Source: a virus
Lineage: Duplodnaviria > Heunggongvirae > Uroviricota > Caudoviricetes
DNA: 34,201 nucleotides
Virus record (IMG/VR): IMGVR_UViG_2563366973_000012
Span: 1 to 34,201 of that record
Reading direction: 5' to 3' (one strand)
Shown here: piece by piece, positions 1 through 34,201 of the stretch
Numbering within the stretch: the first letter of the stretch is position 1
Layout: each line of letters begins with the position of its first letter
Made by a program: the position numbers and the translations under genes
Notes under the pieces: model-generated
Seen by the model: only the letters and a program-made list of their open reading frames with translations
Databases searched by the model: none
What the model was told of the DNA's origin: nothing

Positions 1-981
1 TTATAACGTCACTCCGCCTTTTAGTGGATTCAGAGCGACGGCATTTTGCAGATAGTCAGGCGCAAGGTGCGCATAGGCCATCGTCTGCTGAATGCTCGCA
101 TGTCCCAGAATCTGTTGCAGTGCGATTATATTGCCCCCATTCATCATGAAATGGCTTGCGAATGTATGTCGCAGGATGTGGGTTGCCTGATTGGGTGGTA
201 TATCAGGTTTCACTCTGCGTAAAATCCCGCAAAATTTCTCATAATCAACTTTGAATAATTTGGCGCTGGCCTCCTCTTTAACTTTTTTCTCCAGTTCCTC
301 AGAAATCGGCACGGTTCGCTTTTTACCGTTTTTGGTTTTCAGGAAGGTAACCCTGCAATTTGTAATCTGTGCTGGTTTTAGCGTGGCAACTTCCGTCCAT
401 CTTCCTCCAGTGCTCAGACATAAAAGCGCGACAAGTAAGTCATCACCAGCCAAAACATTTAACAGTTTTTCGATTTCTGCTTTTTCCAGGAACGTCATTT
501 CAGGGTTGGCCTCCGCCAGTGGCGGCAGTCCGTGAATTGGGTGTTGCCCGGAAAATTCATCCAATTGAATTAATTTTGTGAACATGCCGGATAATCGGTA
601 TATGTCACGGTTTATCGTTGCGGCACTGATACCATCACGTAGTCGCATGGAACGATAATCCATCAAAGCCCTTTTGCTCATCCTGCTCACTGGTATATCA
701 CCTATGCCGCTGATGGTTTTGAGTAGATGATTAAACTCTTTTGTTCCATGCTCGTGGTTTTGCCCGTGATATTTCCACCAGATGTCCAGCAACTCACTCA
801 AAGTCCGGCGGTCTGCTCGCTGGCCTCCCCATTCTTTCTGACTGGCATTGGCGATTGTGTATCGCTCAAATGCTAGTGCTTCAGCTTTTCTTTCGAATTT
901 CCTGCGGATGCGTTTTCCGTCGCGACCGCGAGGTCTAATGTCCACTTCATAGCGACCATCATCGAGCTTCTTAATTGCCAT
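1..981 (-). CDS. int: P2-type tyrosine integrase; window starts at its stop codon. Start placed at the internal Met (MAIKKLDDGRYEV) rather than the ORF-track start at 1011.
   Basis: Translation matches the recalled P2 Int N-terminus and ends with a tyrosine-recombinase C-terminal region (HxLRHTFAS...LGH...Y). Position and orientation are typical of a P2 prophage left end. Confidence 0.9.
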   Translation of the reverse strand: MAIKKLDDGRYEVDIRPRGRDGKRIRRKFERKAEALAFERYTIANASQKEWGGQRADRRTLSELLDIWWKYHGQNHEHGTKEFNHLLKTISGIGDIPVSRMSKRALMDYRSMRLRDGISAATINRDIYRLSGMFTKLIQLDEFSGQHPIHGLPPLAEANPEMTFLEKAEIEKLLNVLAGDDLLVALLCLSTGGRWTEVATLKPAQITNCRVTFLKTKNGKKRTVPISEELEKKVKEEASAKLFKVDYEKFCGILRRVKPDIPPNQATHILRHTFASHFMMNGGNIIALQQILGHASIQQTMAYAHLAPDYLQNAVALNPLKGGVTL

Positions 982-1050
982 AAGAAAGCCCTCCGGCGCT
1001 GTATTCACCATCTTGGTAGCAAATGATGAAAATGTAATCTTTATATAGAG

Positions 1051-1344
1051 TTAGCCAATCCTTTTCGCGGAGTGGTTGGACTCTGTTGACTCTGGCCCAA
1101 TGTGCGCGAGAGCCGGTGCGATTTGTCCTGCGTCCGGCGCGGTTTTATCTGTCATAAGCCATAGAGCATATTTTTGGAATGTGGGATGCATAGTGATTTT
1201 TAGCAAAGCTGTGCCACCGGGTTCAAAGTTTCCTCCTTCATATTTTTTAAGTGTACTTAGTGGTAAGTCTATGATTTCACAGAATTTTGATTGGCTTAGC
1301 CCTTCAGCCTCACGCAAGGCCTTAATCTTTTCGCTTAATTTCAT
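1051..1344 (-). CDS. C: Immunity repressor, P2 C type (97 aa)
   Basis: Small protein divergent from cox; the C-terminal segment QIAPALAH resembles the recalled P2 C repressor, while the N-terminal half differs, suggesting a different immunity specificity. Confidence 0.75.
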   Translation of the reverse strand: MKLSEKIKALREAEGLSQSKFCEIIDLPLSTLKKYEGGNFEPGGTALLKITMHPTFQKYALWLMTDKTAPDAGQIAPALAHIGPESTESNHSAKRIG

Positions 1345-1465
1345 TTGACATGGTGCCTATATAGGGACTAAATTCCCTCAAAACTGGAACCTATATAGGT
1401 TCCATTGATTTGAGAATAAACCAGCGTCTAAACGGTTTTGAGTGGTTTAGAAAGGGCTGGATCCT
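1345..1465. promoter_or_regulatory. C/cox developmental switch region with candidate operators
   Basis: CCTATATAGG occurs twice (1356-1365 and 1390-1399); the second copy lies inside an 18-bp perfect palindrome GGAACCTATATAGGTTCC (1386-1403). A 7-bp inverted repeat TCTAAAC/GTTTAGA sits at 1427-1451. All lie between the divergent C and cox starts. Confidence 0.5.
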
Positions 1466-1753
1466 ATGAGGGTACCATATATGGACGCTGAAAATTATGT
1501 GATTCAGTATCCGCTGGATGCGGTTCATGTGGATAAATTTGCTGATTTATTAGGGAAGCCAAAGACAGCCGTCAGTGAAATGGTGAAGGCAAATAAATTA
1601 CCAATTATTGAATTACGTGATCCTTGCAAACCGAAGGCTCGTGCCGGTGAAAAATGGGTTTTCATTCCTGAGTTTAATCGCGCTGTACGTGAGGCGTTTT
1701 ATAACCGACCGGTTGAACAGCGTGATGCATGGCTTTTGTGGATGGGGTTGTGA
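1466..1753 (+). CDS. cox: Cox-like excisionase/early regulator (start could instead be the ATG at 1481)
   Basis: First gene of the rightward early operon; the C-terminal RPxExRDAWLLWMGL resembles the recalled P2 Cox C-terminus. Confidence 0.6.
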   Translation: MRVPYMDAENYVIQYPLDAVHVDKFADLLGKPKTAVSEMVKANKLPIIELRDPCKPKARAGEKWVFIPEFNRAVREAFYNRPVEQRDAWLLWMGL

Positions 1754-1755
1754 TT

Positions 1756-1926
1756 ATGAATGAGCCGCGTTGTATTGCTCAGTTATTGCGTAACGAAAGC
1801 CCCAGGGCGATTGACTTCACCATCACCCACGGGAAGGGACGCAAGGGAATCATTATCCGCACCAAAAAACAGAGTCCGTTAAAGAAGGCTCTGACCTTTC
1901 TGAAAAGCCGGAGAGTCTGGAAATGA
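1756..1926 (+). CDS. Small early protein (P2 orf78 position), hypothetical
   Basis: ATG at 1756 follows the cox stop; the stop overlaps the B start (ATGA). Position only. Confidence 0.4.
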   Translation: MNEPRCIAQLLRNESPRAIDFTITHGKGRKGIIIRTKKQSPLKKALTFLKSRRVWK

Positions 1927-2423
1927 CAGTGATGACGCTTAATCTCGTTGAAAAACAGCCAGCAGCTATGCGCCGGATAATTGGTAAGCATCTGGCCGTC
2001 CCTCGCTGGCAGGATACATGTGATTATTATAATCAGATGATGGAACGCGAACGGCTAACGGTTTGCTTTCATGCGCAGTTAAAACAACGTCATGCAACGA
2101 TGCGTTTTGAAGAAATGAACGACGTCGAACGTGAACGGCTGGTTTGTGCAATTGATGAATTGCGTGGGGCATTCTCAAAACGCCGTCAGGTTGGCGCAAG
2201 TGAGTATGCATATATTAGTTTTTTAACAGTCAGTCAGCGTCGTACTTTATTTATGCATGCCGGATTGACTGAAAAAGAATTCAACCAGCCATACTGGCGC
2301 ATTAATGAAGAATCATGTTACTGGCGTGATGCTTTATTCCGTGCATTACGTGAATTATTCAGTCTGTTTGAGTATGCACCGACAATTCTGACGTCGGTAA
2401 AACCAGAGCAATATCTGCATTAA
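1923..2423 (+). CDS. B: Replication protein B (166 aa)
   Basis: Length and position match P2 gpB, and the translation is familiar from P2 B. Confidence 0.8.
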   Translation: MTVMTLNLVEKQPAAMRRIIGKHLAVPRWQDTCDYYNQMMERERLTVCFHAQLKQRHATMRFEEMNDVERERLVCAIDELRGAFSKRRQVGASEYAYISFLTVSQRRTLFMHAGLTEKEFNQPYWRINEESCYWRDALFRALRELFSLFEYAPTILTSVKPEQYLH

Positions 2424-2486
2424 GTAATTAACCAGAGTTTTTAACGCACTTAATTGTGCGGGGCTTCTTTTTGCCTGGAGAAAGTC

Positions 2487-2711
2487 ATGCATACAGTTTC
2501 TGAAAATCAGTGCGGTAAATACGCATTACTGCTGCAACAGGCCAGAACCGAAGCACAGGCCGACGCAGCGACGCGCTTTTCTTCTCATCTTGACGCCATG
2601 ATTCGCCACATCACAAAGGCGGAGTTATCCCGCGTGGAGATAGTCGAGCTGCTCAGTCAGGAGTCGGAAAAATTTCACAATATCGGATTGTCTCGCGGGG
2701 AGGTGCTTTGA
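2487..2711 (+). CDS. Early-operon hypothetical protein (P2 orf80 position)
   Basis: ATG at 2487 preceded by GGAGAA; the ORF-track start at 2454 lacks an RBS. Confidence 0.5.
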
Positions 2712-3010
2712 TGTCCTGTTCTCATTCAGTTGTATTACTGAATAACGCCTTAAAAATCGCCGTTATGGAAAATGGTGATTTGTCTCTTATTCAACTTTGT
2801 CTTGATAAAGAAAAACGCGACATAACTGAATCTGTTATCGCGATTTATCAGAATGAATTAAACCTCCTGTCTGATGTGGTCAATTTACTTGTTAAACGTG
2901 CTGTATTCCACAAGCAAATTTCCTCAGTGGATGAACTGACAAAATTAACGACAGAACTCGCCAGTTATTGCGCTGATGTATCCAGGAAACTTAACGATAA
3001 AAGGAGCTGA
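2711..3010 (+). CDS. Early-operon hypothetical protein (P2 orf81 position)
   Basis: ATG at 2711 overlaps the upstream TGA (TGATG). The ORF-track start at 2708 is a TTG. Confidence 0.5.
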   Translation: MSCSHSVVLLNNALKIAVMENGDLSLIQLCLDKEKRDITESVIAIYQNELNLLSDVVNLLVKRAVFHKQISSVDELTKLTTELASYCADVSRKLNDKRS

Positions 3011-3012
3011 TA

Positions 3013-3237
3013 ATGCCGGACAACGTAGATTTTATTCAGGAACAACAGGCTGAATTACTGGAGCGCCAGATTAACGCGGCAAGGGGTAAACATTGCGGTG
3101 TTTCTTCGCTGGTTTGCGAAGAGTGTGACGCTCCAATACCTGCTGCCCGTCGTGCGGCTTATCCGTCAGCCACGCGTTGTGTTTCCTGTCAGTCAGTCTT
3201 TGAAGCAAAAAACAAACATTACCGGAGAACGGCATGA
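3013..3237 (+). CDS. TraR/DksA-family C4 zinc-finger protein (P2 orf82 position)
   Basis: Strong RBS AAGGAG upstream; CxxC...CxxC pattern (CEECD...CVSC) in a 74-aa protein. Confidence 0.7.
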   Translation: MPDNVDFIQEQQAELLERQINAARGKHCGVSSLVCEECDAPIPAARRAAYPSATRCVSCQSVFEAKNKHYRRTA

Positions 3238-3509
3238 GTATTCGTATTGAAATTGGCGAACGTTATGTCGTTACCAGTGACAGCTTTCAGTTTATTCTCC
3301 ACGAGAAAAAGAGAGCGGAAAGCGGTAAAAACGCCGGTCAGGAATGGCTGGCGGTGGTTGGTTATTACCCGAAATTAAGCCAGCTCGTTTCCGGCCTGAT
3401 GCATCACGATATTCTGACCGGAAGCGCAACGTCTTTTGCTGATTTAAACGCGCAGGTTGAGCAACTCAGCAAGCGTTGTTCAGAGGCTTTTGGCTCATAT
3501 GGCCGTTAA
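3234..3509 (+). CDS. Early-operon hypothetical protein (P2 orf83 position)
   Basis: Start overlaps the upstream stop (ATGA); position only. Confidence 0.5.
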   Translation: MSIRIEIGERYVVTSDSFQFILHEKKRAESGKNAGQEWLAVVGYYPKLSQLVSGLMHHDILTGSATSFADLNAQVEQLSKRCSEAFGSYGR

Positions 3510-5781
3510 AGCCTCCGGGCGTTTTGTCCCTCCGTCAGCATTTGCCGCAGGCACCGGTGAGACGTTTACCGGTGCTTATGCATGGAACGCGCCACGCGAG
3601 GCCGTCGGGCGCGAAAGACCCCTTACACGTGACGAGATGCGTCAGGTGCAAGGTGTTTTATCCACGATTAATCGCCTGCCTTACTTTTTGCGCTCGCTGT
3701 TTACTTCACGCTATGACTACATCCGGCGCAATAAAAGCCCGGTGCACGGGTTTTATTTCCTCACATCCACTTTTCAGCGTCGTTTATGGCCGCGCATTGA
3801 GCGCGTTAATCAGCGCCATGAAATGAACACCGACGCGTCGTTGCTGTTTCTGGCAGAGCGTGACCACTATGCGCGCCTGCCGGGAATGAATGACAAGGAG
3901 CTGAAAAAGTTTGCCGCCCGTATCTCATCGCAGCTTTTCATGATGTATGAGGAACTCAGCGATGCCTGGGTGGATGCGCATGGCGAAAAAGAATCACTGT
4001 TTACGGATGAGGCTCAGGCTCACCTGTATGGTCATGTTGCTGGCGCTGCACGAGCTTTCAATATTTCCCCTCTCTACTGGAAAAAATACCGTAAAGGACA
4101 GATGACCACGAGGCAGGCTTATTCTGCCATTGCCCGTCTGTTTAACGATGAGTGGTGGACTCATCAGCTTAAAGGCCAGCGTATGCGCTGGCATGAGGCG
4201 TTACTGATTGCTGTCGGGGAGGTCAATAAAGACCGTTCTCCTTATGCCAGTAAACATGCCATTCGTGATGTGCGTGCGCGCCGCCAGGCAAATCTGGAGT
4301 TTCTTAAATCATGTGACCTTGAAAACAGGGAAACCGGCGAGCGCATCGACCTTATCAGTAAGGTGATGGGCAGTATTTCTAATCCTGAAATTCGCCGGAT
4401 GGAGCTGATGAACACCATTGCCGGTATTGAGCGTTACGCCGCCGCAGAGGGTGATGTGGGGATGTTTATCACGCTGACCACGCCGTCAAAGTATCACCCG
4501 ACACGTCAGGTCGGAAAAGGAGAAAGTAAAACCGTCCAGCTTAATCACGGCTGGAACGATGAGGCATTTAATCCAAAGGATGCGCAGCGTTATCTCTGCC
4601 GCATCTGGAGCCTGATGCGCACGGCATTCAAGGATAATGATTTACAGGTCTACGGTTTGCGTGTCGTCGAGCCCCACCACGACGGAACGCCGCACTGGCA
4701 TATGATGCTTTTTTGTCATCCACGCCAGCGTAACCAGATTATCGAAATCATGCGTCGCTATGCGCTCAAAGAGGATGGTGACGAAAGAGGAGCCGCGCGA
4801 AACCGTTTTCAGGCAAAGCACCTTAACCGGGGCGGTGCTGCGGGATATATCGCGAAATACATTTCAAAAAACATCGACGGCTATGCACTGGATGGTCAGC
4901 TCGATAACGATACCGGCAGGCCGCTGAAAGACACTGCCGCGGCTGTTACCGCATGGGCGTCAACGTGGCGCATTCCGCAATTTAAAACGGTTGGCCTGCC
5001 GACAATGGGGGCTTACCGTGAACTACGCAAATTGCCTCGCGGCGTCAGCATTGCTGATGAGTTTGACGAACGCGTCGAGGCTGCACGCGCTGCCGCAGAC
5101 AGTGGTGATTTTGCGTTGTATATCAGCGCGCAGGGTGGGGCAAATGTTCCGCGCGATTGTCAGACTGTCAGGGTTGCCCGTAGCCCGTCGGATGAAGTTA
5201 ACGAGTACGAGGAAGAAGTCGAGAGAGTGGTCGGCATTTACGCGCCGCATCTCGGCGCGCGTCATATTCATATCACCAGAACGACGGACTGGCGCATTGT
5301 TCCGAAAGTGCCGGTCGTTGAGCCTTTGACTTTAAAAAGCGGCATCGCCGCGCCTCGGAGTCCTGTCAATAACTGTGGAAAGCTCACCGGTGGTGATACT
5401 TCGTTACCGGCTCCCACGCCTTCTGAGCACGCCGCAGCAGTGCTTAATCTGGTTGATGACGGTGTTATCGAATGGAATGACCCGGAGGTCGTGAGGGCGC
5501 TCAGGGGCGCATTAAAACACGGCCTGAGAAGACCAAACCGTCAGCAAAGAAACGGAAGCCCGTTAAAACCGCATGAAATAGCGCCATCGGCCAGACTGAC
5601 CCGGTCGGAAAGAATGCAAATTACCCGTATCCGCGTTGACCTTGCTCAGAACGGTATCAGGCCGCAGCGATGGGAGCTTGAGGCGCTGGCGCGTGGTGCG
5701 ACCGTAAATTACAACGGGAAAAAATTTACGTATCCGGTCGCTGATGAGTGGAGTTGGTTTTATTGTTATTCAGAGCAATAA
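3499..5781 (+). CDS. A: Rolling-circle replication initiator endonuclease gpA (HUH family)
   Basis: HUH motif HWHMMLF and tyrosine pair in GYIAKYISKNIDGY are present. Start placed at the ATG at 3499 (MAVKASGRF, the recalled P2 A N-terminus) rather than 3457, which would overlap the preceding gene by about 50 nt. Confidence 0.9.
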   Translation: MAVKASGRFVPPSAFAAGTGETFTGAYAWNAPREAVGRERPLTRDEMRQVQGVLSTINRLPYFLRSLFTSRYDYIRRNKSPVHGFYFLTSTFQRRLWPRIERVNQRHEMNTDASLLFLAERDHYARLPGMNDKELKKFAARISSQLFMMYEELSDAWVDAHGEKESLFTDEAQAHLYGHVAGAARAFNISPLYWKKYRKGQMTTRQAYSAIARLFNDEWWTHQLKGQRMRWHEALLIAVGEVNKDRSPYASKHAIRDVRARRQANLEFLKSCDLENRETGERIDLISKVMGSISNPEIRRMELMNTIAGIERYAAAEGDVGMFITLTTPSKYHPTRQVGKGESKTVQLNHGWNDEAFNPKDAQRYLCRIWSLMRTAFKDNDLQVYGLRVVEPHHDGTPHWHMMLFCHPRQRNQIIEIMRRYALKEDGDERGAARNRFQAKHLNRGGAAGYIAKYISKNIDGYALDGQLDNDTGRPLKDTAAAVTAWASTWRIPQFKTVGLPTMGAYRELRKLPRGVSIADEFDERVEAARAAADSGDFALYISAQGGANVPRDCQTVRVARSPSDEVNEYEEEVERVVGIYAPHLGARHIHITRTTDWRIVPKVPVVEPLTLKSGIAAPRSPVNNCGKLTGGDTSLPAPTPSEHAAAVLNLVDDGVIEWNDPEVVRALRGALKHGLRRPNRQQRNGSPLKPHEIAPSARLTRSERMQITRIRVDLAQNGIRPQRWELEALARGATVNYNGKKFTYPVADEWSWFYCYSEQ

Positions 5782-5897
5782 ACATCTGATTTAATTTGTT
5801 GCATAATAGTAAAATTGCTGTTTATCTGCATGTGTTAACTATTGATAATTATGTTGCTAATAATGTGTGCAAATTTATACTGAAAAAGGTGAAAACG
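5782..5897 (+). promoter_or_regulatory. AT-rich leader of the hotspot cargo gene with promoter-like hexamers
   Basis: TAAAAT at 5810-5815; TTGCTA-16 nt-TATACT at 5854-5881; RBS AAGGTG at 5886-5891. No experimental support; the hexamer choice is ambiguous. Confidence 0.25.
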
Positions 5898-7727
5898 ATG
5901 AATGATATCTTTGTTCTTACAAGGGAAGAGCTTGAAACACTAGATTATAGTGTTTTTATGCATATACCAGTTACATTTCATGCACATAAAATAAAAAAAT
6001 ATCTGGATGGGATTGCTGAATCATCAGAAAACCCCAAAGAGAAAAAATTAGCATCTCTTTTTGGTATGCTATATAGTTTCAATTTGCAAGTTGTTAACAA
6101 CACTCCATCATTTGAACCCCAAATGATTTGGGGTAATAAAAGATCAATATTGCCTGAAGATTTTGATGAGCAGGTGAATGACTGTCTTTTATATGTTTCT
6201 CAAAAAATAACCAATCCATTTTTGTTATCAAGAATATATGATGTTGTTTGGTGTAATAATCGGAAAAATAAAGACGTGGCAATTAAAGCAATTGATTCCT
6301 ATGCTGAAATGCTAAATATAGCAATTGAAAAGCTAATAATAAAAAACGAAAGCATGGATGAAAGTGATTTAAATTGCTTTATTTTTGCTCGTGATTATAT
6401 TGCTAGGGCTTTGCACATTAATAAAATGGTCTACCCTAGAAAATCAGAAGGAAACATGGCGATTAAAAATGCCATTCATTCTCTTTATAGTATTCAAAAT
6501 GAAAGATTAATCTTTGAAGGTTTCAATAATTTGACTTGGTTTATGGTGCGTGATTTTGATGGGTATAATCTGCAGTATGCGGAAAATGCTGAGAAGATGG
6601 CTGAGCAGCATAAAGATAAAAAATATTATGATGCTGTAAAATCACTTTATATGACAAGTGCAGTTATTTATGAAAAAAATGGTGAGTATGAACGTGCCAA
6701 GAGATGTAAACTGGCATCTGCAAATATTACTATTAAAGTTGCAACAGATCGACCTGATAATATGGGTAAGATCTCTTGGTTAAGAACAGCTATCTCTGAA
6801 TTAAGACAGTACGGTGGTGATAGCCAACAGATAGAAGATTTAAAGGAACAACTTGCTAATTTGAGAGAAGAAGTAAGGAGTGAATATGTCACTTTAAGCC
6901 ATTCTATTGATATTAGTGACTTGGTTGCTGAAAGTGAAAAAAAACTGACGGGGCGTTCTTTGCCCGATATATTCAAAGTTTTAATGAGTGAAACACCGAT
7001 TGAAAATATTGAAAGCATGAGGGAACAAGTTTTAAAATTATCAGAAAAAAGTTTATTCTCTAGTTTTGTTGGAACAGAAATTAATGATGAGAGTGGGCGT
7101 AAGATATATACAATCCCGCCGTTGGATAATAAAAAAGATATGAGTGATGATGTTGTTATTGATCAATATCTAAGAAATTTCGAGATTACTCATAAGATTT
7201 TTGTAAACGGTGTCTTTGAACCTGCTCGCTATGTACTTTCTCAAGAACATGGCTTGACGTTGTCAACATTCGTTAAATTGGTTACAACTAGTCCAATTGT
7301 CAAGCCGGAGTTTAGGGAGATTTTTAATTTGGGCTTTTACAAATTATGGCAGGGAGATTACATCAGTGCAGCTTATCTTTTAATACCACAAATGGAAGGT
7401 ATGGTTCGTTATTATTATGAGCTTAGCGGAAAGGATGCTACTAGATATTTGGATAAGGGATTAGAGGAGTCAACAAGTATTTCTCAGCTTCTAGATAAAT
7501 GCAGAGATGATTTGGAAAGTATCTTTTCTAAAAATCTTGTTTTGACTATCGATGTTCTTTTTAACAGAAAGAGTGGGGCAACCTTAAGACATAAATTAGC
7601 ACATGGTAATTTATATACTAATGCTTGTTACGATGAAACAACGACATATGCGTATTTTCATGAAAGGAGATCACTCAATAACTTCCATCGAGATCGGGTA
7701 ATAACATTTGAACAGATCGCTGAATAA
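5898..7727 (+). CDS. Hotspot cargo protein, 609 aa, unknown family; candidate anti-phage/abortive-infection effector with a C-terminal R-x4-H motif (RHKLAH)
   Basis: Long uninterrupted ORF with RBS AAGGTG 7 nt upstream of the ATG at 5898. Strongly AT-rich compared with the backbone. It sits where P2 carries tin/old. The last 6 codons and the stop lie inside the IS21 inverted repeat. Confidence 0.7.
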   Translation: MNDIFVLTREELETLDYSVFMHIPVTFHAHKIKKYLDGIAESSENPKEKKLASLFGMLYSFNLQVVNNTPSFEPQMIWGNKRSILPEDFDEQVNDCLLYVSQKITNPFLLSRIYDVVWCNNRKNKDVAIKAIDSYAEMLNIAIEKLIIKNESMDESDLNCFIFARDYIARALHINKMVYPRKSEGNMAIKNAIHSLYSIQNERLIFEGFNNLTWFMVRDFDGYNLQYAENAEKMAEQHKDKKYYDAVKSLYMTSAVIYEKNGEYERAKRCKLASANITIKVATDRPDNMGKISWLRTAISELRQYGGDSQQIEDLKEQLANLREEVRSEYVTLSHSIDISDLVAESEKKLTGRSLPDIFKVLMSETPIENIESMREQVLKLSEKSLFSSFVGTEINDESGRKIYTIPPLDNKKDMSDDVVIDQYLRNFEITHKIFVNGVFEPARYVLSQEHGLTLSTFVKLVTTSPIVKPEFREIFNLGFYKLWQGDYISAAYLLIPQMEGMVRYYYELSGKDATRYLDKGLEESTSISQLLDKCRDDLESIFSKNLVLTIDVLFNRKSGATLRHKLAHGNLYTNACYDETTTYAYFHERRSLNNFHRDRVITFEQIAE

Positions 7728-7841
7728 CATCGATGGAGATCACTTTTGACTCATTTTGTTATTCAGTGATCTCCATCAATGTTATTGGAACTTCACAGGT
7801 GTGTTGATCTGTATCTTTTGCCATTCCGGTAAAGGATACCT

Positions 7842-9383
7842 ATGCCAACAGTTCCAATTTCTATGAGAAAACTTAAAGAAATTCTTAGGCTTAAATACGG
7901 TGTTGGACTCAGCCATCGACAAATTGGTCGTAGTCTTGCAATCTCCCCTTCCGTTGTATCCAGATATGCTAATCGGGCGGCTCAACTTGGCATAAAGCAG
8001 TGGCCCTTACCTACAGGATGGGATGATACAAAACTAAAACATGCGTTCCTTCAGACCCAGGTTAAGATGAAGAAGCACTCTCTGCCTGACTGGGCTACAG
8101 TACACCGGGAACTGCGTAATAAATGCGTGACGCTGCAGCTACTCTGGGAAGAATACTGTGAGCGTAATCCAGGCGGTTTTTACAGCTATAACCATTACTG
8201 CCGGATGTACCGTGAATGGCTCAAAACCACTTCACCATCAATGCGTCAGGTACATAAAGCTGGCGAAAAACTTTTCGTTGATTACTGTGGACCTACCGTT
8301 GGCGTTACCGACCCTGAGACCGGAGAAATAAGAACTGCTCAGGTCATCGTAGCTGTTCTCGGGGCATCAAGTTACACATGGGCAGAGGCCACCTGGTCTC
8401 AGCAGCTTGAAGACTGGGTGATGAGTCATGTTCGCTGCTTCCAGTGGTTGGGTGGCGTTCCTGAACTTGTTGTTCCGGACAATCTGAAAAGCGCCACATC
8501 CAGGGCATGTAAGTATGATCCTGACGTTAACCCTACCTACCAGCAGATGCTTGAGCATTATAATGTCGCAGTTTTGCCTGCGCGGCCACGTAAACCGAAA
8601 GATAAAGCCAAAGCTGAAGTTGGCGTTCAGGTTGTTGAACGCTGGATCATGGCCCGAATCAGGCATGAGATCTTCTACAGCCTTGCATCGCTTAATCAGC
8701 GCATTCGGGAGTTGCTGGAAAGACTGAATAACAAAATAATGCAGAAGTTGGGTTATTCACGTGCAGAACTCTTCATCCAGCTTGATAAACCCGCACTGAA
8801 GCCTCTTCCTGAAGCCAGTTACAGTTACACCCTGGTGAAGAAAGTCAGAGTTCATGCCGATTACCACGTGGAAATCGACAAACATTACTACTCGGTTCCA
8901 TGTTCGCTGTTAGGCCAGCAACTGGAAGCATGGATCTCCGGAGAACTGGTAAGACTCTTCAATCAGGGGCAGGAGGTTGCTGTGCACCCGCGCAAGCGTA
9001 CTTATGGCTACAGTACCCGCAACGAGCACATGCCTGAAGCTCATCGACAGCATGCCACCTGGACGCCAGAGCGTCTTCTGGAATGGGCGGGGCACATAGG
9101 CAGTGAAACTCATAGTTATGTGCTTCATATACTGAACTCTCGTCCACATCCGGAACAAAGCTATCGCTTCTGCCTTGGACTCCTGAACCTTCATAAAAAA
9201 TACAGTAAAGCCAGACTTAATGCAGCATGTGCAAGAGCTCTGAAAACAAAGGTATGGCGTCTGTCAGGTATTAAATCGATCCTGGAAAAAGGTCTGGATA
9301 AACAACCTGTTCAGGATCCAAAACCAGATCTGTTATCCACGATGGAACACGAAAACGTACGCGGCAGTGAGTATTACCACTGA
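7842..9383 (+). CDS. istA: IS21-family transposase IstA (513 aa)
   Basis: N-terminal HTH-like region followed by an integrase/DDE-type core, immediately followed by istB; typical IS21 two-gene layout. Confidence 0.85.
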   Translation: MPTVPISMRKLKEILRLKYGVGLSHRQIGRSLAISPSVVSRYANRAAQLGIKQWPLPTGWDDTKLKHAFLQTQVKMKKHSLPDWATVHRELRNKCVTLQLLWEEYCERNPGGFYSYNHYCRMYREWLKTTSPSMRQVHKAGEKLFVDYCGPTVGVTDPETGEIRTAQVIVAVLGASSYTWAEATWSQQLEDWVMSHVRCFQWLGGVPELVVPDNLKSATSRACKYDPDVNPTYQQMLEHYNVAVLPARPRKPKDKAKAEVGVQVVERWIMARIRHEIFYSLASLNQRIRELLERLNNKIMQKLGYSRAELFIQLDKPALKPLPEASYSYTLVKKVRVHADYHVEIDKHYYSVPCSLLGQQLEAWISGELVRLFNQGQEVAVHPRKRTYGYSTRNEHMPEAHRQHATWTPERLLEWAGHIGSETHSYVLHILNSRPHPEQSYRFCLGLLNLHKKYSKARLNAACARALKTKVWRLSGIKSILEKGLDKQPVQDPKPDLLSTMEHENVRGSEYYH

Positions 9384-9394
9384 TACGGGATCCA

Positions 9395-10144
9395 ATGATG
9401 AATCATCTTTACGAACAACTGACCGCACTTAAACTCACCGGCTTCCGTGATGCGCTTAAAAAGCAACTTGCTCAACCGGGCACATACCAGGAGCTGGGCT
9501 TCGAAGAACGCCTGTCATTACTGACAGCAGAAGAACTAACCTGCCGTGAAAACAGGAAGGCAGAGCGTCTGATCAAACATGCACGGTTCAGACTTAATGC
9601 TGAGTTATCAAAGCTGGATTATCGTAACAATAGAGGGCTGGACAGGGCCCTCATCCGTTCACTCAGTCAGGGAAACTGGTTAACCCTGAAACAAAATATT
9701 TTACTGACCGGGGCCACCGGCAGCGGTAAAACGTTCCTGGCATGTGCACTTGGTCATAATGCCTGCCGACAGGGATACAAGGTCTACTATTATCGCCTTA
9801 AAGCGCTGATGGAACAGTGCTATCAGGGGCATGCTGATGGAAGATACAGCAAACTTTTGACCAGGCTGAATAATAGCGATCTGCTGCTTCTGGATGACTG
9901 GGGGCTGGAACCTCTCTCATCAGAACAGCGTAGCGACCTGCTGGAAATAGTGGATCTGATGTACCAACGAGGCTCAATCATCGTAGTGAGCCAGTTGCCG
10001 GTGGAAAACTGGTACAAAATGATCGGAGACTCCACACATGCGGATGCCATCCTAGATCGACTGGTTCATGGCAGTATCAAGATCGAACTTAAAGGAGAAT
10101 CAATGCGGAAAATACAATCTCCGTTGACCGAAGGAGATCAGTGA
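9395..10144 (+). CDS. istB: IS21-family helper ATPase IstB (249 aa)
   Basis: Walker A motif GATGSGKT and Walker B-like LLLLDDWG; directly downstream of istA. Confidence 0.85.
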   Translation: MMNHLYEQLTALKLTGFRDALKKQLAQPGTYQELGFEERLSLLTAEELTCRENRKAERLIKHARFRLNAELSKLDYRNNRGLDRALIRSLSQGNWLTLKQNILLTGATGSGKTFLACALGHNACRQGYKVYYYRLKALMEQCYQGHADGRYSKLLTRLNNSDLLLLDDWGLEPLSSEQRSDLLEIVDLMYQRGSIIVVSQLPVENWYKMIGDSTHADAILDRLVHGSIKIELKGESMRKIQSPLTEGDQ

Positions 10145-10467
10145 AGGTAATTTAAAAACGGTTCTGTGAAAGTGACACGAACCGATCTCCATCGATGTTA
10201 CTCACCGATCTCCTTCACGGTAATACGCAACATATGCATGCATCCTGATTTTCTTTCTGTGTGCTTATCCTCTCCTACCATATTTTGATACTGTTTTTGA
10301 ACAGGGCTCTGTTTGATAACGTATACGTTGAGGCATAAAACCTATGCATACTTAGCTGCATCAATTTGCACGAGGTATTTCAGTATGCATTTTCTGCGTA
10401 ATAGTAGGGATTGCTTGGTTTGGTAGTTGTAATTCAACTGCATTCAAACCGACCCATGAAGCGGGCG

Positions 10468-10486
10468 GGCGAGGCGGGGAAAGCAC
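10468..10486 (+). other. Candidate cos site (19-nt cohesive end, P2 type)
   Basis: GGCGAGGCGGGGAAAGCAC matches the P2 cohesive-end sequence as I recall it, at the expected position just beyond the 3' end of Q. Confidence 0.55.
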
Positions 10487-10628
10487 TGCGCGCTGGCGGT
10501 GGTGCTGATTTTATTTTTTCAGCGTCTGAGCGCGTCGTGATGGCGTTTAGATTGTTCGCCGGGGCGTTGGTGTGTATGCGGGCTGTTTTGTGCGGTGGTG
10601 AGCGTGTGAGGGCGTGATGACGGGGTGT

Positions 10629-10650
10629 AAAAAAGCCGCCCGCAGGCGGC
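10629..10650 (-). terminator. Rho-independent terminator downstream of Q (minus strand)
   Basis: GCCGCC-CGCA-GGCGGC hairpin with an adjacent A6 run on the plus strand (U-run on the minus-strand transcript), immediately 3' of the Q stop. Confidence 0.5.
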
Positions 10651-10655
10651 GATGT

Positions 10656-11690
10656 TCAGCCGTTGTCAGTGTCCAGTGAGTAGTTTTTAAAGCGGATGAC
10701 CTCCTGACCGAGCCAGCCGTTTATCTCGCGGATCCTGTCCTGTAACGGGATAAGCTCATTGCGGACAAAGACCTTTGCCACTTTCTCAATATCACCCAGC
10801 GACCCGACGTTCTCCGGCTTGCCGCCCATCAACTGAAAAGGGATGCGGTGCGCGTCCAGCAGGTCTGCGGCGCTGGCTTTTTTGATATTAAAAAAATCGT
10901 CCTTCGTTGCCACTTCACTGAGCGGGATAATTTTAATACCGTCGGCTTTTCCCTGTGGGGCGTAGAGAAACAGGTTTTTAAAGTTGTTGCGGCCTTTCGA
11001 CTTCACCATGTTTTCGCGAAGCATTTCGATATCGTTGCGATCCTGCACGGCATCGGTGACGTACATGATGTATCCGGCATGTGCGCCGTTTTCGTAATAC
11101 TTGCGGCGGAACAGCGTGGCCGACTCATTCAGCCAGGCAGAGTTAAGGGCGCTGAGATATTCCGGCAGGCCGTACAGCTCCTGATTGATATCCGGCTCCA
11201 GCAGGTGAAACACGGAGCCGGGCGCGAAAGGTGTCGGCTCGTTGAAGGATGGCACCCACCAGTAAACATCCTCCTCCACGCCACGGCGGGTATATTTTGC
11301 CGGTGAGGTTTCCAGTCTGATGACCTTACCGGTAGTGCTGTAGCGCTTTTCCAGAAACGCATTACCGAACACCAGAAAATCCAGCACAAAGCGGCTGAAA
11401 TCCTGCTGGGAAAGCCACGGGTGCGGGATAAACGTTGAAGCCAGAATATTACGTTTGACGTAAATCGGTGAGCTGTGATGCACGGCAGCACGCAGACTTT
11501 TTGCCAGACCGGTAAAGCTGACCGGTGGCTCATACCATCTGCCGTTACTGATGCACTCGACGTAATCCAGAATATCACGGCGGTCGAGTACCGGCACCGG
11601 CTCACCAAAGGTGAATGCCTCCATTTTCGGGGCGCTGGCAGTCATTGTTTTCACCGCTGGCTGCGGTGTTTTCCCTTTTTTCTTACTCAT
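10656..11690 (-). CDS. Q: Portal protein gpQ (344 aa)
   Basis: Length and position match P2 Q; start ATG overlaps the P stop (ATGA). Confidence 0.9.
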   Translation of the reverse strand: MSKKKGKTPQPAVKTMTASAPKMEAFTFGEPVPVLDRRDILDYVECISNGRWYEPPVSFTGLAKSLRAAVHHSSPIYVKRNILASTFIPHPWLSQQDFSRFVLDFLVFGNAFLEKRYSTTGKVIRLETSPAKYTRRGVEEDVYWWVPSFNEPTPFAPGSVFHLLEPDINQELYGLPEYLSALNSAWLNESATLFRRKYYENGAHAGYIMYVTDAVQDRNDIEMLRENMVKSKGRNNFKNLFLYAPQGKADGIKIIPLSEVATKDDFFNIKKASAADLLDAHRIPFQLMGGKPENVGSLGDIEKVAKVFVRNELIPLQDRIREINGWLGQEVIRFKNYSLDTDNG

Positions 11691-13462
11691 CAGTAAAACT
11701 CCAGAATGGTGGATGTCAGCGGAGTGCTGATACCGGCGGTGAGTGGCTCATTTAACAGGGCGTGCATGGTCGCCCAGGCGAGGTCGGCGTGGCTGGCTTC
11801 CTCGCTGCGGCTGGCCTCATAGGTGGCGCTGCGTCCGCTGCTGGTCATGGTCTTGCGGATAGCCATGAACGAGCTGGTGATGTCGGTGGCGCTGACGTCA
11901 TATTCCAGACAGCCACGGCGGATAACGTCTTTTGCCTTGAGCACCATTGCGGTTTTCATTTCCGGCGTGTAGCGGATATCGCGCGCGGCGGGATAGAACG
12001 AGCGCACGAGCTGGAACACGCCGACACCGAGGCCGGTGGCATCAATACCGATGTATTCGACGTTATATTTTTCGGTGAGTTTGCGGATGGATTCAGCCTG
12101 GGTGGCAAAGTCCATGCCTTTCCACTGGTGACGCTCAAGGATCCTGAATTTGCCACCGGCCACCACCGGCGGTGCCAGCACCACGCATCCGGCGCTGTCG
12201 CCACGGTGTGACGGGTCGTAACCAATCCATACCGGGCGGGAGCCGAACGGATTTGCGGCAAACGGCGCATAGTCTTCCCATTCTTCCAGCGTGTCGACCA
12301 TACAGCGTTGCAGCTCCTCGAACGGGAACACCGACGCCTTGTCGTCAACAAATTCACACATGAACAGGTTTTTAAAATCGTCGGCGCTGTTTTCGCGTTT
12401 GAGCTGCTCAATGTCGAACAGCGTGCAGCCGCCTTTCAGGGCGTCCTCAATGGTGACAATCTGCCGCCACTGGCCGTCCGCACAGAGAAGCCCACCGGCA
12501 AGGGCGTTATGACTGACGTCGATTTCCACGCGTTCGGCGGCGCTGGCGCGTCCCCGGTTGAACAGTTCACCCGACCAGAACGGGTAGGCGTCGTGCGCCA
12601 GTGTGGACGGGGTGGAGAAATAGGTCGAGCGCAGGTGACTCTGTGAGGCCATACCTGATGCCACCTTACGCAGTACCTGAAAATTCGGGATCCAGAAAAT
12701 CTCGTCGACGTACAGGTCGCCGTTATGGCTCTGCGCGGTGTTGGAGTTGGTGCCGAGAAAAATCAGTTTTGCGCCGTTATTGCCCAGGACAATCGGGTCA
12801 CCGGTCAGGTCAACGTCAACCAGACGGGCAAAGGCGATGATGTATTCGCGGAACACATACGCCTGCGTTTTACTGGCCGACAGAAAAATCTGGTTATGAC
12901 CGGTTTTCAGGGCGCGCAGCAGCGCCTCGCGGGAAAAATAAAACGTCGCGCCAATCTGGCGGGATTTCAGGATATCGCGGATGCGGTGCTCAAGCCCGGC
13001 GCGATACCAGTGCAACTGATATTCGAAAGACTGCTCAAAGAAAATCTGCTCCAGCTTTTCGATAGCCTCGTCACTGAAAAAATTCTTTTTCGGTTTGCGC
13101 CGCCCGCCTTTGTTGCGGTTAGCGATGTTCGGATTAAGGTCTGCCTCGTTGCCGGTCTGGCTGTAGCGGTTTACCCGTGCCAGTCGTTCAATCTGGCGTC
13201 CGAGCAGGTCAATTTCCTTGAAGTCACCGCCGGTTTTCTGCGGTTTGATGATGAGCTGGGTCAGCCGCGCTTCCAGACTCATTTCGACACGGCTGATGGG
13301 GGCAACGCTGTCCCAGCCGTCGCGCTGTTTCCAGCTCTGCACCGTCGGGCGTTTCATCTGCAACATGGCGGCAATCTGCGGCACGGAAAACCCCTGCCAG
13401 TACAGCAGCGCCGCCTGACGACGCGGGTCGTGTAAAAGAGTGGTGTCTGTGGTGATGGTCAT
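11690..13462 (-). CDS. P: Terminase large subunit gpP (ATPase)
   Basis: Start placed at MTITTDTTLL (the P2 gpP N-terminus as recalled) rather than the ORF-track start at 13492. Confidence 0.9.
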   Translation of the reverse strand: MTITTDTTLLHDPRRQAALLYWQGFSVPQIAAMLQMKRPTVQSWKQRDGWDSVAPISRVEMSLEARLTQLIIKPQKTGGDFKEIDLLGRQIERLARVNRYSQTGNEADLNPNIANRNKGGRRKPKKNFFSDEAIEKLEQIFFEQSFEYQLHWYRAGLEHRIRDILKSRQIGATFYFSREALLRALKTGHNQIFLSASKTQAYVFREYIIAFARLVDVDLTGDPIVLGNNGAKLIFLGTNSNTAQSHNGDLYVDEIFWIPNFQVLRKVASGMASQSHLRSTYFSTPSTLAHDAYPFWSGELFNRGRASAAERVEIDVSHNALAGGLLCADGQWRQIVTIEDALKGGCTLFDIEQLKRENSADDFKNLFMCEFVDDKASVFPFEELQRCMVDTLEEWEDYAPFAANPFGSRPVWIGYDPSHRGDSAGCVVLAPPVVAGGKFRILERHQWKGMDFATQAESIRKLTEKYNVEYIGIDATGLGVGVFQLVRSFYPAARDIRYTPEMKTAMVLKAKDVIRRGCLEYDVSATDITSSFMAIRKTMTSSGRSATYEASRSEEASHADLAWATMHALLNEPLTAGISTPLTSTILEFY

Positions 13463-13635
13463 GAATACCTCGCCGTGATGAATACACGGCAAGGCTACTG
13501 AGTCGCGCCCCGCGATTCGCTAAGGTGCTGTTGTGTCAGTGATAAGCCATCCGGGACTGATGGCGGAGGATGCGCATCGTCGGGAAACTGATGCCGACAT
13601 GTGACTCCTCTAATCACTATTCAGGACTCCTGACA
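13463..13635. promoter_or_regulatory. Divergent P/O late-promoter intergenic region (Ogr-dependent in P2)
   Basis: Intergenic region between the divergently transcribed P and O late genes. I could not place an exact TGT-N12-ACA activator box by eye. Confidence 0.35.
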
Positions 13636-14490
13636 ATGGCAAAAAAAGTCTCAAAATTCTTTCGTATCGGCGTTGAGGGTGACACCTGTGACGGGCGTGT
13701 CATCAGTGCGCAGGATATTCAGGAAATGGCCGAAACCTTTGACCCGCGAGTCTATGGTTGCCGCATTAACCTGGAACATCTGCGCGGCATCCTGCCTGAC
13801 GGTATTTTTAAGCGTTATGGCGATGTGGCCGAACTGAAGGCCGAAAAGATTGACGATGATTCGGCGCTGAAAGGCAAATGGGCGCTGTTTGCGAAAATCA
13901 CCCCGACCGATGACCTTATCGCGATGAACAAGGCCGCGCAGAAGGTCTATACCTCAATGGAAATTCAGCCGAACTTTGCCAATACCGGCAAATGTTATCT
14001 GGTGGGTCTGGCCGTCACCGATGACCCGGCAAGCCTCGGCACGGAATACCTGGAATTCTGCCGCACGGCAAAACACAACCCCCTGAACCGCTTCAAATTA
14101 AACCCTGAAAACCTGATTTCAGTGGCAACGCCCGTTGAGCTGGAATTTGAAGACCTGCCTGAAACCGTGTTCACCGCCCTGACCGAAAAGGTGAAGTCCA
14201 TTTTTGGCCGCAAACAGGCCAGCGATGACGCCCGTCTGAATGACGTGCATGAAGCGGTGACCGCTGTTGCTGAACATGTGCAGGAAAAACTGAGCGCCAC
14301 TGAGCAGCGCCTCGCTGAGATGGAAACCGCTTTTTCCGCACTTAAGCAGGATGTGACTGACAGGGCGGATGAAACCAGCCAGGCATTCACCCGCCTGAAA
14401 AACAGTCTCGACCACACCGAAAGTCTGACCCAGCAGCGCCGCAGCAAGGCCACCGGTGGTGGCGGTGACGCCCTGATGACGAACTGCTGA
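13636..14490 (+). CDS. O: Capsid scaffold protein gpO (284 aa)
   Basis: Start at MAKKVSKFFRIGVEG (the recalled P2 gpO N-terminus); the ORF-track start at 13570 gives an unsupported N-terminal extension. Confidence 0.9.
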   Translation: MAKKVSKFFRIGVEGDTCDGRVISAQDIQEMAETFDPRVYGCRINLEHLRGILPDGIFKRYGDVAELKAEKIDDDSALKGKWALFAKITPTDDLIAMNKAAQKVYTSMEIQPNFANTGKCYLVGLAVTDDPASLGTEYLEFCRTAKHNPLNRFKLNPENLISVATPVELEFEDLPETVFTALTEKVKSIFGRKQASDDARLNDVHEAVTAVAEHVQEKLSATEQRLAEMETAFSALKQDVTDRADETSQAFTRLKNSLDHTESLTQQRRSKATGGGGDALMTNC

Positions 14491-14548
14491 CCGGCGTCAG
14501 TCAGCCCGGGAAAACCTTCACGATTAACCCTTAATTTCAGGAAAAACT

Positions 14549-15622
14549 ATGCGCCAGGAAACCCGCTTTAAATTTAATGCCTACCTGTCCCGTGTTGCCG
14601 AACTGAACGGCATCGACGCCGGTGATGTGTCGAAAAAATTCACCGTTGAACCGTCGGTCACCCAGACCCTGATGAACACCATGCAGGAGTCCTCTGACTT
14701 TCTGACCCGCATCAACATTGTGCCGGTCAGCGAAATGAAAGGGGAAAAAATTGGTATTGGTGTCACCGGCTCCATCGCCAGCACCACAGACACCGCCGGT
14801 GGCACCGAGCGTCAGCCGAAGGACTTCTCGAAGCTGGCGTCAAACAAGTACGAATGCGACCAGATTAACTTCGATTTTTATATCCGCTACAAAACGCTTG
14901 ACCTGTGGGCGCGTTATCAGGATTTCCAGCTCCGTGTCCGTAACGCCATTATCAAACGCCAGTCCCTTGATTTAATCATGGCCGGTTTTAACGGCGTGAG
15001 GCGTGCCGAAACCTCTGACCGCAGCAGTAACCAGATGCTGCAGGATGTGGCGGTCGGCTGGCTGCAGAAATACCGCAATGAAGCCCCGGCGCGCGTGATG
15101 AGCAAGGTTACTGACGAGGAAGGTCACACGACCTCTGAGGTCATCCGCGTGGGTAAGGGCGGTGATTATGCCAGCCTCGATGCACTGGTGATGGATGCGA
15201 CCAACAACCTGATTGAGCCGTGGTATCAGGAAGACCCTGACCTTGTGGTGATTGTGGGGCGTCAGCTACTGGCGGACAAGTATTTCCCCATCGTCAACAA
15301 GGAGCAGGACAACAGCGAGATGCTGGCCGCTGACGTCATCATCAGCCAGAAACGCATCGGTAACCTGCCGGCGGTACGCGTCCCGTACTTCCCGGCGGAT
15401 GCGATGCTCATCACGAAGCTGGAAAACCTGTCCATCTACTACATGGATGACAGCCATCGCCGCGTGATTGTGGAAAACCCGAAACTCGACCGCGTGGAGA
15501 ACTACGAGTCAATGAACATTGATTACGTGGTGGAAGACTACGCCGCCGGTTGTCTGGTGGAAAAAATCAAGGTCGGTGACTTCTCCACACCGGCTAAAGC
15601 GACCGCAGAGCCGGGAGCGTAA
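14549..15622 (+). CDS. N: Major capsid protein gpN (357 aa)
   Basis: Length and position match P2 N. Confidence 0.9.
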   Translation: MRQETRFKFNAYLSRVAELNGIDAGDVSKKFTVEPSVTQTLMNTMQESSDFLTRINIVPVSEMKGEKIGIGVTGSIASTTDTAGGTERQPKDFSKLASNKYECDQINFDFYIRYKTLDLWARYQDFQLRVRNAIIKRQSLDLIMAGFNGVRRAETSDRSSNQMLQDVAVGWLQKYRNEAPARVMSKVTDEEGHTTSEVIRVGKGGDYASLDALVMDATNNLIEPWYQEDPDLVVIVGRQLLADKYFPIVNKEQDNSEMLAADVIISQKRIGNLPAVRVPYFPADAMLITKLENLSIYYMDDSHRRVIVENPKLDRVENYESMNIDYVVEDYAAGCLVEKIKVGDFSTPAKATAEPGA

Positions 15623-15625
15623 CCG

Positions 15626-16375
15626 ATGACGAGTCCCGCACAGCGCCACATGATGCGGGTCTCGGCAGCGATGACCGCGCAGCGGGAAGCCGCCCCGCTG
15701 CGACATGCAACTGTCTATGAGCAGATGCTGGTTAAGCTCGCCGCAGACCAGCGCACACTGAAAGCGATTTATTCAAAAGAGCTGAAGGCCGCGAAAAAAC
15801 GCGAACTGCTGCCGTTCTGGTTGCCGTGGGTGAACGGCGTGCTGGAGCAGGGCAAAGGTGCACAGGATGACATTCTGATGACGGTCATGCTGTGGCGTCT
15901 GGATACCGGCGATATTGCCGGTGCGCTGGAGATTGCCCGTTATGCCCTGAAGTACGGTCTGACCATGCCGGGTAAACACCGCCGCACCCCGCCGTACATG
16001 TTCACCGAGGAGGTCGCGCTTGCGGCCATGCGTGCCCACGCTGCCGGTGAGTCTGTGGATACCCGCCTGCTGACGGAGACCCTTGAACTGACTGCCGCTG
16101 CTGACATGCCTGATGAAGTGCGCGCAAAGCTGCACAAAATCACCGGTCTGTTTCTGCGTGACGGTGGTGATGCCGCCGGTGCGCTGGCGCACCTGCAACG
16201 TGCGACACAGCTCGACTGTCAGGCAGGCGTCAAAAAAGAGATTGAACGACTGGAGCGGGAGCTGAAACCGAAGCCGGAGCCGCAGCCGCAGCCAAAAGCG
16301 GCCACCCGTACCCCGCGTAAGACCCGGAGCGTGACACCGGCAAAACGTGGACGCCCGAAAAAGAAAGCCAGTTAA
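15626..16375 (+). CDS. M: Terminase small subunit/endonuclease gpM
   Basis: Position after N and length close to P2 M (recalled as 247 aa); basic, proline-rich C-terminal tail. Confidence 0.85.
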   Translation: MTSPAQRHMMRVSAAMTAQREAAPLRHATVYEQMLVKLAADQRTLKAIYSKELKAAKKRELLPFWLPWVNGVLEQGKGAQDDILMTVMLWRLDTGDIAGALEIARYALKYGLTMPGKHRRTPPYMFTEEVALAAMRAHAAGESVDTRLLTETLELTAAADMPDEVRAKLHKITGLFLRDGGDAAGALAHLQRATQLDCQAGVKKEIERLERELKPKPEPQPQPKAATRTPRKTRSVTPAKRGRPKKKAS

Positions 16376-16474
16376 CAACCGAATGCGCCCCGCGCCAGGG
16401 CGGCACGCCGGTCAGTGAGGGTGAATCATCTGACACTGCACCGGCGTCCACCGCCCGACTTTTCAGAGGTAGTC

Positions 16475-16984
16475 ATGATGACGCTGATTATTCCGCGAAA
16501 GGAGGCTCCCGTGTCCGGTGAGGGTACGGTGGTCATCCCGCAACCGGCAGGCGACGAGCCGGTGATTAAAAACACGTTCTTTTTTCCCGATATCGACCCG
16601 AAGCGCGTCCGGGAACGTATGCGCCTTGAGCAGACCGTCGCCCCCGCCCGTCTGCGTGAGGCCATCAAGTCAGGCATGGCGGAGACGAATGCGGAGCTGT
16701 ACGAGTACCGCGAACAGAAAATTGCCGCCGGTTTTACGCGTCTGGCGGACGTCCCGGCGGACGACATCGACGGTGAAAGCATCAAAGTTTTTTACTACGA
16801 GCGCGCCGTGTGTGCGATGGCGACCGCGTCGCTTTATGAACGTTATCGCGGTGTGGATGCCAGTGCGAAAGGCGACAAGAAGGCCGACAGCATTGACAGC
16901 ACCATTGATGAGCTGTGGCGGGATATGCGCTGGGCAGTGGCGCGCATCCAGGGCAAGCCGCGCTGCATCGTGAGTCAAATCTGA
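16475..16984 (+). CDS. L: Head completion protein gpL (169 aa)
   Basis: Start at MMTLIIPRKEAP with RBS GAGGT; the ORF-track start at 16415 lacks support. Stop overlaps the X start (ATGA). Confidence 0.85.
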   Translation: MMTLIIPRKEAPVSGEGTVVIPQPAGDEPVIKNTFFFPDIDPKRVRERMRLEQTVAPARLREAIKSGMAETNAELYEYREQKIAAGFTRLADVPADDIDGESIKVFYYERAVCAMATASLYERYRGVDASAKGDKKADSIDSTIDELWRDMRWAVARIQGKPRCIVSQI

Positions 16985-17187
16985 TGAAGACCTTTGCGCT
17001 ACAGGGCGACACGCTCGACGCCATTTGTGTCCGGTATTACGGGCGCACTGAGGGCGTGGTTGAGACCGTGCTCGCCGCAAATCCGGGACTGGCTGAACTG
17101 GGTGCGGTGCTGCCACACGGCACCGCCGTCGAACTGCCCGACGTTCAGACCGCGCCCGTGGCTGAAACTGTCAATCTGTGGGAGTAA
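16984..17187 (+). CDS. X: Tail protein gpX (67 aa)
   Basis: Start at MKTFALQGDTLDAICVRYYG; small protein at the P2 X position. Confidence 0.8.
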   Translation: MKTFALQGDTLDAICVRYYGRTEGVVETVLAANPGLAELGAVLPHGTAVELPDVQTAPVAETVNLWE

Positions 17188-17190
17188 CGC

Positions 17191-17472
17191 ATGACAGCAG
17201 AAGAAAAAAGCGTCCTGTCGCTTTTCATGATTGGGGTGCTGATTGTTGTCGGCAAGGTGCTTGCCGGTGGTGAACCCATCACCCCGCGTCTGTTTATCGG
17301 GCGCATGTTGCTCGGTGGTTTTGTCTCGATGGTTGCCGGTGTTGTTCTGGTGCAGTTTCCTGACCTGTCACTGCCTGCGGTGTGCGGTATCGGCTCCATG
17401 CTGGGTATCGCCGGTTATCAGGTGATTGAGATTGCCATTCAGCGCCGTTTTAAGGGCAGGGGGAAACAGTAA
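17191..17472 (+). CDS. Y: Holin gpY (93 aa)
   Basis: Hydrophobic membrane protein with a charged C-terminus, immediately upstream of the endolysin. Confidence 0.8.
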   Translation: MTAEEKSVLSLFMIGVLIVVGKVLAGGEPITPRLFIGRMLLGGFVSMVAGVVLVQFPDLSLPAVCGIGSMLGIAGYQVIEIAIQRRFKGRGKQ

Positions 17473-17969
17473 TGCCGGTAATTAACACGCATCAGAATAT
17501 CGCGGCCTTTCTCGACATGCTGGCCGTGTCCGAAGGGACGGCGAATCATCCGCTGACGAAAAACCGGGGCTATGACGTGATAGTCACCGGACTGGACGGG
17601 AAGCCGGAAATTTTCACTGACTACAGTGACCACCCGTTCGCGCATGGCCGGCCGGCGAAGGTGTTTAACCGTCGCGGTGAAAAATCCACGGCCTCCGGTC
17701 GCTATCAGCAGCTTTACCTGTTCTGGCCGCACTACCGCAAACAGCTTGCCCTGCCGGATTTCAGTCCGTTGTCACAGGACAGACTCGCCATTCAGTTGAT
17801 CCGCGAACGCGGTGCACTGGATGACATCCGGGCGGGACGCATTGAGCGCGCCATTTCACGCTGTCGCAATATCTGGGCGTCCCTGCCGGGTGCCGGTTAC
17901 GGTCAGCGTGAGCATTCACTGGAAAAACTGGTCACCGTCTGGCGTACCGCCGGCGGTGTACCGGCTTAA
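17472..17969 (+). CDS. K: Endolysin gpK (165 aa)
   Basis: Length and position match P2 K. Confidence 0.85.
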   Translation: MPVINTHQNIAAFLDMLAVSEGTANHPLTKNRGYDVIVTGLDGKPEIFTDYSDHPFAHGRPAKVFNRRGEKSTASGRYQQLYLFWPHYRKQLALPDFSPLSQDRLAIQLIRERGALDDIRAGRIERAISRCRNIWASLPGAGYGQREHSLEKLVTVWRTAGGVPA

Positions 17970-17983
17970 ACGGAGTAAACACC

Positions 17984-18409
17984 ATGAAGAAATTATCCCT
18001 TTCACTGATGCTGAATGTGTCGCTGGCGCTGATGCTGGCACTGTCCCTGATTTACCCGCAGAGCGTGGCCGTCAATTTTGTCGCCGCCTGGGCGATTCTG
18101 GCGACGGTTATCTGTGTGGTTGCCGGTGGTGTCGGCGTGTATGCCACTGAGTATGTGCTGGAACGCTACGGGCGGGAGCTGCCACCGGAATCGCTGGCCG
18201 TGAAGATTGTCACGTCGCTGTTTTTGCAGCCGGTGCCGTGGCGCAGGCGGGCGGCGGCTCTGGTAGTGATGGTGGCGACGTTTATCTCGCTGGTCGCTGC
18301 CGGGTGGATTTTTACCGCGCTGATTTATCTTGTGGCGTCGCTGTTTTTCCGGCTGATACGTAAAGCCTGTCGTCAGCGTCTTGAGGGGCGGGAACCATGT
18401 CAAAGCTGA
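17984..18409 (+). CDS. lysA: Lysis regulator LysA (multi-pass membrane protein)
   Basis: Very hydrophobic 141-aa protein following K. Confidence 0.7.
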   Translation: MKKLSLSLMLNVSLALMLALSLIYPQSVAVNFVAAWAILATVICVVAGGVGVYATEYVLERYGRELPPESLAVKIVTSLFLQPVPWRRRAAALVVMVATFISLVAAGWIFTALIYLVASLFFRLIRKACRQRLEGREPCQS

Positions 18410-18822
18410 TGATTGTGCTGGTCGTGTTGTTATCGCTGGCGGTGACCGGTCTGTTTCTGGTGAAACACAAAAATGCCAGCCTGCGCGCCTCGCTGGACAG
18501 GGCGAACAGCGTCGCCAGTGAACAGCAGACGACCATCACCATGCTGAAAAATCAGCTTCATGTTGCCATCACCAGGGCAGACAAAAACGAGCTGGCGCAG
18601 GTGGCACTGCGTCAGGAACTGGAGAACGCCGCGAAGCGTGAAGCACTGCGCGAGAAAACCATCACGAGGTTACTTAATGAAAACGAGGATTTTCGCCGCT
18701 GGTATGGCGCTGACCTGCCTGATGCTGTGCGCCGGTTGCACCAGCGTCCGGCCTGCACTGACGCCAGTGATTGTCGCCAACGCCTGCCCGAAAGTGAGCC
18801 TTTGCCCGATGCCGGGCAGTGA
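18397..18822 (+). CDS. lysB: LysB, Rz-like inner-membrane spanin
   Basis: N-terminal transmembrane segment followed by a charged helical region; overlaps lysA. Confidence 0.7.
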   Translation: MSKLMIVLVVLLSLAVTGLFLVKHKNASLRASLDRANSVASEQQTTITMLKNQLHVAITRADKNELAQVALRQELENAAKREALREKTITRLLNENEDFRRWYGADLPDAVRRLHQRPACTDASDCRQRLPESEPLPDAGQ

Positions 18823-18967
18823 CCCGCAGACGAACGGCGATTTAAGTGCCGATATCCGGCAGCTTGAGAACGCGCTGGCACGTTGTGCCAGCCTGGTAAA
18901 AATGATTAAACACTGTCAGGACGAAAACGATGCTCAAACCCGACAGCCTGCGCAGGGCACTGACTGA
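18677..18967 (+). CDS. lysC: LysC, Rz1-like outer-membrane lipoprotein spanin embedded in the +1 frame of lysB
   Basis: MKTRIFAAGMALTCLMLCAGC has a signal peptide with a lipobox-like LCAGC. The frame overlaps the 3' part of lysB and extends into R. Confidence 0.6.
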   Translation: MKTRIFAAGMALTCLMLCAGCTSVRPALTPVIVANACPKVSLCPMPGSDPQTNGDLSADIRQLENALARCASLVKMIKHCQDENDAQTRQPAQGTD

Positions 18968-19397
18968 TGCCGTCACGGTGCTGAAAACCAGCCCCGAGAT
19001 GCTGCGGATATTCGTGGATAACGGGAGTATTGCCTCCACACTGGCGACGTCGCTGTCATTCGAAAAGCGTTACACGCTCAATGTGATTGTGACCGACTTT
19101 ACCGGTGATTTTGACCTGCTCATCGTGCCGGTGCTGGCGTGGCTGCGGGAAAATCAGCCCGACATCATGACCACTGACGAAGGCCAGAAAAAGGGCTTCA
19201 CGTTTTATGCAGACATCAACAATGACAGCAGCTTTGATATCAGCATCAGCCTGATGCTGACCGAGCGCACGCTGGTCAGTGAGGTGGACGGCGCACTGCA
19301 TGTGAAGAATATCCCGGAACCCACGCCGCCGGAGCCGGTCACCCGCCCGGTGGAGCTTTATATCAATGGCGAACTGGTGAGCAAGTGGGATGAATGA
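18930..19397 (+). CDS. R: Tail completion protein gpR
   Basis: Length and position match P2 R. Confidence 0.8.
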   Translation: MLKPDSLRRALTDAVTVLKTSPEMLRIFVDNGSIASTLATSLSFEKRYTLNVIVTDFTGDFDLLIVPVLAWLRENQPDIMTTDEGQKKGFTFYADINNDSSFDISISLMLTERTLVSEVDGALHVKNIPEPTPPEPVTRPVELYINGELVSKWDE

Positions 19398-19842
19398 GTT
19401 TAAGCGTTTTGAAGACCGGCTGACCGGACTGATTGAATCGCTGTCACCGTCAGGGCGTCGGCGACTGAGCGCCGAACTGGCGAAACGTCTGCGGCAGAGT
19501 CAGCAGCGTCGGGTGATGGCTCAGAAAGCCCCGGACGGCACACCCTACGCGCCACGCCAGCAGCAGAGCGCCAGAAAAAAGACTGGTCGTGTTAAGCGAA
19601 AAATGTTTGCGAAACTTATCACCAGTCGTTTTTTGCATATCCGCGCCAGCCCGGAACAGGCATCAATGGAGTTTTACGGCGGGAAGTCACCGAAAATCGC
19701 CAGCGTGCATCAGTTCGGTCTGTCGGAAGAAACCCGGAAAGACGGTAAGAAAATTGATTATCCGGCGCGTCCTCTGCTCGGCTTTACCGGTGAGGATGTG
19801 CAGATGATTGAAGAGATTATTCTGGCGCACCTCGACCGTTAG
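19390..19842 (+). CDS. S: Tail completion protein gpS
   Basis: Length and position match P2 S. Confidence 0.8.
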   Translation: MNEFKRFEDRLTGLIESLSPSGRRRLSAELAKRLRQSQQRRVMAQKAPDGTPYAPRQQQSARKKTGRVKRKMFAKLITSRFLHIRASPEQASMEFYGGKSPKIASVHQFGLSEETRKDGKKIDYPARPLLGFTGEDVQMIEEIILAHLDR

Positions 19843-19908
19843 TTGTGCCATCCCCGACACCTCATCGTCACATTGCCGCCGGTATGACCCGGCGGCATCC
19901 TTCCCGTT

Positions 19909-20544
19909 ATGAACACTCTCGCAAATATTCAGGAACTCGCGCGCGCACTGCGCAACATGATTCGCACCGGCATTATCGTCGAAACCGACCTTAACGCCGG
20001 TCGCTGCCGTGTGCAGACCGGCGGCATGTGCACCGACTGGCTTCAGTGGCTGACCTGTCGTGCCGGGCGTTCGCGCACATGGTGGGCACCTTCCGTGGGG
20101 GAGCAGGTGCTGATTCTGGCCGTGGGCGGTGAACTCGACACGGCATTCGTTCTGCCGGGGATTTATTCCGGCGATAACCCCGCGCCGTCTGCGTCGGCGG
20201 ATGCCCTGCATATCCGTTTCCCTGACGGGGCGGTGATTGAGTATGAACCCGAAACCAGTGCACTCACGGTAAGCGGAATTAAAACGGCCAGCGTGACGGC
20301 TTCTGATTCTGTTACCGCCACGGTGCCTGTGGTCATGGTGAAAGCATCAACCCGCATCACCCTGGACACACCGGAGGTGGTCTGCACCAACAGGCTGATT
20401 ACCGGCACGCTGGAAGTGCAGAAGGGCGGGACGATGCGCGGCAACATTGAACACACCGGCGGTGAACTCTCATCAAACGGTAAGGTACTGCATACCCATA
20501 AACACCCCGGCGACAGCGGCGGCACAACCGGGAGTCCTCTATGA
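19909..20544 (+). CDS. V: Baseplate spike/assembly protein gpV
   Basis: Length and position match P2 V. Confidence 0.85.
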   Translation: MNTLANIQELARALRNMIRTGIIVETDLNAGRCRVQTGGMCTDWLQWLTCRAGRSRTWWAPSVGEQVLILAVGGELDTAFVLPGIYSGDNPAPSASADALHIRFPDGAVIEYEPETSALTVSGIKTASVTASDSVTATVPVVMVKASTRITLDTPEVVCTNRLITGTLEVQKGGTMRGNIEHTGGELSSNGKVLHTHKHPGDSGGTTGSPL

Positions 20545-20888
20545 CAGCGCGTTATCTCGGAATGAATCGCAGTGATGGCCTGACTGTCACTGACCTTGAG
20601 CATATCAGCCAGAGTATCGGCGATATCCTGCGCACACCGGTCGGCTCACGGGTGATGCGTCGTGATTACGGCTCGTTGCTGGCGTCAATGATTGACCAGC
20701 CGCAGACCCCGGCGCTTGAGTTGCAGATTAAGGTCGCCTGTTACATGTCCGTGCTGAAATGGGAACCCCGCGTCACCCTGTCATCCGTCACCACGGCGCG
20801 CAGTTTTGACGGGCGAATGACGGTCACGTTAACCGGTCAGCACAACGACACCGGCCAGCCACTTTCGTTAACCATCCCTGTGAGTTGA
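20541..20888 (+). CDS. W: Baseplate wedge protein gpW (GPW/gp25 family)
   Basis: 115 aa; overlaps the V stop. Confidence 0.85.
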   Translation: MTARYLGMNRSDGLTVTDLEHISQSIGDILRTPVGSRVMRRDYGSLLASMIDQPQTPALELQIKVACYMSVLKWEPRVTLSSVTTARSFDGRMTVTLTGQHNDTGQPLSLTIPVS

Positions 20889-20892
20889 AACC

Positions 20893-21801
20893 ATGCCGAT
20901 TATCGACCTGAACCAGCTACCCGCACCGGATGTGGTCGAGGAGCTGGACTTTGAAACCATTCTCGCTGAACGCAAGGCGACACTGATTTCCCTTTACCCG
21001 GAAGACCAGCAGGAGGCGGTCGCCCGTACCCTGACGCTGGAATCCGAGCCTCTCGTCAAACTGCTGGAGGAAAATGCTTATCGTGAGCTTATCTGGCGTC
21101 AGCGTGTGAATGAGGCCGCACGGGCGGTAATGCTGGCCTGTGCTGCCGGTAATGACCTTGATGTGATTGGTGCCAATTACAACACCACGCGCCTGATTAT
21201 CACCCCGGCAGATGATTCGACTATCCCGCCGACACCGGCAGTGATGGAATCTGACACCGATTATCGTCTGCGTATTCAGCAGGCGTTTGAAGGTTTAAGC
21301 GTCGCCGGGTCGGTGGGTGCCTATCAGTATCATGGTCGCAGTGCCGACGGGCGTGTCGCAGATATCTCTGTCACCAGCCCTTCTCCGGCCTGCGTCACCA
21401 TCTCCGTGCTGTCTCGCGAAAATAACGGTGTTGCATCCGAAGACCTGCTGGCGGCGGTGCGTAACGCCCTTAATGGCGAGGACGTCAGGCCGGTGGCCGA
21501 CCGCGTGACCGTGCAGTCTGCCGCCATCGTTGAATACCAGATAAACGCCACGCTTTACCTTTACCCTGGTCCCGAAAGCGAACCCATCCGCGCTGCTGCC
21601 GTGAAAAAACTGGAAGCGTACATCACAGCACAGCACCGGCTGGGGCGCGACATCCGTCTGTCTGCCATTTATGCTGCTTTGCATGTGGAAGGCGTGCAGC
21701 GTGTCGAACTGACTGCACCGCTGGCCGACATCGTGCTCAACAGTACGCAGGCGTCTTTCTGTACCGAATACCGCGTCGTGACCGGAGGCTCGGATGAGTG
21801 A
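20893..21801 (+). CDS. J: Baseplate protein gpJ
   Basis: Length and position match P2 J. Confidence 0.85.
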   Translation: MPIIDLNQLPAPDVVEELDFETILAERKATLISLYPEDQQEAVARTLTLESEPLVKLLEENAYRELIWRQRVNEAARAVMLACAAGNDLDVIGANYNTTRLIITPADDSTIPPTPAVMESDTDYRLRIQQAFEGLSVAGSVGAYQYHGRSADGRVADISVTSPSPACVTISVLSRENNGVASEDLLAAVRNALNGEDVRPVADRVTVQSAAIVEYQINATLYLYPGPESEPIRAAAVKKLEAYITAQHRLGRDIRLSAIYAALHVEGVQRVELTAPLADIVLNSTQASFCTEYRVVTGGSDE

Positions 21802-22324
21802 TTCGCGACTGCTGCCGACCGGCTCATCACCGCTTGAAGTTGCTGCCGCAAAAGCCTGTGCGGAAATTGAAAAAACGCCGGTCAGTATTCGTGAACTGTG
21901 GAACCCGGACACCTGCCCGGCAAATCTGCTGCCGTGGCTGGCGTGGGCGTTTTCGGTCGACAGGTGGGATGAAAAGTGGCCGGAAGCGACCAAGCGCGCC
22001 GTTATTCGCGATGCCTATTTCATCCACTGTCATAAAGGCACTATAGGCGCAATCCGGCGTGTGGTGGAGCCGCTCGGCTATCTCATTAACGTAAAGGAAT
22101 GGTGGGAGACAAACGACCCGCCCGGAACCTTTCGCCTTGATATCGGTGTGCTGGAAAGCGGCATCACGGAGGAGATGTATCTGGAAATGGAACGGCTGAT
22201 TGCCGATGCCAAACCCGCAAGTCGCCACCTTATCGGCCTGAACATTATCCAGGACATTCCCGGCTATCTGTATACAGGCGGTGTGGTCTGTGATGGTGAT
22301 GTTATTACTGTTTATCCCGGATAA
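21794..22324 (+). CDS. I: Baseplate protein gpI
   Basis: Length and position match P2 I; overlaps the J stop. Confidence 0.85.
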   Translation: MSDSRLLPTGSSPLEVAAAKACAEIEKTPVSIRELWNPDTCPANLLPWLAWAFSVDRWDEKWPEATKRAVIRDAYFIHCHKGTIGAIRRVVEPLGYLINVKEWWETNDPPGTFRLDIGVLESGITEEMYLEMERLIADAKPASRHLIGLNIIQDIPGYLYTGGVVCDGDVITVYPG

Positions 22325-22334
22325 GTGAGAAACA

Positions 22335-25070
22335 ATGAGCACGAAATTTAAAACCGTTATCACTACTGCCGGAGCCGCGAAGCTGGCAGCCGCCACTGTC
22401 CCCGGCGGGAAAAAAGTAAACCTGTCTGCAATGGCCGTGGGTGACGGTAATGGCAAATTGCCGGTGCCGGATGCCGGTCAGACGAAGCTGGTGCATGAGG
22501 TCTGGCGTCATGCCCTGAATAAAGTCAGCGTGGATAATAAGAATAAAAACTATATCGTGGCTGAACTGGTTGTTCCGCCAGAAGTGGGCGGCTTCTGGAT
22601 GCGTGAGCTTGGTCTGTATGACGATGCCGGAACACTGATTGCGGTATCCAACATGGCAGAAAGCTATAAGCCAGAACTGGCTGAAGGCTCCGGACGTGCG
22701 CAGACCTGCCGCATGGTTATTATTCTCAGCAACGTGGCGTCCGTTGAGCTGAGTATTGATGCCAGCACAGTGATGGCGACGCAGGATTACGTCGATGACA
22801 AAATCGCAGAGCATGAGCAGTCCCGCCGCCATCCTGACGCCACGCTGACAGAAAAAGGTTTTACTCAGTTAAGCAGTGCAACAAACAGCACCAGTGAGTC
22901 ATTGGCAGCAACGCCAAAAGCGGTCAAGGCAGCAAATGACAACGCAAATTCACGTCTGGCGAAAAATCAGAATGGTGCAGATATCCAGGATAAATCAGCT
23001 TTTCTGGACAATGTTGGCGTTACCAGCCTGACGTTTATGAAAAACAATGGCGAAATGCCGGTTGATGCTGATCTGAATACGTTTGGTCCTGTTAAGGCTT
23101 ATTCAGGTATCTGGTCTAAAGCTACATCCACTAACGCGACGGCTGCTAAAAATTTCCCTGAAGACGGTGCAGTCGGTGTACTGGAGGTATTCAATGGCGG
23201 TAATTTTTCAGGAATGCAGCGTTATACCACCAGAACAGGCAATGTTTATATGCGCAACCTTTCTGGCACATGGAATGGTTCAGACGGTCCGTGGAGTTAC
23301 TGGCGTCAGGTTCAGTCTGCAACACGCCCCCTGAGCACAACCATTGACCTGAACACGCTCGGAGGCGCAGAGCATCTTGGTTTATGGCGAAACAGTAGTG
23401 GCTCAATCGCTTCATTTGACCGCAACTATCCGGAAGAAGGAAGTTATGGTCAGGGACTCCTTGAAGTTCTTGAAGGTGGTGGTTACTCGCGAACGCAGCG
23501 TTACACGACCCGCCGTGGAAATGTTTATGTTCGCTGTCTTTCGGCCTCGTGGGATGCAGAGAACCCACAGTGGGAGCCGTGGTCAAGAGTGGGCTACCAG
23601 TCAGAAAGCCGTTATTACGACGGTGATTTGAATGATGTAACCTCACCAGGTATTTACAGCGTTACAGGTAAAGCGACCAATGGTCCAATACTGGACGGAA
23701 ACGGCGTGACAGTCCTCGGTATTCTGGAAGTGTTGAGGCGCTTTGATGGTGTTAACGTATGGCAGCGTTATACAACTGCCGGAACAGGTACAACCCTTAA
23801 AGGTCGCACGTTTGAGCGCGTTTTTACCGGCAGCTCATGGAGCGAATGGCGGGAAGTTTACACATCTTATTCACTTCCCCTGAATCTGGGTATCGGTGGC
23901 GCAGTAGCAAAACTCACCAGCCTGGACTGGCAGACATACGATTTTGTGCCGGGCAGTCTGATAACCGTTCGGCTGGATAACATGACCAATATTCCCGACG
24001 GTATGGACTGGGGCGTCATTGATGGCAACCTGATAAACATCTCAGTCGGTCCGAGTGATGATTCTGGTTCGGGACGCTCAATGCATGTATGGCGCAGCAC
24101 TGTAAGTAAAGCCAACTACCGCTTTTTTATGGTGCGTATTTCAGGAAATCCGGGAAGCCGCACGATTACAGCAAGACGAGTACCAATCATTGACGAAGCC
24201 CAGACATGGGGCGCGAAACAGACATTCAGTGCTGGCCTTTCTGGTGAACTGTCCGGCAATGCGGCGACAGCAACAAAGCTGAAAACAGCCCGTAAAATTA
24301 ATAACGTTTCGTTTGATGGAACATCAGATATTAACCTGACGCCGAAAAATATTGGTGCATTTGCTTCAGGAAAAACAGGAGACACCGTTGCGAATGATAA
24401 AGCCGTTGGATGGAACTGGAGTAGCGGAGCCTATAACGCAACTATTGGTGGGGCATCAACGTTAATTCTTCATTTTAATATCGGTGAAGGAAGTTGCCCC
24501 GCCGCCCAGTTCCGCGTTAATTATAAGAACGGCGGTATTTTTTATCGTTCTGCTCGTGACGGTTACGGATTCGAGGCTGACTGGTCTGAGTTTTATACCA
24601 CAACGCGAAAACCTACAGCGGGAGATGTCGGTGCACTGCCGTTATCTGGTGGTCAATTGAATGGTGCTCTGGGTATAGGAACATCCAGTGCTCTTGGCGG
24701 TAATTCGATTGTTTTGGGTGATAATGACACGGGCTTTAAACAAAATGGTGATGGTAATCTGGATGTTTATGCTAATAGCGTCCATGTTATGCGCTTTGTC
24801 TCGGGAAGTATTCAAAGTAATAAAACCATAAATATTACGGGGCGTGTTAATCCCTCGGATTACGGTAACTTTGATTCCCGCTATGTGAGAGATGTCAGAC
24901 TTGGCACACGTGTTGTTCAGACCATGCAAAAAGGCGTGATGTATGAAAAATCAGGCCATGTAATCACGGGGCTTGGTATTGTCGGTGAAGTCGATGGTGA
25001 TGATCCAGCAGTATTCAGACCAATACAAAAATACATCAATGGCACATGGTATAACGTTGCGCAGGTGTAA
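22335..25070 (+). CDS. H: Tail fiber protein gpH (911 aa), longer than P2 H, with a triplicated internal module
   Basis: N-terminus is the conserved P2 H type (MSTKFKTVITTAGAAKLAAA); the central and C-terminal parts are divergent and contain three related repeats. Confidence 0.85.
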   Translation: MSTKFKTVITTAGAAKLAAATVPGGKKVNLSAMAVGDGNGKLPVPDAGQTKLVHEVWRHALNKVSVDNKNKNYIVAELVVPPEVGGFWMRELGLYDDAGTLIAVSNMAESYKPELAEGSGRAQTCRMVIILSNVASVELSIDASTVMATQDYVDDKIAEHEQSRRHPDATLTEKGFTQLSSATNSTSESLAATPKAVKAANDNANSRLAKNQNGADIQDKSAFLDNVGVTSLTFMKNNGEMPVDADLNTFGPVKAYSGIWSKATSTNATAAKNFPEDGAVGVLEVFNGGNFSGMQRYTTRTGNVYMRNLSGTWNGSDGPWSYWRQVQSATRPLSTTIDLNTLGGAEHLGLWRNSSGSIASFDRNYPEEGSYGQGLLEVLEGGGYSRTQRYTTRRGNVYVRCLSASWDAENPQWEPWSRVGYQSESRYYDGDLNDVTSPGIYSVTGKATNGPILDGNGVTVLGILEVLRRFDGVNVWQRYTTAGTGTTLKGRTFERVFTGSSWSEWREVYTSYSLPLNLGIGGAVAKLTSLDWQTYDFVPGSLITVRLDNMTNIPDGMDWGVIDGNLINISVGPSDDSGSGRSMHVWRSTVSKANYRFFMVRISGNPGSRTITARRVPIIDEAQTWGAKQTFSAGLSGELSGNAATATKLKTARKINNVSFDGTSDINLTPKNIGAFASGKTGDTVANDKAVGWNWSSGAYNATIGGASTLILHFNIGEGSCPAAQFRVNYKNGGIFYRSARDGYGFEADWSEFYTTTRKPTAGDVGALPLSGGQLNGALGIGTSSALGGNSIVLGDNDTGFKQNGDGNLDVYANSVHVMRFVSGSIQSNKTINITGRVNPSDYGNFDSRYVRDVRLGTRVVQTMQKGVMYEKSGHVITGLGIVGEVDGDDPAVFRPIQKYINGTWYNVAQV

Positions 25071-25073
25071 ATT

Positions 25074-25601
25074 ATGCAGCATTTAAAAAACATTAAGTCA
25101 GGTAATCCAAAAACAAAAGAACAATATCAGCTAACAAAGAATTTTGATGTTATCTGGTTATGGTCCGAAGACGGAAAAAACTGGTATGAGGAAGTAAGTA
25201 ATTTTCAGGAAGACACGATAAAGATTGTTTACGATGAAAATAATATTATTGTCGGCATCACCAGAGATGCTTCAACGCTCAACCCTGAAGGTTTCAGCGT
25301 TGTCGAGGTTCCTGATATTACCGCCAACCGACGTGCTGATGACTCAGGGAAATGGATGTTTAAGGATGGTGCCGTGATTAAGCGGATTTATACGGCAGAC
25401 GAACAGCAACAACAGGCAGAATCACAAAAGGCCGCGTTACTTTCCGAAGCGGAAAGCGTTATTCAGCCACTGGAGCGCGCTGTCAGGCTGAACATGGCAA
25501 CAGATGAGGAGCGTAGCCGACTGGAAGCATGGGAACGCTACAGTGTTCTGGTCAGCCGTGTGGATCCTGCAAATCCTGAATGGCCGGAAATGCCGCAATA
25601 A
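25074..25601 (+). CDS. G: Tail fiber assembly protein gpG (175 aa)
   Basis: Immediately downstream of H; size and position typical of a tail fiber assembly chaperone. Confidence 0.8.
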
Positions 25602-25623
25602 GTGATATGATCTCTTGTGTTAG

Positions 25624-25710
25624 TTAACATAGCTATAGTACAGAGTAAGGCCTAATCTGACAGTCCGCTCTGTGCTAGGAGCGGACATTATCAACATCAT
25701 GCTATGTTAA
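25624..25710. repeat. Nested inverted-repeat structure at the left edge of the G-FI hotspot
   Basis: Outer 10-bp inverted repeat TTAACATAGC (25624-25633) / GCTATGTTAA (25701-25710); inner perfect 8-bp stem GTCCGCTC (25663-25670) / GAGCGGAC (25679-25686) with an 8-nt loop. Confidence 0.4.
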
Positions 25711-25926
25711 TGTATAAAGTGAAGATAAATTGATATAATAAGGCCACCATGAATATTTCAGAACCTTGTCAAAAGGTTTGCACATACTCTAGTCTTGCAA
25801 TGTGTAGTTGATAGTTCCACTGAGGAGGTTCTTCGACATTCTTTATAAAAATGTACATTTTCATCAATAATAAGAGGTAAAAGGGCTTTAATAGTTTTTT
25901 GTGGATGTTATGTCCACTCATAAATT

Positions 25927-25955
25927 TTGAGATAAGTATTGAGTTGAGATAAAGT
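25927..25955 (+). promoter_or_regulatory. Candidate sigma70 promoter for the second cargo gene
   Basis: TTGAGA-17 nt-TAAAGT, about 35 nt upstream of the ATG at 25991; RBS AAGGA at 25979-25983. By eye only. Confidence 0.2.
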
Positions 25956-25990
25956 TAAACTCGTTAAATTCACCTTTAAAAGGATAAAGC

Positions 25991-26518
25991 ATGGACTGGA
26001 AAGATCTTGCATCAACCGCTGTGTATACAGGTATGACTGATGAAAATGAAAACATATGGGGACGTGTTGATGGGGTTGACGTTGCCTTCATAGGTGCCTT
26101 TCTTACTGCGCACTTGAGCCTTGAAAAGTATATTACTGATTATCTTGGATTAAGATATCCTTCGTTAGCTTGGGGTGATGCAAAACTCACATTTTCACAA
26201 AAAATAGCTTTAATACAACATGAGCCTGCAAAACCCCCTTATGATGAAATATATTTAAGAATAAAAGACTTTAACAGCATAAGAAATAAAATCAGTCATC
26301 AATTGAATTATCAGATTACGGATAAAGAAAAAAGTAAGTTTGTGGACTTCTACATGAAGATTACTAAAGCCAGTAAAACTAAACCAAATATTGATATTGA
26401 TAACATGGCGGATTTGTTGGATTTTTTCGTATCGATGACAAAATCCTATTTTGCTAGTGCTATTTCTTATTATCACTATAATAAAAAGGTTGCAGGTAAA
26501 AGTAATAAAATTGATTAA
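25991..26518 (+). CDS. Hotspot cargo protein, 175 aa, unknown family; candidate anti-phage effector with an R-x4-H motif (RNKISH)
   Basis: Clean ORF with RBS AAGGA; AT-rich; located where P2 carries Z/fun between G and FI. Confidence 0.65.
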   Translation: MDWKDLASTAVYTGMTDENENIWGRVDGVDVAFIGAFLTAHLSLEKYITDYLGLRYPSLAWGDAKLTFSQKIALIQHEPAKPPYDEIYLRIKDFNSIRNKISHQLNYQITDKEKSKFVDFYMKITKASKTKPNIDIDNMADLLDFFVSMTKSYFASAISYYHYNKKVAGKSNKID

Positions 26519-26691
26519 TAAAACTGGACTTAGGGATAATTAATATATAGACGTTCTATCATTTTTAGAGTGTGCGGCAGCTCCATACATTCATGCGGAT
26601 GTCAGCACCTCGCTCAAAGCAGACAGTCAGATTTGATAGCGTTTGGACTATGTAAATAGTCAGTTGGAAAATGAGTGAGTACAAATCAGGA

Positions 26692-26719
26692 CAGGCGGGC
26701 GAATTGCCCGCCTTTTCTT
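26692..26719 (+). terminator. Rho-independent terminator
   Basis: AGGCGGGC-GAAT-TGCCCGCCT hairpin followed by TTTTCTTT; lies between the cargo gene and the FI late operon. Confidence 0.6.
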
Positions 26720-26816
26720 TATCTGTTGTTTCATCCACTGACCAGCCAGGTCAAATAGCGCCTCATACTCTGCACAACAGAAAATAATTGCACCCATTAA
26801 CCACGGAGTTAAACGG

Positions 26817-28007
26817 ATGAGTGACTATCATCACGGCGTGCAGGTGCTGGAGATTAACGAGGGCACCCGCGTCATTTCCACTGTATCCACGGCCATTGTC
26901 GGCATGGTCTGCACGGCCAGCGATGCGGATGCGGAAACCTTCCCCCTCAATAAACCTGTGCTGATTACCAATGTGCAGAGCGCAATTGCAAAGGCCGGTA
27001 AAAAAGGCACGCTGGCGGCATCGTTGCAGGCCATCGCCGACCAGTCAAAACCGGTCACCGTTGTCGTGCGTGTGGAAGACGGCACCGGCGACGACGAGGA
27101 AACGAAACTTGCGCAAACCGTTTCCAATATCATCGGCACCACCGACGAAAACGGTCAGTACACCGGACTGAAAGCCCTGCTGGCGGCGGAGTCGGTAACC
27201 GGTGTTAAACCGCGCATTCTCGGTGTGCCGGGACTGGACACCAAAGAGGTTGCCGTCGCACTGGCATCAGTCTGTCAGAAGCTGCGCGCTTTCGGGTATA
27301 TCAGCGCATGGGGCTGTAAAACCATTTCCGAGGTGAAAGCCTACCGCCAGAATTTCAGCCAGCGTGAGCTGATGGTCATCTGGCCGGATTTCCTCGCATG
27401 GGATACGGTCACCAGTACTACCGCCACCGCGTATGCCACCGCCCGTGCGCTGGGTCTGCGTGCCAGAATTGACCAGGAGCAGGGCTGGCATAAAACGCTG
27501 TCCAATGTCGGGGTGAACGGTGTTACCGGCATCAGCGCCTCTGTATTCTGGGATTTGCAGGAGTCCGGCACCGATGCTGACCTGCTTAACGAGTCAGGCG
27601 TCACTACGCTGATTCGCCGCGACGGTTTCCGCTTCTGGGGTAACCGTACCTGCTCTGATGACCCGCTGTTCCTCTTTGAAAACTATACCCGCACCGCGCA
27701 GGTGCTGGCCGACACGATGGCTGAGGCGCACATGTGGGCGGTGGACAAGCCCATCACCGCAACGCTGATTCGCGACATCGTTGACGGCATCAATGCCAAA
27801 TTCCGTGAGCTGAAAACAAACGGCTATATCGTGGATGCGACCTGCTGGTTCAGCGAAGAATCCAACGATGCGGAAACCCTCAAGGCCGGAAAACTGTATA
27901 TCGACTACGACTATACACCGGTACCTCCTCTTGAAAACCTGACCCTGCGCCAGCGTATTACCGATAAATACCTGGCAAATCTGGTCACCTCGGTTAACAG
28001 CAATTAA
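26817..28007 (+). CDS. FI: Tail sheath protein gpFI (396 aa)
   Basis: Length and position match P2 FI. Confidence 0.9.
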   Translation: MSDYHHGVQVLEINEGTRVISTVSTAIVGMVCTASDADAETFPLNKPVLITNVQSAIAKAGKKGTLAASLQAIADQSKPVTVVVRVEDGTGDDEETKLAQTVSNIIGTTDENGQYTGLKALLAAESVTGVKPRILGVPGLDTKEVAVALASVCQKLRAFGYISAWGCKTISEVKAYRQNFSQRELMVIWPDFLAWDTVTSTTATAYATARALGLRARIDQEQGWHKTLSNVGVNGVTGISASVFWDLQESGTDADLLNESGVTTLIRRDGFRFWGNRTCSDDPLFLFENYTRTAQVLADTMAEAHMWAVDKPITATLIRDIVDGINAKFRELKTNGYIVDATCWFSEESNDAETLKAGKLYIDYDYTPVPPLENLTLRQRITDKYLANLVTSVNSN

Positions 28008-28019
28008 GGAGCCTGACCG

Positions 28020-28538
28020 ATGGCAATGCCGCGCAAACTCAAGTTAATGAACGTCTTTCTGAACGGCTACAGCTATCAGGGCGTTGCAAAGTCCGTCACG
28101 CTGCCAAAACTGACCCGTAAGCTCGAAAACTATCGCGGTGCGGGGATGAACGGCAGCGCACCGGTAGACCTCGGCCTTGATGACGATGCGCTGTCAATGG
28201 AGTGGTCGCTCGGTGGCTTCCCGGATTCGGTTATCTGGGAGCTTTACGCCTCAACCGGTGTGGATGCCGTGCCGATTCGTTTTGCAGGCTCTTACCAGCG
28301 CGACGATACCGGCGAAACGGTGGCCGTCGAAGTGGTCATGCGTGGACGTCAGAAAGAAATCGACACCGGCGAGGGTAAACAGGGAGAAGACACCGAGTCG
28401 AAAATCTCCGTGGTCTGCACCTATTTCCGGCTGACGATGGACGGTAAGGAGCTGGTCGAAATCGACACCATCAACATGATTGAGAAGGTGAACGGCGTCG
28501 ACCGGCTGGAGCAACACCGCCGAAATATCGGCCTGTGA
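28020..28538 (+). CDS. FII: Tail tube protein gpFII (172 aa)
   Basis: Length and position match P2 FII. Confidence 0.9.
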   Translation: MAMPRKLKLMNVFLNGYSYQGVAKSVTLPKLTRKLENYRGAGMNGSAPVDLGLDDDALSMEWSLGGFPDSVIWELYASTGVDAVPIRFAGSYQRDDTGETVAVEVVMRGRQKEIDTGEGKQGEDTESKISVVCTYFRLTMDGKELVEIDTINMIEKVNGVDRLEQHRRNIGL

Positions 28539-28594
28539 TTTTCATCCGGTCAGCCTGGCTGACCGGTTAACCCTGATTCAGAAGTGAGAAAACC

Positions 28595-28870
28595 ATGAAC
28601 AAAGAAAATGTCATTACCCTGGAAAATCCGGTCAAGCGTGGTGAGCAGGTCATCGAACAGGTCACGCTGATGAAACCCAATGCCGGGACGCTGCGCGGTG
28701 TCAGTCTGGCAGCGGTCGCAAACTCCGAAGTTGATGCACTAATTAAGGTGTTGCCGCGCATGACGGCACCGATGCTGACCGAGCAGGAAGTCGCCGCGCT
28801 GGAACTGCCTGACCTTGTGGCGCTGGCCGGTAAGGTGGTCGGTTTTTTGTCGCCGAACTCGGTGCAGTGA
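28595..28870 (+). CDS. E: Tail assembly chaperone gpE (91 aa)
   Basis: Small ORF between FII and T, ending just after a TTTTTTG slippery heptamer. Confidence 0.8.
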   Translation: MNKENVITLENPVKRGEQVIEQVTLMKPNAGTLRGVSLAAVANSEVDALIKVLPRMTAPMLTEQEVAALELPDLVALAGKVVGFLSPNSVQ

Positions 28871-29022
28871 CGTTCCCGAAAAATCTCTCGGTCGATGACC
28901 TGATGGCGGATGTGGCAGTGATATTTCACTGGCCGCCATCAGAACTGTATCCCATGAGCCTGACCGAACTCATCACATGGCGCGAAAAGGCGCTCCGGCG
29001 AAGCGGAAACACGAATGAGTAA
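28595..29022 (+). CDS. E': gpE+E' fusion produced by programmed -1 frameshift at T TTT TTG (28843-28849)
   Basis: The slippery heptamer is in the correct phase in the E frame; the -1 frame is open from 28849 to a TAA at 29020-29022 and overlaps the T start at 29015. Confidence 0.6.
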
Positions 29023-31462
29023 CAATGTAAAATTACAGGTATTGCTCAGGGCTGTTGACCAGGCATCCCGCCCGTTTAAATCCATCCGTACAGCGAGCAA
29101 ATCGCTGTCGGGGGATATCCGGGAAACACAAAAATCACTGCGCGAGCTGAACGGTCAGGCATCCCGTATTGAGGGATTTCGCAAGACCAGCGCACAGCTT
29201 GCCGTGACTGGTCATGCACTTGAAAAGGCTCGGCAGGAAGCCGAAGCCCTTGCCACACAGTTTAAAAACACCGAACGTCCGACCCGTGCTCAGGCGAAAG
29301 TGCTGGAATCCGCAAAGCGTGCGGCGGAGGACTTACAGGCGAAATATAACCGCCTGACGGATTCCGTTAAACGCCAGCAGCGGGAACTGGCCGCTGTGGG
29401 AATTAATACCCGCAATCTTGCACATGATGAGCAGGGACTGAAAAACCGTATCAGTGAAACCACCGCACAACTTAACCGTCAGCGCGACGCGCTGGCGCGT
29501 GTCAGTGCGCAACAGGCAAAACTTAACGCAGTAAAACAGCGTTATCAGGCCGGAAAGGAACTGGCCGGAAATATGGCCTCAGTAGGCGCTGCCGGTGTGG
29601 GGATTGCGGCGGCGGGAACGATGGCCGGAGTTAAGTTGCTGATGCCCGGTTATGAGTTTGCGCAGAAAAACTCAGAATTGCAGGCTGTGCTCGGTGTGGC
29701 AAAAGACTCCGCCGAAATGGCTGCACTACGCAAGCAGGCGCGCCAGCTCGGCGACAACACCGCCGCCTCAGCGGATGATGCAGCCGGTGCGCAGATTATC
29801 ATTGCGAAAGCCGGTGGAGATGCTGCGGCTATTCAGGCGGCAACGCCGGTCACGCTGAATATGGCACTGGCGAATCAGCGGTCGATGGAAGAAAACGCGC
29901 AACTGTTGCTGGGGACTAAGGCATCCTTTCAACTGTCAAATGATGATGTCAGCCATGTGGGCGACGTGTTGTCGGCAACGATGAATAAGTCGGCGGCTGA
30001 TTTTCAGGGACTCAGTGATGCACTGACTTACCTCGGTCCGGTTGCTAGGACGGCAGGTGTAAGTCTTGAACAGGCAGCGGCCATGACAGGTGTGCTGCAT
30101 GACAATAACATCAGGGGGTCAATGGCGGGGACGGGGAGCAGTGCCGTTGTCACCCGATTACAGGCACCGACTGGAAAAGCATGGGATGCACTCAAAGAGC
30201 TTGGCGTTAAAACCTCGGACAAAAAGGGAAATATGCGTCCGTTGTTCACCATTCTGAAAGAGATTCAGGCCAGCTTTGATAAACACAAGCTGGGAACGTC
30301 TCAGAAGGGGGAATACCTTAAAACCATTTTTGGTGAGGAAGCCCTGAAATCAGCGAACGTTTTACTGGCAGCGGCAGCAAGCGGAAAACTGGATAAGCTG
30401 ACCGCCACGCTGAAAGCCTCGGACGGTAAAACGGAAGAGCTGGTTAAAATCATGCAGGATAACCTCGGCGGTGACTTTAAGGAGTTTCAGTCTGCTTATG
30501 AGGCGGTGGGGACTGACCTGTTTGACCAGCAGGAAGGCGCACTGCGTAAGCTCACTCAGACGGCCACAAAGTATGTGTTAAAACTCGACGGCTGGATCCA
30601 GAAAAACAAATCACTGGCGTCAACCATCGGCCTCATTGTCGGTGGCGCGCTGGCGCTGATTGGCATCATCGGTGCAATTGGTCTTGTAGCCTGGCCGGTT
30701 ATCACCGGCATCAATGCCATCATCGCGGCAGCAGGCGCAATGGGGGCAATCTTCACGACGGTTGGCAGTGCTGTTATGACCGCCATCGGGGCTATTAGCT
30801 GGCCGGTTGTGGCTGTGGTGGCTGCCATTGTCGCCGGGGCGTTGCTTATCCGTAAATACTGGGAGCCTGTCAGCGCATTCTTTGGTGGTGTGGTTGAAGG
30901 GCTGAAAGCAGCATTTGCGCCGGTGGGGGAGCTGTTCTCGCCACTGAAACCGGTGTTTGACTGGCTGGGCGAAAAGTTACAGGCCGCGTGGCAGTGGTTT
31001 AAAAACCTGATTGCCCCGGTCAAAGCCACTCAGGACACCCTGAACCGTTGCCGTGATACTGGCGTCATGTTCGGGCAGGCACTGGCTGACACGCTGATAC
31101 TGCCGCTTAATGCGTTCAACAAACTGCGCAGCGGTATTGACTGGGTACTGGAAAAACTCGGCGTCATCAACAAAGAGTCTGACGCACTTGACCAGACTGC
31201 CGCCAGAACTCATGCCGCCACGTATGGCACAGGTGGTTATATTCCGGCGAGCAGCTCTTATGCAGGCTATCAGGCTTACCAGCCGGTCACGGCACCGGCT
31301 GGTCGCTCTTATGTGGACCAGAGTAAAAACGAATATCACATCAACCTGACGGGCGGTACTGCGCCGGGGACACAGCTTGACCGCCAGTTACAGGATGCGC
31401 TCGAAAAATACGAGCGGGATAAACGTGCGCGCGCCCGTGCCAGCATGATGCATGACGGTTAA
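29015..31462 (+). CDS. T: Tail tape measure protein gpT (815 aa)
   Basis: Long helical protein with a hydrophobic glycine/alanine-rich central segment; length and position match P2 T. Confidence 0.9.
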   Translation: MSNNVKLQVLLRAVDQASRPFKSIRTASKSLSGDIRETQKSLRELNGQASRIEGFRKTSAQLAVTGHALEKARQEAEALATQFKNTERPTRAQAKVLESAKRAAEDLQAKYNRLTDSVKRQQRELAAVGINTRNLAHDEQGLKNRISETTAQLNRQRDALARVSAQQAKLNAVKQRYQAGKELAGNMASVGAAGVGIAAAGTMAGVKLLMPGYEFAQKNSELQAVLGVAKDSAEMAALRKQARQLGDNTAASADDAAGAQIIIAKAGGDAAAIQAATPVTLNMALANQRSMEENAQLLLGTKASFQLSNDDVSHVGDVLSATMNKSAADFQGLSDALTYLGPVARTAGVSLEQAAAMTGVLHDNNIRGSMAGTGSSAVVTRLQAPTGKAWDALKELGVKTSDKKGNMRPLFTILKEIQASFDKHKLGTSQKGEYLKTIFGEEALKSANVLLAAAASGKLDKLTATLKASDGKTEELVKIMQDNLGGDFKEFQSAYEAVGTDLFDQQEGALRKLTQTATKYVLKLDGWIQKNKSLASTIGLIVGGALALIGIIGAIGLVAWPVITGINAIIAAAGAMGAIFTTVGSAVMTAIGAISWPVVAVVAAIVAGALLIRKYWEPVSAFFGGVVEGLKAAFAPVGELFSPLKPVFDWLGEKLQAAWQWFKNLIAPVKATQDTLNRCRDTGVMFGQALADTLILPLNAFNKLRSGIDWVLEKLGVINKESDALDQTAARTHAATYGTGGYIPASSSYAGYQAYQPVTAPAGRSYVDQSKNEYHINLTGGTAPGTQLDRQLQDALEKYERDKRARARASMMHDG

Positions 31463-31476
31463 GGAGGTAACGAAAA

Positions 31477-31956
31477 ATGATGCTCGCGTTAGGTATGTTT
31501 GTTTTTATGCGCCAGACGCTGCCACACCAGACCATGCAGCGTGAATCAGATTATCGCTGGCCGTCAAATTCCCGTATCGGCAAACGGGATGCCTTTCAGT
31601 TTCTCGGTGCGGGTGAGGAAAACATCACGCTTGCCGGTGTGCTTTATCCTGAACTGACCGGCGGAAAGCTGACGATGACCACGCTCAGACTGATGGCAGA
31701 GGAAGGCCGGGCGTGGCCGTTGCTGGATGGCACCGGCATGATTTACGGCATGTATGTCATCAGCAAGGTGAGTGAAACAGGGAGTATTTTCTTTGCAGAC
31801 GGCACACCCCGGAAAATTGATTTTACGCTGTCGCTCACCCGCGTTGATGAATCACTGGCCGCGCTTTATGGCGATATCGGTAAACAGGCGGAATCGCTCA
31901 TCGGTAAGGCTGGCAGTATGGCGACTAAATTCACGGGTATGACGGGGGCGGGATAA
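31477..31956 (+). CDS. U: Tail protein gpU (159 aa)
   Basis: Length and position match P2 U. Confidence 0.85.
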   Translation: MMLALGMFVFMRQTLPHQTMQRESDYRWPSNSRIGKRDAFQFLGAGEENITLAGVLYPELTGGKLTMTTLRLMAEEGRAWPLLDGTGMIYGMYVISKVSETGSIFFADGTPRKIDFTLSLTRVDESLAALYGDIGKQAESLIGKAGSMATKFTGMTGAG

Positions 31957-33119
31957 TGCTGGATGCACTGACATTTGATGCAGGCAGTACGCTGACGCCG
32001 GATTACATGCTGATGCTCGACAGCAGGGATATTACCGGCAATATCAGCGACCGTCTGATGAGCATGACCCTGACGGATAACCGGGGCTTTGAGGCTGACC
32101 AGCTTGATATTGAACTGAACGATGCCGACGGGCAGGTCGGACTACCGATTCGTGGCGCTGTCCTGACGGTGTATATCGGCTGGAAAGGTTTTGCCCTGGT
32201 ATGCAAAGGGAAATTTACCGTTGATGAGGTTGAACACCGGGGCGCACCGGATGTGGTCACCATCCGCGCCCGGAGTGCAGATTTTCGCGGGACGCTCAAT
32301 TCCCGCCGTGAAGGCTCATGGCATGACACCACGCTCGGTGCGATTGTTGAGGCGATAGCCTCCCGTAACAGGCTGGAAGCCAGTGTCGCTCCGTCACTGG
32401 CCGGAATTAAAATCCCGCACATCGACCAGTCGCAGGAGTCTGATGCGAAATTTCTGACCCGTCTTGCAGAACGCAACGGCGGTGAGGTGTCGGTAAAAAT
32501 GGGAAAACTGCTGTTTCTCAAAGCGGGGCAGGGGGTGACGGCCAGCGGTAAAAAAATCCCGCAGGTCACCATCACCCGCAGCGACGGTGACCGCCATCAT
32601 TTTGCGATTGCTGACCGTGGAGCCTACACCGGCGTAACGGCAAAGTGGTTACACACCAAAGACCCGAAGCCGCAAAAGCAGAAGGTAAAACTGAAACGCA
32701 AAAAGAAAGAGAAACACCTGCGCGCACTGGAGCACCCGAAAGCGAAACCGGTCACGCAGAAGAAAGCGCCAAAAGTACCGGAAGCGCGCGAAGGTGAATA
32801 CATGGCAGGTGAGGCTGACAATGTTTTTGCCCTGACCACGGTATATGCCACGAAAGCGCAGGCCATGCGCGCCGCTCAGGCGAAGTGGGATAAACTGCAA
32901 CGGGGCGTTGCGGAGTTCTCCATCAGCCTGGCTACCGGTCGGGCTGATATTTACACGGAAACACCGGTTAAAGTGTCAGGCTTTAAGCGCGTCATAGACG
33001 AGCAGGACTGGACAATCACTAAGGTGACACATTTTCTGAATAATAGCGGCTTCACGACGTCCTTAGAGCTTGAGGTCAGGCTTTCTGATGTGGAGTACGA
33101 AACAGAAGATGATGAGTGA
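31956..33119 (+). CDS. D: Tail protein gpD (387 aa)
   Basis: Length and position match P2 D; start overlaps the U stop. Confidence 0.85.
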   Translation: MLDALTFDAGSTLTPDYMLMLDSRDITGNISDRLMSMTLTDNRGFEADQLDIELNDADGQVGLPIRGAVLTVYIGWKGFALVCKGKFTVDEVEHRGAPDVVTIRARSADFRGTLNSRREGSWHDTTLGAIVEAIASRNRLEASVAPSLAGIKIPHIDQSQESDAKFLTRLAERNGGEVSVKMGKLLFLKAGQGVTASGKKIPQVTITRSDGDRHHFAIADRGAYTGVTAKWLHTKDPKPQKQKVKLKRKKKEKHLRALEHPKAKPVTQKKAPKVPEAREGEYMAGEADNVFALTTVYATKAQAMRAAQAKWDKLQRGVAEFSISLATGRADIYTETPVKVSGFKRVIDEQDWTITKVTHFLNNSGFTTSLELEVRLSDVEYETEDDE

Positions 33120-33200
33120 TGTTTTTATTTTATCTGTTTGTTTTATAAGGATAAATTAACTAAAATGGCACCATCAACAAAACCGGAAGAGGTGCTCGCG

Positions 33201-33419
33201 ATGTTTCATTGTCCTTTATGCCAGCATGCCGCACATGCGCGTACAAGCCGCTATATCACTGACACGACAAAAGAGCGTTATCACCAGTGTCAGAACGTGA
33301 ATTGCAGCGCCACGTTCATCACTTATGAGTCGGTACAGCGATACATCGTGAAGCCGGGAGAAGTCCACGCCGTGAGGCCGCACCCGTTGCCGTCAGGGCA
33401 GCAAATTATGTGGATGTAA
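33201..33419 (+). CDS. ogr: Late transcription activator Ogr (72 aa zinc-finger protein)
   Basis: Start at MFHCPLCQHAAHARTSRY (the recalled P2 Ogr N-terminus) with RBS GGAAGAGG upstream; C-x2-C-x22-C-x4-C zinc-finger spacing. The ORF-track start at 33138 is an unsupported extension. Confidence 0.85.
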   Translation: MFHCPLCQHAAHARTSRYITDTTKERYHQCQNVNCSATFITYESVQRYIVKPGEVHAVRPHPLPSGQQIMWM

Positions 33420-33423
33420 TTAC

Positions 33424-33460
33424 AAACAGAAAGCCCCTCAGTCGAGGGGCTTTCTGTTTT
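33424..33460. terminator. Bidirectional rho-independent terminator after ogr
   Basis: Perfect 16-bp stem AAACAGAAAGCCCCTC / GAGGGGCTTTCTGTTT with loop AGTC, followed by a T run and preceded by an A-rich stretch. Confidence 0.7.
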
Positions 33461-33559
33461 GGGGAATATTCTTCATTAAAAGTAGTGGATCACGTTTAAT
33501 AAACTATGTTTATCATATACTTAAAAGTAACTTTTTAAAGTTGGACAGGTTGGTGGAAA

Positions 33560-34201
33560 ATGGAAAAAGTTATAATTGAGCTTGATAATCGTTGGGAGTT
33601 AGCTGATTTCGCGGTCTTAACGAAAGAGTATTTGCAGCTATATGGTTTTTTTTATGGCCTAAAAGGAGGATCAAGAGGATATTCAACAATGCCTTGGGAG
33701 GGTGGGCACAGTGTAGTGAACTTTTTTAGAGGGGCTTACAGTGCGACTCCACCAGATTTACGTCCTGTAGTGAAAAAAATTCAGTATGCCTCTCCTGGCT
33801 TTATTGAATTGTCTGCTCTTATTGATATCTCTTGGCAGATTGCTGAGTTAGTTACTGCTGTTGGTGGAAGTATTCTGGCTGCCAACAAAGTTTACGATCA
33901 GGTGATGCGTACATATCGACAAAGAGAATGGGCAAAGTTGAAATCAGAGAAGCTGCGTATACAGAATCAAATTAAAGAGATTGAACTTGTTTCTGACGCA
34001 GTTAAATCACTTGAATCTGTGATGGCACTTAGTGAAGAACAACGTAAAAACTTGGTTCAACTATCGGGGGCAGATGAACTGGTTCAGTTAAAGATACTTT
34101 TGGCTGTTTACCGACGGTTATCTCCTCTTGTTGAGTTGCAAAACAGCGGGAAAGCTAATTTTTCTGCAGGGAAAAATAAAAATTTAAAAGCGTCCGATTA
34201 A
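33560..34201 (+). CDS. Hypothetical protein (213 aa), AT-rich, beyond the prophage right end; unknown function
   Basis: Complete ORF ending at the window edge; the helical, K/E-rich C-terminal half is suggestive of coiled coil. Not part of the P2 backbone. Confidence 0.45.
   Translation: MEKVIIELDNRWELADFAVLTKEYLQLYGFFYGLKGGSRGYSTMPWEGGHSVVNFFRGAYSATPPDLRPVVKKIQYASPGFIELSALIDISWQIAELVTAVGGSILAANKVYDQVMRTYRQREWAKLKSEKLRIQNQIKEIELVSDAVKSLESVMALSEEQRKNLVQLSGADELVQLKILLAVYRRLSPLVELQNSGKANFSAGKNKNLKASD

Follow-up and report, generated by a model that had tools for sequence, protein, structure and literature searches.

Does the long, AT-rich open reading frame (ORF) that lies between replication gene A and cos of a P2-like virus encode an undescribed anti-phage effector? 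The question was raised by a 34,201-nucleotide stretch of DNA (hereafter the window; IMG/VR record IMGVR_UViG_2563366973_000012, Caudoviricetes), for which a preliminary description, made from the letters alone, had named the product of this ORF as its top candidate for such an effector.

The ORF runs on the plus strand from an ATG at position 5898 to a stop codon at 7725–7727 and encodes 609 amino acids, with a ribosome-binding site (AAGGTGA, 5886–5892) located 5 nt upstream of the ATG. At the base composition of the ORF, a stop codon is expected about every 12 codons, so that 609 open codons are improbable by chance (~5e-24, computed at the gene's own base composition). The GC content of the ORF was 0.328, compared to 0.535 for the replication gene A (P2 gpA, 3457–5781), which directly precedes the ORF region. 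The gpA stop is followed by an AT-rich intergenic leader (5782–5897, plus strand) with three sigma-70-like sites and the ribosome-binding site; the number of promoter-like sites in the leader (three) was not above that in shuffled controls (1.7 ± 1.4). An alternative TTG start at 5796, which would give 643 amino acids, was rejected, as the ATG at 5898 is backed by both RefSeq and the family alignment.

Downstream of the ORF, an exact match to the 19-mer GGCGAGGCGGGGAAAGCAC, which we take to be the P2 cos, was found at 10468–10486 (plus strand) and forms the far edge of the hotspot, followed by the portal gene Q on the minus strand (10656–11690). The end of gpA and the positions of cos and Q place the ORF in the gpA-cos hotspot, where the preliminary description had put it. 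The gpA-Q locus of P2 was defined as a hotspot of anti-phage defence by Rousset et al. 2022 (PMC9122126), which agrees with the role assumed for it. The ORF is a real foreign cargo gene of this hotspot. No P-loop was found in its protein, as had been noted.

The preliminary description regarded the ORF as clean. Its frame is indeed open, but the 609-aa ORF as given is a chimera of a native gene and the insertion sequence ISEc12. This element (IS21 family, 2581 bp), 100% identical to copies annotated as ISEc12, occupies positions 7649–10229 on the plus strand, contains istA (7842–9383) and istB (9395–10144), and has termini that are imperfect inverted repeats beginning TGCGTATT. It is bordered by a 5-bp target-site duplication, ACATA, at 7644–7648 on the left and 10230–10234 on the right. 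Nucleotides 7649–7727 of the ORF come from ISEc12 and supply the foreign last 25 residues and the stop. The native part of the gene (5898–7648, plus strand) holds codons 1–583 plus 2 nt of a 610-aa DUF7380/DUF4209 (PDC-S39) protein, and the displaced native 3' end (10235–10316, plus strand) holds the third base of codon 584, codons 585–610 (ACILIFFLCAYPLLPYFDTVFEQGSV) and the stop, thereby encoding the native C-terminus ...YACILIFFLCAYPLLPYFDTVFEQGSV.

In-silico removal of ISEc12 and one ACATA copy restored the sequence of Escherichia coli Ecol_867 with 0 mismatches over 2187 nt. The native gene reconstructed in this way, as had been proposed (5898–7648 plus 10235–10316), encodes a product of 610 aa that is identical to WP_021535452.1. 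The 609-aa product was 100% identical to WP_021535452.1 over 585 residues, of which the last two (Y-A) are IS-encoded and match by coincidence. The exact chimeric protein is recorded in a single assembly, GCA_000351445.1, and the chimeric junction was absent from all 5426 complete E. coli genomes.

The protein had been described as matching no family, which proved wrong. The Pfam domain DUF7380 (PF24098) covers aa 4–184 (5907–6449, plus strand; E 3.6e-39, 134.8 bits vs a cut-off of 27), in which R82, D88, R112, D115, W118, Y135, and R170 are conserved in the family. A weak match to the Pfam domain DUF4209 was found at aa 524–584 (17.5 bits, E 0.0045), below the gathering cut-off of 22.3 bits. 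The protein also matched PDC-S39, listed by PADLOC as a candidate single-gene defence system (E 1e-83, with aa 7–587 on profile positions 8–590 of 615) and PHROG 5183 (1184 bits), and PADLOC gave no significant match besides PDC-S39. In RefSeq it carries the name "DUF7380 domain-containing protein", and in the GenBank phage record ON470601 it is annotated as DUF4209 domain-containing. NCBIfam gave no match for the protein, and among PDB sequences the family profile matched nothing below E 0.36. Homology to old, tin or ApeA was rejected, as there was no such match in Pfam or PADLOC. Searches of the literature returned no paper for DUF7380 or for ERMARD together with HEPN.

Word-indexed homologue searches recovered only 20–21 close enterobacterial clusters, and the wider family came into view only when 1.84 billion cluster representatives were searched exhaustively with a profile. 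This search yielded 3358 relatives at E <= 0.001, including 614 at E <= 1e-30, and nearly all of the best 150 were 600–640 aa long and aligned full-length. At 50% identity the family comprises ~3,400 clusters, most of which are full-length proteins (~620 aa). Among 50 diverse relatives, DUF7380 was found in all 50 and DUF4209 in 35 (E <= 0.001, best 9.4e-13).

The large N-terminal part of the protein is helical and TPR-like, in line with the preliminary description. DUF7380 is followed by a region of helical, TPR-like repeats and a linker (6450–7190, plus strand; ~aa 185–430) with a small beta-hairpin that carries the conserved residues D397 and G400. The retained part of the HEPN (DUF4209) core lies at 7368–7648 (plus strand; aa 491–583) and holds E500 (7395–7397) and R504 (7407–7409). 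The putative catalytic motif of the HEPN domain, R-x4-H, is the string RHKLAH at 7587–7604 (plus strand; aa 564–569), 45 residues before the C-terminus of the 609-aa product, as had been pointed out.

Conservation was assessed by aligning 152 full-length relatives, which share only ~20–35% identity with the query. E500, R564, and H569 were invariant (100%), and R504 (99%), P497 (99%), G560 (98%), and G570 (97%) were nearly so; H565 was conserved in 80%. The protein's other two R-x4-6-H strings were not conserved like RHKLAH in the same alignment. The string R564-H-K-L-A-H569 has the form of the HEPN motif (R-x4-6-H with a polar residue after R), and the domain shows the all-alpha, up-and-down helical bundle of HEPN proteins. 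Pfam DUF4209 corresponds to the "C6orf70" family of the HEPN superfamily (Anantharaman et al. 2013, PMC3710099), which occurs more often in bacteria than in eukaryotes; its members were predicted to be catalytically active and were described as fused to TPRs and located in operons related to restriction-modification. Judged from sequence and family membership, the C-terminal domain is a HEPN domain of the DUF4209/C6orf70 family, and the lone R-x4-H is a genuine motif of such domains. Since its R and H are invariant across such divergent relatives, the weakest-looking clue in the preliminary description was correct.

ISEc12 inserted after codon 583, inside the HEPN domain and 15 residues after H569. 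In the HEPN bundle, the displaced part codes for the final, conserved helix (580–604), which is among the best-conserved segments of the family, with Y584 (95%), A585, C586, W587, L592, P596, and L597 conserved in the 152 relatives. In the AF2 model this helix has pLDDT values of 85–93 and forms part of the bundle. The window's copy lacks an uninterrupted frame with all conserved elements, and it is probably inactive because ISEc12 replaced the last conserved HEPN helix. With an insertion sequence inside its HEPN domain, this copy is a poor candidate for an active effector, contrary to its ranking as the top one.

Nor is the protein undescribed. The native protein, WP_021535452, is listed in Table S5A of Rousset et al. 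(PMC9122126), and the same protein appears in Table S5B as P2-hotspot system #13, labelled "DUF4209", with 193 occurrences; the portion of the Table S5B sequence that was compared begins identically to the native protein (PMC9122126). A copy from the P2 locus of E. coli S88 was cloned with its native promoter as pFR103, "Putative HEPN" (Table S2B, PMC9122126). Over the part of the pFR103 insert that was compared, the clone starts at position 5698 of the window and includes the native promoter region, with 3 mismatches over 399 nt (5698–6096), and the S88 allele showed 3 aa differences over the 399 aa compared. The plasmid was assayed in MG1655 against eight phages (PMC9122126). Table S2B contains the "additional tested systems", while validated systems are given in Table S2A; only three of eight extra P2 systems were active (PMC9122126). 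The placement of pFR103 in Table S2B and not in Table S2A means that no protection was reported against the eight-phage panel. We found no validation of PDC-S39 in the literature, where papers naming it only list PADLOC output. The family is both PADLOC PDC-S39 and the "Putative HEPN" of Rousset 2022, and the gene is already known as a catalogued candidate (PDC-S39; Rousset 2022 system #13) with one negative test.

The gene was present in 55 of the 5426 complete E. coli genomes, always with at least 99% identity and always on the chromosome. In three E. coli loci that were inspected, it lay between gpA and the portal gene Q of P2-like prophages, and in Ecol_867 it was the sole gene between the two. 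In IMG/VR, relatives were found on 29 viral contigs, 22 of which carried a P2-type portal gene Q nearby, most of them also with gpA directly upstream of the relative. The proposed comparison of the A-to-cos locus showed that P2-like contigs carry divergent relatives beside Q, with identities to the query of 65%, 54%, 39%, and 32%. The 32%-identity subfamily occurs in some phages whose gpA and Q are 92–95% identical to those of the window; this subfamily is also PDC-S39 and corresponds to Rousset system #55 ("DUF4209", 76 occurrences).

We also examined 31 chromosomal loci, from Alpha- and Gammaproteobacteria plus one cyanobacterium. No neighbour gene was conserved across them, with no neighbour family found in more than two of the 31, and a two-gene system or a toxin-antitoxin pair was rejected on this ground; PDC-S39 stands alone, with no obligate partner. 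The immediate chromosomal neighbours included integrases, resolvases, relaxases, CBASS SAVED-HNH effectors, IetAS, SoFic, and other PDCs, and housekeeping genes were also among the neighbours of distant relatives. The GC content of the relatives was often lower than that of their flanks. The hotspot location, the swapping of divergent subfamilies, and the mobile and defence neighbours speak for a defence or mobile role, while the sole functional test found (pFR103), which was negative, and the housekeeping genes beside distant relatives speak against a defence role.

Compared to known systems, the closest counterpart is Rousset system #13/pFR103/PDC-S39, which is the same protein at the same gpA-Q/cos locus with a full-length HMM match. 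Unlike the published copies, which are intact, that of the window is interrupted by ISEc12 at codon 584, and no phenotype for system #13/PDC-S39 is reported by either Rousset et al. 2022 (PMC9122126) or PADLOC. Proteins of the C6orf70/ERMARD family resemble the window protein in having a C-terminal domain with R-H-x-x-A-H-G fused to TPR-like repeats, and the bacterial members were predicted to be active RNases in conflict-related contexts (PMC3710099). They differ in that the window protein falls just below the Pfam cut-off and the eukaryotic members are predicted ER-membrane proteins. Other HEPN effectors (Csm6/Csx1, RnlA/LsoA, the AbiA C-terminal domain, AbiV, and HEPN-MNT toxins) have no detectable sequence relationship to the window protein, and their sensors are CARF, a reverse transcriptase or an antitoxin, whereas the window protein has DUF7380 and a TPR-like region.

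The P2 genes old and tin are prophage-encoded exclusion genes at the same gpA-cos position, but their proteins are unrelated. ApeA is reportedly a single-gene HEPN defence protein, from work by Gao et al. in 2020. Like the window protein, it is a large single polypeptide with a HEPN domain that would act alone. The P4 hotspot carries ApeA-type genes, which are annotated there as HEPN_Apea (Rousset et al. 2022, PMC9122126). The HEPN_Apea/ApeA models in Pfam and PADLOC did not match the window protein at E <= 1, and the two belong to different families.

We consider it moderately probable that the native gene encodes a single-protein sensor and HEPN RNase acting by abortive infection, as a known cargo gene of the hotspot of which the present copy is most likely inactive; the RNase activity, the sensing and the defence role in this reading are inferred. 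The 610-aa chain would combine an N-terminal DUF7380, TPR-like helical repeats and a C-terminal HEPN domain (DUF4209/C6orf70). Its variable N-terminal two-thirds may sense an infection cue, probably a phage protein or a nucleic acid, and sensing would release or dimerise the conserved HEPN domain. The HEPN domain would then cut RNA via R564 and H569, helped by E500 and R504, so that translation would stop, the infection would abort, and the population of P2 lysogens would be protected from competing phages. Median identity to the native protein was 36% in the HEPN core and 18–21% in the N-terminal regions (two-thirds of the protein), a pattern of conserved core and variable N-terminal regions as in a sensor plus an effector.

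It is a more tentative suggestion that the DUF7380-TPR-HEPN family as a whole really does act as a single-protein abortive-infection system of wide distribution, and that none of the eight phages tested in 2022 supplied its trigger. If so, the family would be another immune module common to bacteria and eukaryotes, its HEPN domain being of the human ERMARD/C6orf70 family, and the variable N-terminal region would represent a novel class of phage sensor. Should a wider set of phages reveal a positive defence phenotype, a candidate that has long been listed would become a defined system, and there would also be a bacterial handle on ERMARD-type HEPN proteins. For the window itself, the outcome is a correction, in that the supposed undescribed effector is a catalogued candidate broken by an insertion sequence. 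The interest that remains concerns the family: it is large, has an invariant set of HEPN catalytic residues, is swapped as divergent subfamilies among P2-like phages, and is related to a human disease-linked gene family (ERMARD).

The protein could instead be a HEPN RNase with a role outside defence, for example in RNA turnover or stress regulation, in lysogenic conversion or as an addiction-type toxin, with its place in the hotspot reflecting easy exchange near cos. The lack of reported protection in the single published test is consistent with this, as are the housekeeping neighbours at some chromosomal relatives and the prediction that eukaryotic C6orf70/ERMARD acts in housekeeping RNA degradation and not in immunity (PMC3710099). 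Against it stand the patchy, low-frequency and horizontally moving distribution of the gene, the exchange of divergent subfamilies at a single hotspot, the presence of defence and mobile genes in the neighbourhoods, and the listing of the family as a defence candidate in PADLOC; an addiction-type toxin would also lack a conserved partner antitoxin gene. We regard a non-defence role as unlikely. Some HEPN domains are non-catalytic, and the HEPN domain here might bind a ligand or RNA as a regulator, with the protein as a scaffold or adaptor. The existence of such domains (PMC3710099) and the large TPR-like region, which is typical of a protein-binding scaffold, would fit this, but neither the catalytic R nor the catalytic H varies among the relatives, 80% of which have a polar H directly after the R; E500 and R504 are invariant or nearly so, and the family was predicted to be catalytically active by Anantharaman et al. 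(PMC3710099). A non-catalytic domain therefore seems highly improbable.

The last alternative concerns the C-terminal hydrophobic helix, which may be a membrane anchor. The protein would then be a tail-anchored HEPN protein of the inner membrane, as proposed for C6orf70 at the ER, and the insertion sequence would have removed the anchor only and no element of the fold. Residues 585–598 (ACILIFFLCAYPLL) are hydrophobic, Table S5B of Rousset et al. carries the annotation "1 TM" (PMC9122126), presumably from the helix at 580–604, and one transmembrane segment was described in C6orf70 (Anantharaman et al., PMC3710099). We judged the transmembrane reading of this helix unlikely because of the charged residue at position 591, and an anchor lost without damage to the fold appears improbable. 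Position 591, midway along the helix, was most often Arg (68 of 152 relatives) and was charged in 49% of the relatives, which makes a buried core helix a better reading than a transmembrane segment.

Three IMG/VR contigs from P2-like phages (L052, L053, and L061) clearly illustrated the exchange, at a single hotspot, of divergent alleles belonging to one family. In these contigs, gpA and the portal were 92–95% identical to those of the window, whereas the same hotspot position, at about 5989–7827, was occupied by a family member showing only 32% identity to the DUF7380-DUF4209 protein used as the query. This divergent member corresponds to system #55 in Table S5B of Rousset et al. 2022 and is also classified as the PADLOC candidate PDC-S39.

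The insertion sequence ISEc12, which cuts the DUF7380 gene in the window, was also found close to intact copies of the gene in two other genomes, E. coli CH436 (L036, 4183–6950) and TUM9975 (NZ_CP135664.1). In both genomes the element had the same orientation and lay shortly downstream of the DUF7380 gene, with 262 bp separating the gene stop from the istA start in CH436. Because ISEc12 was located downstream of the gene rather than inside it in these two genomes, at least two independent insertions of the element into this short stretch of the hotspot have taken place. In the window, the P2 cos 19-mer GGCGAGGCGGGGAAAGCAC was located, as an exact match, at 10468–10486, 152 bp past the displaced native stop codon of the DUF7380 gene. 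A mechanically called 68-aa ORF (10411–10617) overlaps this 19-mer and is probably not a gene.

The protein cluster P0014, with 225 member sequences, is represented by a 384-aa partial protein that aligned with the query over 63% of its length at 99% identity. One source gave Salmonella enterica serovar Infantis as its origin; in full or truncated form, the DUF7380 gene may thus be in circulation beyond E. coli as well. Two places on one alphaproteobacterial MAG contig (L032 and L033) each carried a short 262-aa ORF that matched the C-terminal HEPN part of the query only (residues 462–624, 36% identity). Downstream, the two places shared the same four neighbours, suggesting a repeated element that bears a stand-alone DUF4209 domain.

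A second AT-rich cargo island (GC 0.33–0.36) was located at about 25600–26800 of the window, in the P2 Z/fun position, flanked by a tail-fibre assembly gene (25074–25601) and a tail sheath gene (26817–28007). Its single ORF (25991–26518, plus strand, 175 aa) had no match in Pfam or PADLOC, and its sole match was PHROG 5483, a family of unknown function. The encoded protein contains an R-N-x3-H string (IRNKISH), and the ORF could represent a further small cargo gene of the HEPN-like kind.

Follow-up and report, generated by a model that had tools for sequence, protein, structure and literature searches.

P2-like phages carry a defence hotspot between gpA and gpQ, beside cos, which in P2 itself holds old and tin and in its relatives holds diverse anti-phage systems (Rousset et al. 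2022, PMC9122126). Pseudogenes of defence genes are reportedly rare there (PMC13586616). The insertion sequence ISEc12 has been described elsewhere in E. coli, with a reported target-site duplication of 5 bp (PMC10711316). HEPN proteins are marked by an Rx4-6H motif in which a polar residue follows the R, and this motif is placed where the penultimate helix ends (PMC3710099).

Here, we describe a locus at which these subjects meet. The window (the whole stretch of DNA that was analysed, 34,201 nucleotides) is a P2-like E. coli prophage with a single cargo gene in its gpA-gpQ interval adjoining cos; the flanking genes are annotated as a replication endonuclease and a phage portal protein. The 19-mer GGCGAGGCGGGGAAAGCAC, which we take to be the P2 cohesive end, lies just to the right. 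The account that very probably applies is that ISEc12 entered codon 584 of this gene, duplicated ACATA and recently turned a candidate defence gene into a probably impaired chimera that lacks the native tail. The features are as follows.

5898..7648, plus strand: cargo gene, native segment with codons 1-583 and the first two bases of codon 584 (100% match to the IS-free allele)
7644..7648, no strand: left ACATA copy of the target-site duplication (abuts the IS end; single ACATA in empty sites)
7649..10229, plus strand: complete ISEc12 (near-identical copies elsewhere, 11 copies of the same length, RefSeq names)
7649..7698, plus strand: left terminal inverted repeat, outermost repeat block (end alignment from base 1)
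7649..7727, plus strand: IS-encoded tail of the chimeric ORF, comprising the third base of codon 584, residues 585-609 and TAA (translation)
7723..7786, plus strand: strong hairpin built from a pair of inverted repeats inside the IS left end, overlapping the chimeric stop codon
7735, and inverted at 7768: more GGAGATC-containing repeats of the left end (motif positions)
7842..9383, plus strand: istA, DDE transposase, 513 aa (Pfam rve and Mu-transpos_C_2; WP_001298859.1 in other genomes)
9395..10144, plus strand: istB, AAA+ helper ATPase (Pfam IstB_IS21, 227.5 bits)
10180..10229, minus strand: right terminal inverted repeat (end alignment; GGAGATC at 10184 and 10207, minus strand)
10230..10234, no strand: right ACATA copy of the target-site duplication (junction and empty-site comparison)
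10235..10316, plus strand: orphaned native 3' end, comprising the last base of codon 584, 26 codons (ACILIFFLCAYPLLPYFDTVFEQGSV) and TGA (reconstruction)
10468..10486, plus strand: P2-type cos 19-mer (exact single match, 238 nt right of the IS)

The element and its insertion site

A reading of the sequence alone had recognized an istA/istB element of the IS21 family inside the 3' end of a 609-aa ORF (5898-7727), and this holds. The element is a complete ISEc12 of 2,581 bp, with ends TGCGTATT…AATACGCA and with istA and istB consecutive on the same strand in the layout of the IS21 family; its name comes from the RefSeq product annotation of istA and istB in other genomes ('IS21-like element ISEc12 family'). 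Copies from unrelated contexts, 99.8-100% identical, have match limits that fall exactly at 7649 and 10229, all 11 of 11 independently placed copies measure 2,581 bp, and 2,144 records reach at least 99% identity. The istB product is 249 aa when counted from the first ATG and 248 aa in RefSeq, where the start lies one codon later.

The two ends align end to end as inverted repeats from base 1 (TGCGTATT), the termini are TG…CA, and several further repeat copies lie internally, with three GGAGATC-containing repeats per end in a motif scan. The left-end hairpin has 22-nt arms that are 95% complementary (RNA fold -32.7 kcal/mol, z = -6.4). In a simple consensus scan the sole promoter-like site lay inside istB, and neither IS end had one that faces outward; the suggestion that outward-facing ends could affect transcription gains nothing from that scan.

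In IS21-type elements, where each end holds several internal repeats, the inverted repeat that stands out most does not mark the terminus. The sequence-only reading had started the element at about 7709 (or 7704) and run it to about 10218, with a 7-bp GGTAATA duplication, six IS-encoded residues and about 20 native codons beyond, and there is next to no chance that this anatomy is right. The 28-nt inverted repeat at 7714-7741 and 10184-10211, 93% complementary, does exist, and GGTAATA does occur at 7697-7703 and 10219-10225. However, the whole of 7649-10229 is common to ISEc12 copies at unrelated loci, so that the supposed terminal repeats are internal ones and both GGTAATA copies lie within the IS; the heptamer is in any case common, with eight occurrences in the window. 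IS-free genomes match the reconstruction built on 7649 and 10229 at 100% and not the one built on GGTAATA, and native proteins go on …YACILIFF….

The target-site duplication is ACATA, 5 bp. Other ISEc12 copies have duplications of 5-6 bp, and the IS21 family as a whole duplicates 4-8 bp of target. When 7648 is joined to 10235, the resulting 800 nt are 100% identical, in one piece, to the prophage of E. coli MS20674; for at least 54 genomes the match extends over at least 80% of this empty-site query, and IS-free genomes have one ACATA there. Long flank extensions in megablast matches had hinted at a target-site consensus for ISEc12, and these proved to be alignment run-on. The flanks of 11 ISEc12 copies have no common target sequence, and their duplications (5-6 bp) are unrelated; the exception in length is copy L010, with an imperfect repeat of 7-8 bp.

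Could the placement of the IS be an artefact of draft assembly, with a repeat collapsed or mis-joined? The source is indeed a scaffold (KB732644.1) of a draft assembly, and E. coli genomes that have ISEc12 at all carry it at a median of three places. The perfect 5-bp duplication nevertheless speaks against mis-assembly: a full-length IS flanked by such direct copies of a sequence that is single in the empty site is the signature of real transposition, and prophage sequence that is otherwise identical continues without a break from both junctions. We consider an artefact very improbable.

The chimeric reading frame

On the best reading of the locus, the gene had 610 codons, and a complete ISEc12, with its IstA DDE transposase and IstB AAA+ helper, transposed into codon 584 and duplicated the 5-bp target ACATA. 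The frame now leaves the native gene at codon 584, continues for 25 codons in the left end of the IS and stops at TAA, giving an intact-looking 609-aa chimera that has lost the conserved hydrophobic C-terminal helix behind the Rx4H motif.

The native part (5898-7648) is 100% identical to the IS-free allele of MS20674. Residues 1-584 of the chimeric ORF are native, and the IS supplies residues 585-609 (AYFHERRSLNNFHRDRVITFEQIAE) together with the stop (7725-7727); in alignment, the chimera diverges from its homologues from residue 586 on. It had been correctly seen that the final residues and the TAA come from IS DNA and that the native tail was replaced, although the number of IS-encoded residues is 25 rather than six (FEQIAE). 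Removal of the IS and one ACATA restores a 610-aa native protein ending …YACILIFFLCAYPLLPYFDTVFEQGSV (WP_021535452.1), with whose end the orphaned 3' segment is identical. IS-free alleles therefore do not share the FEQIAE-stop ending, and the IS boundary, at 7649, lies upstream of the stop codon. The native frame runs for 26 codons into the right flank, in another register than had been supposed, to a TGA at 10314-10316.

The lost tail is hydrophobic, and homologues with identities as low as 48% retain it; among 20 homologues (48-67% identity) C586, L588, F590, C593, A594, P596 and F605 are invariant. The swap from native to chimeric tail takes the mean hydropathy from +1.32 to -0.91 and the number of charged residues from 2 to 8. 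In an AlphaFold model the last helix consists of native residues 580-604, with block pLDDT 78-92; the modelled sequence is the cluster representative P0001, which is 99% identical to the native protein and has 22 extra N-terminal residues.

The cargo protein and the effect of the insertion

The N-terminus of the cargo protein matches Pfam DUF7380 at 134.8 bits (gathering cut-off 27), as do 20 of 20 homologues, and the centre is TPR-like. The native protein matches the PADLOC candidate PDC-S39 over residues 7-598 (E = 7e-85 and 6e-84). Near the C-terminus is an Rx4H motif, R564-H565-K-L-A-H569, which is invariant in the 20 homologues and which the AlphaFold model places at the end of the helix preceding the last one. 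Pfam DUF4209 scores 20.0 bits, below its gathering score of 22.3; ten of the 20 homologues match it at E<0.01, none shown to reach the cut-off. Fold searches retrieved no HEPN structures. The motif and its position suggest that the C-terminus is HEPN/DUF4209-like and that the protein is a candidate HEPN-type RNase defence effector. A literature search on PDC-S39 and DUF7380 returned incidental mentions only, with no experimental anti-phage activity or functional study.

If the swapped tail were dispensable, the 609-aa chimera could be functional, perhaps with a changed function, and the allele would be a working defence gene. The chimera is nearly native in length (609 versus 610 aa) and keeps the catalytic-looking Rx4H motif; 96% of the protein is intact; the PDC-S39 match, which ends at residues 584-587, is nearly unchanged (280.1 bits versus 280.8 for the native protein; E about 1e-83); and RefSeq annotates the chimera (WP_001554301.1) as an ordinary DUF7380 protein. 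All of this argues against a loss of function. The replaced segment, however, belongs to the best-conserved stretches of the family, with its seven invariant positions, and is a confidently predicted terminal helix; what replaces it is hydrophilic and highly charged, and the chimeric allele is a singleton without sign of spread. A working chimera is therefore unlikely, although it is the most credible of the alternatives weighed here, and the protein is likely to be non-functional or impaired. Of the earlier proposal of a possibly inactivated allele, the replacement of the tail stands as observed, and the impairment itself is probable.

Age of the allele, and other insertions near cos

With the IS removed, the window aligns with the IS-free MS20674 prophage over 31,615 nt with no mismatch and one gap. 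The exact chimeric protein occurs on one public contig, the native protein on 716. Given a remainder of the prophage free of mismatches and a chimera confined to one contig, the insertion is recent, as had been proposed for the allele. The junction was found as one colinear piece in none of 5,426 complete E. coli genomes, the two full-coverage matches among them being two-piece and derived from different insertion sites. The insertion is thus a recent, strain-specific and ordinary event.

Is it nonetheless more than a random hit? In an unsystematic tally, five independent ISEc12 insertions (the window, CH436, TUM9975, BCE-1 and OkiPb01678) lie within about 1.7 kb, all in the same orientation, among roughly 55-60 genomes with the cargo gene, and P2-type genes for replication, tail and tail-fibre assembly also contain copies. 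This pattern would fit targeting or selection, whether through a cos-proximal preference of ISEc12 or through an advantage of a disabled prophage or defence gene. However, the 11 insertion sites lack a shared target sequence, accessory and prophage DNA is generally tolerant of insertions, such that enrichment may reflect relaxed selection alone, and five of five in one orientation has a chance probability of about 0.06. We regard a targeted or selected insertion as improbable. Slightly less probable still is the fuller proposal that the cos-proximal end of this prophage lineage is a genuine ISEc12 hot region, with IstB preferring bent cos-flanking DNA, or with selection for disabling the prophage or the HEPN-like abortive-infection candidate; if it were true, the allele in the window would exemplify how a phage-borne defence gene decays through an IS, a course reportedly uncommon in P2 hotspots. 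If anything here deserves systematic study, it is the recurrence of ISEc12 insertions in this prophage region in other strains.

Meaning and comparison with known systems

A common E. coli IS has made a single recent hit in an uncharacterised defence candidate, probably inactivating it. With the IS 26 codons before the stop, ORF length is almost unchanged, and RefSeq and PADLOC-type profiles still call an intact DUF7380 or PDC-S39 protein. Because truncated alleles pass such profiles as intact, counts of "intact" defence genes can include dead alleles.

As an element, the copy in the window is ISEc12 without any difference: more than 2,000 annotated copies match it at 99.8-100% nucleotide identity over all 2,581 bp. 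The insertion site alone is particular to the strain. The closest described event is the insertion of ISEc12 into tssM in E. coli ST131 clade C (PMC10711316), which inactivates what is likewise an accessory gene, likewise comes with a 5-bp duplication and can likewise be diagnosed from junction sequences. The tssM insertion, however, cuts through the middle of its gene and has become fixed in a large clone, whereas the cargo-gene insertion lies 26 codons before the end, the ORF still looks intact, and the insertion is a singleton. The cargo protein resembles the HEPN C6orf70/DUF4209 family in its R-x4-H motif, in the polar residue (H) after the R, in the placing of the motif where the penultimate helix ends and in the fusion to TPR-like repeats (Anantharaman et al. 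2013, PMC3710099); it differs in that DUF4209 falls below its gathering score and no HEPN fold match was obtained, and an RNase role is putative. The cargo gene shares with the old/tin locus of P2 the gpA-gpQ interval beside cos (PMC9122126), but it is a PDC-S39/DUF7380 candidate and neither old, tin nor a validated system, and its disruption by an IS contrasts with the reported rarity of defence pseudogenes in P2 hotspots (PMC13586616).

Layout of the prophage

Gene order in the window, running from integrase, cox and the gpA replication endonuclease gene to the portal, terminase, capsid and tail genes, identifies a P2-like prophage. The proposal, made in a sequence-only reading, that the cargo gene has an IS21-family element at its 3' end holds: Pfam places istA and istB right after the 609-aa ORF.

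Features of the cargo gene and ISEc12 in the window
5898-7727, + strand: cargo ORF, 609 aa, flanked by gpA and the portal gene gpQ
7723-7786: hairpin, two inverted internal repeats of the ISEc12 left end (-32.7 kcal/mol, z = -6.4)
7842-9383, + strand: istA (Pfam rve and Mu-transpos_C_2), 3' of the cargo ORF
9395-10144, + strand: istB (Pfam IstB_IS21), after istA

The 19-mer that we take to be the P2 cos sequence is matched exactly at 10468-10486, which is 238 nt beyond the right end of the IS. The cargo gene occupies the gpA-to-gpQ locus adjoining cos, which is the old/tin position of P2 and has been described as a defence hotspot (PMC9122126). The IS insertion enlarges a prophage of about 32 kb by 2,586 bp.

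Other cargo candidates are present. The right end of the prophage carries, after ogr, a 213-aa ORF (33560-34201, running off the end of the window; complete at 31975-32616 of L007, the IS-free MS20674 prophage locus) that lacks a Pfam domain, hits the PADLOC profile PD-T4-10_B (E = 1e-34) and could be a further defence-related cargo. A 175-aa cargo ORF with neither a Pfam nor a PADLOC match (25991-26518) lies between the tail-fibre assembly and tail sheath genes, the Z/fun position of P2.

Boundaries of ISEc12 and the target duplication

The ends of the element were located by megablast of positions 7350-10600 against 5,426 complete E. coli genomes, which returned thousands of ISEc12 copies. 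Those residing elsewhere, in tra genes, autotransporters and other prophage genes, cover precisely query positions 300-2880, equivalent to 7649-10229 of the window. All 11 copies extracted from independent sites are 2,581 bp long, start with TGCGTATTTT and end with GTAATACGCA, and are flanked by direct duplications of 5-6 bp, one of them imperfect. When the left and right ends are aligned, they pair as inverted repeats from base one. The left terminus is therefore at 7649 and not, as had been suggested, at about 7709. The target duplication in the window is ACATA (7644-7648 and 10230-10234), a perfect repeat that argues against an assembly artefact and agrees with the 5-bp duplication reported for ISEc12 in tssM of ST131 (PMC10711316).

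GGTAATA, the duplication initially put forward, has to be abandoned because both copies (7697-7703 and 10219-10225) fall within the IS. The inverted repeat 7714-7741/10184-10211 was also rejected as the terminus, being one among several internal GGAGATC-containing repeats; IS21-type ends typically carry such repeats. The window element has all of the defining ISEc12 and IS21-family features that were tested.

The empty site and the native gene

An 800-nt query spanning the joint of 7648 to 10235 matches E. coli MS20674 in one piece at 100% identity, and at least 80% of it is covered in at least 54 genomes. Annotations of IS-free genomes give the gene product as a DUF7380 protein of 610 aa (WP_021535452.1). 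ISEc12 entered at codon 584, with native residues 1-584 retained; residue 585 is Ala in both alleles by coincidence (encoded by GCG in the chimera and by GCA in the native gene). The IS left end supplies residues 586-609 and the TAA stop, so that the new tail reads AYFHERRSLNNFHRDRVITFEQIAE, and the native tail (ACILIFFLCAYPLLPYFDTVFEQGSV) with its TGA is stranded to the right of the IS at 10235-10316. The "FEQ" common to the two tails is likewise coincidental.

The gist of the sequence-only reading thus survives, although its coordinates do not. The IS has indeed replaced the native C-terminal tail, since IS-free alleles end otherwise, and the new tail and stop are IS-encoded, but the IS contributes 25 residues rather than only the last six, and the native frame extends 26 codons into the right flank rather than about 20.

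Identity of the cargo protein and probable effect of the insertion

Pfam places DUF7380 at residues 4-184, PADLOC classes the full-length protein as the single-gene defence candidate PDC-S39 (E about 1e-84), and PHROGs puts it in a phage family without assigned function. DUF4209 matches the C-terminus below threshold (20.0 bits vs a cut-off of 22.3) and is found at E<0.01 in 10 of 20 homologues, which come from Klebsiella, Kosakonia, Enterobacter and others. Anantharaman et al. placed DUF4209, commonly fused to TPR repeats, within the HEPN superfamily, whose Rx4-6H motif is located at the end of helix 3, ahead of helix 4 (PMC3710099). In the cargo C-terminal region R564-x4-H569 (RHKLAH) is invariant across the 20 homologues. 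An AlphaFold model of a representative 99% identical to the native protein (mean pLDDT 78.8) is all-helical, with the Rx4H motif closing the penultimate helix and native residues 580-604 forming the final one.

The IS junction would interrupt this predicted final helix about five residues in. The lost tail ranks among the family's most conserved segments, with C586, L588, F590, C593, A594, P596 and F605 invariant in all 20 homologues (48-67% identity). It is hydrophobic (mean hydropathy +1.32, 2 charged residues), and its IS-encoded replacement is polar (-0.91, 8 charged residues). Loss or strong impairment of function is the likeliest outcome, and we consider it probable. Because the chimera scores nearly as well as the native protein against PDC-S39 and carries the ordinary RefSeq name 'DUF7380 domain-containing protein' (WP_001554301.1), automated pipelines miss the disrupted allele; 3'-end insertions in genes are an annotation blind spot.

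An effect of outward-facing IS ends on transcription, also suggested earlier, finds no backing in a consensus scan, which detected no outward-facing promoter-like site at either end and only one site within istB. The hairpin at 7723-7786, which belongs to the IS proper and has no U-tract, lies between the IS terminus and istA, overlapping the chimeric stop codon, and might weaken read-through into istA from neighbouring genes.

Age and frequency of the insertion

Once the IS and one ACATA copy are taken out, the window aligns over 31,615 nt to the MS20674 prophage (located between cpxP and fieF) with no mismatch and a single gap. The exact chimeric protein (WP_001554301.1/ELD94031.1) is recorded on one contig (assembly GCA_000351445.1) and the exact native protein on 716, which bears out the suggestion of a recently altered allele. 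The window junction was found as one colinear piece in none of the 5,426 complete E. coli genomes searched. The insertion is thus a recent one, specific to this strain.

The sole difference between the two prophages in 31.6 kb is that single-base gap. The tail-fibre assembly gene is an intact 175-aa ORF in the window (25074-25601) and is annotated as frameshifted in MS20674 (L007 23488-24016).

Comparison with other ISEc12 insertions

Near-identical P2-like prophages in other E. coli strains contain four more independent ISEc12 insertions. These fall in the same region (window equivalent about 10300-11700), within about 1.7 kb, and all share the orientation of the window copy.

ISEc12 in P2-like prophage loci of other strains (locus coordinates)
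L002, 4354-6934: 70 nt beyond the cargo stop, duplication TCAGTA
L003, 3451-6031: just beyond cos, duplication TAAGG
L004, 3626-6206: within the portal gene, duplication GCGCG
L005, 4463-7043: portal/terminase junction, duplication CTCATC

A hot region, or no more than relaxed selection, could explain such clustering. Both defence pseudogenes and transposable elements are reported as infrequent among P2-like phages (PMC13586616), which makes the window allele a minor counter-example. The insertion is an ordinary event of a type already understood, the same in kind as the published interruption of tssM by ISEc12 (PMC10711316).

What the first reader, a model, noticed from the sequence alone, without database searches (positions are those of the whole stretch)
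25602..26560. Uncharacterised 175-aa cargo protein in the P2 Z/fun hotspot
Directly visible: about 1 kb of AT-rich DNA is inserted between the tail fiber assembly gene G and the sheath gene FI. It carries one clean ORF (25991-26518) with an RBS and about 390 bp of AT-rich upstream DNA with promoter-like hexamers. Established knowledge: the G-to-FI position is the second P2 variable locus, occupied by Z/fun in P2 and by other defence genes in relatives. Inference: the protein contains R-N-K-I-S-H, an R-x4-H arrangement as seen in HEPN RNases (weak evidence on its own), in a small, probably all-helical protein. It is a candidate stand-alone toxin or abortive-infection effector, and would need a partner or a phage-encoded trigger if it is toxic.
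Basis: partly seen in the sequence, partly recalled or inferred. Interest (0 to 1): 0.7.

Follow-up and report, generated by a model that had tools for sequence, protein, structure and literature searches.

The report
Solo HEPN defence candidate in P2
The 175-residue gene between the tail-fibre-assembly and sheath genes of this E. coli P2-like prophage encodes an unannotated HEPN-type ribonuclease distantly related to HepS, a stand-alone abortive-infection protein of a Salmonella prophage, so it is a credible but untested anti-phage gene, and it sits inside a small transposon-like cassette.

Summary
ORF 25991-26518 is real: it has an RBS, dN/dS is 0.13-0.15, and the identical protein occurs on 727 contigs. 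It lies in a 1,080-bp AT-rich insert between P2 genes G and FI.

No partner gene is conserved. Relatives sit beside Avs5, AbiV, AbiGi, SIR2 and PDC-S31 genes.

Most likely it is a resting, trigger-activated RNase that aborts infection by other phages. Trigger and RNA target are unknown and nothing is tested.

The "390-bp upstream DNA" is not just a leader. It holds an 85-nt terminal inverted repeat and the decayed start of a second small gene that is intact in relatives.

The whole insert (25604-26683) is a cassette bounded by inverted repeats. Outside P2, copies of this cassette type carry 7-bp target-site duplications and other defence cargo.

Verdict: new member of a known kind, moderate interest.

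The parts
25991..26518 (+). Gene for the 175-aa solo HEPN protein (RefSeq WP_001554309.1, annotated 'hypothetical protein')
   Evidence: ORF. phrog_5483, function unknown, E 6e-60. No hit in Pfam, NCBIfam or PADLOC. dN/dS 0.13-0.15. HEPN fold.
26282..26299 (+). Codons for R98-N99-K100-I101-S102-H103, the predicted HEPN RNase active-site motif
   Evidence: R98 100%, N99 99% and H103 99% conserved in 69 sequences of 20-29% identity. These residues align with HepS R100, N101 and H105.
26123..26125 (+). Codon for E45, the invariant acidic residue of helix 1 (H41 is also 99% conserved)
   Evidence: E45 aligns with HepS E48. A conserved upstream acidic residue is a HEPN feature (PMC3710099).
25980..25984 (+). 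Shine-Dalgarno-like AAGGA, 6 nt upstream of the ATG
   Evidence: Read from the sequence.
25604..26683 (.). Whole inserted cassette (1,080 bp) bounded by terminal inverted repeats. It starts 2 nt after the G stop codon and ends 9 nt before the terminator stem.
   Evidence: Homology to P2-like phages with other cargo stops at 25685-25691 and resumes at 26593-26634. Repeat ends were identified by comparison with non-P2 copies. The flanking 7-mers AATAAGT and AATCAGG match at 5 of 7 positions.
25604..25688 (+). Left terminal inverted repeat. The inner 35-nt arm 25654-25688 forms a 9-bp hairpin.
   Evidence: Hairpin -17.3 kcal/mol, z -2.6.
26599..26683 (-). Right terminal inverted repeat. The inner 35-nt arm is 26599-26633, with an R-type centre TTTGAGCGAG that differs from the L-type TCTGTGCCAG.
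25749..25811 (+). Relic of a second cargo gene ('X', 170 aa and intact in Superficieibacter and Dryocola). Here it is reduced to 20 codons plus a stop. Nucleotide homology to X and its upstream region spans 25651-25898.
26693..26722 (+). Strong intrinsic terminator (9-bp GC stem plus T tract) just outside the cassette, in backbone shared with other P2-like phages. It is probably the natural terminator of the V-to-G late operon and would also end the cargo transcript.
   Evidence: -20.1 kcal/mol, z -4.9. It lies inside the conserved right flank.
25074..25601 (+). P2 G-like tail fibre assembly gene (context)
   Evidence: Caudo_TAP, E 1e-36.
26817..28007 (+). P2 FI-like tail sheath gene (context)
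   Evidence: Phage_sheath_1, sheath_1C and Gp18_domIII_N.

Best explanation
The gene encodes a single-domain HEPN ribonuclease that works alone as a prophage-borne abortive-infection sensor and effector, in the manner of HepS. It would be made in the lysogen in a catalytically closed resting oligomer. A protein of an infecting phage would bind its variable N- and C-terminal surfaces and bring the R98/N99/H103 sites of two protomers together. The enzyme would then cut host RNA, possibly tRNA anticodon loops, stopping translation before the invader completes its cycle. The P2-like host phage would be spared because it lacks the trigger. Shown here: the HEPN fold, the conserved catalytic motif, homology to HepS, the absence of a conserved partner, and residence in defence islands and in a mobile cassette. 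Inferred only: expression in the lysogen, oligomeric state, trigger, RNA substrate and any protection.
For: Motif and core: R98 and E45 are invariant, and N99, H103 and H41 are 99% conserved, in 69 relatives of 20-29% identity. 68 of 69 carry R[NDHQ]xxxH.

Sequence link to HepS: the family profile against PDB gives E 4e-7, with Csm6 next at 0.0035. hhalign gives 95.6%, E 1.3e-8, over 88 columns, pairing E45/E48, R98/R100, N99/N101 and H103/H105. HepS R100 and H105 are experimentally required, and HepS is a solo, non-toxic-at-rest, trigger-activated tRNA anticodon nuclease (PMC13043305).

Solo status: the neighbours differ in every context. They are Avs5 (L016), SIR2/PDC-S25 (L017), AbiV plus PDC-S31 (L018), AbiGi (L011), DUF2971 plus a reverse transcriptase (L013), and the other P2 hotspot (L015). 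The only recurrent neighbour, gene X, is dead in the window while the HEPN gene is intact on 727 contigs.

Selection and variability: dN/dS is 0.13-0.15. The catalytic core is conserved (2.4-2.5 bits per column), while the N-terminus, the post-catalytic helix and the C-terminus are variable (1.3-1.4 bits), as expected for fast-evolving sensor surfaces.

Locus: Z/fun is an established anti-phage locus (PMC8594841, PMC9122126).
Against: There are no experimental data. No defence-system model recognises the protein (PADLOC, E up to 10: nothing).

A lysogenic promoter is not demonstrated: hexamer matches are at chance level.

Some distant family members sit in non-defence neighbourhoods (P0200 lies between halogenase and glycosidase genes). 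One (Cupriavidus P0189) looks like the third gene of a DprA-containing operon, so not every member need be solo.
Confidence: 0.6

Rival explanations
1. It is the toxin half of a former two-gene module. The upstream gene X, or another lost partner, was its antitoxin or sensor, and the copy in this prophage is an orphan that is inactive or only weakly active.
For: In Superficieibacter and Dryocola a 170-aa gene X sits about 300 bp upstream on the same strand inside the same cassette. The window keeps its promoter-proximal region and first 20 codons. X itself carries R-N-W-L-A-H. In Pectobacterium the upstream gene is a true paralogue (hhalign 97.6%). HEPN toxins are often paired, for example HepT-MntA and RnlA-RnlB (PMC3710099).
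Against: X is absent from L011, L015 and L018. It is pseudogenised here while the HEPN gene stays under purifying selection and is widespread. X is not detectably related to the family (hhalign 3.5%) and matches no antitoxin, Pfam or PADLOC model. Losing an antitoxin of an active toxin would be lethal.
Confidence: 0.12
2. It is a non-defence HEPN protein: an RNA-binding or regulatory moron in the style of MtlR/YggD, or an RNase that adjusts host or phage transcripts for the prophage's own benefit.
Against: In MtlR the catalytic motif is conserved in only about 60% of members and is lost in a subset, and the gene sits in mannitol operons (PMC3710099). In this family the motif is conserved at 99-100%, and the neighbourhoods are defence islands and mobile cassettes. 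Most P2-like phages dispense with the gene: only 49 of 2,044 E. coli genomes that match the flanks carry it.
Confidence: 0.12
3. It is a decaying passenger of a transposon-like cassette with no current function.
For: The cassette also holds a dead gene. Cargo in such cassettes turns over very fast (93 ORF clusters in 77 loci).
Against: The ORF is intact. dN/dS is 0.13-0.15, the catalytic residues are invariant, and the identical protein occurs on 727 contigs.
Confidence: 0.05

Closest known systems
HepS (STM14_3211) of Salmonella prophage Gifsy-1, PDB 9oij/9oik (PMC13043305)
   Different: Identity is only about 19% over 88 core columns, and nothing is detectable outside residues 37-126. HepS N- and C-termini are disordered at rest and form a beta-sheet with the lambda J tail-tip peptide. 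Here the model shows a preformed N-terminal hairpin and a long C-terminal helix. The host phage is a myovirus in a tail-gene hotspot rather than a lambdoid phage. Trigger, oligomer and substrate are unknown.
MtlR/YggD family (PDB 3brj, 3c8g, 6kcr), DUF4145-like branch of HEPN
   Different: MtlR is a mannitol-operon regulator with the catalytic motif frequently lost (PMC3710099). No significant sequence match was found, and the genomic context is different.
[not shown]
   Same: It occupies the same locus between G and FI. It is a single-gene abortive-infection determinant carried as replaceable cargo (PMC8594841, PMC3091744).
HEPN toxins with partners (HepT-MntA, RnlA-RnlB, AbiV-type HEPN)
   Same: They share the HEPN fold and the RNase chemistry expected from R-x4-H.
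   Different: No MNT or other conserved neighbour is present. There are no Pfam or PADLOC hits to these families.
Inverted repeats flanking fun in phages and bacteria (Nilsson et al. 2004, as summarised in PMC8987985); mobile insertion cassettes (a comparison recalled from my own knowledge, not checked against a source here)
   Same: The cargo is bracketed by inverted repeats that also occur around related cargo in bacterial chromosomes.
   Different: The literature summary speaks of site-specific recombination. Here the non-P2 copies show 85-nt terminal repeats with 7-bp target-site duplications, which is the signature of transposition. I could not read the 2004 paper to see how much of this it already reports.

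Membership tests
HEPN superfamily | Helical bundle core with the catalytic helix carrying the motif | tested here: met
   [not shown]
HEPN superfamily | R-x4-6-H motif with a polar residue (N, D or H) after the Arg (PMC3710099) | tested here: met
   R98-N99-x3-H103. The motif is present in 68 of 69 diverse relatives and invariant in 21 close ones.
HEPN superfamily | Second conserved acidic residue upstream, typically as E-x3-[KR] | tested here: inconclusive
   E45 is 100% conserved in helix 1 and aligns with HepS E48. However, the position four residues on is T, S or D rather than K or R.
HEPN superfamily | Metal-independent endoribonuclease activity | not testable with these tools
   This needs biochemistry.
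HepS-type solo HEPN abortive-infection proteins | Detectable homology to HepS | tested here: met
   The family profile against PDB gives E 4e-7. hhalign gives 95.6% over 88 columns. Foldseek ranks HepS first. Homology covers the core only, at about 19% identity. Whether the published set of 393 HepS homologues includes this family could not be checked, because no supplement is held.
HepS-type solo HEPN abortive-infection proteins | No conserved partner gene; found on prophages and defence islands | tested here: met
   Ten homologue contexts all have different neighbours, and six of them sit next to known defence genes.
HepS-type solo HEPN abortive-infection proteins | N- and C-terminal segments that form a composite beta-sheet with the trigger | tested here: inconclusive
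   An N-terminal hairpin (residues 10-25) is predicted, but the C-terminus is helical. There is no sequence similarity to the HepS termini.
HepS-type solo HEPN abortive-infection proteins | Resting tetramer opened by a siphovirus tail-tip J peptide; cleavage of tRNA anticodon loops | not testable with these tools
   This requires expression, mass photometry, trigger screens and tRNA sequencing.
HEPN-MNT (HepT/MntA) toxin-antitoxin | Adjacent minimal nucleotidyltransferase antitoxin gene | tested here: not met
   No such ORF is present in the cassette or next to homologues.
MtlR/YggD | Membership by sequence and mannitol-operon context | tested here: not met
   There is no Pfam MtlR hit, and the context is a phage cassette. 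The resemblance is in fold only.
Catalogued defence systems (PADLOC v2) | Match to any model | tested here: not met
   No hit at E up to 10.
Transposon-like cassette (non-autonomous element) | Terminal inverted repeats plus target-site duplication and no transposase inside | tested here: inconclusive
   In copies outside P2, 11 of 22 have perfect 7-bp duplications, while control 7-mers reach at most 4 of 7. Cargo ORFs fall into 93 clusters, and none of the 10 representatives scanned against PADLOC was a transposase. In the window copy only 5 of 7 flanking bases match, so this copy is old or was rebuilt by recombination.

The most novel reading that the evidence does not exclude
The protein founds a distinct, widespread family of stand-alone HEPN immune sensors (367 clusters at 50% identity, all unannotated). 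The family shares only its catalytic core with HepS and recognises a different phage trigger through its own N- and C-terminal surfaces. It is also delivered by a so far uncharacterised non-autonomous transposon (85-nt terminal repeats, 7-bp target duplications). This transposon constitutes the P2 Z/fun hotspot and moves defence cargo such as CBASS, AbiH and Avs5 between phages and chromosomes. That would give a concrete mechanism for hotspot turnover, which recent work calls unresolved.
Probability: 0.35. Interest if true: 0.7.

Novelty: new member of a known kind. Interest (0 to 1): 0.45.

Why it matters
If it protects, it adds a compact single-gene immune sensor to the E. coli repertoire. 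It is present in clinical lineages: 49 complete genomes, many of them human isolates. Its relatives span Proteobacteria, and none is annotated.

Comparing it with HepS would show which parts of a solo HEPN protein set trigger specificity and which are the fixed catalytic engine.

The cassette structure matters separately. It suggests that the second P2 hotspot is a fixed transposon-like shell whose ends are shared with free-living copies in chromosomes. This offers a testable route for the rapid swapping of defence genes between phages and hosts.

Tried and rejected
- **Direct family scans.** Scans of the protein against Pfam, NCBIfam and PADLOC gave nothing. PHROGs gave only an unnamed family.
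- **RNA families.** Rfam on 25300-27000 gave no credible RNA, so there is no support for an sRNA in the upstream region.
- **Promoters.** The promoter scan was at chance level.
- **Fold libraries.** The viral fold library gave no meaningful match. The AlphaFold-database library was unavailable.
- **Retrieving HepS.** Attempts with a 44-residue fragment failed three times. A degenerate DNA pattern then recovered the sequence from IMG/VR.
- **Locus search with the diverse alignment.** The close alignment found only 3 of 185,579 species representatives.
- **Gene X as a paralogue or antitoxin.** Rejected as a paralogue (hhalign 3.5%), with no family match.
- **The inner arms as plain terminators.** The left arm folds (z -2.6) but has no T tract, and the right arm does not fold.
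- **The IS21-family element elsewhere in the window as the mobiliser of the cassette.** Its ends (TGCGTATT..., with GGAGATCAC repeats) are unrelated to the cassette ends.
- **A transposase inside cassette copies.** None turned up among the 10 cargo representatives scanned against PADLOC. Those that matched a model were defence proteins instead.
- **Literature.** A search for the accession found nothing. Nilsson 2004 and Odegrip 2006 are not held.

Full report
**1. What is in the sequence**

The window is a P2-like prophage of E. coli integrated between cpxP and fieF. Its finding region is 100% identical to NZ_CP082062 and eight other complete genomes.

At 25074-25601 lies the tail-fibre-assembly gene (Caudo_TAP, E 1e-36). 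At 26817-28007 lies the sheath gene. Between them GC falls from 0.50-0.58 to 0.29-0.38.

The only substantial ORF there is 25991-26518 on the + strand (175 aa), preceded by AAGGA six bases upstream.

RefSeq calls it "hypothetical protein" (WP_001554309.1). The identical protein is on 727 contigs. 49 of 5,426 complete E. coli genomes carry the island, whereas 2,044 match the flanking phage genes.

Against homologues in Superficieibacter, Dryocola and Pectobacterium, dN/dS is 0.13-0.15.

**2. What the protein is**

Direct scans against Pfam, NCBIfam and PADLOC find nothing. PHROGs places it in phrog_5483, function unknown.

A search of 5.8 billion proteins gives 24 close relatives, all in Enterobacterales and all unnamed. 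In these, R98, N99 and H103 are invariant.

A profile of these against 1.84 billion cluster representatives gives 367 hits, mostly stand-alone proteins of 160-210 aa. In an alignment of 69 of them, at 20-29% identity to the query:
- E45 and R98 are invariant.
- H41, N99 and H103 are 99% conserved.
- 68 of 69 carry R[NDHQ]xxxH.

That is the HEPN signature as defined by Anantharaman et al. (PMC3710099): R-x4-6-H with a polar residue after the Arg, plus an upstream acidic residue.

Members of the family score weakly against several HEPN Pfam models: Cthe_2314, Csm6 HEPN, MAE_28990, RiboL-PSP, DUF4145 and Abi_2.

With the deep alignment, AlphaFold gives a confident model (pLDDT 91.4, pTM 0.82). 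It has an N-terminal beta-hairpin (residues 10-25) followed by helices 31-55, 61-75, 87-103 (ending in the motif), 111-128 and 139-173.

- A long series of HEPN proteins: AF0298 8.2, TTHA0636 7.7, HepT toxins 7.4 and 7.1, sacsin HEPN 6.5, AbiA 6.5, Cas13b 6.3, AbiF 6.3, Csm6 5.6 and Las1 5.4.

Foldseek against PDB puts HepS first (E 0.018, probability 1.0, TM 0.43-0.47 over about 160 columns).

**3. The link to HepS**

The single sequence already gave HepS as its best, though not significant, PDB match (E 0.16). The close-family profile improved this to 0.015. The diverse profile reached 4e-7, with Csm6 next at 0.0035.

I recovered the HepS sequence from IMG/VR with a degenerate DNA pattern. 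Profile-to-sequence comparison gives 95.6% probability, E 1.3e-8, over 88 columns (window 37-126 against HepS 40-128). It pairs E45 with E48, K71 with K76, R98 with R100, N99 with N101 and H103 with H105.

According to PMC13043305, HepS is a single-protein abortive-infection system of prophage Gifsy-1 with these properties:
- It is constitutively expressed and not toxic at rest.
- It is a tetramer whose R100/H105 sites are occluded until the tail-tip protein J of an infecting siphovirus binds its N- and C-terminal segments.
- It then cleaves specific tRNA anticodon loops.
- R100 and H105 are required for activity.

The window protein shares the catalytic core and the solo lifestyle. It shows no detectable similarity in the trigger-binding ends. 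In the family those ends, together with the helix after the motif, are the least conserved parts (1.3-1.4 bits per column against 2.4-2.5 for helix 1 and the catalytic helix).

**4. Context of homologues**

The gene travels alone. The contexts examined were:
- A 58%-identical copy follows the tail fibre of another P2-like prophage, next to an AbiGi gene (L011).
- A 63% copy lies in the other P2 hotspot, between ogr and the replication gene (L015).
- An 81% copy lies in a Pectobacterium island with a tandem paralogue, DUF2971/PDC-S31 and a reverse transcriptase (L013).
- 86-88% copies in Superficieibacter and Dryocola sit beside Avs5 and a SIR2/PDC-S25 gene (L016, L017).
- A 62% copy in Enterobacter sits beside AbiV and PDC-S31 (L018).

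Distant members (about 30% identity) occur in several settings: after a DprA-like gene in Cupriavidus, next to an integrase and a TA antitoxin, in a transposase-rich contig, and once in an ordinary metabolic neighbourhood.

No neighbour is conserved. Six of ten contexts contain recognised defence genes.

**5. The upstream DNA and the cassette**

Comparison with P2-like phages that carry other cargo (L-413C, Wphi, pro147, 12474III) places the breakpoints at 25685-25691 and 26593-26634. Just inside the conserved sides lie 35-nt inverted arms, 25654-25688 and 26599-26633.

The same arms flank the homologous genes outside P2: L016 5105/10608, L017 5086/9224, and several copies in L013. A left-type centre (TCTGTGCCAG) and a right-type centre (TTTGAGCGAG) are kept distinct everywhere.

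Of these, 48 have the P2 sheath gene downstream, 22 lie at contig ends and 50 have no sheath gene.

In the non-P2 copies the repeats extend to about 85 nt, beginning TGTATTAGCTCAGA. They are flanked by 7-bp direct repeats, which are perfect in 11 of 22 testable loci, while control 7-mers never exceed 4 of 7. One 6.7-kb copy carrying a type II CBASS occurs at two different sites with different duplications (L058 GATAAAG, L066 GGTGATG).

Cargo between the arms in 77 loci falls into 93 ORF clusters, including AbiH, CBASS and PDC-S64. No transposase appeared among the 10 representatives scanned.

By the same criteria the window copy runs from 25604 to 26683. That is 2 nt after the G stop codon and 9 nt before a strong intrinsic terminator (26693-26713, z -4.9) that belongs to the shared phage backbone. 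Its flanking 7-mers match at only 5 of 7 positions. The cassette therefore appears to have landed between gene G and its terminator, and the cargo would use that terminator.

Inverted repeats around fun in phages and bacteria were reported by Nilsson et al. 2004, according to PMC8987985. I could not read the original, so I treat the cassette as a known phenomenon that I have characterised further, not as a discovery.

Inside the cassette, 25651-25898 is homologous to the left end and the first part of a 170-aa gene "X" that is intact in L016 and L017. In the window it is reduced to 20 codons and a stop (25749-25811), with the rest deleted.

X carries R-N-W-L-A-H, but it is not detectably related to the family (hhalign 3.5%) and matches no Pfam or PADLOC model.

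There is neither, only a dead neighbour. Rfam finds nothing. Its death while the HEPN gene persists argues against an obligatory partner.

**6. Mechanism and rivals**

The best-supported reading (confidence about 0.6) is a HepS-like, trigger-activated solo HEPN RNase acting in abortive infection.

Shown:
- the fold
- the conserved active-site residues
- homology to HepS
- the absence of a conserved partner
- the defence-island and hotspot context
- purifying selection

Inferred:
- expression in the lysogen
- oligomeric gating
- the trigger
- the RNA target (I put tRNA at about 0.3)
- protection itself

The rivals are an orphaned toxin of a former two-gene module (0.12), a non-defence regulatory or RNA-binding HEPN protein like MtlR (0.12), and a functionless passenger (0.05). 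The arguments for and against each are listed in the rival section.

**7. Novelty and score**

The fold, the chemistry, the solo-HEPN abortive-infection concept and the hotspot are all known. What is new is that this particular unannotated family (no Pfam, NCBIfam or PADLOC model) can be placed next to HepS, and that it is a ready-to-test candidate. Hence "new member of a known kind", interest 0.45.

The most novel reading still open has two parts: a distinct sensor specificity, and delivery by an uncharacterised non-autonomous transposon that forms the P2 Z hotspot. I put this at 0.35.

Noticed in passing
window 25604-25688 and 26599-26683; L016 5049-5139 / 10574-10664; L051, L055, L058, L066, L083, L085, L087, L095, L100, L122, L150: The P2 Z/fun locus is bounded by about 85-nt terminal inverted repeats that begin TGTATTAGCTCAGA. 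The same repeats bracket unrelated defence cargo (CBASS II, AbiH, Avs5, SIR2) outside P2. There they are flanked by 7-bp target-site duplications, perfect in 11 of 22 testable loci. No transposase was seen among the 10 cargo proteins scanned. Left and right inner arms keep different central sequences.
   Followed up: partly
window 7649-10229: An IS21-family insertion sequence (IstA 7842-9383 with rve and Mu-transposase C domains; IstB 9395-10144) sits in the other P2 hotspot, between the replication gene and the portal gene. It has TG...CA ends, internal GGAGATCAC repeats and an apparent 5-bp duplication ACATA. Its ends are unrelated to the Z-cassette repeats. The otherwise near-identical prophage in NZ_CP082062 has a DUF7380 gene in this region instead.
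   Followed up: partly
window 25749-25811 (homology 25651-25898); L016 5194-5706; L017 5181-5693: A decayed remnant of a 170-aa gene with an R-N-W-L-A-H motif lies upstream of the HEPN gene. The gene is intact in Superficieibacter and Dryocola and has no family assignment.
   Followed up: partly
L013 4284-4784 and 5001-5510: In Pectobacterium two paralogues of the family sit in tandem (hhalign 97.6% for the upstream one). They are followed by further arm-like repeats at 5613, 7234 and 8680 that separate other cargo genes, so the island looks like a stack of cassettes.
   Followed up: no
L024-L026 4453-6576: In Cupriavidus a 30%-identical family member follows, with a 25-nt gap, a DprA-like gene and a 188-aa unknown gene. 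This may be a three-gene system in which the HEPN protein is the effector. It recalls the DprA-PRTase system of the P2 hotspot in PMC9122126.
   Followed up: no
window 26693-26722: A strong intrinsic terminator lies 9 nt beyond the cassette, in backbone shared with other P2-like phages. It implies that the cassette inserted between gene G and the terminator of its operon.
   Followed up: partly
window 33560-34201: At the end of the window, after where ogr is expected, the near-identical prophage in NZ_CP082062 annotates a further 213-aa hypothetical gene next to the attachment site. This may be a third cargo position. The ORF was not verified in the window and was not analysed.
   Followed up: no
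L023 (phage vB_EcoM-569R9, ON470601) 1192-1743: The only sequenced phage isolate with this gene has a 183-aa version at 93% protein identity, although the DNA is 98.6% identical. This suggests an indel or frame change near one end of the gene.
   Followed up: no

Follow-up and report, generated by a model that had tools for sequence, protein, structure and literature searches.

The window examined here, 34,201 nucleotides in full, closes on its right-hand side with ogr, which is the last conserved P2 core gene ahead of a cargo slot, followed by the ogr terminator and a single further reading frame, ORF213 (Table 1). Between the ogr stop codon and the ORF213 ATG lie 140 bp that contain no ORF, and no other ORF of at least 40 aa was detected on either strand at the window end. 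The predicted product of ORF213 has a mass of 23.96 kDa. An earlier sequence-only reading of this DNA had described a complete 213-aa frame, a perfect 16-bp-stem terminator after ogr, a shift to AT-rich sequence, and a K/E-rich, helical C-terminal half of the protein, and each of these features was reproduced here. G+C content is 38.7% over positions 33420 to 34201 and 39.7% within ORF213, against 51.3% in the remaining window. Lys and Glu together account for 19.6% of residues in the C-terminal half of the protein versus 11.3% in the N-terminal half, and the AlphaFold2 model places helices at residues 88-195.

Table 1. Features at the right end of the window and along the ORF213 protein (nucleotide positions are those of the window)
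Feature	Position	Strand	Basis or detail
ogr, late-gene activator	33201-33419	+	ogrK in RefSeq at the equivalent position; translation
ogr intrinsic terminator	33424-33459	+	RNAfold; perfect 16-bp stem, 4-nt loop, dG -28.3 kcal/mol
Inserted cargo unit (moron), ~760 bp, 38-39% G+C	33454-34201 plus 12 nt past the window	+	Alignment of slot variants
AT-rich 5' leader of the cargo gene	33461-33559	+	29.3% G+C
ORF213, 213 aa	33560-34201	+	ATG to TAA; the stop codon is the final three window bases
N-terminal alpha/beta core of ORF213			Invariant W12, Y28, P45-W46, G48-G49, S51, Y76-x-S78-P79-G80
Hydrophobic helix of ORF213	residues ~86-108		
Basic helical bundle of ORF213	after the hydrophobic helix, up to residue 195		

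The first 34 nt of the ogr terminator are identical to the P2 feature annotated "terminator." Our consensus promoter and terminator scan overlooked this structure because its T-run sits within the stem; the same scan detected no good sigma-70 promoter on the plus strand upstream of ORF213. A possible -10 element (TATACT, 33516-33521) and a Shine-Dalgarno-like GGTGGA ahead of the ORF213 ATG were read directly from the sequence, and in alignment the 3' 70 bp of the leader is partly conserved with the region upstream of a 72%-identical homologue. An Rfam scan of the region returned sub-threshold noise only, with nothing reaching the gathering score. Across the ORF213 stop codon, a 7-bp hairpin (GCGTCCG-ATTAAA-CGGACGC; 34186-34201 plus 8 nt past the window) is present and carries no T-run.

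The end of the prophage was located in E. coli 504239, which matches positions 33420 to 34201 at 100% identity and in which the element, running from int through D, ogr, and ORF213, lies between cpxP on one side and fieF and pfkA on the other. A 47-bp exact direct repeat, GACACCATCCCTGTCTTCCCCCACATGATGTGGGGGTTTTTTTTATC, which includes the cpxP terminator hairpin, occurs just 3' of the cpxP stop codon and again 83 bp past the ORF213 stop codon. Because the second copy lies 3' of ORF213, attR is downstream and the gene is inside the prophage: the attR core occupies the 84-130 bp past the window end, adjoining fieF, and the true right end of the prophage is 130 bp past the window, which corrects the prophage boundary. 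The sequence-only reading had titled the gene as lying beyond the prophage right end, and this placement was wrong, since the core begins downstream of the ORF. That reading was right to see no att core in 33461-33559, and the attL/attR repeat that it had proposed as the way to settle the boundary is the 47-bp repeat described above. The sole strong terminator 3' of ORF213 is the duplicated cpxP terminator inside attR, ~100 bp on and on the same strand; we infer that ORF213 transcripts would reach this att-core terminator, insulating fieF.

Comparison across genera gave the same junction. Salmonella and E. coli sequences are 99.4% identical from the ogr stop codon through ORF213 and onward through the arm-type site and core, whereas past the core the figures are only 83% for fieF and 87% for pfkA. 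Since this break coincides with the end of the core, the junction between mobile and host DNA is the core end, and ORF213 has moved with the phage into Salmonella. The sequence-only reading had left two options for the gene, host or island DNA flanking attR or cargo just inside the prophage boundary; the position of the repeat and the Salmonella identity break refute the former, and the latter is correct. The sole 100% match labeled as a plasmid, the 80-kb linear record NZ_CP092913.1 (L018), carries fieF, pfkA, sbp, and cdh, and in it the same prophage end occupies the orthologous site; the record is evidently a piece of the Salmonella chromosome, and a plasmid-borne copy was rejected.

We reconstructed attP from the ORF-distal flank, the core, and the int-proximal flank, placed end to end. 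The resulting sequence is contiguous in Yersinia phage L-413C at 99.3% identity, and at least 80% of it is covered in 49 sequenced P2-like phage records, L-413C included. Free phages, L-413C among them, match the reconstructed attP from exactly CGATGTGG. The host element is a P2-like prophage with an L-413C-type int/att module, inserted at the terminator of cpxP, with fieF lying downstream.

The interval between ogr and attP is a variable cargo slot. In a three-way slot alignment, identity with P2 and with a prophage carrying alternative cargo stops at 33453, so that the cargo unit is bordered on the left by the ogr terminator and on the right by an integrase arm-type site, CGATGTGGACGCTATGTGGACAG. 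The slot is empty in, for example, 2013C-4538, where the ogr terminator is followed directly by the arm-type repeats CGATGTGGACGCTATGTGGACAG. In 377323_2f, the slot is filled by a different gene, which runs in the opposite direction and has a terminator of its own (L014:1770-2177, -); its 135-aa product has a signal-peptide-like N terminus, MATLKSIMAITTLIISLNAYA..., and no match to this protein was found in Pfam or PADLOC. In ESY003 (L016:2605-3974), an IS150 copy lies between ogr and ORF213, cutting off any read-through from ogr. Paired direct repeats, ATGTGGAC(N3)ATGTGGACA, flank the att core on both sides (L001:9795-9817 and L002:7650-7672), and those on the window side fall 12-35 nt past the window end. 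These repeats are probably integrase arm-type sites and would form the right border of the slot; we assign this putative role because they are duplicated on both arms and because of the binding pattern of P2 Int. With the ogr terminator on one side of the slot and the P-arm integrase sites on the other, ORF213 excises and transfers with the phage. Located between attL and attR, variably present in syntenic relatives, and atypical in composition, ORF213 is accessory cargo (a moron) within the att-delimited element, where it occupies a variable slot beside attP.

To survey occupancy of the site, we searched 5,426 complete E. coli genomes with a synthetic empty-site probe consisting of the end of cpxP, one core, and the start of fieF. 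The cpxP-fieF site is empty and uninterrupted, without ORF213, in 4,593/5,426 genomes, so ORF213 is not a core host gene; presence in prophage-free strains was the check that the sequence-only reading had put forward, with a conserved core host gene as the refuting outcome, and the counts contradict that outcome. ORF213 itself is present, intact and essentially identical, in 158 E. coli genomes (~3% of complete genomes), and ogr, ORF213, and fieF occur as one contiguous stretch in 159 records. About 833 E. coli genomes lack the empty site, such that approximately 1 in 5 prophages at this site carries ORF213. A tblastn search against 50,697 deposited phage genome records returned no copy of the gene, so the phages that carry it have not been seen as virions; the 49 sequenced phages with the same attP are all without it.

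A database search with the 213-aa protein, also advised in the sequence-only reading, returned a match to the PADLOC profile PD-T4-10_B (PDLC04024; E 1.3e-34), restricted to profile positions 139-346 of 353 (~60%). The PDLC04025 and PDLC04026 profiles also matched, and nothing significant was found in Pfam, PHROGs, or NCBIfam. PD-T4-10 was recovered by functional selection from E. coli ECOR65 and consists of two overlapping genes, A and B; PD-T4-10B is toxic and is neutralized by A, and together the two protect against T-even phages by abortive infection (Vassallo et al. 2022, PMC9519451). The homology of ORF213 extends over the last ~210 residues of PD-T4-10B, and ORF213 begins where this module begins, with its N terminus aligned to the start of other short forms. 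On the evidence of these alignments, ORF213 is the PD-T4-10B C-terminal module in stand-alone form.

When 1.84 billion representative proteins were searched with a profile, 794 clusters were recovered at E <=0.001; these fall into two architectures. In the short form (~205-240 aa), to which ORF213 belongs, the domain is the whole protein; the long form (~330-370 aa) carries a 135-aa N-terminal extension and accounts for ~37 of the best 150 clusters. The short, solo form is thus the commoner architecture. One protein (P0118) is 97% identical over 15% of ORF213 and is probably an assembly or gene-calling chimera; it is 171 aa long, carries RuvA Pfam domains, comes from a contig of 605 bp, and has 64 members. 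Short and long forms have in common W12, L14, Y28, P45, W46, G48, G49, S51, F55, Y76, S78, P79, G80, and R185, and ORF213 has every invariant residue of the long forms, among them W12, Y28, the PW-GG-S and Y-x-SPG motifs, and R185. AlphaFold2 modeled ORF213 with a pLDDT of 84 and a pTM of 0.82, and no fold relatives of the model were found among solved and viral structures.

The two architectures differ in the helix that follows the YASPG motif. Its median Kyte-Doolittle score is 1.91 in short forms (n = 220) versus 0.96 in long forms (n = 63), and scores of 1.6 or higher were reached by 76% of the former and 3% of the latter; the helix is therefore hydrophobic and transmembrane-like in the solo proteins, whereas that of the fused proteins is amphipathic. 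The helix of ORF213 scores 1.35, under the short-form median. With this score and a compact AlphaFold2 model, a true transmembrane anchor was not accepted as fact for ORF213.

The N-terminal extension of the long forms is Pfam DUF6575 (PF20215), which ORF213 lacks, as it lacks the overlapping upstream A gene of PD-T4-10. Long forms are preceded by an abutting or overlapping gene of ~115-147 aa, which at locus L017 matches PD-T4-10_A (E 5.8e-27). Among 52 species-representative loci, an upstream partner was present in 4/4 long forms, two identified by profile and two (L064 and L066) by position and a CPP...YR motif only; the A profile was built from three sequences and missed the divergent A genes of these last two loci. 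In contrast, no A-like ORF was found within 5 kb of any of the 42 full-length short forms in this set (0/42). No PD-T4-10_A homologue was detected among the 44 ORFs of the window, and the 140 bp upstream and 83 bp downstream of ORF213 leave no room for a partner gene. Both here and in the 42 loci, the short form is a single gene, unlike the two-gene organization of type II toxin-antitoxin systems.

The A gene accompanies DUF6575 and not the ORF213-type module. Upstream of, and overlapping, the genes for 407-aa DUF6575 proteins with a different C-terminal part lies an A-like gene as well, scoring 55-58 bits against the A protein of L017. Since A-like genes precede DUF6575 proteins with other C termini, the pair is A plus DUF6575. 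This arrangement suggests that an A-like gene and DUF6575 constitute a conserved, portable regulator pair, with the ORF213-type domain as one of several swappable C-terminal modules. Combinations of A-like genes and DUF6575 with C-terminal domains unrelated to PD-T4-10B were seen at L020:1567-3227 and L021:2561-4224 (proteins P0324 and P0337), and in a further DUF6575 protein (P0304) the C-terminal segment is reverse-transcriptase-like.

Short forms occur in varied surroundings. The 137 genes flanking 38 short-form loci revealed no shared partner family, with no Pfam family occurring more than twice, and many of these neighbors are ordinary metabolic genes. Homologues in Pseudomonas and Vibrio (45% identity) are integron cassettes: two of the twelve attC repeats in Pseudomonas sp. 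G34 enclose the gene as a single-gene cassette, and the Vibrio gene is a single-gene cassette between VCR-like repeats. Other copies lie at prophage ends, after tail-fiber or umuC genes; others adjoin a prophage repressor together with a SIR2-like DUF4917 gene, or Shedu and Schlafen-like genes. Scattered neighbors of short forms match PifA, AbiU, ThsB, GajA, and PD-Lambda-4_A, and 7/19 IMG/VR proviral matches lie at predicted provirus edges.

Closer relatives place the gene within the phage lineage. A 77%-identical orthologue directly follows ogr in a P2-like prophage of Kosakonia, where gpD is likewise 77% identical; the 72%-identical homologue comes after gpD, at an IMG/VR provirus edge. Against its orthologues, ORF213 has pN values of 0.13-0.26 and pS values of 0.72-0.84 (saturated), a substitution pattern indicating that the gene is under strong purifying selection. 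Given that these relatives follow ogr or gpD and that pN is far below pS, ORF213 is an old resident of this phage lineage.

The sequence-only reading had ventured that genes beside prophage ends are often related to defense or immunity. Homology to the PD-T4-10B toxin and the genomic context both strengthen this hunch, and the defense function is a putative one. The most likely reading, which we consider somewhat more probable than not, is that ORF213 is a streamlined, single-protein anti-phage factor. As such, it would be expressed by the lysogen and would act through abortive infection or superinfection exclusion, shielding the host and the prophage from unrelated phages; as with P2 old, tin, and fun(Z), protection of the lysogen against other phages is plausible. 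Because the A antitoxin goes with DUF6575 and not with the module, the module would most simply be the effector, as an interchangeable part. A solo toxin persists only if it is self-inhibited; the solo form would thus have to be held inactive within its own polypeptide until infection. In this it would parallel fused or single-chain toxin-antitoxin defense proteins such as CapRel, one polypeptide combining effector and self-inhibition with release by a phage cue; CapRel has no sequence or fold similarity to ORF213. The roles could also be swapped, as in CapRel-type fused systems, making DUF6575 the toxin and the module the sensor.

How such an effector would act is a matter for guesswork. The favored guess, prompted by the transmembrane-like helix after YASPG in solo forms, is that the protein, once triggered, would attack the inner membrane and halt growth; we regard this membrane-directed mechanism as weakly founded and unlikely. 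Against it, the ORF213 helix has the low score given above, and the model is compact and globular (pTM 0.82), with no obvious membrane protein character. A broader proposal, which we advance tentatively and think less probable than the anti-phage role itself, is that the 210-residue module, with a fold unseen in solved structures, acts autonomously as an abortive-infection effector and represents the minimal core of PD-T4-10; that A and DUF6575 are portable regulators serving unrelated effectors (the module, a 280-aa domain, and a reverse-transcriptase-like domain); and that the ogr-attP interval is a further, undescribed defense slot of P2-like phages.

Among other explanations, the one that survives best, although we judge it unlikely, is that ORF213 is a lysogenic-conversion gene unrelated to defense, with a role in stress, membrane physiology, or another fitness trait, and has an ancient domain in common with PD-T4-10B. 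Sequence and fold yield no biochemical activity, the neighborhoods are heterogeneous with many ordinary metabolic genes, and both integron cassettes and prophage morons carry varied functions. However, the sole characterized relative is a defense toxin, short forms recur beside defense genes and at prophage edges, and all invariant residues are common to short and long forms, suggesting the same activity. Mimicry by truncated defense proteins is a known anti-defense strategy, and a phage-borne, truncated copy of a host defense protein that has lost its regulatory parts might accordingly serve as a counter-defense decoy, poisoning or titrating host PD-T4-10-type systems and aiding infection or induction of the P2-like phage. 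We find this improbable: A pairs with DUF6575 instead, which leaves the module unable to titrate it; long forms are the minority (~37 among the best 150 clusters); and short forms are also found as integron cassettes, in chromosomal islets far from phage, and in taxa with no long form seen nearby.

Two further readings are very improbable. ORF213 directly adjoins the integrase arm-type sites, and its E. coli copies occur only with the same int/att module at the fieF site, as might be expected of a phage-lifecycle accessory for site-specific recombination, such as a factor acting at the adjacent attP; yet the 49 sequenced phages with the same attP and about four-fifths of prophages at the same site do without the gene, and homologues are found as integron cassettes and, in prophages of unrelated types, behind tail-fiber or umuC genes. 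That ORF213 is a decaying, nonfunctional fragment of PD-T4-10 would explain why only 60% of the PD-T4-10_B profile is covered and why the partner gene is missing, but the conservation data contradict it: 158 genomes carry an intact, essentially identical ORF, comparison with orthologues gives a pN far lower than pS, the N terminus aligns with short-form starts, and the short architecture is in the majority over hundreds of 50%-identity clusters. Finally, the chance that ORF213 is host or genomic-island DNA outside the prophage is negligible, for although its AT-rich composition differs from the phage backbone and the window stops at the gene with no att site visible inside, this reading is refuted by the att repeat 3' of the gene, by the absence of the gene from every empty site, and by the cross-genus identity break at the core.

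Taking ORF213 as a candidate anti-phage factor, we compared its setting with those of known systems. Several systems of Vassallo et al. 2022 are likewise carried by P2-like prophages; the two P2 hotspots described in that paper (PMC9519451) lie at prophage locations different from that of ORF213. Like P2 old, tin, and fun(Z) and the cargo of P2 hotspots (Rousset et al. 2022, PMC9122126; PMC13586616), ORF213 is a low-G+C, variably present accessory gene. The hotspots listed in the portions of PMC9519451, PMC9122126, and PMC13586616 available to us are gpA-gpQ, the tail-gene/fun locus, int-att, and int-primase, and the ogr-attP interval is absent from those lists. ORF213 lies outside all four, since its ogr-to-attP interval is at the end of the element away from int. 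Cassettes of chromosomal integrons are reported to include streamlined, single-gene variants of defense systems (Darracq et al. 2024, bioRxiv 10.1101/2024.07.02.601686), and the cassette-borne homologues of ORF213 fit this pattern of shortened multi-part systems, although the window copy differs from such cassettes in being a prophage moron. Text searches of integron-cassette studies found no tested member of the ORF213 family.

The solo form is the commoner architecture and occurs in ~3% of complete E. coli genomes, yet rule-based defense finders should skip ORF213-type genes, because both PD-T4-10 components are required. If the solo form is protective, PD-T4-10 would be separable into an effector module and a control pair of A and DUF6575; ORF213 would then be a compact, 23.96-kDa single-protein defense with an unsolved fold, open to study, and a further cargo slot beside attP would be added to the hotspot map of P2-like phages.

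The same prophage is also occupied at the classical gpA-gpQ hotspot. Positions 5796-7727 (+) of the window encode a 643-aa protein matching PADLOC PDC-S39 (E 1e-83), which carries DUF7380 and a weak match to DUF4209; this gene is likely a second defense cargo in the prophage. A PADLOC "DrmD" match in the same hotspot falls on an IstB protein and was set aside as a generic AAA match. This protein (249 aa; IstB, E 2e-67) belongs to an IS21-family element at positions 7842-10144 (+), together with a 513-aa IstA-like transposase that has rve and Mu-transposase C-terminal domains.
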